Source: an uncultured Nitrososphaerales archaeon (GTDB lineage Archaea > Thermoproteota > Nitrososphaeria > Nitrososphaerales > Nitrososphaeraceae). Taken from it: 64,000 nucleotides of DNA. The position numbers and the translations under genes are program-made. Each line of letters begins with the position of its first letter. The stretch's first letter is position 1. Shown in pieces: positions 1 to 64,000 of the stretch. Below the pieces are notes generated by a model. The model did no database searches and was not told the origin of the DNA. It saw only the letters and a program-made list of their open reading frames with translations. The stretch covers positions 256,001 to 320,000 of the forward strand of contig CAVQMO010000001.1 of NCBI GenBank assembly GCA_963713605.1. Reading direction: 5' to 3'.

Positions 1-197
1 ATGTCTGATCTTTTTCCAACGAGAATTCTAGCCACACATTCTATGTTCCCAGAGCATTATTTAATTTCTGGTTAAGGTAATGGTACTCTGGTTTCGATTT
101 TGTAATTTTCTAATTCAACTTCCAGTTAGAAATAGTCACTCCGCATTGTCATTAGTTACCACTATAACTTGGTAGCTAGATTAGCAAGTGGACCTGT

Positions 198-665
198 CTA
201 TTTCTTTATGAGCGCTATAATCGGGTCCCAATCCAACTGCTGGAACGAAACAGGGTCTTTAAGAGGATACTTTACCCATCCTTTCACGACCATGAACTTG
301 TAGCCCTTTGTGTCTTCGCTTTCCACAAACTTTAGTCTGAGGATGGTTCCCCATCTTTTCTTTTCTTGCCCGATTTTGATTATTCCGCTGAAGGGAATCT
401 CTATGTTTTTATCACTTTCGTCCAAATCGTTCTGAAGGTCTATTTCATTATATCGTTCTATAGGCAGTAGAACAGATTCACCGTCTTTAAACCTCCTTAG
501 TTGCCTCAGCGAGTATTCTTCATGCACGTTGTACTTCATTTTCGTTTTCATTATGAATGCTATGCGCATATTCGTTATCACAAGCATCCCCTCCTTGCCT
601 CGCTTCATGAATCCTTCTTCTTGGCCCCAAATCCACATAAGATGATACTTTATGTTCTCTAACAA
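198..665 (-). CDS. hypothetical protein, possible PH/GRAM-like domain
   Basis: 155 aa ORF; EGMLVITNMRIAF resembles the GxLxxTNxRxxF strand motif of PH/GRAM-like folds. Confidence 0.6.
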   Translation of the reverse strand: MLENIKYHLMWIWGQEEGFMKRGKEGMLVITNMRIAFIMKTKMKYNVHEEYSLRQLRRFKDGESVLLPIERYNEIDLQNDLDESDKNIEIPFSGIIKIGQEKKRWGTILRLKFVESEDTKGYKFMVVKGWVKYPLKDPVSFQQLDWDPIIALIKK

Positions 666-815
666 CTTTATTCGGTCACGTGCGTAGAATAATTATTATG
701 CAAATTAGGTCCACTATGAGGGATTTTCAATAGCCAAAAAATATGCGTAAACCCTAGTACCGCCTCTATTTATCAGATATAAAATTAGAAAAAAAAATTT
801 AGGCCAATTACGACT

Positions 816-1109
816 CTAACCTTCTTCCCAGCCCTTTGTGAATAAGGCATTCTTCTTGAGTGGAATTGGTTGACCTGGGGTATAATCCATCGGTCTCATC
901 CAGAAGATTGCCTTTGTTGGACAAACGCCTATGCAGGCCCCATCAGAGATACATCTTTCAGGATAAAAGACAAATGCTTTTCCTCTCTTCCACCCTTCAA
1001 CTGGTTTTACTCTTAAGACATCAGGACCTAGCGCTGTACATATTTCTACGCAAAGAGCACATCCTATACAGTGTTGTTCGCTAACATCTGGAATTATTGC
1101 GACTGGCAT
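816..1109 (-). CDS. 2x[4Fe-4S] ferredoxin
   Basis: CIGCALCVEIC and CISDGACIGVCP motifs. Confidence 0.92.
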   Translation of the reverse strand: MPVAIIPDVSEQHCIGCALCVEICTALGPDVLRVKPVEGWKRGKAFVFYPERCISDGACIGVCPTKAIFWMRPMDYTPGQPIPLKKNALFTKGWEEG

Positions 1110-1289
1110 CTATATCACTAAATGTCGTTTCATGCTGAAACTATTTAAACACTATGCCAAATCTATAACACCGATATAAAAATGAAATTGTTAGCCACTT
1201 TCTCGCCTTAGAAATAAGTGTTTCAATAGTGGTATGATCTTAGCACAATTATATTAGTAAGTCGTGGAAGTAACCTATATTCGATAGAT

Positions 1290-2192
1290 TTGCCGGTGGA
1301 AATGAGTATTGGCGAGCACCTTGACGAATTACGTCTAAGATTAATACGTGTAGCAGTGGCCATGCTTGTTGTAACAGCATTCTGCCTCAGTTTCGGGCTG
1401 ACCAGTATTCATTTGTCATTTGATCCAAGCTCTGGAATGATTAATTCAAGTGAATCACCAAACGATGGAGGCAATCACGTCGAAACAGACTCAATTGATA
1501 TCACCATTTACTATCCCTACTATAATCCGTTTGGTAATATTGCTATACAGCTAACGACATTCATGAGCGACACGCTCCTTCCTCCTGAAGTTTCATTAAT
1601 TCAAACTGCACCGGGACAAGCATTTTTCTCTCAAGTGTTTATCGCCGTCTTGTTGAGTATTTTGATTTCAATGCCTTTGATAATTAGAGAAATGTATGCC
1701 TTCATTTCGCCTGCCTTCAGCAAAGCCAAGAGCGTCCTATCGGTCAAGACTTTTGTTCCGACAATCCTTCTTTTTGTTGTTGGGGTAATATTCTCCTATG
1801 TCATTGTCATTCCGGTTATCCTAAATTTTCTGTACACCTTTGGCGAATCTATAGGTGTTGCCACCTTCTTTAGTATAAACGAGTTTTTCCCTTTTGTGCT
1901 TCAGCTTTTAGTGGCGTTCGGACTTGCTTTTGAGCTCCCAGCCATCATGTATGCACTCTCCTTGACTGGAGTTGTCGACGCGGCATTTTGGAAAAAGAAT
2001 TTTAGGTATGCGGTAATAGTTTTCGTGATATTTGGTGCAATTATCACCCCAGATGGAGGTGGAGTTAGTATGTGGCTCGTTGTGGCTCCTATGATTGTTC
2101 TTTATTTGGCTGGTTTAATGGTAGTCAAGAGATCTAGAAATGAAAACAATCGTCTTACCAATTCAGGGGCAGAAGCTAGCGCAAAATTCTGA
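1290..2192 (+). CDS. tatC: twin-arginine translocase subunit TatC
   Basis: HLDELRLRL N-terminus, FELP and IITPD motifs, multiple TM helices. Confidence 0.95.
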   Translation: MPVEMSIGEHLDELRLRLIRVAVAMLVVTAFCLSFGLTSIHLSFDPSSGMINSSESPNDGGNHVETDSIDITIYYPYYNPFGNIAIQLTTFMSDTLLPPEVSLIQTAPGQAFFSQVFIAVLLSILISMPLIIREMYAFISPAFSKAKSVLSVKTFVPTILLFVVGVIFSYVIVIPVILNFLYTFGESIGVATFFSINEFFPFVLQLLVAFGLAFELPAIMYALSLTGVVDAAFWKKNFRYAVIVFVIFGAIITPDGGGVSMWLVVAPMIVLYLAGLMVVKRSRNENNRLTNSGAEASAKF

Positions 2193-2258
2193 TTTTACCA
2201 ATTACGTCAGTCAGAATTAACACTTAAATGCAGAAGGGTGGGAATATTACATTAACCG

Positions 2259-2618
2259 ATGATCGCTTCAAGCCATTTGATGCAAGCATTTGGAGTAGGC
2301 GGATTAGAATGGGTCTTTATTATAGTTATTGTGGTTGTTTTGTTTTTCGGGGTAAAGAAGATCCCGGAAATTGCACGATCTGTTGGAAGGGCTTCTTCTG
2401 AATATCAGAAGGCCAAAATCCAGGCAAAGCAGGAGTTAAACCAGATGAATGCGAAGGATGTAACTGATGAATCATCGATTGATAGAGAGAAGCTAGAGTC
2501 TATTGCAGACACTTTGGGAATTGATTCTACAAATAAGAATGACGCAGAGCTTCGTAATGCTATAGATCTTGCAATCAGCAAGGGAAAACAGACAACGGAG
2601 GGGGAGACACGATATTAA
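2259..2618 (+). CDS. tatA: TatA/E family translocase subunit
   Basis: TM helix + FG hinge + KKIPEIARSVG amphipathic helix; follows tatC. Confidence 0.93.
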   Translation: MIASSHLMQAFGVGGLEWVFIIVIVVVLFFGVKKIPEIARSVGRASSEYQKAKIQAKQELNQMNAKDVTDESSIDREKLESIADTLGIDSTNKNDAELRNAIDLAISKGKQTTEGETRY

Positions 2619-2759
2619 TGAAATCGGCCCCTTTGGTTTATAGAACCAATAAAAACGCTTTTAAGGGATTGAGAGTAATCTATTGTGACCGGAACTGAGT
2701 TAACTCCTAATGTTATGTTTTGGAACTGAGTCGGTCCTCGTCGATTTAGTGATAATAGT

Positions 2760-4459
2760 ATGTGTGGAATAGTTGGTATTTTGAGCAAGACCGGAGAAAA
2801 TGTAGTGCCTTTAGCGGAATCAATGCTTTCATGTATTGCATGTAGAGGTCCTGATGGGGCAGCGATTGCCAGCGGCGGAGCAGATAGTCCAAACCGATTC
2901 TGTAAGTGACCTTAGAAAACATCCGATGTCAGAAAGCTGCTCTGCGTTGGGACATGTTAGACTAGCGATTGTAGGAGGAACGTGTGGACAACAGCCGTTT
3001 AGAAGTTGTGATGGGAGGTTTATTGTAGAGCATAATGGTGAAATCTACAATTACAAGAAGCTAAGGAGCAAACTTGAAATTTCACACAGATTTGTTTCTC
3101 AAACTGACAGCGAGGTAATAGTACATACTTTTTGAGGACAATTATGCTAAGACAAGGGATCTTCAAGGTGCCATAAAAAAGACGGTCTCTGAATTGGACG
3201 GAGTGTATGCTATTGTGATAAGAGATGAGGAAACTGGTGAGATCGCTTTGGTAAGAGATGTTATGGGTGTTCGGCAACTCTACTATGGCCAAAACTCCCA
3301 ATTAGTGGCCTTTGCATCTGAAAGAAAAGCGCTGTGGAAGATTGGCTTAAAGGAACCAACTCTCAGGGTTCATCCCGGATCTGTTTTAATTATTATGCCA
3401 GATGGTTCATTTGGTGAGCAGCAGAAGATTACAAAGAACCCTGTATCTAATCAAAAGATTCGGTACAAGACGCTGAGCTCTGCAATTAAAGCGTACAGAA
3501 GGGCTTTAATTTCATCTATGAGAAAGCGTACTCAAGATTTTGATCGAATAGGCATTATATTCTCAGGAGGAATTGATAGTGTAATCATTGCTTGGCTTGC
3601 CAAGAAGATGGTTCGTGAAGTTATATGCTATACCGGTGGGGTAGAAGGATCAAGTGATATAGTATTTGCCAGAAAGATTGCAAAAAAACTGAACCTGAAA
3701 TTAAGGGTCAATGAATTAACTTACAATGAAGTAGAAGAAATGATCCCTGAGGTAATTAATACAATTGAACATACAAATGCAGGTCAGGTGGAAGTTGCTA
3801 TCCCTGTATATGCGGCTGTAAAACTTGCTCATGAAGATGGCATCAAAGTGATGTTCTCCGGGCAGGCAGCAGATGAGCTATTTGGAGGGTACTCATGGTA
3901 CGGTAAAGTAGTAAAAGATGGTGGAGGGTATGCTGGTTTGCGTCATTACATGAATGAGGATATACAACTGTTGTATAAGGAGACACTGGAGAGAGAAGAT
4001 AAAATTACCATGGCTCACAGTATTGAAATGCGGGAGCCTTTTCTTGACTTAAAATTGATCAGACTAAGTATGAAAATAGATTTACGTTTGAATGTCAAAG
4101 GTGTGTCTGATGCATTTGGCAAGCATGTACACCGAAAGCTCGCACAAGAATTGGGCATTCCGAGGGATATCGCTTATCGTTCCAAGGAAGCGACTCAACA
4201 TGGATCAGGAATTCATCAAGTGGTTGACTTGATAGCACGAAAACACGGCTTTGACGAATCAACAATCTCTACAAAGTACCTGGACTTACTCAAATCTCGA
4301 GAGAGGGTAGGAAGTTCTCAGAGATATGGATACCTTTTCGAGAACGAGAAGGAAAAAATGTGGATTGCAGAACCGCATGTTCAGATGTATCTTGACAGTA
4401 TTTCTAAGGTACTGCCAGCTCTCGAGCAAAATATTGTCGCTAAAAGGAAGTCCCTATAG
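2760..4459 (+). CDS. asnB: asparagine synthase (glutamine-hydrolysing); two apparent frameshifts near 2870 and 3128
   Basis: ATG at 2760 gives MCGIVG...RGPD; next frame has LGHVRLAI, HNGEIYN, TDSEV; final frame has SGGIDS, SGQAADELFGGY, REPFLD. Confidence 0.9.
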
Positions 4460-4704
4460 ACTAACGGGTTTCGTCATATAATGTGACAATTCTATTTGTC
4501 AGATGAGATCGTTTGGGCGTGAGAAAAAAATGGTATAGTTGATCATATAGGTTACAGTATTTGAAATTGTTTTATAAGGATGGCATCCTGACTGGCATCA
4601 ACGAAGGACCGCCCGTCAGGTATATGTTACTACTGTAAGACTCTGCCTATTATCCTTTGGTTAAGAAGTATGTCATTCGAAAAATAATCGATATACTAAT
4701 TCTT

Positions 4705-5601
4705 CTAGTTTGCTCCGACAGAATTTGCTCTGAAACTGCAAGTGAAATCATTTTTCATTAATTTAGAGGCGATAATTGGTGATATCATTAGAGTAGGGAT
4801 ACTTATTAAAAGGAACAGGGTCTGAAACGGAGCTAAGGAAGCTACAGCTACCCCTGATCCAAATCCGACAAATAGTGAAATAAGACTTCCTGCGCAGGTT
4901 GGGCATCCTACAAAAAGCCCAGCAGTAATACCTATTCCACTCACTACTGAAAGTTTCTTGTTATTATTCTGACTTCTTGACATACTAAAGAAAGAGACCA
5001 TCAATGATAAATTAAATCCGACCATTGCTGATATCGCGACAGAAAGTGTAAAATTAATTGGAATTATTAATATCGTAAAATACTCAGTTAGATACACAGA
5101 TAACATAGGAACATATCCAGGTAGGTTGCAGCAAGGCGTAACCATCAATGAAGGAGTCACAATTCCATCCACGTTGATTGGCATATTAGGTTCGTATAGC
5201 AGTATTTGGGACAAGAATGCAAAGCCAATCCAATAAAACACAGATGATATTACCATAATTCTCCGATATTTGATATCAGTGAATGTAACCATCAAGTGAG
5301 AACCTAAAGAGCTACCACTTGAGTACGCTCTGGCTATTTCAGCTTTAAGAATTAGATAAATTCCGTAGATACAGATAGGAATGGATACAAAAGTCCAAAA
5401 CAATACGATGTTTGCAAGATTCATGAGTTGAGAGCTCACTTTTAGCGATTGATTGTCTTGGGGGCTGGTTAAGCTTCCATAAATCACAAATATCGATACC
5501 AATGATAAACCACTTAACAAAGCCACCCTAACACCTCGATTTCGTAGCTCTGTGTAATTCTTGACGTCAAACATCATAGAAGAAATTCCATGCTGTGACA
5601 T
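4705..5601 (-). CDS. polytopic membrane protein with CC and CxxC motifs, possibly metal-binding
   Basis: about 6 hydrophobic segments; TPCCNLPG and GCPTCAG. Confidence 0.75.
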   Translation of the reverse strand: MSQHGISSMMFDVKNYTELRNRGVRVALLSGLSLVSIFVIYGSLTSPQDNQSLKVSSQLMNLANIVLFWTFVSIPICIYGIYLILKAEIARAYSSGSSLGSHLMVTFTDIKYRRIMVISSVFYWIGFAFLSQILLYEPNMPINVDGIVTPSLMVTPCCNLPGYVPMLSVYLTEYFTILIIPINFTLSVAISAMVGFNLSLMVSFFSMSRSQNNNKKLSVVSGIGITAGLFVGCPTCAGSLISLFVGFGSGVAVASLAPFQTLFLLISIPTLMISPIIASKLMKNDFTCSFRANSVGAN

Positions 5602-5818
5602 TAATCTGTATCGACTTTCATCAACGAATTAAATTTTAACAAGGATCTCAACTTCCAAGAATTAAACTCGCCCCCTGGAAAAAAATTTGTAGATACAGAT
5701 ATCAGAAATGACAGTCCAGTGTAGTGTACGCGTGACTCATGCATGGCTCATGAATTATGTTTTTTTCACAAAACTAGATCGAATGCGATGAGCACAATCG
5801 TCTCACATCAATAGAAAT

Positions 5819-6109
5819 TCAAAAGTTATCCCCAAAACTACGTGTGTGATCATATACTTCCTCTTGCGGCGTAGTTTTCTTGCGATGATTGTCCAAGTTT
5901 TTGTGCAATCTATAGTCGACGACCTTTTCATGCTCTTCTCTTTCGTGATGTAATCTATCCTTTTCGTGTATGAACTCTTTTCCACAGTTATGGCATTTTA
6001 CGATTGGATGGTGATGAACATGTCTTGCATGTTGTATAAGCTCATCATAGCTCCTAAATTTCTCTCCGTCTTGATCGCACTCGTATTTGGTATGGTGAAA
6101 TAGGTTCAT
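5819..6109 (-). CDS. C2H2-type zinc finger protein (two fingers)
   Basis: CDQDGEKF..LIQHARHVH and CHNCGKEF..LHHEREEH. Confidence 0.85.
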   Translation of the reverse strand: MNLFHHTKYECDQDGEKFRSYDELIQHARHVHHHPIVKCHNCGKEFIHEKDRLHHEREEHEKVVDYRLHKNLDNHRKKTTPQEEVYDHTRSFGDNF

Positions 6110-6339
6110 ACGATATGATTATACTAACACCTGATTGATGTATTAAATGCTTTTGGTAGTGTGTTTCAAGTTGTTTCATTATTTCGGGGCACAATGACAA
6201 CTAGAATTAGAAACTTTGAAGTCTTATTCAATAATGATTTGAATTTCAGATTAAACACATAACTACAGAGCTGATATAAACTCTCAATTTCTGGCCGGAT
6301 TATTGTTAAGAGGAGTTTCTCAACCATCTAATGGGACCT

Positions 6340-6966
6340 CTAGGCATTTGCCACCTCATTATCACAAATCACATCTTGTATTATCCTTTCAATTTTATCT
6401 GCGATTTCACGTCGAGAGGAGGAATCAAGGTTCCCCATTTTTTCTAAAATTATATCACTCTCCCACTTGTTTTCTGCACGGCGTATTTTTTTTGTCGAAT
6501 TGTCAAGGAAATACATCTGACGGATAGCTATGTGAGAAAACTCTTCCTTTGAAGCTGCTCCATGAAAGTGCATCTTAAAGGCAGGAATCTGAACAATATC
6601 TCCCTCCTTGTTCATTGGAATTGTTTCAACATCCCCAATCTCAAAATTTGCAATAGAGTCACTATTTATTATACCTACTATGCCTCGTCCTTTCGTAGAA
6701 ATCAGGACCTGATCCGTCTCGTGGTAATGTACGGTAGTAGTAGCTCCGTCCTTAAAGAATACATGGTAAATCTCCAGTTCCCTCGAATTTTCATCACCAA
6801 GCACCTGTTGTAGGATCACATTTCCTCTAAAATACGAGGGGTCCACCTTTTTCACTGGAGAATTATAGATGTTCTCTTTGAACACAGCCCACCATGTAAT
6901 TCCACCTAAATAAAAAGTCTTTGAGGTTGACAGGTCGAACCATCTCGATTCTTTCTGCCTTAGCAT
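6340..6966 (-). CDS. cupin domain protein
   Basis: VHYHETDQVL...GRG and GDIVQIPAFKMHFHGA cupin motifs. Confidence 0.85.
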   Translation of the reverse strand: MLRQKESRWFDLSTSKTFYLGGITWWAVFKENIYNSPVKKVDPSYFRGNVILQQVLGDENSRELEIYHVFFKDGATTTVHYHETDQVLISTKGRGIVGIINSDSIANFEIGDVETIPMNKEGDIVQIPAFKMHFHGAASKEEFSHIAIRQMYFLDNSTKKIRRAENKWESDIILEKMGNLDSSSRREIADKIERIIQDVICDNEVANA

Positions 6967-7002
6967 CCTAACTTAGTGACGATACAGTTCGATCCTATTC
7001 TG

Positions 7003-7269
7003 TTATGACAACGCCCTGAGAGCCATAGTATTTAGAATACTTTTCAAAAAGAGCATTTCAGGGAGAAATTTATGAGGCCTAGTATCATCACAAGGCGTCC
7101 ATGATAATTCTCCTTTTTCCATCAATTTCATTTGTTCCTTCCTGAAGGCGTAAGGATCTCCTAACTCCGTGGCCTGCTGAAACGCTATACCTGCGAACAA
7201 AATATGATGATGTCTTCCTGTTGCCTCGCCTAAATAGGTATACACTAAAGGAGTGCTTCGAAATAACAA
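7003..7269 (-). CDS. hypothetical protein, possibly the frameshifted N-terminal part of the cupin gene
   Basis: protein-like 88 aa ORF ending 36 bp upstream of the cupin ORF on the same strand. Confidence 0.4.
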   Translation of the reverse strand: MLFRSTPLVYTYLGEATGRHHHILFAGIAFQQATELGDPYAFRKEQMKLMEKGELSWTPCDDTRPHKFLPEMLFLKSILNTMALRALS

Positions 7270-7349
7270 TAGTAATTTTATTCCTTCCTACCAAGGTGGA
7301 GGAAGAGTAGTGTAATCTTTAATTCCTAGGATTGTATACCTTAAGTAAA

Positions 7350-7782
7350 ATGTCTTCCAATTTGCCTACAGGTGAAGATGAATACATAGTTGCCAAGATC
7401 AGCTATGTTGGATTTGCAGACCAACTAGGCCTAGAGGGGATAGTTATACTTAAAACATTTGATGGGAAAGAGTTTCCTATGCGCGCCTTCTCTGGAGAAG
7501 TTGCTAGGCACATCTCGAGATTCCAAGAAGGTGATAAGAATACCATTCCCACAATTTATAACCTTGTGGAAGAGGCTAGCAGTGACCCAAGATCTGTTAC
7601 TTCTAGAAGTACGTGTGTATCAAAGCGGATCGGTTCTTAGGGCAAATCTATACTTTAAGAACCGTAAAGAAAACTTTATCATGAGGAACTATCGTGCTTC
7701 CGACGCTATCGCATTGGCAGCATACTACGACATACCAATCCGTGTCAGAAAAAACCTGTTCGAAGAGACAATAGAACAGTAG
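7350..7782 (+). CDS. bifunctional nuclease (DUF151) family protein; apparent frameshift near 7574
   Basis: IPTIYNL in frame 1 and YRASDAIALAAYYDIPIRV in frame 2. Confidence 0.85.
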
Positions 7783-7810
7783 GCTCCTTTCGCACTCACT
7801 TATTCTGAGA

Positions 7811-8913
7811 CTAGGTTATTATTTCTTTGATTTTATTGTTCTTTAGTGCATCATTAATTTCCATATGCTATTCTTCTGCCTACACCTAGAACAAAACCAT
7901 GTGAGTACTTTTGTGTACGGACTCGTAGTCGCCATAATGGGATTTCCTGGAACTCTTACAGAGACGTCATAAACAATAAGTTCAAGATCACGCGTCACCA
8001 CACTCTGTAACGAAATGGGGCCGATTAGACCTGGAGAGTATTTTGAGTTAACAAAATTTGCAAACTTATCACCAATAAGAAAAACCTTTTCCAGAAGCGA
8101 CTCTCTAATGCTGGCAGGCATATGACCAACCTCAATATTTTGTAAATCTATATCAATTTCCATCTGTTCCTTTGCAGGGATAGATGTGGTAAAGTCGTGG
8201 AGGTTTGTTTGCAGCCTCCTTTCTATCCCGAGAAATTCCATCTCTTTTTTAAGTGGTGAATAAAAGAAGTTGAAATTGAAATAAGTGCCAATCACGTACT
8301 CTTCTATGACCGCATTCTTAAGATCCTCTCTATTAATAATGCCTTTTTCAATCCTCATTTCTGATTTCCGAATGAAGTCATCATACGACGAAGCAATAAA
8401 GAAGGCTCTTTCCAGTTTTCGTGTTGCTTCTGGAATTTTTACTATTGCGAGACCTTTTATTTCAGAGGGATCATCAAAAATAGTTGGATGTCTGATGTTT
8501 GCCTGTTCAAGTAAATTGTATTGGTTGTATTCTTCTCGCCGTTCTTCCGCACGAAGCAGAGACCTATTACCAAATAGTGGTACCAAAAATATTTTCTCTA
8601 TACTTTCATAGCCAAGGTATGCAGTGAAAGCCCTATTGGTGACAAAGATTGTATTCAGGTCGATCAATTTTCGGATATTTTCTTTGTAAAGAATATCTGA
8701 AAATTTGTCAAGCAAGAGAATCTCGTCTGCAAGTCGTCTAAACCTCAAATATGGAGTCTCTCTTCCTTTCTGACATACGCAAACTGTCTTAAGGCCCTCG
8801 TCTTTGCATCCATCCATTATTTCCAAAGCTGAATGGCTTCCAATTGTTCCAACACTTATGTTTCTCCTGTCATAACGGTCGACTATATCAATAACCTGGC
8901 TCATTGAAATCAT
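7811..8913 (-). CDS. purP: FAICAR synthetase (formate-dependent PurP family); apparent indels near the C-terminus
   Basis: IGSHSALEI, PLFGNRSLLRAEER, SIRESLLEKVF; shifted tail reads GVGRRIA-MEI..IIT*. Confidence 0.92.
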
Positions 8914-9288
8914 AACTTGTCTTCAGAGGTTCTTTTATCAACAATTATATATTTTGTTTTATTGTCCAGTCGCGACTAAGTTAAGCTCATCTTTTTGCCA
9001 TCAAATAATAATACGTTCATTCCAATGAATGGTATGGCACATCCCAGATTAACAAAGTAAGGATTTGTCATTTATTGAAGGATTGTAAATTTGTTATTTC
9101 CAAAGAATAGCAAGATATTATGTTGGTGTAGGTCTAATCAGAACTAAAGTATTTTCATCTCAATTATGATGGATATTACTGGATTCAATTGTTCGCTACT
9201 TGCTGTACTGTCAAATATGATGTATGCAAATAGATGGACGTTCAAGATCTGTCCATTCGCATTTACTGATCCTGAAAATATCTTCAGA

Positions 9289-9510
9289 CTATTGCTCAAT
9301 CTGGTCTCTTTCGGCAGTATAAATCTCAAGTGTATTCTGGAATCCTCTTCTTTCATGAAATAGCCATCTTTTGCTACAGATTGAGCAACTTATAGAATTA
9401 TCGCCTGTAGAGTACTGCAATTCGAAATGACTGCAACGTACTTGATATTCGTGTTTTAATGCTTCCATTTCTCTTATTGCGTCGATATGCCTGACAGAAT
9501 TTTCTGTCAA
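9289..9510 (-). CDS. small hypothetical protein with CxH/CxxC motifs
   Basis: 73 aa ORF with RCSH and CSIC. Confidence 0.45.
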   Translation of the reverse strand: MTENSVRHIDAIREMEALKHEYQVRCSHFELQYSTGDNSISCSICSKRWLFHERRGFQNTLEIYTAERDQIEQ

Positions 9511-9960
9511 TATACCCTACAATTGGGAACTCCACTTTATCAACTTTGTCGCACTAGCCGAAGTACACACCGAAAATCTCCTTGCTATAACTGCTTGATG
9601 ATTGCCTTTGGCGATAAGCGCTATAATTGAGAACCCATTCATGCGATCAGAGTGCTCTCAACTGCAATTCTTAATTTCGCTTCTAATTAAGTAATACCCG
9701 TTACACATCGAACTAGAGAGAAGGAAGTTGATCCTCTGAAATTTTACCTTGTTACATAGAGGCATTCCTTCAATCTTCAAGGTTGCTAAGTAATGTAATA
9801 ATAGCCTAACGATTTTGAAATTCTTTAAATCTTCGATTCATATTAGAGAACTATTATTTCATCAACTTATTCCAATTCATCCGGATTGTCGTAGATAAAT
9901 GGGAATACATACCATCCTATTGCTAACTTTAGGCCTAAAACATTATTCTTATTAGGAGAT

Positions 9961-12159
9961 ATGGTATTAGAGATCAATTCAGATCACATGAGATTAATTA
10001 AGGATCCTGAACATAATTTAAACGGAGAAGGGAGCAAAAACTTACATAAAATATTGAAGATACTGGGATACTCTGAGTTATATCCTCCACAAGATCTGGC
10101 TCTATCAAAAGGTGTCGCAGAAGGCAAGAACCTACTAATTGTAACACCGACTGCAAGCGGAAAGACATTGACGGCGATGATGGCCACTATCTCAGTCCTT
10201 CAAAGAGGTCTAAAAGTAATATATCTCACCCCTTTGCGAGCACTGACATCAGAGAAATACCATGACTTCAAGTTATTTGAAAAGCATCCTCTTATAGGCA
10301 AGCAGGTCAAAGTTAAGATAGCAAGTGGGGATTACAGCTCACCTGGAAGCGGATTGTCTGATGCTGATATTATTATTGCGACTAACGAAAAGATGGATTC
10401 ACTGCTTCGCCGGCGAATTGACTGGCTACATAACGTAGGACTTTTCATAACGGATGAGTTTCATTTACTGTCAGATCCTGAGAGAGGCCCAACTCTGGAG
10501 ATGTTACTTACTAAAATCCGTAACAGGTATCCGAGTGCTCAAATCTTAGCACTTAGTGCTACCGTCGCCAATTCTAGTGAATTAGCAGAATGGCTCGATT
10601 GTGACTTGGTCATGAGTTCTTGGAGACCTACAAAATTGGTGGAGGGAATATTTGAAGATGGTCAAGTCGCTATGAATGACGGCAGTCGGCTTACAGTCAA
10701 TGTTTCCGCCAAAGCCTCAGCCTCTGTCGACGTTGCTATTGATTGTGTTGCAAAAGGTGGCCAATCACTAATTTTCGCGGAAACTAGAAAGCGATGTGTT
10801 TCCCTCGCTGTTCGGGCAGCTGATGGAGTTCATCAGATCCTATCGCAGAAAGAATCTGTGATGGCAGCCGAGGCGTCATCTAAGCTCATGAGAAAGGGAG
10901 ATGATACAGACTTGACGAAGACGTTAGTAAAGTTAGTTAACAGAGGCGTTGCATTTCATCATGCAGGTTTGTCCCATCAATGTAGAGAAGCGGTGGAAAC
11001 AGCTTACACGAAGGGAATCGTCAAGCTTATAGTGGCCACTCCCACTTTGGCATCAGGTGTGAATCTTCCTGCAAGAAGGGTTGTACTCTCAAGCGTAATG
11101 AGGTATGATCTAGAACAAGGCGGATATGCTCCTATTAGAATTATGGAGTACAAGCAATTATGCGGCCGGGCTGGGCGACCCCAGTATGACGAAAAGGGAG
11201 AAAGTATAATCATCGCAAATGACAATATTGCAGGACAAGATCTATATGAACATTATATCAATGGAACGCCGGAACCGATAAAATCAAATTTAATGAACGG
11301 GAAGTCCTTGAGGTCGCACGTACTGAGCACGGTAGCTGAAGTTCCAGGCATCAGGAGGTCTGAAATTCATGGATTATTTGCAAATACCTTATGTGCATAT
11401 TATCATGATAAGTCAATGTTATTGGGTAAGGTTGACGAAACGCTATACTATCTTGAAGAACAAGAACTAATCAAGTCCAAGAATGATAGATATATAGCCA
11501 CTTCATTTGGCAAAACCATATCTTTATTATATATGGATCCGATTACTGGAGTTCGATTTAGAAAATTCATTAGAATGATAGAGAGAAAAGGTAGCGATTC
11601 TCAAGAAAATCATGTACTTGCATATCTTCAGGTAGTTACATCCTGTGAGGATTTTTTCCCAAAGCTTCAATTAAGGAAGAAAGATCTAGAACCCATATTA
11701 GATCTTCTGAGTAAGAACGAAAATTGGCTAGTAATCCCGCTGGACGAACATGCATGCACAAGAAGCCTATTGGTATTACACAGCTGGATCCAAGAAGCAA
11801 GTGTGAGACAAATATCTTTAGAATTAGGGGTAGAACCTGGAGACTTACATAGGATTGTTGAGGCTGGTGAGCGACTATTTTCATGCTTTTATGAGATTGC
11901 TAAACTAAGTAAAAGGGACGACCTTTTGGTCGAAGTTGACATGCTTAGAAAACGAATCAAATATGGAGTTAAGCCCGAGTTGCTGTCGGTATTAAGATTA
12001 ACAGGCATTGGTAGAGTTAGAGCAAGGTCTCTATTTGATGCAGGTGTGGCCTCCATAAAGGATCTTACAGAAGTGGATGAACAACACATAGCCAGTATCC
12101 CAAAGATTGGCACAGCAATGGCAAGAAAAATAAAGAAGGAAACTATCAAATTTGTGTAG
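9961..12159 (+). CDS. hel308: Ski2-like ATP-dependent DNA helicase Hel308
   Basis: PTASGKT, DEFH, LSAT, GVNLPA, QLCGRAGRP and C-terminal HhH (GIGRVRAR). Confidence 0.93.
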   Translation: MVLEINSDHMRLIKDPEHNLNGEGSKNLHKILKILGYSELYPPQDLALSKGVAEGKNLLIVTPTASGKTLTAMMATISVLQRGLKVIYLTPLRALTSEKYHDFKLFEKHPLIGKQVKVKIASGDYSSPGSGLSDADIIIATNEKMDSLLRRRIDWLHNVGLFITDEFHLLSDPERGPTLEMLLTKIRNRYPSAQILALSATVANSSELAEWLDCDLVMSSWRPTKLVEGIFEDGQVAMNDGSRLTVNVSAKASASVDVAIDCVAKGGQSLIFAETRKRCVSLAVRAADGVHQILSQKESVMAAEASSKLMRKGDDTDLTKTLVKLVNRGVAFHHAGLSHQCREAVETAYTKGIVKLIVATPTLASGVNLPARRVVLSSVMRYDLEQGGYAPIRIMEYKQLCGRAGRPQYDEKGESIIIANDNIAGQDLYEHYINGTPEPIKSNLMNGKSLRSHVLSTVAEVPGIRRSEIHGLFANTLCAYYHDKSMLLGKVDETLYYLEEQELIKSKNDRYIATSFGKTISLLYMDPITGVRFRKFIRMIERKGSDSQENHVLAYLQVVTSCEDFFPKLQLRKKDLEPILDLLSKNENWLVIPLDEHACTRSLLVLHSWIQEASVRQISLELGVEPGDLHRIVEAGERLFSCFYEIAKLSKRDDLLVEVDMLRKRIKYGVKPELLSVLRLTGIGRVRARSLFDAGVASIKDLTEVDEQHIASIPKIGTAMARKIKKETIKFV

Positions 12160-12420
12160 GGAGGACATGATATACCACTATCATACTAATCATACTAAAC
12201 ATGAATACTACTACTATATAATTGGCGTTCAAATTAATTGATTATCAACCTGATTAAATCTCTGATATATGGTATTTGATACCACCCAAACCAATTTTGG
12301 GTATAGAAATAATAGTGTTATGGCTTGAGCTCGTCTCCTTAGGTATTGCTACCGTATTCTCACATTCTATCACTAATTAAATTTATAATAGGCCTTACAC
12401 CTCTTGCAGAACCGATCTTG

Positions 12421-13431
12421 ATGGTCATCGATTCGTTATCTGACACCTTTTACCTTATTACTGCAACAATTGTATCTTTGGTTTCTTTTGGAGTAATTTT
12501 TTTTCTTATGCCTAAATCTATTAGATCATTGAAATTGAAGGGAAAGGTAGTAAAAGACTATCATAAACCTGGAAAATCCGATATACCCAGGCCTGCTGGA
12601 CCAATCTTGTTATTAGGAATAGCATTGGCCGAAGTAATTCTGTATATATTGACACTTAGTGATGCGGTGCTTGCTATCCTACTAACCACTGTGATAGGCT
12701 TTATTGTAGGGATAGTGGACGATATAAGGATAATGCCTGGTTGGTTTAAACCTTTGGCTCTAGTGGCCGCAGCCATTCCACTAATCTTGCTAGGTGCACA
12801 TGGTAACTATCTTAACTTGATCTTTGGTAGCGCGTTTATTCCGATTCTTTACATTCCTTTAATACTCATTATAATACCGGTCGTAGGAAATACTATTAAT
12901 TCAATTGATGTTGTGAATGGCGTAGCAAGTAGTTCGGTGATCATTGCTTTAATACCTATATTAGCAAGTGTTCTGTTATTCGGTAATGTACACGTGTTTT
13001 TGGCCGGATTGCCTCTACTAGCAGGAACCATAGCTTTTTACAACTATCACAGGTACCCCAGCAGGATATTTCCTGGAGACTCTGGCACGTTATTAATGGG
13101 GACAATGCTTGGCGCGATTGCCATAGCCGGTAAATCCGAGATCATTGCTGTGATAGCGCTATTGCCAGCCGTCATGAATTCATTTCTTTTTCTTTCAAGT
13201 ATGAAAAAAATAGTAGAGCACAGAGAAGTAAAAGCTCGTCCCACAATACTAACCGATGATTTCAAATTGATGGCATCAAAGGATAAGAGAGCTCCAGTGA
13301 CTCTTCTAAGACTGATACTTGCAGACGGTCCGTTGACCGAAGAGGAGATTATTAAACAGGTCACAAAGCTCGCAATTTTTTGCTCAGCGCTAGCATTCAT
13401 ATCCATCTACATTCAATCCTTATTCGTATAG
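12421..13431 (+). CDS. MraY/GPT-family UDP-GlcNAc:dolichyl-phosphate GlcNAc-1-P transferase (AglH-like)
   Basis: GIVDD, NSIDVVNG and IFPGDSG motifs; many TM helices. Confidence 0.88.
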   Translation: MVIDSLSDTFYLITATIVSLVSFGVIFFLMPKSIRSLKLKGKVVKDYHKPGKSDIPRPAGPILLLGIALAEVILYILTLSDAVLAILLTTVIGFIVGIVDDIRIMPGWFKPLALVAAAIPLILLGAHGNYLNLIFGSAFIPILYIPLILIIIPVVGNTINSIDVVNGVASSSVIIALIPILASVLLFGNVHVFLAGLPLLAGTIAFYNYHRYPSRIFPGDSGTLLMGTMLGAIAIAGKSEIIAVIALLPAVMNSFLFLSSMKKIVEHREVKARPTILTDDFKLMASKDKRAPVTLLRLILADGPLTEEEIIKQVTKLAIFCSALAFISIYIQSLFV

Positions 13432-13444
13432 AAGGAGTTTAGGA

Positions 13445-13675
13445 TTGGCTATACATGGGCTATTGGGATTTATTGTAGTAATGTGGACAATAGTCCTATC
13501 GGCGTGCGGATTTTTGATTATATTTGTTGCGCCACTGGATAGCTTGCTTGGTATCCAAAATAGGATAATAACTTCATTGATTCAAGCTTCGATAGCAATC
13601 CTGTTAGTTATTGGACTCGTTATGGTTTTAGACCGTATCAAGAAATTGTATACCATGAGAAAACTCAAGATATGA
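13445..13675 (+). CDS. small two-TM membrane protein
   Basis: two hydrophobic helices, 13 bp downstream of the GPT gene. Confidence 0.7.
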   Translation: MAIHGLLGFIVVMWTIVLSACGFLIIFVAPLDSLLGIQNRIITSLIQASIAILLVIGLVMVLDRIKKLYTMRKLKI

Positions 13676-14076
13676 ATATTCCAAAACCCATGTAACTTGA
13701 AGTTTGGCCTCCTAGAAACTTTCAGTTAGTCTCCTCAGCAGATCTTAAGATAATGAAACATATGCTCAGATGTAGGGTCTGGGTAGGAAATTCTAAAACG
13801 ATTATTACAATCATTACCATACGATAAACAAGGAAAATAGGCATGAGATGCAAAGTATGGTATCAGATACTACACCATAATTCTTGAATCATAACCTGTA
13901 TGGAAATCTGTAAACATAGATTGTCCGATTTATTAAGCAATGTATGCATCTACAGATGGTTATAACTACGATTGACAAGTACTGGTTTGAAAACACAAAA
14001 TTTCACTGAGCAAACGTACCACCGGATCACCTAACTCTTGCACTCTCACAATTCTTGTTTATAAAGACCTCCGAGC

Positions 14077-14472
14077 TTATACTTGCTTCGTACCGCATGA
14101 TTTGCAGAATTTGGAATTTATACTTAAATTGGCACCACAGTTGATACAATGTTTTCCCTCTTTAACCTGTCTAACGCCGGGCTTATTGTCTCCTCCTATA
14201 TTTGATATGCCCGTCCCGTACATCTCAGTAACAGCTCCCGAGGGTCTAAAAGTATCATCAATGTCCGGTTCAGTATTCTCGCTCAACGGATCAGACTTCT
14301 TCTCTTGGAGAAAGAGGGTCAACCTAGGCACAGTTTCATGACTATCCGGCGAGGTAACTTGTTCCCCTAACCAGAGTGCAAATTTCTTCAGAGTCATCTC
14401 GGGAGTAGAAAAAGTAAGTGAATGAGTTGACATATATTCCTCAGTAGCCGTTCGGGCATTGAACAGTTTCAT
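14077..14472 (-). CDS. zinc-ribbon domain protein
   Basis: C-terminal CINCG..SKFCKSCG. Confidence 0.85.
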   Translation of the reverse strand: MKLFNARTATEEYMSTHSLTFSTPEMTLKKFALWLGEQVTSPDSHETVPRLTLFLQEKKSDPLSENTEPDIDDTFRPSGAVTEMYGTGISNIGGDNKPGVRQVKEGKHCINCGANLSINSKFCKSCGTKQV

Positions 14473-14682
14473 TACTATGAACTTCCACTAGTAACGCTTT
14501 TAATTATTACGTCCTTCAGCTACTGTGATTAGGCAAATCAGCTCATCGGAATAAGACTGGGTTGATAAGAATCCAAAGCTGGCGATGCGCAAACCAAACA
14601 ACCTAATAATCTTTCCCGTCCCGCAACTTAAGTATTTAAATAAGACGTTATAGAATTCCCATGTATTCTGAAGCTGATTATT

Positions 14683-15171
14683 ATGAAATGGACCAAAAAT
14701 GAAAGGTTTCCTAATGATAAAGTTGGAACAATAAAGGATGAGATTTCCGACAAGGTGAAGGGAGTAGGAGCACGTCTTGAAGGATTCGTTTCAGATGAAC
14801 CCAGAGGCGACGAGAGCGAAGATTCAAAACGAATAGGTAAAGACGATATTGTTGGGAGTCAGCATTTACCTAAAAAAGTCGTAACAGGTACTGATAAGAC
14901 AAATCACGGTACGGTAGAAGGAGAATCAATGATACTTGACAATGACATTGTTTCAACCCCCGAAACTATAGGTGAAAATATCGTAAGCCAAGCCGTAGCG
15001 AACACTAGTACTTCTGGATATACTCCTTTAGAAATAGGATCCCTTAAGATAGAGAGGAATTCTTACTATAGTCACTTTTTCTCCTTGACTCCTGTACTTG
15101 TGACGAATCGTGGATGTATTCAGGTTAGCGGTAAGAACTTTGACTATATCCAAATAATCCAACGTAATTGA
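14683..15171 (+). CDS. hypothetical protein
   Basis: 162 aa hydrophilic ORF with TATA-like tttaaata upstream. Confidence 0.5.
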   Translation: MKWTKNERFPNDKVGTIKDEISDKVKGVGARLEGFVSDEPRGDESEDSKRIGKDDIVGSQHLPKKVVTGTDKTNHGTVEGESMILDNDIVSTPETIGENIVSQAVANTSTSGYTPLEIGSLKIERNSYYSHFFSLTPVLVTNRGCIQVSGKNFDYIQIIQRN

Positions 15172-15351
15172 AATATTCCATATGAGCTTGGCGGGCCAAT
15201 CGTTCTGAGATTTACTGTGTTCTCTCCGACCGTTTTCCTGTTAGGTTATTACTTGTTATCTGAAGTATCGTGGGAGAACCCTACAATATGAATATTTTTA
15301 ATTTCCGTCGCAAACACTCATCTACTTAGTCAGAATCTTCATATCCTAAGT

Positions 15352-15579
15352 TCAGGGTAAGGGGCTAATCCATTCGCATTTCATGTCGAACTTTGAATGA
15401 TGCTTTTCTACTGCATATTTGGCCGCACCGCGTTTTAACAAACAAAACACCATACCTCAGTTCACGACATAGAATTTATTGATATTCTTAACTCCGAATT
15501 CATCAATGGGTTTCTTTTGACTCTTCTTGAGGTCATCTGTACATCTGTCCATTGAATGATAGTCTATAAACGTAGGCAT
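15352..15579 (-). pseudogene. DUF4242/SCO4226-like nickel-binding protein with an in-frame TGA
   Basis: manual translation MPTFIDYHSM..DEFGVKNINKFYVVN*GMVFCLL..AVEKHHSKFDMKCEWI; TGA at 15457-15459. Confidence 0.7.
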
Positions 15580-15776
15580 CTGTGACGATGTATTCACTTA
15601 CTCTAAGAAATAAGGATTTGAGTCTTGGAAAATAAGGTTTCCTGATTAGAGTTTTTGCGCGAGAGTATCTATGTTGAAGATTGCTAATGGCCGTGAAGAA
15701 ATTTCATGATATGATAACAGGCCACGTCTAGATACAAAACATAGGCAGAGGTCTTTGTAGAGATCTAAGACTACAG

Positions 15777-15851
15777 TGGAGGGGATGGGATTCGAACCCA
15801 TGACCACCTGCGTGTAAGGCAGGTATCCTAACCAGTCTAGACAACCCCTCC
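15777..15851 (-). tRNA. tRNA-Val (TAC)
   Basis: acceptor GGAGGGG/CCCCTCC-A, anticodon arm CCTGC-CTTACAC-GCAGG, GGTTCGAATCC; 75 nt. Confidence 0.96.
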
Positions 15852-16016
15852 TCTAATGCCTTAGATGCACTTCAAGTCCATTATTCAATATTAATGTGTT
15901 TTATGGAGCCTTGCAATATCTGACCAATAAGATGACGTGGCATTTGACTGGCATAATGAAAAATGTATCGGCGGCGTCAATAGGATATATTAGTCCTAGA
16001 AAATAGGTGTATTGTA

Positions 16017-16434
16017 ATGTCGAAAGGTTCTTCTAAGGGCAATCTAGCCGAACTAGGAGAGCAGCTCAAGCAGGTATTAGAAGGCGTGCAGGATAAGTAT
16101 GAATCATTCATCGACGATGCTCAGCTTTACAAGAAAGGTAAGATTGACGATGTTAATTTTTTTTACAAGTTAAGCGAATATCTACTAGAATCTCACCAAA
16201 GTAAACTTTTTGGAGGCACGGTTTGTTCTTGAGTTAAAGAGCATCTTGGAAAGTAAAGGGGGTAAGCGGCAAGTAGAGACACATCAGATGAGCGTTTCAG
16301 ATAGAATCCCTGTCCCGAGTATATCTAACGAAGACAGATCAGAAAGCCCACTCAAACGGACCTGCAATAGTTGTGGTGCAGAAGTTAACTCTACGGCGAA
16401 ATTTTGCAGGTCATGTGGAAAATCGCAAGTGTAG
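16017..16434 (+). CDS. helical protein with C-terminal zinc ribbon; apparent frameshift near 16190
   Basis: two overlapping ORFs (16017-16232, 16210-16434) read as one protein ending CNSCG..AKFCRSCG. Confidence 0.7.
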
Positions 16435-16509
16435 TAAGAATTATCTCTCCATTCTAGCCACAAAAAGCCCATCTTACTCCCGATTCGTGTGTGGTCGGGA
16501 TTGGAATTA

Positions 16510-16809
16510 TTATGTATTATTTTTTTTCCTACGGTCCCCGAATTTCAATTCTACACCCCTTCGTTCAGTAATATCAAAAGTAAATGATTCGTTATCAAGA
16601 ATTGGGAAACTCGAAATAAGTGATTCGTCGCATGCAATACATCCATTTTCTATGACATTCAATCTTGACTTGTCAATAAACGTCGCAGCCCAATGACAAT
16701 TGTCACAGAGCACAAAAATGGCTTCATTTGCCTTTCGATTTGTTTCATTGTTTGTCGAAGCTAGAACCTTTGACGTAGAGGGCGTGGTGCTTTCAGTTGA
16801 ACCATTCAT
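16510..16809 (-). CDS. small CxxC-CxxC hypothetical protein
   Basis: FVLCDNCHW...CIACD. Confidence 0.75.
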   Translation of the reverse strand: MNGSTESTTPSTSKVLASTNNETNRKANEAIFVLCDNCHWAATFIDKSRLNVIENGCIACDESLISSFPILDNESFTFDITERRGVELKFGDRRKKNNT

Positions 16810-16973
16810 GCTAATCCAAATTCACGCATTTTAACACATATGAACAATATAAATTCTGTTATAAAGAATCTAGCTAGAATCTTGACGTCACTAATACTGA
16901 CTAATCCTCATCGCATGGAAATAGGTCTTATTCGCATATTGCTAAATTAAGTCGGAACTGCAAATCAATTACT

Positions 16974-18948
16974 TTATGATAGACTTTGTTCCAATTTCCT
17001 TTCAAGAATGGAACTTACCGTTTTTCCATCTACTCTGCCTCTAAGTAATGACATACTCCTGCCCATTAGCGTTCCCAACGAATCCCTCCCTTTTTGTTTA
17101 ATCAAACCCATGTTATCGATGATAATCTTGTTTATGATTTCATTTAGTTCACTCTCGCTTACTTGTGTAAGACCCAGAATTTGAATCGCCTGTTTTACAT
17201 CGTCGAGATCCTTCGTTAGCATGGTCTCAAGTATCACTGGAATCGATTCTTTCGCTATCTCGCCTCCATCAAGCATTTGAAATGCTGTTTTAATCGACTT
17301 GTCGGAAAGTCTCTCCGGATTCAAGCCCTTCCTCCTTATGCTAGTGAGATCCTCGGTTATCTTTGAGGCAACGAAAGTTGGCTGTACCTTTGTACTTTTG
17401 ACTATGTCTTCAAAGAGTTTCAGGCGATCAGAGTCAAAGATCTCAAGGGCCAGTTTACGGTTCAGGCGATATCTTTGCATTATATCCTTTATGTAACTTT
17501 CAAATGATTTAGGTACGGAGCCTTTCAATGAATCCAAAATCAAATCATCTGTTTTTATGGGAAGGACATCCGTCTCAGGATACATCCGGCTGGACCCAGG
17601 TCTCGGTCTTATGAAAATCGTTTTCCCATCTAGCGTCGCTGCCCTCGTTTCAGGTACAACACCTTGCGTTGCCTTGCCCAACCTCTGTAGAATTGCATCA
17701 ATGGCGAATTGAACCCTATCCCTGTCTCCGCCAATCAAAATAAACGCATCACATCCGCTTGTCATATTCAATTTTTCCTTGATTGCTGCCAACTTCGGAC
17801 TCTGTTATTCCATAGTTAGGCAGTTCATCAGAATGAAAAATTCCGCCTAGCCCATAGAATCTTACTATTTCCGCTAACTGTCTGCCCAGCCTCACCCCCA
17901 CATAAGGCTCGTATCCTAAGATTCCATCGAATCCCTCTGCTTTTATCGCCATAAATTGTGTATCTTCTCTCTCTAAAATCCGGACTACTGCCTTAGAGGA
18001 GGAGCGTCCTAAAATGTCAGTTGCATCTTCTACCGTAAATTCTTGAATACCATATTTATTGTATTTCGGGGCGTGAGAGGTACGTCTTCGAGTCAATTCA
18101 GCTGCGATCTGGATCAAGCCAAGTTGTCTTGTTGTTTCAAATTCTATAACGTTAATGAGCTGATCTAGTTGTTGTATCCCTTTAATTTCTACAACTGATC
18201 CTCCGTTGACCGAGACATTGATATCTTGCCTTATAGTACCTATGCCTCTCTCTACTCTTTTGCTAGCTCTAAGCAGCCTTCCTAATGTTACCGCAACTTG
18301 TAACACATCTTGCGGAGTTCCACTTATAGGTTCAAGAGCTACCTCAACCAATGGAGTGCCTAACCTGTCTAAGGAGTAATCTCTAGCGATATTATCGTCG
18401 GAAAGGAGTCGAGCCGCATCCTCTTCCAGGCATACGCTTTGTACTCCTACCTTCTTGTCTCCTTCTATTTCGAGGTACCCTCCTGTGCCAATTAACATAG
18501 TCCGTTGAAATCCTGTCGTATTGGATCCGTCGATCACAATTTTTCTCATAACATGAATCTCGTCAACTACTTTAGAATGGAGCGCCAAAGCAAGTATAAG
18601 TGCTGTTTCGAGAGACTCCTTATCAACAGAATGGGGTGGTTCTTCATCAGCCTCAACCAAACAACTCGTGAAGGGATGACTGTGATATCTTATAGATTTC
18701 ATCTTAGTAGCTTCGAAGAGGGCTGCTGGATCGTACCCACCTAGCTCACTATATGCAGGTCTCAGTTTACGCATAAATGTTAGGGTTGAGTACTCAGCGG
18801 CTTTGTTACTGCATTCACAGAATAGCTTACTCTGAGAAGCCAATTGTTGATGTATCTCCAAGCCTACCATTACACTGGCTCCTGAAATTTTTGGGTCCAG
18901 TTCTGGCAGGGAATACTTTGAACTAGTCCTAGATGCTTTGCTTATCAA
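16974..18948 (-). CDS. gatE: Glu-tRNA(Gln) amidotransferase subunit E; apparent frameshift near 17789
   Basis: GLEIHQQL, DGSNTTGFQRT, RQDINVS, HSDELPNYGI, then RPRPGSSRMYPETD in the second frame. Confidence 0.95.
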
Positions 18949-18953
18949 ACTCG

Positions 18954-20370
18954 CTAATCCTTCCCATAATATAACAATCGCCTATTCATCGGAGACATTA
19001 AAGATATTTCATTTGCTACGTTTCTTTCCATCATTCTTGCAGCCTCTACATTGTCATGCGAGTTTGCCATTACCCACATTGCCTTTACCACAGCTGTCTC
19101 TGAAGTCATATCTTCGAGAGGCAAAACCCCCAATTCGATCAAATCTCTGCCCGTGTCATATACTTTCATATTTGTTCTTCCCCAAATACATTGAGATGTC
19201 ATGAATATCAACACACCAGATTTGATGGCTTTTAAGATCTCGGGGAAGAATTTTCTCCCTACGTGTCCTAATCCCGTTCCTTCAAGAACGATTGCTCGAC
19301 AGCCAGACTTGGCTGCATACCCAAATAGATTTGGATCTATTCCTGGATAGTATTTTATGAGGGTAACCCTTGGATCAAATTTCGACTCGACTTCGAAATT
19401 ATTCTCGATCCTTTTAGAGATATTTGCACCGTAATTATTAAGACGATTTGGAATATCCATGTTAACAAATTGTGACTCTATCTTCACCTCTGCATTTTTC
19501 ACTGTGGCGATAGGCAACCTGTCTATTGATTCAAATGCATCTCGACGGCTTGTATGGTTCTTCCTAACCCTTGTTCCCAAATGACAGGAGATAAAGTCAT
19601 CGGAAGTACTTCCGTGCATCGCAACAAATACTCCAGCATAAGGAGATTTTATCGCGAAGATCGTGGCACCTATCAGATTAAGGGCTCCGTCGGAAGAGGG
19701 TCTATCAGACGATCTTTGAGATCCAACTAGAACAACTGGAATAGGGAGATTGTGAAGAGCAAAACTCAGGGCAGCAGCTGTATAATGCATCGTATCAGTA
19801 CCATGTGAGACCACTATACCCCGATAGCCTCCACTCCTTACTTTCTCAGCGATCTTGTTGGAAATCTGAGTCCAATGATGAGGTTCCAGATTTTCACTAT
19901 ATTCATTGAACATGAAATCAGCATCTATGGACGCGTATTTTCTGAGTTCAGGTACTGCATCATAGATCTCTGACGCAGACAATGCGAGCACTTACTCCTC
20001 CTGTCCGATAATCTACTTTGCTGGCTATAGTGCCACCGGTGCCAATAAGTGCGATTTTATGAACAGGCATCAAGCCTTCTTTCTCCATTTGTATCCTTGG
20101 CTTGGTAGTATCTACAAGATTTGTAGCACGTCCCAAATTGTATTCAGATTTACAGATAGACTTTACCTTAGAAGTTGAAATTCCTAGATTATATCCGCTC
20201 TTTAATTTTAGGACAACATGTTTCTTGTCCATTGATGCATATCTAGGCATAAGAGTACCTTGAAATGTATCTCCACTAAGGGTAGTTACCACTACCCAGT
20301 CTCCAGTTGAAACATTTTTGTTATTCATTTCATGCTTAGAATCGGGTACATTTTTTTTTAGGTCCCTCAA
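18954..20370 (-). CDS. gatD: Glu-tRNA(Gln) amidotransferase subunit D; apparent frameshift near 19986
   Basis: LKLKSGYNLGI, TGGTIASKVDYRTGGV, HGTDTM, GSQRSSDRPSSD. Confidence 0.95.
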
Positions 20371-20696
20371 CGTATTTTACCCACAACGATTTGAGGTAAT
20401 TTCTTTATTTTAAAGGGTATTAATTGTTTGGGGAATGCTCAACAGAGGTGTGCAGACCGTACTCGACATTCTTGGCTGCGTCTTTCAGATATGAGTTGGG
20501 ATGTCCCCACAGAGAAAAATGATCCACGTACGAGGGTCTAGACTTAAACTGAATCTGAGTTATTTTTAAATCAGAAAAATGAGCGATCATTAGATCATGA
20601 ATGCTTCATTCTGAATTAAGAGGCCACGCTGTATTATTTAATGTCCAATGGACGTGTAAATCACGTCTCATCTCTCTGAAATCATCAACTTCCAAT

Positions 20697-21095
20697 CTAA
20701 TCTTGAATAATCTTGATGCTTCTGACTTCAAACAACTCAAGTATTGCGTTTTCTATATCTCTTGTCGTAATTTTTCCATAGTCCCATGCATCGACGAATT
20801 CCTTGAATTGTTTCTCGAGGCCAAGAGCTATATCTTGGAAGTCTATCATCTCATTTGAGGTAATTGGAAGCTTATATCCTTTGGCGATCATTATCGGACA
20901 CCTCTGGTCACCTCCTATTGGAAAATACCAAGCATTCTTTGCAAACTCATATGATCCTGTTGAAATCACATTGTACATGCGCATAAGCTCTTCATTTGTC
21001 AGCTTGTTTAGATCATCGAACCAAGGTCCATATGGAATTCCTGGCTGTCTATTCTTCGCTACTACAACCTTTTCCATCTTGCGAGCAGGAAACAA
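20697..21095 (-). CDS. hypothetical protein
   Basis: 132 aa protein-like ORF divergent from nadM. Confidence 0.65.
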   Translation of the reverse strand: MFPARKMEKVVVAKNRQPGIPYGPWFDDLNKLTNEELMRMYNVISTGSYEFAKNAWYFPIGGDQRCPIMIAKGYKLPITSNEMIDFQDIALGLEKQFKEFVDAWDYGKITTRDIENAILELFEVRSIKIIQD

Positions 21096-21194
21096 TGATT
21101 ATAATAGGCCGTTGACATATTAAAGTAAATTGTTTTACTTGCTATATTTTTGAATTTCCTTTAAATTGGACTTTCATCTACGGGGTAATACGCT

Positions 21195-21758
21195 ATGGCA
21201 GTTGTAAGAGGAATTCTTGTGGGAAGGTTCCAACCATTCCACTTGGGCCATTTAAAGGCTGTGAGAGATGCGTCTATAGAAGTAGACGAATTGGTAATAG
21301 TGATCGGAAGTTCTCAAAGGAGCCATGAATTTAGAAATCCATTTACAGCTGGTGAACGTATAGAGATGATCAGGGAGACTCTAATTGCAGAGCAAAAAAT
21401 TGATGAACATAGGGTTATGTTGATTCCAGTTCCAGATACCAATATTCATTATCTCTGGACATATCAGATGGATCTACTTGTACCACGATATGACAGGGTT
21501 TATACAAATGATCCCTTTACCAAATACCTCTTCACCGAGAGGGGGGTAAGCGTAGTGCAGCCACGATTACATAAGAGAAGAGTCTTGTCAGCCACTCAAG
21601 TTCGACGTCGAATGGCGATGGACAGGGACTGGCAAAGCTTAGTCCCCCCCAGAACGGCTGAATTCATAGCAAAGATAAATGGTGCGAAACGAATCAAATC
21701 TTTATTTCAAAAACATGAATTGAATTCTCAGATTTACAAACATCAGCACGAGTACTAA
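21195..21758 (+). CDS. nadM: nicotinamide-nucleotide adenylyltransferase
   Basis: GRFQPFHLGH, NPFTAGERIEM, SATQVR. Confidence 0.93.
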   Translation: MAVVRGILVGRFQPFHLGHLKAVRDASIEVDELVIVIGSSQRSHEFRNPFTAGERIEMIRETLIAEQKIDEHRVMLIPVPDTNIHYLWTYQMDLLVPRYDRVYTNDPFTKYLFTERGVSVVQPRLHKRRVLSATQVRRRMAMDRDWQSLVPPRTAEFIAKINGAKRIKSLFQKHELNSQIYKHQHEY

Positions 21759-22104
21759 ATTAGGGGAAGGAGTTTCTATCCTAAACCACATTTCAGTGTA
21801 ATATGAATGCATGTCGTGGTCAGAAGCTCCTGATATCTGTTTCCGAGTCCCCACATCCTATCAGATAGATAGATTGACGTCTGACGGTAGTTTGATCTTT
21901 TGTTCGAAATAGCGGACCGCATTCAAAGGATTTAATGAGTCGATTCTAGCTTGGGAACAAGAAAATTGAACGTTCTCCTGTGACAAAAACTAACGACATC
22001 TCTCGAAGTGCACAAATCTTAGTCTATTTACAGTCCATATTTCACGAGCCATTTTGACTGCATCATTTCTGTGAGAGAATATCGGCGGAAATATAAGCAA
22101 TGAT

Positions 22105-23223
22105 CTAGAAAGAATTTATAACTACGCGTAAGCCCAAAAATCCTTCAGTAATTTCAAGCGCCTTGTATATTTCGTCGAGCTTACATCGATGAGTAATGAT
22201 CGAGGAAAGGTTAATCCCGTGCTTTTCAGCGGCAAGTTCAATTGATTCGTGAATCAATTTGGGCGTAGCGCTGAAACTTCCAATAAGAGCAATCTGATTA
22301 TAGTGAACCCAGTTTGGATCCAGTCGAGAACTCTGATGCCTCGGCATCCCTGCGAAGATATTGATAATAGAATTCTTTGAGGCGATTCCAGCAGCTACCT
22401 CGAACGCGTCAGGATTTGGAGTGGCAATTATCGATACATCTGCTCCTTTTCCTTCAGTTACGTCTAATACCTCTTTGATAGCAGAGGTCGGTGAGCTTTC
22501 ATTCTCTTCGAGCTCGATCACAAAATCGGCCCCCATCCGTCTTGCAGCTTCCAATCGATGATTTATTCGTCCGATAACTATCACCTTAGCACCATATAGA
22601 TCTTTTGCTAGCTGTAAGTGAATGAGCCCTATTGGTCCATCTCCAAGTATCACTAAAGTTTTATCTTCCAATCGACCATTAACGAAAGAGTTAATGCGCT
22701 TAAAGCCATTAAGGCAGCATGCGAGAGGCTCAATCAATGTCGATTCTTCATTGGTAAGAGAATTAGGGAGTGGAATGAGTCCTCCGATTTTCAGAGTATT
22801 GCTTGGAATGCGTACGAATTCGGCAAATCCTCCATCAATAGAAGATCCAATTTCTCCTAGGTTATTGCATAAATTGTATTGTCTGCTATCACAATACAGA
22901 CAATTTAAACAAGGTACAACAGGTGAAAGTACCACTCGTGTACCTTCAACTAGATCGAGTTGGGAAACATCCCCATCTGGATGAGAATGTGGTATTGAAG
23001 TAATGGGAGGTTCTACGAGTTCCCCACAAATCTCATGCCCGAGGACAACGGGTGCCCTGACTTTGACATGTCCATTTCTATAAACGTTCACATCATATCC
23101 GCAAACTGCACATGCATTCATCCTCAACAAAATCCCTCTCCGTTGATCATGACCGGAGGGATATCCATGATCCCTTTCTTCTAATGAAATATTATTTGGA
23201 GAGTAGAAAACCGCAGCACGCAT
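22105..23223 (-). CDS. zinc-dependent alcohol/polyol dehydrogenase (MDR family)
   Basis: CGYD, GHEICG, CLNCLYC..C, GDGPIG. Confidence 0.92.
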   Translation of the reverse strand: MRAAVFYSPNNISLEERDHGYPSGHDQRRGILLRMNACAVCGYDVNVYRNGHVKVRAPVVLGHEICGELVEPPITSIPHSHPDGDVSQLDLVEGTRVVLSPVVPCLNCLYCDSRQYNLCNNLGEIGSSIDGGFAEFVRIPSNTLKIGGLIPLPNSLTNEESTLIEPLACCLNGFKRINSFVNGRLEDKTLVILGDGPIGLIHLQLAKDLYGAKVIVIGRINHRLEAARRMGADFVIELEENESSPTSAIKEVLDVTEGKGADVSIIATPNPDAFEVAAGIASKNSIINIFAGMPRHQSSRLDPNWVHYNQIALIGSFSATPKLIHESIELAAEKHGINLSSIITHRCKLDEIYKALEITEGFLGLRVVINSF

Positions 23224-23285
23224 GTTGTAGATTTTGATGATGAACAAATCTGGTAATATAAAAGTTCGTGGTTATGGCGACATCA

Positions 23286-24317
23286 TTAGTCATAAGCTGA
23301 CGCATTCTGAACATTCCTCTTTGAGAGTGAAATATTACTGGGGTAAAGGTCAATGCCTACAAACCGTCTTTTCAACTTTTTACAAATAATGCCTGTAGTC
23401 CCTCTACCCAAGAACGGATCCAAAACCCAATCTCCTTCTTGTGTAGCAAATTTGACTATTCTCTCGACCAACTCTTCAGGAAAGATTGCAAAGTGTTCAT
23501 TTCCATGATGAGCCTTAGTTGCGATGTCCCACACATTTCCTGGATTTTTACCTTTCAAATTGCACACTGCAAATATAGGATAATGCTTGTGATCTCCAAT
23601 CCTGTTCCTCGTGGCATGACGTTTAAACTTTCGATAGCATGTAGGACAATATTTCTCGGGATCGTAGCCGTATGCTCTTGCTATTTCACTTGTAGACGGC
23701 AATAATTCTGTGTTCGGAGTAGAGCTCCATTTTGTTATTCTTTCCATTATACGGGCAATCTTTTTTTTGTCGGGTCTATCTGGACCAAATTGTAACATAT
23801 TTAGGGGCGGTTCTTTATTTCGTCCTTCCTTTGCTTCGTTGCCCTTGGTTCTTATCAAATCCATATTGGTAAAACAATTAGCACGTTTGGAGAGGAAAAG
23901 AACATATTCATAAGCCTGAGAGAAGTTAATTTGGGAACCTGAAGCTATGTAGTTTCTCTTGTACCAAATAATGTCCTCCCGAAGAATGTAACCTTCTTTG
24001 ACTAAACCCGCAGTGAGACGCTGAGGGATCAAGAGCTTGCCATAATTTCGTCTACTGTCACCGATAACAATCCACAAACTTCCATCATCTCGTAAAAGCA
24101 TTCTGCATTTTGCAAATAACATGATAAGCCGTTCAACAAAAGCGCAAGCGGATGATTCTCGACCTAGCTCCCTAATGTCATCGCCATATTTTCGGTGCTT
24201 GTAGTAGGGAGGCGAGGTGACTATAAGCCTATATTTTTTTCTTTGCTCCGGTAATAGTGAAAGGCTCTCGATAATAGTCTCCGCATCTCCTTCAATGAAG
24301 TAGGGATACCGCTCCAT
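23286..24317 (-). CDS. site-specific DNA methyltransferase (N4-C/N6-A, beta class)
   Basis: TSPPY motif IV N-terminal; HFAIFP and DPFLGRGTT motif I C-terminal. Confidence 0.92.
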   Translation of the reverse strand: MERYPYFIEGDAETIIESLSLLPEQRKKYRLIVTSPPYYKHRKYGDDIRELGRESSACAFVERLIMLFAKCRMLLRDDGSLWIVIGDSRRNYGKLLIPQRLTAGLVKEGYILREDIIWYKRNYIASGSQINFSQAYEYVLFLSKRANCFTNMDLIRTKGNEAKEGRNKEPPLNMLQFGPDRPDKKKIARIMERITKWSSTPNTELLPSTSEIARAYGYDPEKYCPTCYRKFKRHATRNRIGDHKHYPIFAVCNLKGKNPGNVWDIATKAHHGNEHFAIFPEELVERIVKFATQEGDWVLDPFLGRGTTGIICKKLKRRFVGIDLYPSNISLSKRNVQNASAYD

Positions 24318-24698
24318 CAGAGTTTCTATTGATTTGCCTAGAAAATCAAGTTATCCATTCCTATTGAATTTGAAGCATTGAGATGCATGGATTTGTGTTG
24401 CTATATTCTGGAAGAGGGTTTGTAGTCTGTAGCATCAACTAGAGACGCGGCAATAGTTGGGCGTCGTGCGGGGACCTACTTCGTAAAAAACTCGAGAGAG
24501 GCATCTTCTTCGTAGCACGGCTCGTAAAAGAAAAGAGCATTAAGAAATAGCCGTAAGTATCTCAATATCCAGGACCTCTAATACCAGACAGAGAACTGCA
24601 GTTAGAATAAGTTGCCTGACAAGGATGTTGACCTTTTTTTCGTGGTGTTGATTTTTGAGATAAATAAAGATATATTATCTCATCTCTGATGCATTTTT

Positions 24699-24824
24699 AG
24701 CGGGGTGGGGAAGCCAGATTCTCCAAGGAGAAGGTTAGGTTATCCCGGCGGGCTCATAACCCGCAGAGCGGTTACTTGTTACGTTCACACGTACATGCCG
24801 TAAGTTCAAATCAACCCCCCGCTA
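24699..24824 (+). tRNA. initiator tRNA-Met (CAT) with two non-canonical introns (~24716-24736, D-loop; ~24774-24803, T-stem)
   Basis: AGCGGGG/CCCCGCT-A acceptor with A1-U72, GCGGG-CTCATAA-CCCGC arm; removing 21+30 nt gives a 75-nt cloverleaf with T-arm GGTTG-TTCAAAT-CAACC. Confidence 0.92.
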
Positions 24825-24898
24825 TAATGTGTTAGCAATATTGAAATTGACATATTTTGGGCTGGACTTGTAGTTCTTTCTCAGACTCCACCAGGTAC

Positions 24899-26266
24899 CT
24901 AGGGTTTAGAGAACCATGTCGGCCACAAATTCATTTCCAAGCTACTTTTCAGATTCTTCTCCATTCCGTAGCGATGAATAGGTTTAGTTAAATGCCTGTG
25001 AGCTCTTGGAGCAGGAACAAAGAGCTTAGTCTCTATCATTCGAGGTTTTGGAATCAAAATCTTTTTAGCTCCTCTATTGCGAAAACCGCATTTTCGACAT
25101 TGAAATCCTTTCTTAGCTCCCTCAGATTTCATCCGCTTATTGCAGGCTATGCAAAGGGGGTTGACAGTTTCGAAGATTTCCTTCGTCTCTAACACTTGCA
25201 AATATTCTACATTTAACGTTTTAAGATGCTTTGAACTGGGCTTCCTGACACCAAACCCTATCTTTATGACATCCCCAACATCCAGTTTGGATGCGATATT
25301 TACCATATCTGTCGGTTCGTAGACTGCAGCATTAACAACCGCGCCAATGGAATCCCTAACGCTAAACATTGCATGGCCACCTTCAATTACCGAAGGCCTT
25401 GAATCGACTATGCATTGGCTGAAACCGGCTGTGTAGCATTTAATGTCTGTGAATCCAATCTCATTTTGAAGATGTAGATTCGTACCTTGATTTGTTCTAA
25501 ACACCATGTAACCTTCAAGTTTCTCAAGAATCTGTAGTTTTCTGAGTGCCGAGCATACTATCTCTGCACTTTCACCTCTTATTCCACAGAAAACAGGGTC
25601 TGGGCCATGAGGAAGAATTAGAACCCTATGGTGTGCCTTATCGTAGTTATTGAAGGTGTAAGGAAATGTTTCTTCATCACATAAAACTACCTGTGTACTA
25701 TCAAGTTTTCTCACTGTTCCACATTTTTCATGTTTTCTATAGGCCACAGCTTCGAAAGTGTGGTCTTCTTGTAGAAGTGTACCAATAGCCGCTATAGAGC
25801 CAACCAGCCCTTGTCCATTTCCGTCTATAAAAAAACGAATCTGATGATGTGTAGCTAAGTCTTCTGCCGCCTTCCTGCTAACTACGTCGTATAACGCTTT
25901 ACGAGCAAAAGATTGAATATTGTATGGTATTGTGTCCCCACAGTAGACAGCTATTCCCGGATTAGCACCAGTTGCTACTAAGTTTTCCTTGTGAATTAAA
26001 TCCATTATCCTGTCCAAAAGATCTTCATGATATGAAGTTCTGAATCTCAGGCATACAGCCCCATTGCCTCTAGTCTTCCAAGGAATGTTTGGATTCAACC
26101 TGATAAGTAGAGGATAGTCAACAAATTCAGTAGTCTTGTTATTCAGCAGGTGGTCAATAATCCTATAAGCAGCATGGGTAGTGCACTTGCCTTGCGTTGA
26201 ATCTGTGTCGTCTAGCCCGACATGTACTATAGGCGACTTTATAGAAGATTTGGTGGAAACCTGCAT
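24899..26266 (-). CDS. tiaS: tRNA(Ile2) agmatinylcytidine synthase
   Basis: GLDDTDS, LIRLNPNIPWKTRGNGAV, PHGPDPVFCGIRG, TNQGT, Zn ribbon, RHLTKP. Confidence 0.95.
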   Translation of the reverse strand: MQVSTKSSIKSPIVHVGLDDTDSTQGKCTTHAAYRIIDHLLNNKTTEFVDYPLLIRLNPNIPWKTRGNGAVCLRFRTSYHEDLLDRIMDLIHKENLVATGANPGIAVYCGDTIPYNIQSFARKALYDVVSRKAAEDLATHHQIRFFIDGNGQGLVGSIAAIGTLLQEDHTFEAVAYRKHEKCGTVRKLDSTQVVLCDEETFPYTFNNYDKAHHRVLILPHGPDPVFCGIRGESAEIVCSALRKLQILEKLEGYMVFRTNQGTNLHLQNEIGFTDIKCYTAGFSQCIVDSRPSVIEGGHAMFSVRDSIGAVVNAAVYEPTDMVNIASKLDVGDVIKIGFGVRKPSSKHLKTLNVEYLQVLETKEIFETVNPLCIACNKRMKSEGAKKGFQCRKCGFRNRGAKKILIPKPRMIETKLFVPAPRAHRHLTKPIHRYGMEKNLKSSLEMNLWPTWFSKP

Positions 26267-26573
26267 TTTTTATATACCCAGGGAGTTATACTTGATTCAT
26301 TATATTGCGATTTATATCTACTTCTGATTGTTGTGAATGGGATCAACAGGAACACTGAATTTGTACTCGATATTTCACGGAGAAATTTTTGTAATAAAAA
26401 CAAATTCTCTCGCCACTTGTGCTAAAATCAGTATTTAGTAGCCATATTGTAATAATTCTCATAACAAAGTTGGTATTCGGACTAACATTTTCTATAAGTA
26501 ACAAAGTTCAGTATTACTAAACTTATTGTTAGAGATCCTTATTTATACCACTAATCGATATAGTTTGATTCTT

Positions 26574-27800
26574 ATGGGTACTGTAAGATGTCTTAAGTGT
26601 AGGGAATGTAACAGGGAATATGAGCCAGATTTTAGATATATCTGCGAAGATTGTTTTGGTCCTATAGATGTTGAATATGAGACCACTTCTGCCCTAACAA
26701 GGGAGTTATTTTCAAAAAGGCAGGAAAAGTCGTATTGGCGATATTTTGAACTCTTGCCCATTGCAAACAAAAATAATATTATTAGTCTAGGTGCAGGATT
26801 CACTCCGCTCCAACTAGCAGATAGACTAGGAGAGCAGATTGGGGGCTTGAAGAATATATTCATAAAGAATGATTCTGTCAATCCTACATATTCATTCAAA
26901 GATAGACCGGCTGGCGTTGCAGTATCTAAAGCGAAAGAAATTCGGTTAAGAGCAGTCGGTTGTGCATCTACTGGGAATCTAGCTTCTGCGACAGCCGCAC
27001 ATGCTGCCAAGGCTAAATTGCCATGCTTTATTTTTGCACCCTCTGATATCGAGACAGTAAAAATCTCTCAAGCATTGTCATATGGTGCAGAATTTGTTGC
27101 AGTAGACGGTACCTATGATGACGCCAACAGAGTTGCATCTGTAATTGGTGATTCCAAAGGTATTGGGATAGTCAATATCAATATGCGACCATATTATGTT
27201 GAAGGTTCCAAGACACTCGCCTTCGAGGTTGCAGAACAATTAGGCTGGCAAGTCCCAGATACTCTTGTAATCCCGGTAGGTAGTGGGGCTATGCTCAACG
27301 CAGTTTGTAAGGGATTTGAGGAACTAGAAAACTTAGGGCTGGTGGATAATGTGTCAAAGATGAAAATTATTGCAGCTCAACCACATGGTTGTGCACCAAT
27401 AGTCGACGCTTTTAAAAACAAGAGCAATGAAGTCAGGCCAATAGAAAAGCCTGAAACAATAGCAAAAAGTCTGGCGATCGGCGATCCTGGCGATGGACTG
27501 TATGTACTTAGACGTCTTGCTCAGTATAATGGTATTGCAGAGGAAGTCACAGACGAAGAGATTGTGGATGGTATTCTGGCTCTTGCAAGGACCGAGGGAA
27601 TCTTTACAGAACCGGCTGGAGGAGTATCTGTAGCAGCGCTTAAGAAGTTGGTTCAGGATGGCAGAATTGATAAGGACGAAAATATTGTGTGTTATGTTAC
27701 AGGCAATGGACTTAAAGCGACCGAAGCAATTGTGGACGTACTTCCAAAACTAGATGCTGTAAAGCCCGATATACAGGTAGTATCGGCGCTGATTAGATGA
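26574..27800 (+). CDS. thrC: threonine synthase family PLP enzyme
   Basis: N-terminal CxxC..CxxC, NPTYSFKDR, ASTGN, EGSKT, TGNGLK. Confidence 0.88.
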   Translation: MGTVRCLKCRECNREYEPDFRYICEDCFGPIDVEYETTSALTRELFSKRQEKSYWRYFELLPIANKNNIISLGAGFTPLQLADRLGEQIGGLKNIFIKNDSVNPTYSFKDRPAGVAVSKAKEIRLRAVGCASTGNLASATAAHAAKAKLPCFIFAPSDIETVKISQALSYGAEFVAVDGTYDDANRVASVIGDSKGIGIVNINMRPYYVEGSKTLAFEVAEQLGWQVPDTLVIPVGSGAMLNAVCKGFEELENLGLVDNVSKMKIIAAQPHGCAPIVDAFKNKSNEVRPIEKPETIAKSLAIGDPGDGLYVLRRLAQYNGIAEEVTDEEIVDGILALARTEGIFTEPAGGVSVAALKKLVQDGRIDKDENIVCYVTGNGLKATEAIVDVLPKLDAVKPDIQVVSALIR

Positions 27801-27828
27801 ACCAGAGATAGGAGCAGACACAGAGATT

Positions 27829-29215
27829 ATGGTTCAGATAGAATTTGTAATTCCGTCAGTCCTAAACAAAGGTGGAGGAGAGCGTAAATTACCCATTGAA
27901 GCTGAAAGTTTGAGTGACGCCTTTCAAAAAGCGTCAGAGACAATGGGCGAGGATTTCAAGAGAAGAGTATTTGATCTTGATGGTAAACCAAGATCATTGA
28001 TCAATATCTACCTAAACGGGAAAAATATAAGATTTAGTAGCGATGGCATGGCCACTGCACTGAACAAAGATGACACTATCTACATACTTCCTGCAGTTGC
28101 AGGAGGAGGAGAACAAGGAGGAGATGAACAGCTTTCTGGGAAGGATATGCAGCGATATTCACGGCAGATCATGCTCGAAGAAATCGGTTTCAATGGGATG
28201 GAAAAACTAAGGAAGGCTACTGTGTGCGTAGTTGGAGTCGGGGGAATAGGCAATCCTGTCACAACTATGCTCATTGCTATGGGTGTGGGTAAACTAAGAA
28301 TAGTAGACAGAGATGTTATCGAAGTTTCTAATCTTCACAGACAGCATTTGTATAACGAGGACGATATCGGTAAAGTTAAGGTGGAAGTAGCTGCTGAGCG
28401 CTTGCAGAAATTAAATCTAAACGCCAAAATTGAGGCAATACCGATCTCTGTTACCAGATATAACGCAGAAAGCATAGTAGAGGGGGCAGACATAGTTATT
28501 GATGCGCTTGACAGCGTGGAGCCAAGATATGCATTGAATGATGCTTGTATAAAGCAAAAGGTACCGTTCATTTATGCTGGAGCTTTGGGGATGCTTGGTT
28601 CGGTGTGTACAGATTCTTCCCGGCGAATCAGCATGCCTGCGGTGTATGTTCCCTGAATTAGAGGAGGAAGACATGCCTACTTGCAGTACAGAAGGTGTTC
28701 ATCCGTCGATACTTTACTTAGTTGCAGGAACGCAGGTGTCAGAAGCCGTTAAAATAATCACCGGTCAAAGGCCATCGTTGGTTGATAAGCTGCTATATAT
28801 AGATCTGAACGATTTGACGATGGAGAAGGTACAAATGTTAAGACAAGAAGCTTGTCCATCTTGTGGCCCCGCTGCTAATATCTCAAAGCCTCCCACGGCT
28901 AAGGTAGTTGCAGGAGAACAGTTATTTGTAGAGGAACTTTGTGGGCGAGATAGGGGTAAGAGAACTTATACAGTAGCACCGTTTGGACTCTCTTCCATAA
29001 GTCTCTCCATGATAATAAAAAATGCCGAGCATCTTGGGTATGATGTGACATCCCGTGGAAATTTAGGAATAACCGCCTCAGGCAGTGGGGTCGAGGGGAA
29101 GGTATCAATCAGTATCCTTACCAGTGGAGCAGCTACCATTGTGGGAGCAACTAACGAAACAGATGCACTCAATATCTACAGGACTTTTGTGGATGGAACG
29201 ATCGCAAGAAATTGA
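27829..29215 (+). CDS. MoaD/ThiS ubiquitin-like domain fused to a ThiF/MoeB (E1-like) adenylyltransferase; apparent frameshift near 28610
   Basis: beta-grasp ending YILPAVAGG, then RYSRQ, GVGGIG, SNLHRQ; second frame ACLRC, PTCSTEGV, CPSC, EELCGRD. Confidence 0.9.
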
Positions 29216-29361
29216 CGCTCGATGTGTAATCAATTTTTGAAAATAGTTGTCCACAAAAGTTCATAACTGTCAGAATCATTTTCTACGCGAGTTCCCAGTT
29301 ACACATTATTCTTACTGTTAGGACAGAAATAGTCACTCTAAGTTGTAACATGCGATACGAA

Positions 29362-30936
29362 CTAAAGTTTGAGTCTTTCTAACACCCTTCTACCTTCTTC
29401 ATCTGACAAAGGAGCACTTAGCTCCTCAGTTCGTAATACATATTCCTGTCTTTCCTTTTCATCAGTTTCGTACCTCAAAATTAATTCTCCCTTTACTGGG
29501 CTCTTATTAGAAATCCCTTGGATCAAAAACGAAAATCCGACTGCAACAAGTTCGAGAAAAGACATTACAATGTCTTCGTAATATAGTAGCGCCTTGTTTG
29601 ACTCATTTGAGCTCATTATAGCTTCCTTATCACCTACCCTGATCGAATCTAGCTTCATGTGAGGTGACACAGCAGAGGTATTCGAGATGTCATTTATTCT
29701 ATCTGCTAATATTTTTCCCATCATTACAATTTTGAGGTTGTCTGTCCCTTCTTGAAATTCTTTCTGAGTAAGGTCTATCTTCCTTCGTTCACCCTTGTCA
29801 AGGTAATCAATCCTTGGCACTCTGCCTTCCGATACGAGTCCCTTATAGTACTCTATCGTAGTAGTACTACTATTACTATTAGCGCTTTTTTCTTCCAGTA
29901 TTAAGTCAGGCAAATTATATTCTAGCTCCACTGATTTTTCGTCACACTTTGCAGGGTCTCCTGAGAGCTTAACAACTAACGTCTTGCCAATATGGATTTT
30001 GATATACGTAATGTATAGACTACTCGCGTTGACAAACTCGACCTCTCTCTCAGATAAGTCTTGAGGGTCTGCTTGGCTTGATCCAAGCCCGAAAGACCGT
30101 CGTAGTTTTTCTGATATTGATTTCTTGAATCCGATTGGGATCAACAGATCGTCTATTCCTAGATCAGATATTTTTCTTCGATGTTTCCAAAACTCAGAAA
30201 ACTTAGAGTCAATAGTGAAATGGTACGAAAATGTGGATGCAAGCGGGCTCTCGAGTCCGTCAATTTTAGCACCGGCAGAACTAGATGAATCAGTGTTGGT
30301 GACGCCGATGATCTCATTTGTAGAAGTAATTGTATATGAATAAGGATCCCTATCTATTTTTGCCGTCAGTACCTTGTTTCGCCTTTCGAGGATAGTACCT
30401 GGCAAGTTAAATTCGTCCTTCGATAGCCAAAGCTGAAGTAAAGTAATAGCATTATTATACGAACCAATGATCCTCTCCTGTATTTCTTCTCTGTATTCAT
30501 TGGAGTACTTTGTAAATTGCTTTTCAATATCCCCTATTGAGTTTATTAGAGGAGCCCTCATGCGAAAGAAAGAAGATTCAGTTTCTTTCTTAATGTCGGA
30601 GGAGCTCACGATTTTCTCGTGATATTTGGTATGAAATGCGTCTAACGACGATTCTACTGAAATTTGCAAATTCCCGATCTTTCTTATAATCTCGTCTTGA
30701 AAAATATCAACATTCTCCAAAACGAATCGAAGGGTGCCTACATTTTTATGAATTTCAATTATATTTGCAGAAGTAGATACGAAATCCTTCAATACATAGA
30801 TAATATTCTTGTTCTCTTCAAATGGCGTATAATCTCCGTACAAGTACCGTCCCTTGTTCTCTTCTTTAGTATAATTAGTAAGCAAGTTTGATTGGGCGTC
30901 ATTTTTCGTATCCATGGGATTATACTCTACTATCAT
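29362..30936 (-). CDS. large hypothetical protein with N-terminal coiled-coil-like region
   Basis: uninterrupted 524 aa ORF; no recognised catalytic motif. Confidence 0.85.
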   Translation of the reverse strand: MIVEYNPMDTKNDAQSNLLTNYTKEENKGRYLYGDYTPFEENKNIIYVLKDFVSTSANIIEIHKNVGTLRFVLENVDIFQDEIIRKIGNLQISVESSLDAFHTKYHEKIVSSSDIKKETESSFFRMRAPLINSIGDIEKQFTKYSNEYREEIQERIIGSYNNAITLLQLWLSKDEFNLPGTILERRNKVLTAKIDRDPYSYTITSTNEIIGVTNTDSSSSAGAKIDGLESPLASTFSYHFTIDSKFSEFWKHRRKISDLGIDDLLIPIGFKKSISEKLRRSFGLGSSQADPQDLSEREVEFVNASSLYITYIKIHIGKTLVVKLSGDPAKCDEKSVELEYNLPDLILEEKSANSNSSTTTIEYYKGLVSEGRVPRIDYLDKGERRKIDLTQKEFQEGTDNLKIVMMGKILADRINDISNTSAVSPHMKLDSIRVGDKEAIMSSNESNKALLYYEDIVMSFLELVAVGFSFLIQGISNKSPVKGELILRYETDEKERQEYVLRTEELSAPLSDEEGRRVLERLKL

Positions 30937-31116
30937 CTGGTATATGAATTACAATATAAAGGATTGAGACTTCATCTAGGCTCCCACTTGCCGCTTCGAG
31001 TTTTTAAGGATTCGCGTAATATAGAATAGGACAGGCCTTGGACACCACAAGTAAGTGCTACCTGAATACTCTTACAGCGTTCAAGATTATGTGATATTTT
31101 CTCTTAGGCCAGATCC

Positions 31117-32016
31117 TTACCACCTTCTTCCAGCGATATGTCTACTGTAATAGTATAGATATTGTTGGGCATAGCCAGCGTATGTACCGAAATGCATCCT
31201 CATGCGATTAGACAGATATCGATATTGCTGATGACTAAGATGATGTTTTTGTTGGCCGTTTATTCCCCTTTTTTTCTCACCAACGGGAAGTTCATAATTA
31301 TGAGATATTATTCTCGCTATCCATGTGTCTATGGGAAATGCTTCCAATTTCTCAAGTGAAAATAAGAGTATGCAATCTGCAGTCTTGTCTCCTATTCCGT
31401 GGATGCCTATCAGAGCCCGTTTTGCGTCTTCATAGCTCATTCGGGTAAGCTCCTCAGGAACAATCTCTCTATAATATATTTTAGTTGCAAGCATTTTGAT
31501 CGATTTAGCTCTATAACCTGTACCACAGGTAACTAATTCTGATATGTTCGCTTCATGGAGATCTCTTGGTTTTGGAAAAGTAAAAAATTGGTCCCCATTC
31601 ACGGTCATTTTTTTTCCAAATTGCCTACATAAATTAAAAAGTACTTTGCGAATTCGCTGAATATTAATATTACTAGCACACAGGAACGAAAACATACATT
31701 GAATAGGGTCCTGTCTCATTACTCGAAGGCCTCGAAATCTCATTATAGAATTACGCACGAGTGGGTCAAATGAAATGGTATTGAGTATTTTGTCAATGTC
31801 GTCATCCATTCTAAACAACTTCTTTTCCCATCCGCGATCCTCAGGAAACGATTCATATTTTATACGGCTGTTATCCTGATCATTATGTTGATCTTCAAAT
31901 GATAGTTTCAACACGTGATTGGTGTGAATTCCATACCATGCATCTCTTTTCTTTTGCCATAAGAACATCTGTCCACTATTGATTGTCAACTCCGGATTAA
32001 AATAATCTATGGACAT
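31117..32016 (-). CDS. 8-oxoguanine DNA glycosylase (OGG1-like HhH-GPD)
   Basis: TINSGQMF, GLRVMRQDP, GTGYRAK, GIGDKTADCILLF, FPIDTW, AGYAQQYLY. Confidence 0.92.
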   Translation of the reverse strand: MSIDYFNPELTINSGQMFLWQKKRDAWYGIHTNHVLKLSFEDQHNDQDNSRIKYESFPEDRGWEKKLFRMDDDIDKILNTISFDPLVRNSIMRFRGLRVMRQDPIQCMFSFLCASNINIQRIRKVLFNLCRQFGKKMTVNGDQFFTFPKPRDLHEANISELVTCGTGYRAKSIKMLATKIYYREIVPEELTRMSYEDAKRALIGIHGIGDKTADCILLFSLEKLEAFPIDTWIARIISHNYELPVGEKKRGINGQQKHHLSHQQYRYLSNRMRMHFGTYAGYAQQYLYYYSRHIAGRRW

Positions 32017-32064
32017 TTGACTCTACTTTCCAAACATGGATAAACCTAAGTGTTGCATGTGATT

Positions 32065-32268
32065 TTAGTTATTCTTCAATTCTTCCTTTATTTTTCGTAA
32101 ATCCTGTTGGAGATTTTGGATTAGTTTAGGAATTTCTCTATCAGCGCAGCCGAGACAAACATGCTGAAGCGATAGCGACATAGTAAAATATTTGGCATTT
32201 AGTGGAATTACGTTTTTGCAAGAAACGCACTTCTTTAACTTGTATGGATCAGTGTTCTTTGTGATCAT
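32065..32268 (-). CDS. small zinc-finger-like protein
   Basis: CVSC...HVCLGC followed by a helical tail. Confidence 0.75.
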   Translation of the reverse strand: MITKNTDPYKLKKCVSCKNVIPLNAKYFTMSLSLQHVCLGCADREIPKLIQNLQQDLRKIKEELKNN

Positions 32269-32386
32269 TAGATATTTCCATCAGAAATGGAAATATATTC
32301 ATATACTTCCGTCATAGGTCGAGGGCCAAATATCGATGTCAAGGCGATAATCCAACTCATTGCCAAACAAAAGGGACTATTCATAA

Positions 32387-32881
32387 GTGTATCAGAGAGT
32401 TTTCACAACAACAGTTAAAGCTAACCTGAGGATCGTATGTATCTTGGGGTTGAAGGTATCTTATTCGGTCGGAACATTTGGCAGAGAAGCAGAGTACATA
32501 GTAGCTCTATACCTGAGATTAATTGGTTGGAGGGTTCGTCTGTCAAAGAATAGCCGAGGACCTGCTGACATAGTCGCAGTGTTAAATTCTAAGAAAAAAC
32601 AAAGAAAATGGCTTATACAGGTGAAATCATCAAGAAGGATACCAAGGATCAAAGGGCACGAAATCCTTCGACTCACCTCAGCTGCGTCTCTTGCTGGAGG
32701 CGACCCGATAGTTGCTACGCTCCATCCGAGGATTGGAAATGACACTGGTCAACTAATAAATCTCTCAAATGTTAATCACGAATCAAAACTAGCGTTTAGC
32801 GATAGACGGTTTGCGGTAACTTTTTTTTATTTACCCTATTGGAGTATGATTAAACCAGAGATCTCAAACCTCTCTGAATGA
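32387..32881 (+). CDS. Hjc-like PD-(D/E)XK nuclease
   Basis: GREAE..SRGPADIVAV..LIQVKS; start position uncertain. Confidence 0.75.
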   Translation: MYQRVFTTTVKANLRIVCILGLKVSYSVGTFGREAEYIVALYLRLIGWRVRLSKNSRGPADIVAVLNSKKKQRKWLIQVKSSRRIPRIKGHEILRLTSAASLAGGDPIVATLHPRIGNDTGQLINLSNVNHESKLAFSDRRFAVTFFYLPYWSMIKPEISNLSE

Positions 32882-33075
32882 GATTCAAGGCAAGTTCTTG
32901 AAGGTTAGGACGTCTGAGATCGCTTCTAACCTATTGTGATTCCTTTCACTAAGGAGTAATGCTCAAATACTGGAACCACAGTGGCGACTACTGAATAATT
33001 TTTCTATGGTCTACCAGACCAGAATATTATTCAACTAGTATTTATATAATATCAAAGCCATTTTGCTCTCATTCA

Positions 33076-35223
33076 ATGGACGACAATCACATTAAGAAGA
33101 ATAACAAAAAGGCCAATAGGTTAATCAACGAAACCAGCCCCTACCTCTTGCAGCATGCCTACAACCCTGTAGATTGGTATTCGTGGGGTAAGGACGCTCT
33201 TGAAAAGGCGAGATCCGAAGATAAACCAATATTCTTGAGCATAGGTTACAGTTCATGTCATTGGTGTCATGTAATGGCACACGAATCTTTTGAAGATGAA
33301 GAGATTGCAAAGATTATGAATGAAAATTTCGTAAACATTAAAGTCGACAGAGAAGAAAGAGCTGACCTTGACGATGTCTATCAACGTGTATGTCAACTAG
33401 CGGCAGGTAGTGGTGGATGGCCACTATCAGTCTTCTTGACGCCTGATCAGAAACCGTTCTATATCGGAACATATTTCCCCAAGAATTCTAGATATGGAAT
33501 GCCTGGTTTTATGTCTATTATAAAGCAGCTTGCTGATACATATGTTAACAATAAGAAGGAAGTACTTAGCGCTACCTCTGAATTCATGCATGCACTATCA
33601 GGTGCTGCTGAAGATATTTCTATTAGTCGTCCAATTCCAGTAGACCCTGAGCGTTCTGTACTGGATGAGGCGGCTGTTAGCCTCTTGCATTTTGGTGATT
33701 CTACATATGGCGGATTTGGACAAGCTCCGAAGTTTCCAAACCCTTCCAACCTTATGTTCATGTTACGATATTATGAATTATCAAAGATTTCCAAATTCAA
33801 AGACTTCGTTGTATTTACTGCTGATAAGATGGCATCAGGAGGTATCCACGATCATCTTGGGGGAGGGTTTGCTAGATATTCAACGGATCAAAAATGGCTG
33901 GTTCCTCACTTTGAAAAAATGCTTTATGACAACGCATTACTCATACAACTCTTCTCTGAAATTTATCAGGTAACTCGAAATGAAAAGTATATTGAAGTTT
34001 TGCATAAAAGCATAAGATACGTTCTCAGAGAGTTGACCTCAAAGGATGGCTTGTTTTATTCTGCTGAGGACGCTGATTCTGAAGGAGAGGAAGGTAAGTA
34101 TTATTTATGGACAAAAAGAGAAATCTTGGAAAGTTTGAACAACAAGACGGACGCTGACATATTTTGCCTATACTATGGCGTAACTGAAGGAGGGAATTTT
34201 GAGGGTAAAAATATTCTAAATAGCCAAAATAATAAAGTATTCCTTTCACAAAAATTCGACAAGCCTGTTCAGGTTATAGATGATATTCTTAGAAGATCTG
34301 AGGCAAGATTGTTCGAAGCAAGAAAGCGCCGTGTACGTCCAGGAAAGGACGACAAAGCGATTACCTCTTGGAATTCACTAATGATCTCTGCACTAGTAAA
34401 GGCCTATCGAGTTACCTCAGAAGAGACCTATCTCGAAGCAGCTGTCAAGGCAGCAGATTTCATAGAGGCTAGAATGTCGTCCCCAGACGGGAGACTTTTC
34501 AGGATTTTCAAAAACGGTCAACCTAAATTGAATAGCTATCTTGATGACTACGCTTTCTTTGTGAATTCATTGATTGATCTGTTCGAAGTTCTTCCTATCC
34601 CTAGCTATATGAATTCCGCCCTCAGACACACAGATTTTATGTTAGATCATTTCTGGGATAAACAGAGGAATGATGGATTTTTTTTCACATCGGATGACCA
34701 TGAGGATCTAATAATTAGAACTAAAAATTATTACGACCTTGCGATTCCTAGCGGCAACTCTGTCGCAGCAATGAATCTAATGAGGTTATATCATTTTTCT
34801 CAAAGAAATGATTACCAGAAAAAATCGGAAGACATTTTTAGGTCTGTTTCTTCTATTGCCAGAGATAATCCATTCGGTTTCGGGCATTTCCTTGTCTCAT
34901 TATATATGTACGTGAAGAGGCCGATCGAGTTCACAGTGGTGCAAGGGAGAGAACCAAACGAGGACATCTTCAACAATATGCTGACGCTTCTAAATAGAGC
35001 GTATATTCCCAACGGTATATTTGCGTACGTAAAGTCGAACACGAACTTTAATCAGCTAGAACTGCTACTACCATTCTTCAAAGGAAAATTGGAACCTGCA
35101 GGTCCCCAAGCAAATCGTTCAACCCGAGCGTATGTTTGCAAGAATTTTGTCTGTTCCCCTCCTATGAACACATTTAGCGAATTGGAGAATTATCTCAAGC
35201 CTGATAAGCTGATTGGGGATTGA
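33076..35223 (+). CDS. YyaL/SPATA20-like thioredoxin + six-hairpin glycosidase-like protein (DUF255)
   Basis: [40 protein letters not shown]. Confidence 0.93.
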
Positions 35224-35234
35224 ACAATTAGACC

Positions 35235-35513
35235 ATGCATGACCATATGGATAAATCGAAATCAAATACTAAGCCAACTCCTTCTCTATTGGCGGGAATA
35301 TTATATATGATGGCTAGGCATGGATTCGAGGCTGAACTCAAGCCAGATCGATTTCACATGGATTTGGTCTTGGGGCACACACAACCTATAGCCCCTGAGA
35401 TAATTGTTACTTTACGGGAAAATGGCTTTGAATACTGTTTCTATAATAGAGTAACGTATACTGACACAGACGGTGCAATTAGGTGTCGTTCATATTTTAG
35501 AAGGCCATACTAA
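35235..35513 (+). CDS. hypothetical protein
   Basis: 92 aa ORF 11 bp downstream of the DUF255 gene. Confidence 0.6.
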   Translation: MHDHMDKSKSNTKPTPSLLAGILYMMARHGFEAELKPDRFHMDLVLGHTQPIAPEIIVTLRENGFEYCFYNRVTYTDTDGAIRCRSYFRRPY

Positions 35514-35741
35514 TTGGCCTAGGCGCTCGCACCATTGACCTCTAACCTGCTTCTATCACATAATAGCAAGGCCGCCTGAGCATAGTAATTAAGTGTATAT
35601 TGGATCGCATTCTAAATCATGAAGTAGTCCCCTCAGAAATCCATGAATAAAGAAGGGACTAATTTTATAGAGATAAGGTTATGATACAAACTATCAGACT
35701 CTATATAGATATTTAGGATGTTTAATAATCGGCAGACAAAA

Positions 35742-36080
35742 ATGAGTATGGATTTCGGTTCTTTAGCGTCGAGTGCTACCCCAATAGCAGTAGGAGGCAT
35801 AGCCGGATTTCTTGTGGGATATGCAATAAAAAAGGTAATCAAGATCGTCCTTATTATCGCTGGATTAATGATAGTTGCCTTTGTTGCCCTTGGGTATCAA
35901 CAATATGTTTCAGTTGACTGGAGCAAGATACAAGAAGCAGGTTCAGGCTTGATGGGTAACGTCAGCAACTCGAATCTCCCAGGAACTGAACAAAGTATTT
36001 CTTCAGTCATGGCAGCTTTCGGAATTCCTCTGGTGGGCAGCCTAGCAGCGGGATTTATACTGGGGTTCATCAAAGGTTAA
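35742..36080 (+). CDS. FUN14 family membrane protein
   Basis: GGIAGFLVGYAIKKVIK, YVSVDWSK, GFILGFIKG. Confidence 0.9.
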   Translation: MSMDFGSLASSATPIAVGGIAGFLVGYAIKKVIKIVLIIAGLMIVAFVALGYQQYVSVDWSKIQEAGSGLMGNVSNSNLPGTEQSISSVMAAFGIPLVGSLAAGFILGFIKG

Positions 36081-36371
36081 CAAAGATAATGTATATAAAT
36101 CAACATCCGTACCACCTTGTCTTCATTGCTGTCATTGGGTTGCATCAGATCTACTCTCCCAATTCGCCACCTTTCAATTCTTGATTGTTCAATGATGCTT
36201 AATAATGCTTAAGTCACATAAACATCCTCTGTTTGCAGATCAGAATATTGCTTGAGGCTGGAAACGAATTTGTAAAAGAATCCGTTGCTTTGAAGTTATA
36301 GACGATCTCGAACCGTTTATCTCAAATGATGCATAGAAGACATTTGCCAAAGTGAGAGGGGAGGTCTCTAT

Positions 36372-36818
36372 TTATTTGGACTTGGATGCTTTTACTAAAT
36401 CTCGCAAATGCGCCAACGTTCTAACTTGACCTCCATTGGCTTTCTTGTATAGCGACCAATATGTTTCTCTATCTATGTCATTCCGATCTTTGAGGACCTT
36501 TAAGTAATGTCGCATGCCTCTGATCTTTACAATGTAAAGCTCCTTCTTACCTACTCTTGCAGTTTTTTTCCCCTTCTTAGAGCCTTCTCCTATTCCCCGC
36601 TTTTTTCTTGTCATATGCTTCAGCTTAGCTCTATATCTAGAAGTTCCTTGCCTCCTTGCGGTCCAAATAGCCCCGTTTTTGATTAGCGCTCTAAGATTTT
36701 CCCTCGTAATAGAGTCAGCTACATCTTCAAGCTTATCTGGTTCAAATCTGACTCTATTGACTCCTACCCCCAAGATCCGCGCGACGAGTTCTCGCTTCTT
36801 TCGTATATTAACTACCAT
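36372..36818 (-). CDS. rpl19e: 50S ribosomal protein L19e
   Basis: RILGVGVNRV, ITRENLR, GEGSKKGKKTAR, LYKKANGG. Confidence 0.96.
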   Translation of the reverse strand: MVVNIRKKRELVARILGVGVNRVRFEPDKLEDVADSITRENLRALIKNGAIWTARRQGTSRYRAKLKHMTRKKRGIGEGSKKGKKTARVGKKELYIVKIRGMRHYLKVLKDRNDIDRETYWSLYKKANGGQVRTLAHLRDLVKASKSK

Positions 36819-37222
36819 TACGTCTGCCCCTTATTCTCATCCTTTTGCGGTACATTACCCTTATTGAGAACCTTGATACCCAATGCGTTGGCCTTACTCA
36901 CAATATCTATACGTTTCCGCCGACCCACTGTGTGACCAATTCTCGCAGCATCAATCTTGGGATCCAATTTTTCCAGATCTCGGATGTTATGAATTAATCT
37001 ATCATTATATCCAGAAGGGTGTAGACCTCTGGCTACCTTAGGGCCCCTGTATCCCACTTTGACGAGCGGCGGGACTCCGGATACCTGTTTTCTCATCTTG
37101 TTATCAACGCCTTTTGGCTTCCTCCAATTTTCCGCGAGCCTGACATATCTCCAACTCTCTTGCCTTACGAATTTAGGTCGGGTTGCAGAAACTTTCTTCC
37201 TGGCACGTAACAGATTCGTCAT
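36818..37222 (-). CDS. rpl32e: 50S ribosomal protein L32e
   Basis: RPKFVRQESWRYVRL, WRKPKGVDNK, RGLHPSG. Confidence 0.97.
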   Translation of the reverse strand: MTNLLRARKKVSATRPKFVRQESWRYVRLAENWRKPKGVDNKMRKQVSGVPPLVKVGYRGPKVARGLHPSGYNDRLIHNIRDLEKLDPKIDAARIGHTVGRRKRIDIVSKANALGIKVLNKGNVPQKDENKGQT

Positions 37223-37531
37223 TTATCGGCAATCGTTAATCAACCATCAAGTGCTATAGATTTTAATAAATACGTTTCCCAAAAAATCCTCAGAAGTACT
37301 TTGATTTCAGTCGGAACAAATTCGCTATAGATGCAATGCAATATGTTAGTTACGACTCTGAATCACTTACATTCTAATTTAGTGCGGATTTACTCTGATC
37401 GCTTAGTTTTTTGTTCGTGGCTATATGAGAGTAATTGACCTTCAGACTATCATTTCATTTTAATTCGCTCTGAATTGTATTTAGGATATGCTAACAGAAC
37501 AGTTAATAGTAAAAGATTTACTTTAAAATGT

Positions 37532-38155
37532 ATGAAAAAATATGAATTGCCACCAGTTCCGTACGGTTATGATGCACTTGAACCGTATATCGATGCAAGA
37601 ACTATGGAGATACATCATACAAAACACCACCAAACGTATACAGACAAACTAAATGCGGCCCTCGAAAAATGTCCTCCTGAAATTCAAGAAAAGGACATTG
37701 TTGAAATATTATCAAATTTGGGTCAAGTTCCAGCTGATCAAAAAAGTGCAATCAATTTCAATGGAGGAGGATTCGATAATCATCGAATATTTTGGAATAA
37801 TATGAAACCAAATGGTGGTGGAGAGCCAGGAGGTGCGGTTGCTGATGCAATAAATTCATCGTTTGGAAGTTTTTCCGGGTTTAAGGAGAAATTCTCGTCA
37901 GATACTGCAGTGATACAAGGAAGTGGCTGGGGATGGCTGATCTATAATCCTACCACAAAGAAAGTAGAGTATAAGGCAATGCCAAATCAAACCAGCCCAA
38001 GAACTGAAGGGTTAAACCCCCTATTAGGCTGCGATGTCTGGGAGCACGCATACTATCTCAAATATCAAAATAGAAGACCTGAATATGTTTCGGCTTGGTG
38101 GAACGTTGTGAACTGGGATGATGTGGAAAAAAGGTTACAGCAAGTAAAAGCTTAG
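37532..38155 (+). CDS. sod: Fe/Mn superoxide dismutase
   Basis: HHTKHHQTY, FNGGG..NH, DVWEHAYY. Confidence 0.96.
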   Translation: MKKYELPPVPYGYDALEPYIDARTMEIHHTKHHQTYTDKLNAALEKCPPEIQEKDIVEILSNLGQVPADQKSAINFNGGGFDNHRIFWNNMKPNGGGEPGGAVADAINSSFGSFSGFKEKFSSDTAVIQGSGWGWLIYNPTTKKVEYKAMPNQTSPRTEGLNPLLGCDVWEHAYYLKYQNRRPEYVSAWWNVVNWDDVEKRLQQVKA

Positions 38156-38354
38156 GTCACGAAGCCCTCACTATTTTTGTGTGACAAAGACTGAAGAGGC
38201 CCAAGTGAGCAAAGCAATCAAGAAAGGTAGCGACTTTGTATGTTTTTTGGGTTGACGATTGGATCACGGTAACAAAATATCTCGATATTCCACATCGTTC
38301 TTGAGTTTTAACCCAAGTTTGCGTGTGTTCTAGACGATTTAAAAAGAACTAAAA

Positions 38355-38657
38355 CTATCCCCACAGAGGGCTTGCGTCAGACAAAGTAAACTTACTATTG
38401 TGCTTTACTATTAACTGACCCAACTGAGCATACATCTGAAGATATCTCATCCCTTTTCCAGAAGTCTTGAATGTTCGTTCTCCTGCGGTATATTCAATTA
38501 ATTCATTTTCAAGCAAGAGGACTAGGTACTCTTTTAGAAGGTTATGTGATAGATATGTGCGATAAAGTATTTCCGTTTGCCTAAGACTATTCCCATTAAC
38601 TGCCTGAAGGATAGATGCAATAATCTCCCCCCTACTTCGATGGCGATTCCTCATCAC
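38355..38657 (-). CDS. winged helix-turn-helix transcriptional regulator
   Basis: RSRGEIIASIL..TEILYRTYLS..YL..L..FKTSGKG. Confidence 0.85.
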   Translation of the reverse strand: MMRNRHRSRGEIIASILQAVNGNSLRQTEILYRTYLSHNLLKEYLVLLLENELIEYTAGERTFKTSGKGMRYLQMYAQLGQLIVKHNSKFTLSDASPLWG

Positions 38658-38900
38658 GTTAAGGTGTGTTATGCCTTTCTAGTATAAAATTCTTAGGTCA
38701 AGTGAAACTAGACAATTCGATTAACCTATCATTTTAATCTATAAAGAGGCTGCATTCGGTCAGCATTCAGAAGGAGATGCCTTCATTTTGGCGAATGAAG
38801 TCTGTGATCTCTGTTCCATTGAGGAAATTCGAGGGTATTAAGTAACCTATAGGTTCTTCGATTATATATCTGAACTCTCATTGGGTTATTTGAGCAAGTA

Positions 38901-39908
38901 TTGATATCTTCTCCCTTTGATAATTTGGTCAAACTGGATGACGATGTTACCAACGAGAAATATGGATATTATCCATCTAGCAGACCCATTAGCTCTTTGC
39001 TAGATTACGGCTTGATTATGCTCGATAAACCTCCTGGTCCCACTAGCCATGAGGTCGTCGCATGGGTGAAAAAAATCATAGGAGTCAGTAAGGCAGGGCA
39101 TAGTGGAACTTTGGATCCGGGCGCTACTGGACTTCTCCCCATTGGACTGGGGGAAGGCACGAAGGCCCTTTCCATACTGCTCTTCGGACCGAAGGAGTAT
39201 TATGCATTGGCAAGGCTACACGATCACATTAACGATTATGAGTTAGATACTGTGATAAGCCAATTTGTTGGAGATATATACCAGAGGCCACCCCAAAGAT
39301 CTTCGGTCAAAAGGGCTACTCGAATTCGGACTGTACATGAAATTGAAAGGCTAGAAAGATGCGATCGTCTTATCTTGATACGTATATTATCTCAGTCAGG
39401 TACCTACATAAGAAAGATAGTATATGACATAGGAGAAATTCTTGGAACAGGAGCTACCATGGTGGAGCTCCGACGAACGCAGGTAAGCAACCTGTCAGAA
39501 AGTAAAGACGGCTTGGTCAGGATGCACGATTTAGCTGATGCTCTAGAATTGTACAGGCATGAAGAGGACGATTCAAAGTTAAGGAAGCTCATCAAGCCTA
39601 TTGAATATTGCATAGACGGTGTGGAGACTGTAGTCGTCAGGGATACAGCAATTGATGCCTTATGTCACGGCGCCCAGCTCGCAATCCCGGGTATTTTGTC
39701 TGTATCTAAGGCACTTAAAGTGGGGAGCTTTGTTGGTATTTTTTCTATGAAAGGGGAGATCGTAGGATTTGGTGAAGTCGCAATGACAAGGGAAGAGATT
39801 GAATCCAATGTAAAAGGCATTGCTGTTAATATAAAGAGAATAATTATGAAACCAGGGTCATACCCTAAATCGTGGCACACTTCAAACCAGGCAGCTAAAG
39901 AAAAATAG
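38901..39908 (+). CDS. cbf5: H/ACA RNA-guided pseudouridine synthase Cbf5
   Basis: DKPPGPTSHEVVAW, GHSGTLDP, GTYIRK, PUA domain. Confidence 0.96.
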   Translation: MISSPFDNLVKLDDDVTNEKYGYYPSSRPISSLLDYGLIMLDKPPGPTSHEVVAWVKKIIGVSKAGHSGTLDPGATGLLPIGLGEGTKALSILLFGPKEYYALARLHDHINDYELDTVISQFVGDIYQRPPQRSSVKRATRIRTVHEIERLERCDRLILIRILSQSGTYIRKIVYDIGEILGTGATMVELRRTQVSNLSESKDGLVRMHDLADALELYRHEEDDSKLRKLIKPIEYCIDGVETVVVRDTAIDALCHGAQLAIPGILSVSKALKVGSFVGIFSMKGEIVGFGEVAMTREEIESNVKGIAVNIKRIIMKPGSYPKSWHTSNQAAKEK

Positions 39909-40095
39909 GTAGACTAGAAATAAGCTGCTTTACCCTCCTAAAACAACATTTCAACGTTGATCCTAGTTGACTGGACAGAGAAAGCACTTACAGCATTGTG
40001 TTTTCACACTCAGTGAATTAATAGGTCGGATAAACACATAAGTTGGTGCAAGCTTGTAATTCGTAGTCGAACGGAAGCTATGGTTACTACATCAG

Positions 40096-40199
40096 GCCGG
40101 GGTCGCCTAGCCTGGTAGGGCGCAAGCCTGGAAATTGCAAAATATCCAGCCAGCTTGTGATCTCTTGGGGTCACGAGGGTTCGAATCCCTCTCCCGGCG
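40096..40199 (+). tRNA. tRNA-Ser (GGA) with an 18-nt intron at 37/38 (40134-40151)
   Basis: GCCGGGG/TCCCGGC-G acceptor, CAAGC/GCTTG anticodon stem, long variable arm, intron CCAG pairs with CTGG. Confidence 0.93.
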
Positions 40200-40252
40200 C
40201 TCTTTCTGATTACAATATGCCCACGTCGTGATATGATTACAAAACTTTCCCT

Positions 40253-40471
40253 TCATAATTCCTCGTCTAATTCTTCAAAGGCCCTAGCCTTGGAAAGTTC
40301 GTGCAGACGCATCGCAACCAGTCTATTATATTCTTTTTTATCAATGGTGCCCCTCCGCTGTAATTCCTCGATGAGAACATCCAACATTACAGTAACCTCC
40401 TCTACTTCTGTTAGTTCTTTTCCCGTGACGCGAGCAGGCGGGCCGTTGCGTTTTGTGGCTTTTCTAGACAT
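40253..40471 (-). CDS. small hypothetical protein
   Basis: 72 aa helical ORF with TATA-like sequence upstream. Confidence 0.7.
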   Translation of the reverse strand: MSRKATKRNGPPARVTGKELTEVEEVTVMLDVLIEELQRRGTIDKKEYNRLVAMRLHELSKARAFEELDEEL

Positions 40472-40557
40472 GATCTATAATAGCCCTTTAGAAATTTAGT
40501 ATATAATATCGATCCCGACACTGTCTTCGAGTTGAAAGGGTTGGTCCTTTTATGAGA

Positions 40558-41694
40558 TTATATCTGCGGTTGCTTTTGCATGAGCTTATCATATTCAATT
40601 TCTACTGATCTTAGTATCGAAGTACCTGTGAGCGATGCTCTACTCTTAAGCATTGTAAGAATGGATACACCTCCGGCTCCTGCTCCATCTTTCACGAAAC
40701 CGTTCGCAAATGCCTTTAGGCCAGGCCTCTGGGAATCTTCAAAGTGAAGATCTACAGCAAAAATCGGAAAATCAGAGCAAATTTCATTAGCTATGCCCTG
40801 AATGTCTGAATAAGGATCCTTTGCAACATAGCAAGTAGTTCCTATGCAAATATTTTCTAACGATCTGTTCATAGCACTTATTACCGCAAGTATGGCTGTC
40901 ATCTGTGTCCCTCCAGCTAACATAACCTTGCTTCCTGATCCACTGATGCCACAAGCAAGCCCAGCCACAACTGGGATCATCGGATCCCCAACTGCAGCTA
41001 TCGCTCTTACAGGATCATTTTTGAAACACCCAAAGGGAATGCCTGCCTTAGCCATCCCTTCCTTTACTACACTGTTTTTTAAAGTGTGAGGATTCTTCGT
41101 GAGGCTACTGCTCACCTTAGACCAGGCATTGATTCCAAGTGTAACAAGCACACCCAGGGCAGTAGTAGTTCCTCCTGGGATACTCTCACCGAGAATAACC
41201 ATCTTACTAAGTTTAGCGAGTTCGTGACCAAAGGCTTCCCCATATTTTAAGCCCTTCTTGACATAAATTTCATCAACTGCATTTCCTGTTCGTATGTCGT
41301 TTCCTGGGTTCATTTCAAATGAGATATAGGGGACTTGAGGTTTAACTACCGACCCAGCGTTGATTATGAGAAATGGAATATTAGATAGATCTAATGCAGT
41401 CTTTGTGATAATCGCCGGAGTAGGCATTCCATCTGGAGTAACAGGGACTGAATCCAGACATTTACAGTGACCGTAATTCAAGAACTCTGCGTCAGCGGGA
41501 GATGTATATTTTATTAGATTTTCATTCTGGCCAGCTGCCGTAATTCCAGGTATGAGACCTGTTTGAGTGTATGATATTACTAGTGCAAATAATGGATTGC
41601 TAGATGCTATAGGTATTTTAAAAGACTGATCTTGGTTGACGGATCTGAGGTCTGGATAATCTACCCCATCATATTTCAAATTGACTTCAACCAA
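40558..41694 (-). CDS. cobT: archaeal-type nicotinate mononucleotide-dependent phosphoribosyltransferase CobT (UPF0284)
   Basis: IPGITAAG, GESIPGGTTTA, LAGGTQM, GFVKDGAGAGG. Confidence 0.9.
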   Translation of the reverse strand: MVEVNLKYDGVDYPDLRSVNQDQSFKIPIASSNPLFALVISYTQTGLIPGITAAGQNENLIKYTSPADAEFLNYGHCKCLDSVPVTPDGMPTPAIITKTALDLSNIPFLIINAGSVVKPQVPYISFEMNPGNDIRTGNAVDEIYVKKGLKYGEAFGHELAKLSKMVILGESIPGGTTTALGVLVTLGINAWSKVSSSLTKNPHTLKNSVVKEGMAKAGIPFGCFKNDPVRAIAAVGDPMIPVVAGLACGISGSGSKVMLAGGTQMTAILAVISAMNRSLENICIGTTCYVAKDPYSDIQGIANEICSDFPIFAVDLHFEDSQRPGLKAFANGFVKDGAGAGGVSILTMLKSRASLTGTSILRSVEIEYDKLMQKQPQI

Positions 41695-42310
41695 CGCCCA
41701 TGAAAGCTAGAAACTCACTTTCAGATTTTGCCTGTAACGCAAGATTTGATCGCTTTTCTTTTCCAATCGTTGAAACTGGAAAGGAGCCATAATCATGACC
41801 AGGATAAACCGTAAGTTGATCCTCCAAAGCAGAAACCTTTCTATACAAACTAAGGTACATGTCTTTTGGATCCCCTCCTGGAAGATCTATTCTCCCTACA
41901 GCACCAACAAAGAGAGTGTCTCCAGTAAACACTGCCTCTTTATCGATAATAAGACAAATACTGTCTTGGGAATGACCTGGGGTATGTAGAACTCGAAGGC
42001 TAACAGATCCGATAGATATTATATCGTTCTCTACTACAGACATATCTTTGTGAAGCTGAGAATTCAAGTGCTGAATGACAGTTGCCCCAGTCGCTTTTGC
42101 GACTTCATCATTTCCAAAAACATGATCGAAATGTGAGTGAGTGTTTATAATATGCTTGGCCTTCAGCTTTTTATCGGTGAGTAATTGGAATATCTCTTGG
42201 AGATCCCATGATGGATCTATAATAGCAGCGAGGCGAGTCTGAATATCGGAGATAATATAAGTGAAATTGGCCATATTCCCGACTTTGAGCTGATATATAC
42301 CTTCGGTCAA
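41687..42310 (-). CDS. MBL-fold hydrolase (glyoxalase II/persulfide dioxygenase-like)
   Basis: THSHFDH, TPGHS, FTGDTLF, PGHDY. Confidence 0.92.
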   Translation of the reverse strand: MTEGIYQLKVGNMANFTYIISDIQTRLAAIIDPSWDLQEIFQLLTDKKLKAKHIINTHSHFDHVFGNDEVAKATGATVIQHLNSQLHKDMSVVENDIISIGSVSLRVLHTPGHSQDSICLIIDKEAVFTGDTLFVGAVGRIDLPGGDPKDMYLSLYRKVSALEDQLTVYPGHDYGSFPVSTIGKEKRSNLALQAKSESEFLAFMGVG

Positions 42311-43005
42311 GTTTCGTTCACCAATATTCCCTTTTCAGCCTCCCTTGGAATCCCAATATGTTCAAGGTGAATCTGACCCGAATATTTTTCATTATTCAAC
42401 AAACCCTTCTTCATTCTGTGAAATGTGACAGTTGCATTTGCTCTTACACACTTATCGTGGACTCTGCCGGTATTAGGATCAAGTCCCGATGGTATATCTA
42501 CAGAGAATATGTAAGCACCGGATTTATTAATATAATCTATCGCAGAAGAATGAGGTTCTCTGATATTACCGCTTACTCCGGTTCCTAGAATGCCATCTAT
42601 TATTATGTCAGAGTCAAGAATCCTATCTTTGATTTGGTCTATCTGATTACTCCAGAATGACTCTATAGAATCTAATCTCTTGAGAATAGTCCAATTTGCT
42701 CTTGCTTCCTCAGTTCGAAGATCACGGGGATCAATTAATAACAACACTGTATATTTCGCATTAGGGTTATAGGAAAGATGCCTCATACAAACCATGGCAT
42801 CACCGCCATTGTTTCCTCCACCACATACGGCAACAATTCTCTTATCGACGATTTTCATATCCATCCCCTCCATCTTGAATTTAATAAAGTCGGCAAGTCC
42901 ATGCCCCGCATTTTCCATCATATACATTCTACGGACACCAAAATTCTCTTCCGCGTTCTCCTCGATCTTGTACATATCATCAGAAGTGATGGCTCTAGAC
43001 TCCAA
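42307..43005 (-). CDS. nnrE: NAD(P)H-hydrate epimerase (YjeF N-terminal domain)
   Basis: MMENAG, GNNGGD, DGILGTG, DIPSG. Confidence 0.93.
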   Translation of the reverse strand: MESRAITSDDMYKIEENAEENFGVRRMYMMENAGHGLADFIKFKMEGMDMKIVDKRIVAVCGGGNNGGDAMVCMRHLSYNPNAKYTVLLLIDPRDLRTEEARANWTILKRLDSIESFWSNQIDQIKDRILDSDIIIDGILGTGVSGNIREPHSSAIDYINKSGAYIFSVDIPSGLDPNTGRVHDKCVRANATVTFHRMKKGLLNNEKYSGQIHLEHIGIPREAEKGILVNET

Positions 43006-43520
43006 TTCAGTAATGGTCGTCGAGATAGTACTGGATTACTTATAAGTGTTAAACGAACGTCAGCGGTCAATATCGTAATTGACTGTGGATTTATTTACTG
43101 CTGATAATCCCTTAAACTTGCAGTAATCTTCCTGTATGAGGAAAGTGGATTTCTGAATTGAATTTTCGACCTTGAACTGTTCGTTTGGTTTTCGTGCTGT
43201 AAGTAATTGTTCAACCTAGAAACATGGTGATCAGGTACTTATGCAGCATAGGTAGAAACTCAGTGCCAAACCAAGCAGATTCAATATTGGGAGCAAAATC
43301 TAGAAGATGGAGACTAGGAAAATAATGCTTGTATACTCAAGCATGGCCTACAAGTTCTGACCTTAAAACTTTCTAATGCTAACATACTGATATAAACTCG
43401 AGACTATACCAACAAATGACGATGATAAAGTATATTACAGAGAATCTGGTTTCTTCCGATTTGGTACTGACAAGATTATGCTTGAGTCTAATTTACATAA
43501 GGGCAGGTTATTGATTCAGA

Positions 43521-44075
43521 TTGAGCAGCTTTCGCAGAAGTAGAGGATATAGTTACGAGCATTCCTTGGTACAACGTCTCAATATTGGAGACTGGTGTGC
43601 GAGAAGACTCGGAGGATCTAGTGCTGGCCTTCCTGACATAGTCGCAGTTAATAACAAGAAGTCGGTTCTGTTGTCCATAGAAGCCAAGTCAGGCACAGGT
43701 GATGCTCTCTATATACCTCAAGATCAGATTCGAAGGTGCATCTTAATTCAGAACATGTTTGGCTATTACAAGCGTAGATATACGATATTTGCATTCAAGT
43801 TTATGAAGAAAAAGCGTTACGTTAGGAAGGGACAAACTGTATATGAGCCTCGGAAACTTGTGGAATATTACAAATCAATTGAAAAAGTAGGAAATATCGA
43901 AGACATCTCCACGATCAAGTGCACCTACGATGGAAAAACTTACGAGTTTAGAAATGAAAAATTCATTGAATCAAATCTTCCTGAATTCCATATGCCCTTC
44001 CTTGGTGTTCCCCGTAGTCAAAGTCGGTCTTCAATCACAGTACCAATTATGAAAAGGACTTCAATGGGTGCTTGA
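43521..44075 (+). CDS. Holliday junction resolvase-like (Hjc family) nuclease
   Basis: RGYSYE..RRLGGSSAGLPDIVAV..IEAKS..YIPQDQI. Confidence 0.85.
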   Translation: MSSFRRSRGYSYEHSLVQRLNIGDWCARRLGGSSAGLPDIVAVNNKKSVLLSIEAKSGTGDALYIPQDQIRRCILIQNMFGYYKRRYTIFAFKFMKKKRYVRKGQTVYEPRKLVEYYKSIEKVGNIEDISTIKCTYDGKTYEFRNEKFIESNLPEFHMPFLGVPRSQSRSSITVPIMKRTSMGA

Positions 44076-44238
44076 TTTTTGGAGGAGGTTTGTCCAATTT
44101 GCTTCAGGTTCCTCGCAACCATCTATGACAAAAAAAGAATCAAAAAGGTTAGGGAGTTTTCGCCCGAGGTAACCGACAGAATTTGTAATTCAATCTACCA
44201 CAAGAAGCTTACAGACGGGTTTAGCTCGAAGTAAACAT

Positions 44239-44466
44239 TCAGTGTGATGTGCAAAGTCTACAATTAATGTATATCTCACCGTCGAGATGATTGAAGTGAG
44301 TTCCACAAGCTAGACAAGTGTGATGGATATCATCGTAGCCATCAGAAGCTCTAAAAGTAAAACTCATCAATTTTGTTTCTTTGCATTTAATACATCTACA
44401 TCCGCATATGATGCTATCCAATTCCATATCACCTATGTTACTGTTCAGTATTTGTGCTTCAATCAA
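44239..44466 (-). CDS. small Cys-rich zinc-binding protein
   Basis: CGCRCIKC, HHTCLACGTHF, CRLC. Confidence 0.75.
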   Translation of the reverse strand: MIEAQILNSNIGDMELDSIICGCRCIKCKETKLMSFTFRASDGYDDIHHTCLACGTHFNHLDGEIYINCRLCTSH

Positions 44467-44509
44467 GTAACTCTTCGATGCCGTTGCAGGTTCTTGAATA
44501 CTGCTGTAA

Positions 44510-45031
44510 TCACCGGCCCTTATCTTTGCCTTTTTTAAACAAAAAGAATAGGATCACAAGTATTATAGCTATTATGATATAGTTAACTGGCGGGCTTATC
44601 GCTTTGGTTACTAAGCCTAGTTTTGGAATGTCTATAACTACCTTCCCAACGTAATTTGATTCATAAATGGGGAAGTCTATACCGGGGATAGACCCCGAGT
44701 TAGCGTCGCCTTTCGTAACGACTACGAGGTTCTCTTCCGGATCAGTCAAGATCTCGTTAACTCGATGCACGATAGCATCCGCTTCTTCACCATCAGGTAC
44801 TGGTTCTTTAAAGACTATGATGTCACCTTTATTCAATTCGTCAAAAGGGATGTTGTGGCTCACGACCACAAAGTCTCCCACATTCAGTCTCGGTACCATG
44901 CTTTCGCTAGCTACAACATAAAAAGGGTTTATCACGCCAAAGGATAGTCTGATTGCTACCCAAACAAGAGCCACTATAACCACTGCAATTATAATATACT
45001 TTAATTCCTTAGGAAAATTTAGCTTCCCCAT
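44510..45031 (-). CDS. signal peptidase I (Sec11 type)
   Basis: VVASESMVP..GD, IVHRV, TKGDAN. Confidence 0.93.
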   Translation of the reverse strand: MGKLNFPKELKYIIIAVVIVALVWVAIRLSFGVINPFYVVASESMVPRLNVGDFVVVSHNIPFDELNKGDIIVFKEPVPDGEEADAIVHRVNEILTDPEENLVVVTKGDANSGSIPGIDFPIYESNYVGKVVIDIPKLGLVTKAISPPVNYIIIAIILVILFFLFKKGKDKGR

Positions 45032-45283
45032 AACCTCTTCATCATATCAGATTATGCTTGAAATATAAGTGTAAGAGTCTTTAATTGAAATGTTAGTAGG
45101 TTTTTTAGCGTAGGCTAGACTTGCACAAGAATCATATAAGCGAGATTTTAGGGCAAGTCTTCAAGTCCAGGGATTGTATGCATGCTAACTAAAGGTCGAT
45201 TCTTGCCGCCGAACAGCCAGTTCATTCCATTCTCATTTCCCTTCCACAAACAATATATGGTTTTTGCGTGGAAGTAAGATAAA

Positions 45284-47123
45284 TTGAAAACGAGAAAAGA
45301 TGCTAGTCATTCTCATCAAAAACATATACCTAAACCCCGGCCCAATCCTCGCTGGGGGAAGGAGGAGGAAACTAATATTTTTGCTGAGAAAGTAAAGTTA
45401 TTCAGGACTGGCAAACTGTCAGAGGATGAATTCCGCAGATTTCGATTACAACACGGCGCCTATGGCTCACGTCTCCAAATGGATTACAGTATGGTAAGGA
45501 TTAAGGTTCCTGGCGGTGAGATACTTCCAATACAACTAGAAAAACTAGCGTCTCTGTCAGAATCATTTTCGATCGGATCAGCACATGTATCTACCAGGCA
45601 AAATATTCAGCTACATTGGGTTCAGCTTGAAGATGTTAGCGAGGTGATGAGAGGATTGGTTGAAGTTGGCCTCACGACTCGAGAGGCTTGTGGTAACACA
45701 GTTAGGAATGTGATGTGTAGCCACCTTGCGGGAGTCTGTCCAGATGAGGAATTTGATTCTACGCCTTATTCGAAGGCAATAGCGCGCTTCTTCCTACGTA
45801 ATCCAATGTGCCAAAACCTACCTAGGAAGTTTAAAATCAACTTCGCGTGCTGTGAGACGCATGGACTAGTTAGAATTGCAGATATCGGTCTTGTTCCGAT
45901 GACAAAAGATGGCTCACGAGGCTTTAGGATCTATCTCGGAGGAGGTTTAGGTGCTGCTTCCTTTATAGGTCATTTGCTAGAAGAGTTCACGTCGGAGGAA
46001 AAGCTCTTGGCCACGTGTATGGCAGTCATTAGACTCTTTGACAGGAATGGGAACAGAGAAAATATGGCTAGGAATAGAATGCGGTATCTGGTAAATGAAA
46101 TGGGATGGGATAAATTCCAAAAGATGGTGCTCAAAGAAAGGTCTATAGTCATGATGACAACTGCTCACAGCACGGAAATTATGTTCAATTTGACCGCCGA
46201 AGAAGACGATCAATATTTGCCCAAGGAAAATCGTAGCGGGACTAAACTGCGAATGTATATTGAACGAGATTCGTCTAGCACTAGTGCATATGAGAGATGG
46301 GTTCACTCCAATGTGATCGCTCAGAAACAGACTGGATATTACACGGTATTTGTCACACTCGGTGCTGGTGACGTAACCGCTAACCAGTTGCGAGTATTGG
46401 CTGGGACTATCCGCGAACTATCGATGGAAGGTGCAGCTAGAAATACTCCACAACAGAATTTCGCTATCAGATACGTGAATGGCAATGATTTACCTGAATT
46501 CTACAACCGATTGGCATCAGTGGGATTGTCAAATCCGGGAGCTTTGACTATTACGTCTGCAGTCGGCTGTTCTGGGACTACATCTTGTAATTTAGCCATA
46601 ACGAACTCGCATCGTTTGGCCAAAGAGATCCAGTACAAGTTCTTGGAATTAGGTCTAGATACTGATGATATGCTCCTTGATAGCACGATCAAAATTAGTG
46701 GATGTCCAAACTCATGTGGACAACATGAGATAGCGACTATCGGTTTCTTTGGTGGTGCTTCTAGGATAGGCAGTGTAATGGCACCGACTTACACTATGAT
46801 GTTTGGAGGCTCGGCAGGAGAAAGAGGAGAATTAGGGCGCGTCATAATGCGTGTTCCTGCAAAGCGAGTAATTGATACAGTTCTCAAAATAATAGAAATC
46901 TACAGGAGCGAGCACGGTGAAGGTGAAACACTTCGCTACTGGCTAGACAAAGTATTGAAAGGTGAAGCAATCGGCTCTATCCATGACATCGAAGACATCA
47001 AGAGAGCATTAGCTGGCTGTTGTGCAGCTTCCACCAGCAGATCAGCAACCTGAAGCGTACCAGGATTACGGGAGTGATGCAAGATTTACAGCAAGAACGG
47101 CTAGAGGTGAATGTGCCGCTTAG
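45284..47123 (+). CDS. sir: ferredoxin-dependent nitrite/sulfite reductase; apparent frameshift near 47014
   Basis: STRQNIQLH, ACGNTVRN, LPRKFK, CSGTTSCNLA, SGCPNSCGQH siroheme/[4Fe-4S] motifs; shifted tail ends ARGECAA*. Confidence 0.88.
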
Positions 47124-47153
47124 TTTGGTATCAGTTTGGTATTAGTTTGGTAT
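47121..47153. repeat. 3 x 11-bp tandem repeat YAGTTTGGTAT
   Basis: tagtttggtat cagtttggtat tagtttggtat. Confidence 0.9.
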
Positions 47154-48027
47154 GACGTCGAAAAAGGCTTTGTCCATGGATAGTCAAAAACAGGACAATA
47201 CACTCCCAGGCAGAGGTAGTGGTCTAAAATCTGAGTATTATTCAATTCCCGACACTGTCTGTGATGTTGACACCCTTTCCACATTGATGAGAAAAAAGAA
47301 CGTAAGAGTTGTAGATGTACGGAAGGATGAGGAATATGCTAGGGAACACATACCAGGGGCAGTTTCGTTGCCGTTAGCTAAAATCTTGGAGAAAGAAAGC
47401 CCAGCACGGTGCATTGAACTGTTGCAAGACATCGGAGTGAACGAGGGCCTCCCCGTGGTTACGTATGACGATACGTTCGGCGCGTTGGCTGCACGAGTCG
47501 CATGGACATTTCAATATGTAGGTCATCAACATTCATCAATTTTGGAAATCACGTTCTCTCAGTGGAAAAGTATGGGATTTCGCACTGAGAAAAAGTTAAA
47601 CAGTTACAAATGGCAATTTCATCCCCTAAGAATAAATGAATCGATATATGCTGACCTCGCCTACGTTGAAAAAGTAGCCTCAAATAAGGTGCTAATTGAT
47701 TCGAGAGAGCGACTTAACTTTCTTACTGAACATATTCCTGAAGCAGTGAATGTTCCGTACACTATGCTTAGAGCTGACGGGAAAGTTTTGAGCAAAGGTG
47801 ATGATATTAGACGTTTGTTGCAAAATAGAGGCATACATGAAGATTCAGAACTTGTAACTTACTGCGGCAGCGTTGGCACATTGTCGGGTTTAGTATATTA
47901 TGGACTTAAACTTGCTGGCCTGAAAAATGTAAGATTGTATGCAAGGTCATTTAAGGAATGGAAAGCGTTAGGCAAGCCAAAGGCAGAATTCAAAGACGCC
48001 AACTATTGGGATCTATCCGCAGAGTAA
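47152..48027 (+). CDS. two-domain rhodanese/sulfurtransferase
   Basis: VDVR..EHIPGA, LIDSR..HIPEA, TYCGS active-site loop, YARSFKEW. Confidence 0.92.
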   Translation: MTSKKALSMDSQKQDNTLPGRGSGLKSEYYSIPDTVCDVDTLSTLMRKKNVRVVDVRKDEEYAREHIPGAVSLPLAKILEKESPARCIELLQDIGVNEGLPVVTYDDTFGALAARVAWTFQYVGHQHSSILEITFSQWKSMGFRTEKKLNSYKWQFHPLRINESIYADLAYVEKVASNKVLIDSRERLNFLTEHIPEAVNVPYTMLRADGKVLSKGDDIRRLLQNRGIHEDSELVTYCGSVGTLSGLVYYGLKLAGLKNVRLYARSFKEWKALGKPKAEFKDANYWDLSAE

Positions 48028-48131
48028 TGCCGTCTCAATAGGATTCTCGCCTGAGTGGGCCGACATTAGTGCAAATCCTGCTGCATCGCTTTCACCCAAT
48101 CATTGCCCATCTGACTCCGATATTTTTCATG

Positions 48132-48555
48132 TCAATCCGCAGGTGATGTGTAAGTCAACCAGTCAATCACTTGTTGTATTGGTTGGCATTGAACCTGTAT
48201 TCTAAGCCCACCCAGAGGTGACTCGCTCTCTCTGTCTATCAAGGCCACCACTCCTGCGGCCGCAGCTTGCTTATTCAAAAGAAATGAGGTAGTGTTTCCA
48301 TCTAGGTTGTTGATCAGCATTCTTCTTAGTACCCGAGAAAGATCTCCGTGACTTAACTTGCTCGTATACGATCGAAAGAGATTCAACTTGATTGGACGTT
48401 CCCACCAAAATACCTTGCCTCTCTATATTTGTTGTAGATAGCCGAACTATGTTTTTAAGTGCCGCTTCCAGCCTATCTGCAGATTCAGTCCGATGAATAT
48501 GTGCTTGTACAGTTAGGCGAAAAGAAGAACATTGTGGAGGTTTTTTCAATCTCAC
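48132..48555 (-). CDS. UPF0201/DUF54 RNA-binding domain protein; apparent frameshift
   Basis: IHRTESADRLEAALKNI in one frame, LNKQAAAAG..ESPLG..IDWL in the next. Confidence 0.85.
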
Positions 48556-48721
48556 AATTTAGATGATTTCGGAGAATATATTTGAACTTCTATACTCAGA
48601 GTCAACAGAATATATGATCCAGGGAATCGTCGCAGTCGTTTTGATTTTCTTTCTCTAATTTTTCAACACTCGCTTCATATATTATATATGTGAGCCAATA
48701 CTTTCAGATCCGGTATATTCT

Positions 48722-49796
48722 ATGTCGAGAAAAGTCCGTGTTGCTATTGCTGGGATCGGGAATTGTGCTTCCGCCCTTATTCAAGGAATTCACTACTATG
48801 CTGCGAATTGGTCTGACACTATTGGCCTAACCGCATATTCACTTGGTGGAATTGATCCTGGTGATATCGAATTTGTTGCAGCATTTGACGTCACAGAGGG
48901 TAAGGTGGGCAAGGATCTTTCGGAGGCGATATATGCAGAACCCAATAATACGCCGAATATAATTGATGGGCTAGACAAGCTAGATGTTAGAGTTGAGAAA
49001 GGTTCTGTCCTTGACGGCCTTGGTAAGCATTACCTAGAAAAAATAAAGGTCTCAGATGCCCCAGATACTGATGTAGCAGGCATTCTAAAAGACAGCGGAG
49101 CTGAAATACTCTTGAACTACCTTCCAGTTGGAAGCAGGCTCGCTACTCAATTCTATGCTGAGCAGTGTCTAGAGACTCGAAAAGTGTCGTTCATAAATGC
49201 TATCCCCGTTTTTATCGCCTCGGCTGCTAAATGGCAGCAGTCATTTGAGGGCGAGCGGGCTGGTTTGCGCAGGGGATGATGTTATGAGTCAACTTGGTGC
49301 AACTGTGGTACACAAAAGCCTAGTAAAGTTGTTCGTCGATAGAGGAGTCAAAATTGATGACACTTATCAGCTAAATGTAGGCGGAGACATGGACTTCTAT
49401 AATATGCTTGATGAAGATAGGTTAGAAGATAAGAGAATTAGCAAGACTTCTGCAGTTCAGGCAATGTCGCCGTATCCTATTCCAACACGCATCGGTCCTT
49501 CCGATTATGTTGGATTTCTCAACAATGACAAGATTTGTTATTTATCAATTAGAGGCAAATACTTTGGCAAAATCCCAGTTGAACTCGATTTGAAGCTAAA
49601 AGTTGTGGATGCGTATAACAGTGCAGGGGTAATGGTAGACGCGATTAGAGGTGTAAAGCTAGCAATGGATAGGAATATTAGCGGTCCGTTAGAGAGTGTG
49701 TCTGCATATTGTTTTAAACATCCGCCGGTTCAAATGCATTACCTAGATGCTAAAGAGAAGTTTTTAGAATTCGTCGAAGGGAAAAGAGATCGATAG
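48722..49796 (+). CDS. ino1: myo-inositol-1-phosphate synthase; apparent frameshift near 49249
   Basis: GIGNCASALIQG, NYLPVGS, GDDVMSQLGAT, YQLNVGG, NSAGV. Confidence 0.93.
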
Positions 49797-49868
49797 TAGA
49801 ACACGTCTAGCTTGGAATTGATTTATTTTCCATTCATATAATAGTATGAAATTTGACTATTTCTCATT

Positions 49869-50582
49869 TCATTGAGTACTATTTTCGGTTTCTTGTTTTT
49901 TTATTCTCTCCATCTCTTTGTCGACGGCTTCTCCCATCACATCTAATTCGTTAATTCCATCTATTCTGTGATATGTCAACTTTTCTAGAACGCGGATTAT
50001 ACTCTTAGCCGATCTATATTGAGGAATTTGGGGTTCTTGGATCTCTGCATAAAGCCCAATTGCTTTGATCCCATTTACTTTCGAAAATCCAAGAATTGAT
50101 CCATTAAACCCTGTGATATATGACGGCCTTTCCGTCTTAGAGATTCCCAGACGCGTAATCTGCTCCGTTAGGGCTTGTGAGTTTGTAGTCGCATAGGTCC
50201 TTGGACTCTTTCCAAAATTCGACTCAGAATGAAAGGCCCCACACGTATAGATTATCTGAGCAGAATATTTCTTGGCAACATTGACCACATCATTGCACAG
50301 ATAAGTCAATTCTTCGTTACTCTGAGGTTGTCCGTATCCGCCGCCAAAGAGGATCATATTCTCTCCATAGCAGTAATCCCATCTTTCTGGGTTAAATTCA
50401 ATGTAGCCTCCTCTATCCATGACATAGTTCGGATAATTTGAACATACGGAGCGAAATGGGACCGCTTTAAGACTCTTCTTTAAGAAATCTATCGCGATGC
50501 TTCCTACGTTTCCCATATCCTGCATCGCTGCTATCATGATGGGTCTGTTCACCTCAGGTTCTCTGAAATTGTTTATTTCCAT
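49869..50582 (-). CDS. PAC2 family proteasome assembly chaperone
   Basis: DMGNVGSIA, QPQS, ITGFNG..LG, LYAE. Confidence 0.88.
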   Translation of the reverse strand: MEINNFREPEVNRPIMIAAMQDMGNVGSIAIDFLKKSLKAVPFRSVCSNYPNYVMDRGGYIEFNPERWDYCYGENMILFGGGYGQPQSNEELTYLCNDVVNVAKKYSAQIIYTCGAFHSESNFGKSPRTYATTNSQALTEQITRLGISKTERPSYITGFNGSILGFSKVNGIKAIGLYAEIQEPQIPQYRSAKSIIRVLEKLTYHRIDGINELDVMGEAVDKEMERIKKQETENSTQ

Positions 50583-51072
50583 TGGTCGTTATGTTCATGT
50601 AGTCTCCTTAAGATTATAAAACGTTCTATTCTAGACTAGTGCCTCACGATTGTTAATTGGGATTGGTCACATCAATCCATTTGGGTTCAAAATATTATTC
50701 AGTACGTTTCAATTAAAAAATTTCATGCGCTTGGTACTTTGTGTATAAGCTTTAGTATGGGTTCCATTATATTCAATCGGTTTATCAGACTGGTCTACTG
50801 AGTTGAGAAGGCGCCGTATAACGTTTTCATTCACAAAAAAGGAGATGATTCTTTCGAACTCCCTATCAGTCATATTTCCGCTACGAGACCACCGCTAATG
50901 CTTATATTGGTTATTTCTATCTGATTGACTGATTTCTTATGGCAAATTCTAGTATTGGATTCTATCGAGGTTTGTTTTATCCTACGTTATTTATATATCC
51001 GTTCATCTTATTAGTTGCACCCATTTCCCAATGAGGGTTTTTTGGAAAGTCCTCAAGGGATAGAAACAAAAT

Positions 51073-51513
51073 ATGGTAATAATCATGGATTCTAGTAGAT
51101 CAAATGATGTAGATAACGAAGCAAGATCAGATATGAAAGACGCAGTTTCGTATCTTTTAAGAGGTGGATCTTTGTTGAGCGCACCTTGTGCGAAATGTAG
51201 CGGTGTTCAAATCCAGTACAAGGGTGAGATAATCTGCATAAATTGCGGAAAACAAGAGCCTGTTGACGGAATCATTGTAAAGCCTGCGTCCGAGCACCAA
51301 GTCAGCAATGCGGGAGACCAATCCCACGATGACCCGTCATTTTCGTCTCATCCTTTTGAAGAGAAGATCGGAGAAAGGATAGCTGAACAATTCAAGATCC
51401 TGAAGAGTGAACCCAACGATCTAAATAGTGAGAAACAACGAATCGAACTGATTGGAATGTATCTTGATCTGTTAGATAGACTTAGGAACTATCCAAGGAA
51501 AATTCAAAAATAA
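51073..51513 (+). CDS. UPF0148/autoantigen p27 zinc-ribbon protein
   Basis: LLRGGSLLSAPCAKC..GEIICINCG. Confidence 0.85.
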   Translation: MVIIMDSSRSNDVDNEARSDMKDAVSYLLRGGSLLSAPCAKCSGVQIQYKGEIICINCGKQEPVDGIIVKPASEHQVSNAGDQSHDDPSFSSHPFEEKIGERIAEQFKILKSEPNDLNSEKQRIELIGMYLDLLDRLRNYPRKIQK

Positions 51514-51637
51514 TGTTACTAGTAGTAAGACTGGGCAAATCAAAGTCCGCTTAGGACAACCGAATATTAGAAAATTCTAATTTCACGCCAAAGCATTTTA
51601 TGAAATTCGTATACTGTCTCAATGATGCAGTTTTGCC

Positions 51638-51922
51638 TTAAACGGCACTGTTATTTTCCCCGTTCACACCACGTAGGGAAGGAGGAGTCTGTAGAATTTC
51701 GGGATCCGTAATAACTTCTTGAGGTGGAAGGTTATAATGCTCTCTCAAATCAGTTTGTTGTCGCATAAGAACATCTTCTGAAAATGAAGGTCCCAGGTAT
51801 CCGAACCAAATATACAGCACAATCACAATTACCAATGATATACCCATTACCAAAATGGACCATGCTACTGGGGTGAGATTCCCATACCCTGCCGATGATT
51901 TCTCATCCGGGTGATTTGACAT
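51638..51922 (-). CDS. single-TM hypothetical protein
   Basis: one hydrophobic helix followed by a polar tail. Confidence 0.7.
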   Translation of the reverse strand: MSNHPDEKSSAGYGNLTPVAWSILVMGISLVIVIVLYIWFGYLGPSFSEDVLMRQQTDLREHYNLPPQEVITDPEILQTPPSLRGVNGENNSAV

Positions 51923-52071
51923 GATAAAGTGAGTAGTATCCCTGTGGTTTTAAAAGCATTTGCCCTCGTTGGCTCAAGACGATGATGACTGTCTTTTTAT
52001 TCGAGCTTGCAATCGGTTCATCTCCCAATAAACAATAAGTAAAGGAGTCTCCAGCAAACAAATAGGTAAGG

Positions 52072-52697
52072 ATGGATCCAACAGGACGCTCAGTACATAG
52101 AGATGACGCACCGATCTCACTTAAGCATCTGTGCACATTGTTGATAAAGGAAATTAACACCGATTCGTTACAAAATCTCCCTGTAAATATCTATCATGAG
52201 GTTACTTCACGCATCGAAACGCTAAGAGGGACTTCAAAGGAATTTCGGCAGAAGAACAAATCGCAAAGGCGCAGACAGAACTACTATTTAGTGCAATAAG
52301 GTTGCTCTTTGAAGCCAGATATGCCAAAATCGTAGCAAGCCAAAAGGCAGACTTTCGTGACAGGCAAAAAAATGAGTTAGAAATAATAGATTATTCCAAT
52401 ATGACCAGGGAAGAGAAATTTGTGCTGGATGGGAGCTTGGAAACAGAGAAAAGAATCGAGATGATCTTCTCGGCCATTCTAACAGGAAGACCGGTAGTTT
52501 TGGACAAAATTTCTAATATGCTAAGCCATAAGTGCGTTCCGGTCAGGTTTATCAAGCCGATTGACCGTTTCATGGGGATAGATATGGTGGCATACGGGCC
52601 ATACGTCGAAGAAGACATTGCACTACTCCCGTCAGAGAATGCTAGAGCTCTAACACAGAATGGTTTTGTAGAGGAAATCCAAATGCTGGCTCCGTAA
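52072..52697 (+). CDS. GINS complex subunit (Gins51-type, C-terminal B domain); apparent frameshift(s)
   Basis: LQNLPVNIY A-domain start, MTREEK, VRF..FMGIDM..YGPY..DIALLP.ENA.AL B domain. Confidence 0.82.
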
Positions 52698-52772
52698 TTA
52701 CGATTGCTCGCCAAACAGCTGGGCTTGAGTAACGCAAATATTCTTCATGGACCCTAAATAAGGCAATCGAGA

Positions 52773-53060
52773 ATGACGCACAATGGGGTTGACATCGATC
52801 AATTCTTACTTCTTGCGATTTACCCGACTGTGGCTTTCTTCGTGGTGGGCTACCTGGGAAAGAAGTTTGCTTTATCCGATTTCTTAAAGTACGGTCTTCA
52901 ATCTTTAACTAGCTTTGCATTTTCCATTTCATACTTCATCCTGGTTCCTAACGGAAATGCACAGGGTGTTGCAGTAGTTCTTCTACTATTTGGCATACTC
53001 CTTCTCGTTATAGCTAGAAAGCACAAACTGGATTCACAGATTTTCAAACCTCAGGTTTAA
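52773..53060 (+). CDS. three-TM membrane protein
   Basis: three hydrophobic segments. Confidence 0.75.
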   Translation: MTHNGVDIDQFLLLAIYPTVAFFVVGYLGKKFALSDFLKYGLQSLTSFAFSISYFILVPNGNAQGVAVVLLLFGILLLVIARKHKLDSQIFKPQV

Positions 53061-53279
53061 AGGTGGCTGAGAATCTCAATTTTGAAGACGTCCATTCGAA
53101 TCGGTACCTGAGAATCAATTTGTTCCATAATGTCTCCGGTGTTGGGCATGTTCGGTTATGGATTCTTTTCTGGAGGTTGTATGTTCATCTCATGCTACCG
53201 AAAGTCATTCGAAAATGATGTGATGTCATAGTTGCGCGACCTAAAAGGATTAATACACCGATTATGCCTTAAATTACTG

Positions 53280-53525
53280 ATGCCAACAGCTTATGTGCTT
53301 ATCAATTGCGACCTCGGTTCAGAGGAGGAAATTCTAAAGGAGCTGAGGAGATTAAATGAGGTTGTTGAATTAAGCGGAGTATACGGCGTTTATGATATTA
53401 TAGTGAAGATAAGGGCCGATTCTATGGATAAACTGAGAGAAACGATAACTTGGCATGTTAGGAGAATCGATAAGGTCAGATCAACTCTTACAATGATAGT
53501 AATTGAAGGGCAAGGAAATAAGTAA
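53280..53525 (+). CDS. stand-alone Lrp/AsnC ligand-binding (RAM) domain protein
   Basis: AYVLINC..GVYGVYDIIVKI..IDKVRSTLT. Confidence 0.92.
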   Translation: MPTAYVLINCDLGSEEEILKELRRLNEVVELSGVYGVYDIIVKIRADSMDKLRETITWHVRRIDKVRSTLTMIVIEGQGNK

Positions 53526-53638
53526 AGTCTCAGCCAGAACTTCTATACAAAGGTCCGAAATGGAGGCTTTTCACGCATTACAGTTCCGACTATCAACTCA
53601 ATACGATAAGCTGACTGGATATTTTGGGCATCATTTCC

Positions 53639-53974
53639 TCAGAGCTTGATATCAATGATCCTAAACCCTATTACCAATGCGATTCCTATTATTATGAATC
53701 CAGCTGCTATTAATGCACCTTGATTCTTAATTGGTGTTTGGGAGATTCCCCCTTTATAGAGTAGGTAAACCCCGCTCGTCCCAAGTAGAAAAATAATGAT
53801 CATGACCGCTGTTTCAGCAACCGTCTGAATAGATCTTGACGGTATTATAAAAGAGCCTGATAGCCTTCCGGATCCTTCAAGAATAGAATTGAACAAGCCC
53901 GATCCTAGCGCAAAGAAAAACACGAGATAAATAAATGACGCAACCAAAATTGCCTTATTTGAACTCATTGGCAT
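53639..53974 (-). CDS. three-TM protein resembling the OST3/OST6/DC2 oligosaccharyltransferase subunit
   Basis: SGLFNSILE..FIIPSRSIQTVAE..GTSG..IKL pattern; TATA-like element at ~54001-54007 supports the ATG at 53974. Confidence 0.6.
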   Translation of the reverse strand: MPMSSNKAILVASFIYLVFFFALGSGLFNSILEGSGRLSGSFIIPSRSIQTVAETAVMIIIFLLGTSGVYLLYKGGISQTPIKNQGALIAAGFIIIGIALVIGFRIIDIKL

Positions 53975-54054
53975 TTTATTGTCAACTAGAGAATGACTAT
54001 TTATAAATGTCTTTTTAGCCAGATTCAACCGATGATCAGCCGTAATTGTGCTGG

Positions 54055-54714
54055 TCAAGGGCTCGCAGAACTTTGACTGGCTAATATTGCCAATGCTCTG
54101 ACAGGAGAACCCGAAGCTCCCTTTAATTTAAGCGGATTGATTAGCAGGGTGAATGTGTCTTTGTGTTCTAGACTCCCAAGATTACATAAATTCTCTACGA
54201 TCAAGATACCTTTTCCTAGCAGGGTTTTGTGAGCAGAGAAATGCTCATCTGAACCAATATCGATACTCGGACCATCTATTCCTACGGCGTTTACTTTCTT
54301 CTCTGCCAAAAACTCAGCAGCAGCCACTGATAAACCAGGATTGCTTATCATGTAATCCTTGTTATTTATCATGTTCTGCCAGCCAGTTCTGAACACGATC
54401 GACATACCACGATCTATTTCGTTGATATCACGCAAATCATCAAGAGTTATCAATTCGTTTATGCCTTTAGGCATGTGCAACAGTAGGGCAGGACCTACAA
54501 ATCGCTCTACCCCGATCATATCTATACTCTCAGTATCCTTTACGAAATGGGATGGAGCATCCAAATGAGTTCCAGTATGAGTACTCATCATCATGATTTC
54601 TGAATCATAGGAATGCACATCATATTTTGTCCACTTCATGAATAGAGGTTGAGGAGAACCTGGAAACACTTGCAAATTTGCATTTATTTCAAGCGACAAA
54701 TCTAGCACCTGCAT
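54055..54714 (-). CDS. cyclase family (kynurenine formamidase-like) protein
   Basis: HTGTHLDAPSH, GIDGPSID, IVENL, GSPVRA. Confidence 0.92.
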   Translation of the reverse strand: MQVLDLSLEINANLQVFPGSPQPLFMKWTKYDVHSYDSEIMMMSTHTGTHLDAPSHFVKDTESIDMIGVERFVGPALLLHMPKGINELITLDDLRDINEIDRGMSIVFRTGWQNMINNKDYMISNPGLSVAAAEFLAEKKVNAVGIDGPSIDIGSDEHFSAHKTLLGKGILIVENLCNLGSLEHKDTFTLLINPLKLKGASGSPVRALAILASQSSASP

Positions 54715-54886
54715 CTACCAAATCTGTCATGTTATTTCCACTACTGATTTTTAAATCGTATTAAGCCAATTCGGCAAAGAACATTGTTATTTTTTTCTCT
54801 ATTTTCGAGATGTCATGTGGTTATGGTAAATTCATTGCCTACGATCTACTTCAATGCATAACAAAGATCGTCAAAATATGGATTAC

Positions 54887-55825
54887 TCACGTTGGGTCTT
54901 CATTTGTGATCAGAGCTAGAAGCGCCGCTCTAATTTCCTTCCCATTCGCTGCTTGCCTGAAATATGTGGCATTGCTAGTATTGTCTATTGAATGAGAGAC
55001 TTCATCTAACCTGGGCAAGGGATGCATAATAGAAACATCAGTTTTTGACTTATCGAGGGTGGTTTGATCGATAGTATATGTACCCTTTACTTTTTCATAC
55101 TCTTGTATGTCAGGGAATCGTTCTTTCTGGATCCTAGTTACATAGATGACATCTAGGGTTGACAAAATCTCCTCAGGAATGTCGCTGTACTCATGGATCT
55201 TTAACTTATTCTCCACGCCGTATATTGACTCCTTTCGTATTCTGAGTGTAGGAGGCGATATCAATCGGATATCTACGTCGTAATTAGCGAGTCCATATAC
55301 CAAAGAATAAATCGTTCTTCCATATTTTAAATCACCAATAATCCCTATTCGAAGGCCGTCAATCCTTCCTTTCTCCTTATAAATTGTATATAAATCGAGC
55401 ATGGCCTGAGTCGGATGTTCTTCGCTTCCGCTCCCTGCGTTGATAACGGGATTACTTGACAATTCGCTTGCAAACCTACCAGAACCATCTAGAGGATGTC
55501 TCAACACGAGTACATCTGAGTACAAATCCATAATTCGAATCGTGTCTGACAAACTTTCACCCTTTTCAATAGATGAAGATTTAGGATCTGCTATACCAAT
55601 CGAGCTACCTCCGATAGATGAGATTGCGGCCTCAAAGCTCATTCTTGTTCTTGTGCTTGGCTCATAGTAAATCGAACCAAGGGTTCGTCCTTTACCCAAC
55701 TCGCTTCTTTCAGTCCTTGATAAGCTAGATATCTTGTCAGTGAAACTGAAAAGAAATTCTAATTCATCTCTGGTAAAATCCCTAATTGAAACGATATCCC
55801 TATCAAAATAATGATTTGTGGCCAA
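54887..55825 (-). CDS. pyrB: aspartate carbamoyltransferase catalytic subunit
   Basis: EPSTRTR, HPTQ, GDLKYGRT, TRIQKER, HPLPR. Confidence 0.97.
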   Translation of the reverse strand: MATNHYFDRDIVSIRDFTRDELEFLFSFTDKISSLSRTERSELGKGRTLGSIYYEPSTRTRMSFEAAISSIGGSSIGIADPKSSSIEKGESLSDTIRIMDLYSDVLVLRHPLDGSGRFASELSSNPVINAGSGSEEHPTQAMLDLYTIYKEKGRIDGLRIGIIGDLKYGRTIYSLVYGLANYDVDIRLISPPTLRIRKESIYGVENKLKIHEYSDIPEEILSTLDVIYVTRIQKERFPDIQEYEKVKGTYTIDQTTLDKSKTDVSIMHPLPRLDEVSHSIDNTSNATYFRQAANGKEIRAALLALITNEDPT

Positions 55826-56002
55826 TTTCGTAAATCTTGATCAGGTATTCTAATACTGTATATTTATTATTTCGAATGGTTCCCTTCAATGTTCTTTGTC
55901 TGTACTGAAAGTAGCTTTCACAGAAGGCTACTTTATGATATGGATTTGAATCCGTTTCCCAATAGGTTCATATGAAGAAATGGCTGATCGGATTTCTATT
56001 AG

Positions 56003-56671
56003 TTGGGAATTTATAAGTACGATATTTACAAGAGTCCGAATTTAGGGTTGTTCGGTCGGGCGAACAATAGCACTCTGATCCTACCTTTTGGTTTCGCCGA
56101 AACTAAAATGACTAAATTGAGGAGCTACCTAGAGGTCGAAAATGTACTTTTTACTTCGATTGGAGGAACCAGGCTCATTGGGGCGATGGCTGTCATGAAC
56201 AACAAAGGCATCTTGTTGTCGTCTTTTTCGTCGGACGAGGAGATTGAAGCTATGAGGCGATCGACCGGGCTTAACGTCGAGAGGCTATCTAGCAGGTTTA
56301 CTGCAGTAGGGAACTTAGTTATAGCCAATGATATGGGTGCGCTGGTTTCTCCTATATTCAAAGGCGAAGTTGACAAGCAGGTCCAGGATGTTCTTGGAGT
56401 ACCCGTTATCTCCTGTACTGTCGCAGGATATTATCAGATCGGTTCAATGATTGTTGCTACTGATACGGGTGCAGCTGTACACCCCAAGGCATCAGAAGAA
56501 GAGGTGGCAATTATCGCAGAGACTCTAAAGGTTGAGACTGAGCCAGTCACGGTTAACGGCGGTATGCCATTCCTGTCATCGGGATTACTCGCCAACAGTA
56601 AATCCGTAATCGCTGGTAGTATGACGAGTGGACCAGAGCTGATCATGATTAGTAGAGCTTTCAAGGTTTAG
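56003..56671 (+). CDS. eif6: translation initiation factor 6
   Basis: SPNLGLF, AVGNLVIAND, TVNGG, TSGPEL pentein repeats. Confidence 0.93.
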   Translation: MGIYKYDIYKSPNLGLFGRANNSTLILPFGFAETKMTKLRSYLEVENVLFTSIGGTRLIGAMAVMNNKGILLSSFSSDEEIEAMRRSTGLNVERLSSRFTAVGNLVIANDMGALVSPIFKGEVDKQVQDVLGVPVISCTVAGYYQIGSMIVATDTGAAVHPKASEEEVAIIAETLKVETEPVTVNGGMPFLSSGLLANSKSVIAGSMTSGPELIMISRAFKV

Positions 56672-56967
56672 AATCTACGGGATCTACTGTGAATCAGGAA
56701 GCATATACCTGAGTATCTACTGGTAAATGGCTATTTCTGAGCCTTGATATAGGATTTGGTTCAGTACAGATTGAAAGTTCAAGTTGATAATAAGACTATA
56801 CAACTCAAAATCATTCTATGAATTTGGAAATTGGGATATCGAGATTCAAAGCACCCTTGTACAAAGTTGAATAAGCAGCATTATTTGGAACAAAATTTTA
56901 ATGATATCTGCAAAGATAAATCGGTTTTGGCAACAATAACGTATATAACAACAAAATAGAAATAATA

Positions 56968-57495
56968 TTGACGATGTCTGACAACGGAGTAGAACCTAAG
57001 GAGGAACGGTCTACATTTACAAGTACTTGGACTGTTGAATGGAAGGACGAAACTAGTCATGTCGTCAACACAGAAAAAGAAAATGCCTATCCTCAGGCCT
57101 TGATTTTGTTTAACGAATTATCTAGTTCGGGAAAGGAGGTGGTTCTTTACGAAATACGGACGCCCATTGCCGATCCAGCTGCTCAACCAAAAAAAATCCC
57201 AATTCTGAATAGTGCAAAGGCAAAGAAGAGAATTACTCATGGGGAACCGAAACCGCGAGCAGCTAGGGTGTCAGATAGGATTACAAATTCAAGCAAATCT
57301 GCAAAAACTTCTAGTCTAAAGGAGCTCAGGACAAGAATACTTATTTTAGTTGCAGTCATTGCTGTTTTTGTCATTATTCTCTTTCTTATTTCTATTCTTT
57401 TTACTGGCAGCGATTTAGCGCACAATTTTTCGATTTTACTTTTTCAACTAAATCCTCTGCGATTGGACTTAAACATACGGCCGGTTCTAGGGTAA
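56968..57495 (+). CDS. hypothetical protein with C-terminal TM helix
   Basis: 175 aa ORF with a hydrophobic segment near the C-terminus. Confidence 0.7.
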   Translation: MTMSDNGVEPKEERSTFTSTWTVEWKDETSHVVNTEKENAYPQALILFNELSSSGKEVVLYEIRTPIADPAAQPKKIPILNSAKAKKRITHGEPKPRAARVSDRITNSSKSAKTSSLKELRTRILILVAVIAVFVIILFLISILFTGSDLAHNFSILLFQLNPLRLDLNIRPVLG

Positions 57496-57606
57496 TGTTT
57501 GTAATATTTAGGGCTCAAGCACCCTAAAAGCTTAATCAATTCCTGAGTGATTGGCACATTTGCTTCAAATACACAAGTTTAATACTCCTAGTTAGTTATA
57601 GGGGCT

Positions 57607-57852
57607 ATGCCAATAGCATATGTGTTACTCAATTGTGAACTCGGTCATGAAGCAGATATTATTAACGAACTGAAAAAACTACCGGGAGTCAATGATGTCG
57701 AAGGATGTTATGGTGTTTACGACATGATTCTGAAAATAAGCTCGGATTCGATGGACAAGCTAAAGGAGACTATCACGTGGCACATCCGAAAGATAGACAA
57801 AATAAAGTCGACTTTAACATTGATAGTTATAGAAGGCCAGGGGAATCATTAG
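57607..57852 (+). CDS. stand-alone Lrp/AsnC ligand-binding (RAM) domain protein
   Basis: paralogue of 53280-53525. Confidence 0.92.
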   Translation: MPIAYVLLNCELGHEADIINELKKLPGVNDVEGCYGVYDMILKISSDSMDKLKETITWHIRKIDKIKSTLTLIVIEGQGNH

Positions 57853-58107
57853 GATTAAAGGCGAATTGAAGGGTTATTAGCTTACGACTCGCCTGCCAAT
57901 CCAGTGTCTTACCATACATTCAATCAAACCGCATGAAATTTAATAGGTCTTGACACAGATAGAGTTGGCACACTAATTTTCATTGGAATCTGATATGACG
58001 TTGCCTACATTGACATCATATTTCTCGACCTGATTGGTCAAGCATTCGTGTTAATTTATTCTCCTTAAAATAGTCTAATTTTAAGATAAGCTCGTTCGAT
58101 TTGCTCT

Positions 58108-58446
58108 TTACCTAATGTCTTGAAAAGCCTGGGAAATCTGCGATTTTGCCGCTTCCAGATCCTTATCGCTGGAGATAAGAAAAGCATTTTCTGGTTTACC
58201 CCTACCATGTTTTACGATTATAGCGAGTCCGTCGTCTTTTGGTTGAACATCAAGGAACGTCCTAAAGTTCAGCGTCTTCGCGTAGACAATTCGATGCGGG
58301 CGCACCTCTTCTATGACCATATCGCCTAGCGATTTTGCGAATCGTCTAAGCTCTAAGAGTATCTCTTTGATATCGTCTCTTAAACTCGTTAGATGATCTT
58401 CAAATTGCAAACCAGATTTATTATTGACGAACCCGAATTCACTCAT
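58108..58446 (-). CDS. DUF5655-like protein
   Basis: FEDHL..ELRRFAKSLG..IVY..FLDV..ISQAF pattern. Confidence 0.65.
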   Translation of the reverse strand: MSEFGFVNNKSGLQFEDHLTSLRDDIKEILLELRRFAKSLGDMVIEEVRPHRIVYAKTLNFRTFLDVQPKDDGLAIIVKHGRGKPENAFLISSDKDLEAAKSQISQAFQDIR

Positions 58447-58793
58447 GAGATCCTATATGCAAAAACCCTTTATTAATCAAAGAGGCACACGCAGTCTAGA
58501 TTTTTAGAGTTTTCCAGTTATTGAGGGCTTTCAATATTGGATATTGTACTATAAGGCAAATCTTTGATATGCATCTAATATGCGAATACTACTCTGCACT
58601 TGACGAGCTTCTGGTGAGCAACCCAAACATATTTTCAGCATATTGAAGGGAAAGGACAAATTACTTCAATCAATATAACATCCCCTGCCCTGGATGTTAC
58701 TATGCAGCAGACCGGAATCGCCAATCGAATAAATTTGTATCTACATTTTTACTTTTAAGGAATCGGGATAAAAATAGGTTGGTTTATCGAGGT

Positions 58794-59132
58794 TTAATTC
58801 CAGAGGGCGAGACGTTCCTTAAGAGGAGCAAAGTGTCTTTCAATCTCATCGAAGCGTTCATAAAAATTATCGATATGACGAAGTTTTTCAAAGGAAGAAT
58901 CTGTCTTTATCTTCTTCAAGACCCCGCTCACTTCATCAATCGTAACCCCGTGCTTAATATCATATTCTATCTGCTTTATGCAATTTGCTATCGTTCCGTA
59001 CTTCCGATGTTGTCGTTTTTCCCAAGTTGAAGCCGTTTCCGATATTCCTGTTAAATACTTTACAATTGTCTTTTCCATATGCTCAATATGCCAATCCTTC
59101 ATAGGAAAGCTATTCTGAGTCAAAAGATCCAT
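58794..59132 (-). CDS. hypothetical protein
   Basis: 112 aa helical ORF. Confidence 0.75.
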   Translation of the reverse strand: MDLLTQNSFPMKDWHIEHMEKTIVKYLTGISETASTWEKRQHRKYGTIANCIKQIEYDIKHGVTIDEVSGVLKKIKTDSSFEKLRHIDNFYERFDEIERHFAPLKERLALWN

Positions 59133-59432
59133 AATATATCCCTCTGCCGGACATATAAGCTAAGCCCCCATTCCAATAGCAAGGTTATTCTGCTAGTTAT
59201 CCACTACTCCATCAGCTTATGACATCTATGCCCCTCGACATCTTAATCGCCCCTCTCCGAGATTTCCAAATAGCCAGCCAGTCACCTATGCGCCTTATAT
59301 TGATTTCTAGGATTTGGTTGAAATGCATACAATACGAGAGTTTCATCCAAACCGTTCCAGATACTTTTCGTATATCAAGAGAATCCTAAATTCTCCTAAA
59401 ATCTCTTGTGACCTACAATGAGGGCAAGCCGT

Positions 59433-59957
59433 TTAGGCTATTCCAGTCGTCTTCTTTAGATGCTTCTCGAAGCTTTGTAAGGCTGATATCTGTTCTTCAG
59501 ATTGGATCGAACCTGGTCTCAAAACTCTGATCTTTGTGATGGCTTCTAGAGAGGACAGATTGGGGTCCTGTTTCATAATATATGCTGCAAGAATGGTTCC
59601 GGTTCTTCCTTTTCCGGCTGCGCAATGAACCAATACTGGTTTCTCTTCGTTAATGCGTTGGTCTATGTACCGGACCGTTGATTCTAAGCTTTCAAGTGGC
59701 GGTGCACCAAAGTCATCAACCTTCAGGTGCATATACTCCAGTTTCTGACTGGTATTAGTTAACCACGAAGTTGGAAGTGGGCTTTCCCTAACTGTGATGA
59801 TACTCCTAATGCCGTTCTTTGCAACCCACAAAAGTTGTGGCAAATTGACTGGCATGCCGCTGCCCGCTAATTTTTTCTCTATCACCCAGCTAAAATTCGT
59901 TGGTCGATTTGCAAAGCGTCCATGAAACCAACGATATGTATTGCCAATTCTGGTCAT
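59433..59957 (-). CDS. dual-specificity protein phosphatase
   Basis: VHCAAGKGRTG (CX5R), NFSWV, RPGSIQ. Confidence 0.93.
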   Translation of the reverse strand: MTRIGNTYRWFHGRFANRPTNFSWVIEKKLAGSGMPVNLPQLLWVAKNGIRSIITVRESPLPTSWLTNTSQKLEYMHLKVDDFGAPPLESLESTVRYIDQRINEEKPVLVHCAAGKGRTGTILAAYIMKQDPNLSSLEAITKIRVLRPGSIQSEEQISALQSFEKHLKKTTGIA

Positions 59958-60141
59958 GTAGTTGTTTTGAATAATTACTTGCAAGAAGAGAATATATGTC
60001 TTTTAAATCGCCGTGTACGATCTTACTTTGAATATGCAAATAATCTTCGTGGCGCTGTATCCTCATCTGCATAGGTTCTAAATGTGCAAGGGTTAAATTG
60101 CATTGTGTGCTGGATGAGCCAGGGTCAAATGGTGGCGCAAT

Positions 60142-60852
60142 TTGATTAAACATGATTTCTCTAGTAAGATAGTTCTGATTACGGGAAGCTCGGGCGCGGT
60201 AGGAAGTCGGTTATTGGAATTTTTCACATCACACGGTGCTACTACCATTGGAACTTACCTAGACGAAACGAAAATCGATATTACTCGTTCAAAATCTGGA
60301 GGAGTCGACCTTATTCGATGTAATACTATGGAGAATGCCGATGTGACTTCTCTCGTTGATTCAATTACCCATAAACACGGTCGAATAGACGTTCTATTGA
60401 ATACTGTAGGGGGATACATTGGTGGGAAGAGTGTAGTGGATCTTGAAGAGGAAGAATGGAACAAGATGTTGGGTTTAAACCTGCTTTCGGCGTTCCTAAT
60501 TACCAAGCAAGTTCTCCGTCTAATGCTTCAATCTGATTATGGTAAGATAGTTCATATTTCTTCTTATACGGGGATATCTGCTCAGGGGTTGGATTCGGCA
60601 TATGCCTCATCGAAAGCCGGCCTGATAAGATTTGTTGAATCCGTTTCAAAAGAAGTGAAGGAATATAATATTACGGTCAACTGTTTATTACCTTCGATTA
60701 TCGATACAAAATCAAACAGAAAAATGATGCCAGATGCTAATTTCAAGCAGTGGGTCAAGATAGACGAGCTAGTGGATATTATTGCGTTCCTAAGTTCTGA
60801 CGACTCTCGTGCACTAACTGGCTCAGCAATACCAGTGCTCAAACCAAGTTAA
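60142..60852 (+). CDS. SDR family oxidoreductase
   Basis: TGSSGAVG, YASSK, PSIIDT. Confidence 0.92.
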   Translation: MIKHDFSSKIVLITGSSGAVGSRLLEFFTSHGATTIGTYLDETKIDITRSKSGGVDLIRCNTMENADVTSLVDSITHKHGRIDVLLNTVGGYIGGKSVVDLEEEEWNKMLGLNLLSAFLITKQVLRLMLQSDYGKIVHISSYTGISAQGLDSAYASSKAGLIRFVESVSKEVKEYNITVNCLLPSIIDTKSNRKMMPDANFKQWVKIDELVDIIAFLSSDDSRALTGSAIPVLKPS

Positions 60853-60900
60853 CTTAACTGCTACTCAACTACATAATTTGAAATTAAGAAAGTGATCAGA

Positions 60901-61215
60901 TTAGCTCAAAAAGGAAATGATTTTTCCCACCAAATCATTTTCGCGGGGCCTAGTTGTTGTTTCCAATAGTGCAACTCCATCTAAAGTAGCAGAAAAATAT
61001 TCTCTGTAATAAATGCGCATTTTTCGCCTTAATGTCCTTTCTACCAGGCCATATTCCATAAGGTCGGTTATCAATTGAGAAACAATCAATTGATTAAGAT
61101 CAGTTTGGCTTGAAATCTTGCTCTCTGTTTTGGAGCTACCCTTAACGCAACTAAGTATTTGAACATGCCACTTTGTCAGGCGTGAATCGTTACGATCAAA
61201 GGTCCTCGCATTCAA
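60901..61215 (-). CDS. winged-helix domain protein
   Basis: ISSQTDLNQLIVSQLITDLMEYGLVE..ATLDG. Confidence 0.7.
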   Translation of the reverse strand: MNARTFDRNDSRLTKWHVQILSCVKGSSKTESKISSQTDLNQLIVSQLITDLMEYGLVERTLRRKMRIYYREYFSATLDGVALLETTTRPRENDLVGKIISFLS

Positions 61216-61437
61216 ATGTATGTTATTTAGATCAACTAGAGTCGATTATTAATGTAACTGTCTAGCTGTGCAACAGATATACAGTACATTGACTTCTGTC
61301 ATACCTAAGAGTAGGATAGTCTCAAATCTTAAAATCAAGCCATTACTTGTCTTACGAATAGATTTCCTCAGGTGGAATAATTGCATGGCATCCCCAAATA
61401 AAATAACATTAATGGGGAATTGTTTGGATAAAAAGAG

Positions 61438-62256
61438 GTGAATAGTTCTTCGGACCCTGGAGAATATTGGCAGAATAGACTCACAGCAAATTATAGTTTG
61501 GACGGAACAGGATTCCAGGCCCTTGGCCAGCATTACAACAAATGGATGTATAGAATTAGGAAAGTTATCGTAAAAAGGGTGGTTAATAGGACGATCTCTG
61601 AGCTTAATGTTAAGGATGCGTTTGATATTGGTTCAGGTACTGGGTTTTACATTGACATGTGGATAGAACTTGGCGCTACAGGAGTCATAGGAAGTGACAT
61701 TACAGACGTGGCAGTGTCGAAGTTGGGGGAGAAATATCCTTCCAATGAATTCTTTAAGCTTGATATTGGGCAAAATGTATTGCCAGATCAGCTCTCTGGC
61801 CGAAAGTTTGACATCATATCTGCATTTGATGTATTATTCCATATAACCGATGATGTTCGATATCGGAATGCAATACTGAATATTAGTCGCCTTTTAAGAG
61901 AAGATGGAACGTTTTTGTTTTCAGAGAATTTTCTTCATCGTGATGCGCTAAGATCCCAGCATCAGGTGAGCCGTCCGCTTCTTTCAATCGAAAGGATACT
62001 TCAGGAAAGCGGATTTAAAATATTAGACAGGATTCCCATGTTTGTAATTATGAACGCACCAGTGGATACTAACAGTAGGTTACTTCAAACAACCTGGAAG
62101 TTGATTAGAACCACTGCAAAGAAAGGGAGATTCGCATCGAATTTCACCGGCTGTTTGCTTTATCCTCTAGAATTAATTCTTACTGGTATAGTCAAGGAGG
62201 GGCCATCAACGGAATTGATGATCTGCAAAAAACTACAAGGGGGTTCACAGTCCTAG
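61438..62256 (+). CDS. class I SAM-dependent methyltransferase
   Basis: FDIGSGTG, GSDI, FDIISAFDVLFHI. Confidence 0.9.
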   Translation: MNSSSDPGEYWQNRLTANYSLDGTGFQALGQHYNKWMYRIRKVIVKRVVNRTISELNVKDAFDIGSGTGFYIDMWIELGATGVIGSDITDVAVSKLGEKYPSNEFFKLDIGQNVLPDQLSGRKFDIISAFDVLFHITDDVRYRNAILNISRLLREDGTFLFSENFLHRDALRSQHQVSRPLLSIERILQESGFKILDRIPMFVIMNAPVDTNSRLLQTTWKLIRTTAKKGRFASNFTGCLLYPLELILTGIVKEGPSTELMICKKLQGGSQS

Positions 62257-62353
62257 TAAAGGATAGCAACATGCCGGAGTTAGATGTTGTTGATTCTCCA
62301 TTTAGCATTCTAACGTTTGAGCTATATGGCTAGTCAAACGACCTCTCATAGAT

Positions 62354-62803
62354 TCATCGACTTTGGTTGACACCCTTCCGATACCAAATGAAAAGCAGTA
62401 TTGCTCCAATTGCTATTCCAAATAGAGAATACACATAGGAGTTAGTGACGATAAAACAGTGCCACTCAAGCACTCTTAGGGAAGGATCCGTTAATTGAGC
62501 GTCCTCCTGACTAAGAATAGATAGACATCTAAAACCCTCCGAATTCAGGTCCGCTGCCAGGATAGAAAAGAGTGCTATAAAGAATATGCCATAATAGAAG
62601 AGGTTGTTTGCCCATAGGGGACTCATTGGAAACAATAAACCAGAGCTGAATCTTTCAAGAGGTGAAAGCTTGAGGCGTTCAGTGTTTGAAAGAAATGCTT
62701 GTAACAACAGCTCCTTAACAAATAAGAAGCACTTAACGAAATTGTATTCAATCAGTCCTACCTTCCCACATCTCTTTTCGCGTAGTCCCAATCGGTCATA
62801 CAA
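62354..62803 (-). CDS. membrane protein (start probably later than the ORF start)
   Basis: two TM helices flanking a loop with two Cys. Confidence 0.55.
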   Translation of the reverse strand: MYDRLGLREKRCGKVGLIEYNFVKCFLFVKELLLQAFLSNTERLKLSPLERFSSGLLFPMSPLWANNLFYYGIFFIALFSILAADLNSEGFRCLSILSQEDAQLTDPSLRVLEWHCFIVTNSYVYSLFGIAIGAILLFIWYRKGVNQSR

Positions 62804-62845
62804 TATCTCACTATAGAATCTTACAGTACATTAGACGTAAAAATA

Positions 62846-62853
62846 TTTATAAT
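62846..62853 (+). promoter_or_regulatory. archaeal TATA box with purine-rich BRE-like sequence upstream
   Basis: gtaaaaata-TTTATAAT, ending 21 bp before the GTG at 62875; spacing fits a leaderless transcript. Confidence 0.55.
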
Positions 62854-62874
62854 GTATTGCTCCGCGAAAGTACC

Positions 62875-64000
62875 GTGCTTAGTAAAACAAATTCATTTCA
62901 AACGTACGTACTAATAGCACTAACACTGGGAGCATTAGGGCTCCAAGTAGTGCCTTTAAACCAAATACATGCAACAGTGGCTGGATTGGCAGCCGCAGCC
63001 GCAGCTGCGAGCAGCTGGTGACGCAGCAGCTGCCGCAGCAGCAGCCGCTGGAGGCTCAGCTGCAGCTGCAGCCGCTGCAGGCAGTGGCAGCTGCAGCAGC
63101 AGCATCATCTGCAGGAGGAGGTGCAGCAGCAGCCGCAGCAGCAGGCAGTGGCAGCAGCAGCAGCAGCCGCCACCTCTGGTGGTTCAGCAGCAGCAGCAGC
63201 CGCAGCAGGCAGTGCAGCCGCAGCAGCAGCCGCTGGAGGTTCAGCAGCAGCAGCAGCCGCAGCAGGCGGTGCAGCCGCAGCAGCAGCCGCTTCTGGAGGA
63301 GAAGCCGCCTCGGCAGCAGCCGCGAGCAGCAGCGGCTGATAACGGCGCAGCAGCAGCCGCAGCGCAGCTGCGGGTGCAGGCGCTGCATCGGGCGCAGCAG
63401 CAGGCGCAGCCGGCAGCAGCAGCCGCTGCAGCGGCAGCAGCTTCAGGTGTCTCAGGAGCAGCAGCAGCAGCCGCAGGCAGTGCAGCAGCAGCAGCCGCAG
63501 CAACTGGAGGTGGTGCAGCAGCAGCTGCGGCAGCAGGAAACGCAGCGCGCAGCAGCAGCAGCAGCCGCAGGTGGCGGTGGTGCAGCAGCAGGTGCAGCAG
63601 CCGGTGGTGGTGGCAGCAGCAGCAGCCGCAGCAGCCAGTCAGGCAGCAGCCGCAGCCGCAGCCGCAGCTGGCGGTTCAGCCGCAGCAGCAGCCGCAGCAG
63701 GAGCAGCAGCAGCCGCAGCCGCAGCCGGTGGTGGTGCAGCAGCCGCAGCCGCAGCTGGTGGTGGTGCAGCAGCAGCAGCAGCCGCAGCTGGTGGTGGTGG
63801 CAGCAGCCGGCAGCAGCCGGTGGCGGTGGTGCAGCAGCCGCAGCAGCCAGTCAGGGCAGCAGCAGCAGCCGCAGCTGCAGCTGGCGGTTCAGCAGCCGCA
63901 GCAGCCGCAGCAGCCGGTGGTGGTGCAGCGGGCGCGGCAGCCGCGGCAGCAGGTGCAGCAGCAGCAGCTGCAGCAGCAAGCTCAGGGCTTAGTGGGGCAG
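62875..64000 (+). CDS. secreted poly-Ala/Gly repeat protein (partial; multiple apparent indels)
   Basis: GTG 62875 gives MLSKTNSFQTYVLIALTLGALGLQVVPLNQIHA-TVAGLAAAAAAA; GCN codon runs separated by GGN/TCN codons continue to the window end. Confidence 0.8.
62989..64000. repeat. imperfect GC-rich tandem repeat, (GCN)~7 + 2-4 Gly/Ser codons, unit about 27-33 bp
   Basis: recurrent gcagcagcagcagccgcagca separated by ggtggt/ggaggttca/ggcagt. Confidence 0.93.

Follow-up and report, generated by a model that had tools for sequence, protein, structure and literature searches.

Polyalanine β-crystallites are familiar from animal silks. The known prokaryotic functional amyloids—curli and archaeal sheaths—use, to our knowledge, Asn/Gln ladders or folded cores. 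In spidroins, Ala blocks of 7–10 residues form β-crystallites and account for about one quarter of a 250–350 kDa chain, embedded within long Gly-rich amorphous blocks (PMC9999432). Lacewing egg-stalk silks (MalXB1/2, ChryC1-3) are described as cross-β material built from 16-residue Ser/Gly/Ala repeats (PMC5485732), and the curlin repeat as two 7-residue strands and two arcs, one of which is 4 residues long and contains Gly, together 23 ± 5 amino acids long (PMC10192328). The sheaths of Methanothrix and Methanospirillum consist of SH/MspA paralogues that combine one amyloid-like core with varied caps, Ig-like ones included, and whose co-assembly into continuous cross-β has been proposed; neither ‘Nitroso’ nor ‘alanine’ occurs in the main text of that report (PMC11576556). 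For ammonia-oxidizing archaea, a study of biofilms points to multicopper oxidases and to adhesion proteins of large size, portrays biofilm solutions as largely lineage-specific and contains ‘amyloid’ only within a reference title (PMC12448741).

Against this background, we analyzed a gene at the end of a 64,000-nucleotide stretch of DNA from an uncultured Nitrososphaerales archaeon (the window; G000:C1:256001-320000). Coordinates above 64000 continue the window numbering along the contig, and subtracting 60000 from a number gives the position in the locus record L001. An earlier note on this DNA had placed the start of a secreted, silk-like protein at a GTG codon at 62875, behind a TATA box. 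The signals at this site bear that out: on the plus strand, a BRE-like A-rich block and TATA box (62834..62852; TTTATAA at 62846-62852) lie 29 nt 5′ of the start codon, and such a block recurs 28-30 nt 5′ of the start in seven orthologous loci. Its spacing suggests a leaderless or near-leaderless transcript. The GTG opens a 33-residue, Sec-type signal-like peptide (62875..62973, plus strand) with one Lys, a hydrophobic stretch and a terminal QIHA; it is kept in orthologues, in line with the initial reading, and would be cleaved after QIHA, whose counterparts in paralogues are QIFA, QVFA and QAFA. Segments of this kind—n-, h- and c-regions with a small residue at -1—were found at 14 of 16 Ala-block loci in the same genome, 11 by a hydropathy cut-off and three by eye, a pattern that an uncleaved anchor might also produce.

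The Ala-block domain follows, occupying 62989..64000 (plus strand) within the window. The entire tandem array extends from 62989 to 64941 and comprises ~650 residues in ~60 blocks, mostly of 6-9 Ala, set apart by 2-residue turns (GS, GG, GD, GQ and GN in the window) and 3-5-residue Gly/Ser loops; the acidic turns GEDP and ENGGS appear close to the 3′ end of the domain (~64941). The four successive Ala7 blocks with GGS/GS/GGS/GG/SGGE turns that had first drawn attention are present at ~63175-63300. Beyond the window edge, and likewise on the plus strand, lie a Pro/Glu/Gly linker (~64945-65450), two two-cysteine modules of 14-15 residues each (65452-65571) and eight acidic 6-residue repeats with an Asp/Asn/Gly tail, ending at a TAG stop codon (65767-65769); a terminator-like inverted repeat with a T-run was read by eye at 65777-65800. 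Following the contig past 64000 thus reached the C-terminus: as delineated by a frame-tracking script, the gene runs on the plus strand from GTG 62875 to this TAG, with ~1770 nt beyond the window end, and its product measures ~940 residues, the C-terminal third being non-repetitive. No membrane anchor was seen in the C-terminal part. The two-cysteine modules were modeled as small β-hairpins in the G008 orthologue (AlphaFold2, pLDDT 82-89), and ~12 copies of the module occur in a paralogue at C10:668-669 kb.

In this assembly, the frame from GTG 62875 stops at codon 49 (TGA 63019), and the tracked Ala frame shows ~10 single-base breaks within the window and ~19 over the whole gene. With the C-terminal part as query, matches were obtained in 10 of 41 genomes including G000 (E ≤ 0.001), eight of them other members of the genus. 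Both flanks of the locus are syntenic in G001, G003 and G013, and the downstream flank in G009 and G010. An unbroken frame leads from the signal peptide across the blocks in orthologues from G009 (768 codons, ending with the contig), G005 (772), G010 (598) and G011 (576). An independent metagenome contig (L236), whose nucleotide identity is 88.5% (1840 matches, 239 mismatches), likewise has no stop in ~726 codons. The only complete orthologue, 890 aa long and with ATG where the window has GTG, comes from the unpublished genome G013, on which the claims of complete length and of the ATG rest, as do five of the 15 pN/pS pairs given below; G013 is also among the proteins in the run-length, turn-alternation and embedded-residue counts.

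Because the same-locus orthologues are open, we read the frame breaks as, most likely, long-read sequencing errors. Ordinary reading frames of G000 shift too (5 frame changes in 3 of 19 frames, or 0.4 per kb), so indel errors are present in this assembly and enriched in repeats. It is the density of the breaks in the window gene, 19 in 2.9 kb against 0.4 per kb, that speaks for a different explanation, namely that the gene is truly broken in this strain, or phase-variable through slippage of the GCA repeat, with no full protein made there and the family nonetheless real. We judge this barely probable. Like breaks affect four of the four other large paralogues in G000, and the remaining two long-contig assemblies carry 6 and 35 indels at the locus, whereas fragmented assemblies are open. 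Aligned to the G009 protein, the G000 DNA has 623 of 675 codons identical (92%) with 17 single-base indels, and shows no in-frame decay relative to the intact orthologue. Short-read RNA contigs near-identical to the gene, albeit with loose ends, moreover pass in frame across the first break, from the signal peptide into Ser and 8-9 Ala codons.

Sequence comparison places the selection on the protein. Within the block region, six orthologues share 84-98% of residues while differing at 29-48% of synonymous sites, and for every one of the 15 pairs pN/pS lies between 0.06 and 0.22 (0.11-0.22 for the 10 that exclude G013), values in which ambiguity of the repeat register may inflate the synonymous counts. 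Changes between G009 and G010 number 34/28/219 at codon positions 1/2/3 of the Ala frame, and turn words visibly keep their irregular order among orthologues. Ala codons on the frame-tracked path are mixed (GCA 333, GCC 92, GCT 76, GCG 18), as had been remarked at the outset. By these measures the Ala frame of the locus codes for a protein and evolves under purifying selection, which upholds the initial view that the protein, rather than slippage, had shaped the repeat. Poly-Gln and poly-Ser readings were rejected as other frames of the GCA repeat, the substitutions falling at Ala-frame third positions; a microsatellite or assembly chimera was rejected in view of synteny, purifying selection and the open independent metagenome contig. 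Given this selection and orthologues whose frame is uninterrupted across signal peptide and Ala blocks, the two outcomes that the earlier note had considered fatal—no continuous reading frame, or a chimeric assembly—therefore fail at the level of the family; what does not hold for this assembly is an uninterrupted gene from 62875.

Inspecting the repeats revealed a consistent grammar. Unbroken Ala runs of three or more in G000 are 7 residues long in 17 of 49 cases and 6-8 long in 34 of 49. Across 13 intact family proteins, 168 of 687 pure runs have length 7 and 128 length 8, as compared to 42 and 28 after shuffling; the sequences being related, these counts, like those of turns and embedded residues below, overstate independence. 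Rather than being fixed at seven residues, as previously proposed, block lengths peak at 7-8, far from chance, and spread from 6 to 10. Autocorrelation in the intact family proteins peaks at lags 10-11 and 21 and is negative at lag 16 (-0.17). Most two-residue turns take the form G-X (GS 57, GG 49, GD 17, GQ 12, GN 11, GK 9), and wide turns are 3-5-residue loops, with runs of 3-4 Gly at every second block. Alternation of tight and wide turns, labeled by rules set after the sequences had been seen, exceeded the mean of the shuffles in all 14 proteins and was matched by at most 5% of 2000 shuffles in eight of them, not in the other six. Since tight turns alternate with 3-5-residue loops, the repeat unit is two blocks (~21 residues). 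Single residues embedded in Ala runs (n = 147) comprise 66 S, 60 G, 10 T, 9 V, 1 D and 1 N, and none of E, K, Q, L, M, R or P; E would be expected at ~11% of single-base changes from Ala-run codons. That only small or β-branched residues are admitted, without E, points to burial on all sides. Overall, the core contains 60-72% Ala and 12-18% Gly, spacers mostly measure 2-4 residues, Thr occurs 41 times in spacers in addition to its embedded positions, and Gly clusters recur every 10-11 residues.

By defining features, this protein is neither a spidroin nor a curlin. Like major ampullate spidroins, it has a long repetitive core with consecutive-Ala blocks, here peaking at 7-8, which could form β-crystallites, and blocks within the 7-10 range of spidroins and fibroins are found. 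Unlike in spidroins, Ala dominates the composition instead of Gly, spacers measure only 2-5 residues, the chain has an estimated ~75 kDa, and Pfam searches at E up to 10 returned nothing for the long members or the block region of the window gene, spidroin terminal domains included. As spidroins are Gly-dominated, with Ala making up about a quarter of the chain, and possess folded terminal domains, the comparison is a loose one. Lacewing silk, as described, is alike in that its secreted chains are made of small residues (Ala, Gly, Ser) and carry Cys and Asp toward the C-terminus; a two-strand period of fixed length and spinneret-free self-assembly are further parallels, with strands and assembly putative here. 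Its repeats differ in being Ser/Gly-rich with a period of 16, for which the autocorrelation gave no sign, as opposed to near-pure Ala with periods of ~21 (archaea) or 25-26 (Rubrobacteria, see below); homology is not expected, and cross-β, established for the silk, is something we infer for the Ala-block protein.

The likeness to CsgA and curlin, as these are described, comprises a signal peptide followed by repeats of, putatively, two strands, a wide range of repeat numbers and small versions with a short polar head. Periods of ~21 and 25-26 with alternating turns compare with 23 ± 5 in curlin, strands and arcs being putative here. Unlike curlin, the Ala-block protein has no N-x-psi-x-psi-x-Q motif or Gln ladder, and would present Ala on both faces instead of one buried and one variable face. 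PF07012 (curlin) had no match in G000, the E. coli control being positive, nor in seven family proteins, and CsgG (PF03783) none in G000, which is 87% complete; an archaeon of this type would need no outer-membrane channel. With archaeal sheaths, compared by description alone, the family shares export, multiple archaeal paralogues and one core with varied caps including Ig-like domains, whereas the SH core is a folded two-sheet, twelve-strand domain (PMC11576556). By analogy, the mode of working may be closest to lacewing cross-β silk and curli, and the organization appears to resemble that of the sheaths.

The product is probably a structural protein that is exported and that represents the largest type in a family with multiple paralogues. 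The structure that we favor, at slightly better than even, is one of short β-strands in arches or hairpins with Ala on both faces, stacked as an insoluble cross-β fiber or coat. Turn alternation and the small or β-branched residues inside blocks suggest, indirectly, short strands with tight turns. The protein would first be exported through Sec, and each Ala block would then adopt a short β-strand of 2.5 nm. Turn propensities of G-S, G-D and G-N favor tight turns, and a tight G-X turn alternating with a wider Gly/Ser loop would make two blocks into one β-arch or hairpin. By simple arithmetic, ~60 stacked strands would form a ribbon/meander or two-sheet solenoid ~15-30 nm long. As both strand faces carry only methyl-sized side chains, such ribbons would be expected to pack on each other in the manner of polyalanine silk crystallites, giving rise to an extracellular cross-β fiber, film or coat that is insoluble. 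The acidic, Pro-rich tail with its disulfide hairpins would remain outside the stack, where it could keep the precursor soluble and provide a hydrated or cation-binding surface or outer brush. Smaller paralogues that join the same blocks to different N- or C-terminal parts (an Ig-like domain, His/Lys/Tyr heads or Asp/Cys tails) might co-assemble and decorate the material as cargo-carrying co-monomers.

The main evidence against the cross-β reading comes from AlphaFold2, which rendered the Ala blocks helical in both jobs, at low confidence (pTM 0.41 with a 9-row alignment, 0.30 from a single sequence). pLDDT reached 71-83 over residues 51-120 of the C-terminal model and fell below 50 at 65 of 155 residues of the N-terminal one. 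With only 9 and 1 sequences as input, and with helices running straight across the Gly turns, these models were weighed lightly. They would fit an α-helical surface protein made of capped two-turn helices or of long, kinked, tightly packed helices joined from neighboring blocks (an alanine coil). Such a protein could serve as a stalk or coat, or bind ice or a surface through a helix, as type I antifreeze proteins do in fish. The 10-11-residue spacing equals three helical turns, G followed by S, D or N is a helix C-cap, and D-P before a run is an N-cap motif; because the same turn words that suit tight turns also fit helix caps, we retain this reading as an unlikely one. The pTM values, the runs of 3-4 Gly at every second block and the absence of Glu, Lys, Gln, Leu and Met from all 147 embedded positions, residues that an exposed helix should accept there, argue against it, and a Foldseek search of the PDB with the helical model gave no structural match at E ≤ 0.001. 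A type I antifreeze protein, furthermore, is an uninterrupted helix with Thr every 11 residues, whereas here Thr is rare and without that spacing, and it is Gly clusters that recur every 10-11 residues.

Low complexity, the poorly scored residues of the N-terminal model and a Pro-rich linker modeled as disordered would agree with a disordered or condensate-forming extracellular polymer, such as a mucin- or elastin-like gel or spacer, in which selection maintains composition and Ala runs too short to aggregate, and Gly breaks could prevent aggregation. Selection on composition alone, however, predicts neither position-specific turn words whose order is kept at 29-48% synonymous divergence nor the recurrence of same-turn blocks in Actinomycetota and Bacillota, and we consider such a polymer fairly improbable. 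The sequence evidence for strands would serve equally well for a folded monomeric β-roll, a soluble rod with the same strands and turns that binds hydrophobic surfaces, air-water interfaces or ice without polymerizing. The conserved order of N- and C-terminal blocks could act as caps, and there is a precedent in a beetle antifreeze protein, an Ala/Ser-cored two-sided solenoid. Yet all-Ala outer faces should self-stick, and the smallest paralogues have 3-6 blocks, too few for stability alone, which makes the β-roll a long shot.

Block clusters in G000 numbered 19, corresponding to 16 loci once three splits had been merged: five of them large, two fused to Ig-like domains and nine small (2-6 blocks, with a charged head or tail). 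Three small secreted Ala-block genes with Asp/His/Cys tails (G000:C15:36.9-37.9 kb, C4:15.8-16.9 kb and C4:29.9-31.0 kb; L209-L211) each lie directly 5′ of a conserved secreted 228-aa gene with a weakly Ig-like C-terminal half. Across 121 family genomes, matches to this partner (E ≤ 1e-13) were confined to genera g1 (11/14) and g3 (6/7), and a small Ala-block gene stands 5′ of it in six of the 10 partner loci with enough upstream DNA (the script gave seven, one of which, a lone AAAA, was excluded). Fusions of a signal peptide, an Ig-like domain and Ala/Ser blocks were seen at G000:C15:31.0-31.9 kb, C10:176.1-177.1 kb and in G011:C318 (L024); their Ig-like domain is MG2-like at E 2e-7, just under the cut-off, and the two G000 copies are nearly identical.

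Searching Nitrososphaerota genomes, as the earlier note had advised, found the block pattern in 13 of 14 genomes of the genus. Among 201 family genomes, it matched 12 of 13 in g1 besides G000, 5 of 7 in g3 (small forms at the loci examined), 2 of 4 in g30 and 1 of 37 in g29, and none in g2 (34), g5 (38) or g12 (25). L198, L205 and L206 (the latter two from g30) are divergent Nitrososphaeraceae members whose blocks are rich in Val, Thr and Ser, with AVAVA and ASASA patterns, and which should be useful for structure prediction. A stricter pattern matched four of 201 genomes of the order, two of them from another family; of these two, the one examined was an antisense Ala/Pro tail. A scan of genomes from all species returned at least 122 loci. 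Among the matches listed, 14 had ten or more runs: nine from Nitrososphaerales-type archaea (including TH5896 and TH526, in likely overlap with the genus set), three from Rubrobacteraceae (two genes) and two that are apparently off-frame. In both the all-genome and the viral scan, the majority of pattern matches resemble Ala runs that are off-frame, antisense or due to chance.

In the class Rubrobacteria, 4 of 104 genomes match, with genes at L193:865-2835 (G225), L194 (G219), L195 (G220) and L191 (G241). Their proteins repeat every 25-26 residues, with up to ~40 Ala8-10 blocks, and a short segment of amphipathic appearance lies at the C-terminus or close to it. Turn alternation is nearly strict in G219 and G225 and looser in G220, and a signal peptide with a Pro-rich linker is present in two of three (G219, G225). 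BLASTP between one Rubrobacteria and one archaeal member gave no alignment, probably owing to low-complexity handling. A Streptomyces gene (L196:4334-4738, G221; 1/301 genomes) encodes a small secreted protein with a Lys-rich stretch and three Ala blocks at the end. Bacillota proteins (L197:3447-3785, L310, L312, L313; 4/401 genomes) of 112-138 aa carry, without a signal peptide, a Gly/Phe/Pro-rich head and about five same-turn Ala blocks; a spore-surface role would be a guess. One of 73 viral loci, L307:1488-1868, combines a charged head with seven Ala blocks.

A wider, tentative proposal, which to us seems somewhat more doubtful than probable, is that of a prokaryotic polyalanine silk: a minimal all-alanine β-arch or hairpin module common to archaea and bacteria, building a crystalline cross-β coat or fiber from up to 16 co-assembling paralogues per genome. 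It would encompass soil ammonia-oxidizing archaea, Rubrobacteria, a Streptomyces, some Bacillota and one viral-contig copy, with Ig-like, His-rich, Asp/Cys-rich and disulfide-hairpin cargo as well as the dedicated Ig-like partner gene. Homology searches would have missed the module because of its low complexity.

Such searches were indeed negative. A 226-aa block region had no phmmer match among 1.84 billion representatives, and region 600-890 of the G013 protein none among 8000 scored candidates. The Cys modules had no match to PDB sequences and one marginal match among 588 longer-protein candidates. Pfam and NCBIfam returned no significant match for the Ala-block regions, nor Pfam any for the C-terminal part, and the ESM Atlas no usable one for one archaeal and one bacterial member. 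Titles and abstract openings in the published literature, covering few subscription journals and no supplements, mentioned no such Nitrososphaeraceae or Rubrobacter family, which could sit in supplementary tables as hypothetical proteins; nor did the sources searched yield an experimental structure, a proteome or a culture for it. From sequence, this appears to be an undescribed family of secreted Ala-block proteins, β-stacking structural proteins as such being already known. If true, an exported, near-pure Ala-block family under purifying selection in soil nitrifiers would add a third design to those of the known functional amyloids and would bear on attachment, aggregation or desiccation resistance in uncultured Nitrososphaeraceae. 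Members of 60-120 residues are cheap to synthesize, which renders the structure directly testable and may be of use for protein materials. The family also exposes a blind spot, as genes of this kind are shredded in long-contig assemblies, split over contigs in fragmented ones and without a match via HMMER, Pfam, NCBIfam and the ESM Atlas.

As to transcription, whose absence would have counted against the original proposal, 20 of the 24 sequencing runs listed contain part of the region. Four were compared over the non-repetitive 5′ stretch 61300-62988, divided into 30 bins. All 30 bins were covered by the DNA run; in the three RNA libraries, each from a different study, coverage was confined to 62886-62986 (3, 2 and 2 of 30 bins, with 0-1 mismatch). 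Runs outside these four that contain a small share of the region (X14, X16, X19, X20) do not enter the evidence. These RNA contigs, retrieved with the Ala-block gene itself as query and representing its 5′ end only, give a weak hint that the gene is transcribed; the missing RNA cover upstream of it is likewise a weak hint.

No genes for an anchor, a nucleator or dedicated secretion flank the window gene. The gene 5′ of it encodes a class I SAM methyltransferase (window 61438-62256) that is whole in G013; only its 3′ part was matched in G001 and G003, where it is probably decaying and unrelated to the Ala-block gene. Elsewhere in the genome, a long frameshifted array at G000:C5:159.3-161.5 kb is made up of two-cysteine repeats of 21 residues, after which come Pro/Glu/Thr repeats; it is unrelated to the Ala blocks. 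Further upstream in the window, two small proteins resembling each other are encoded 4 kb apart (53232-53525 and 57607-57852), which we take to be Lrp/AsnC-like C-terminal-domain proteins.
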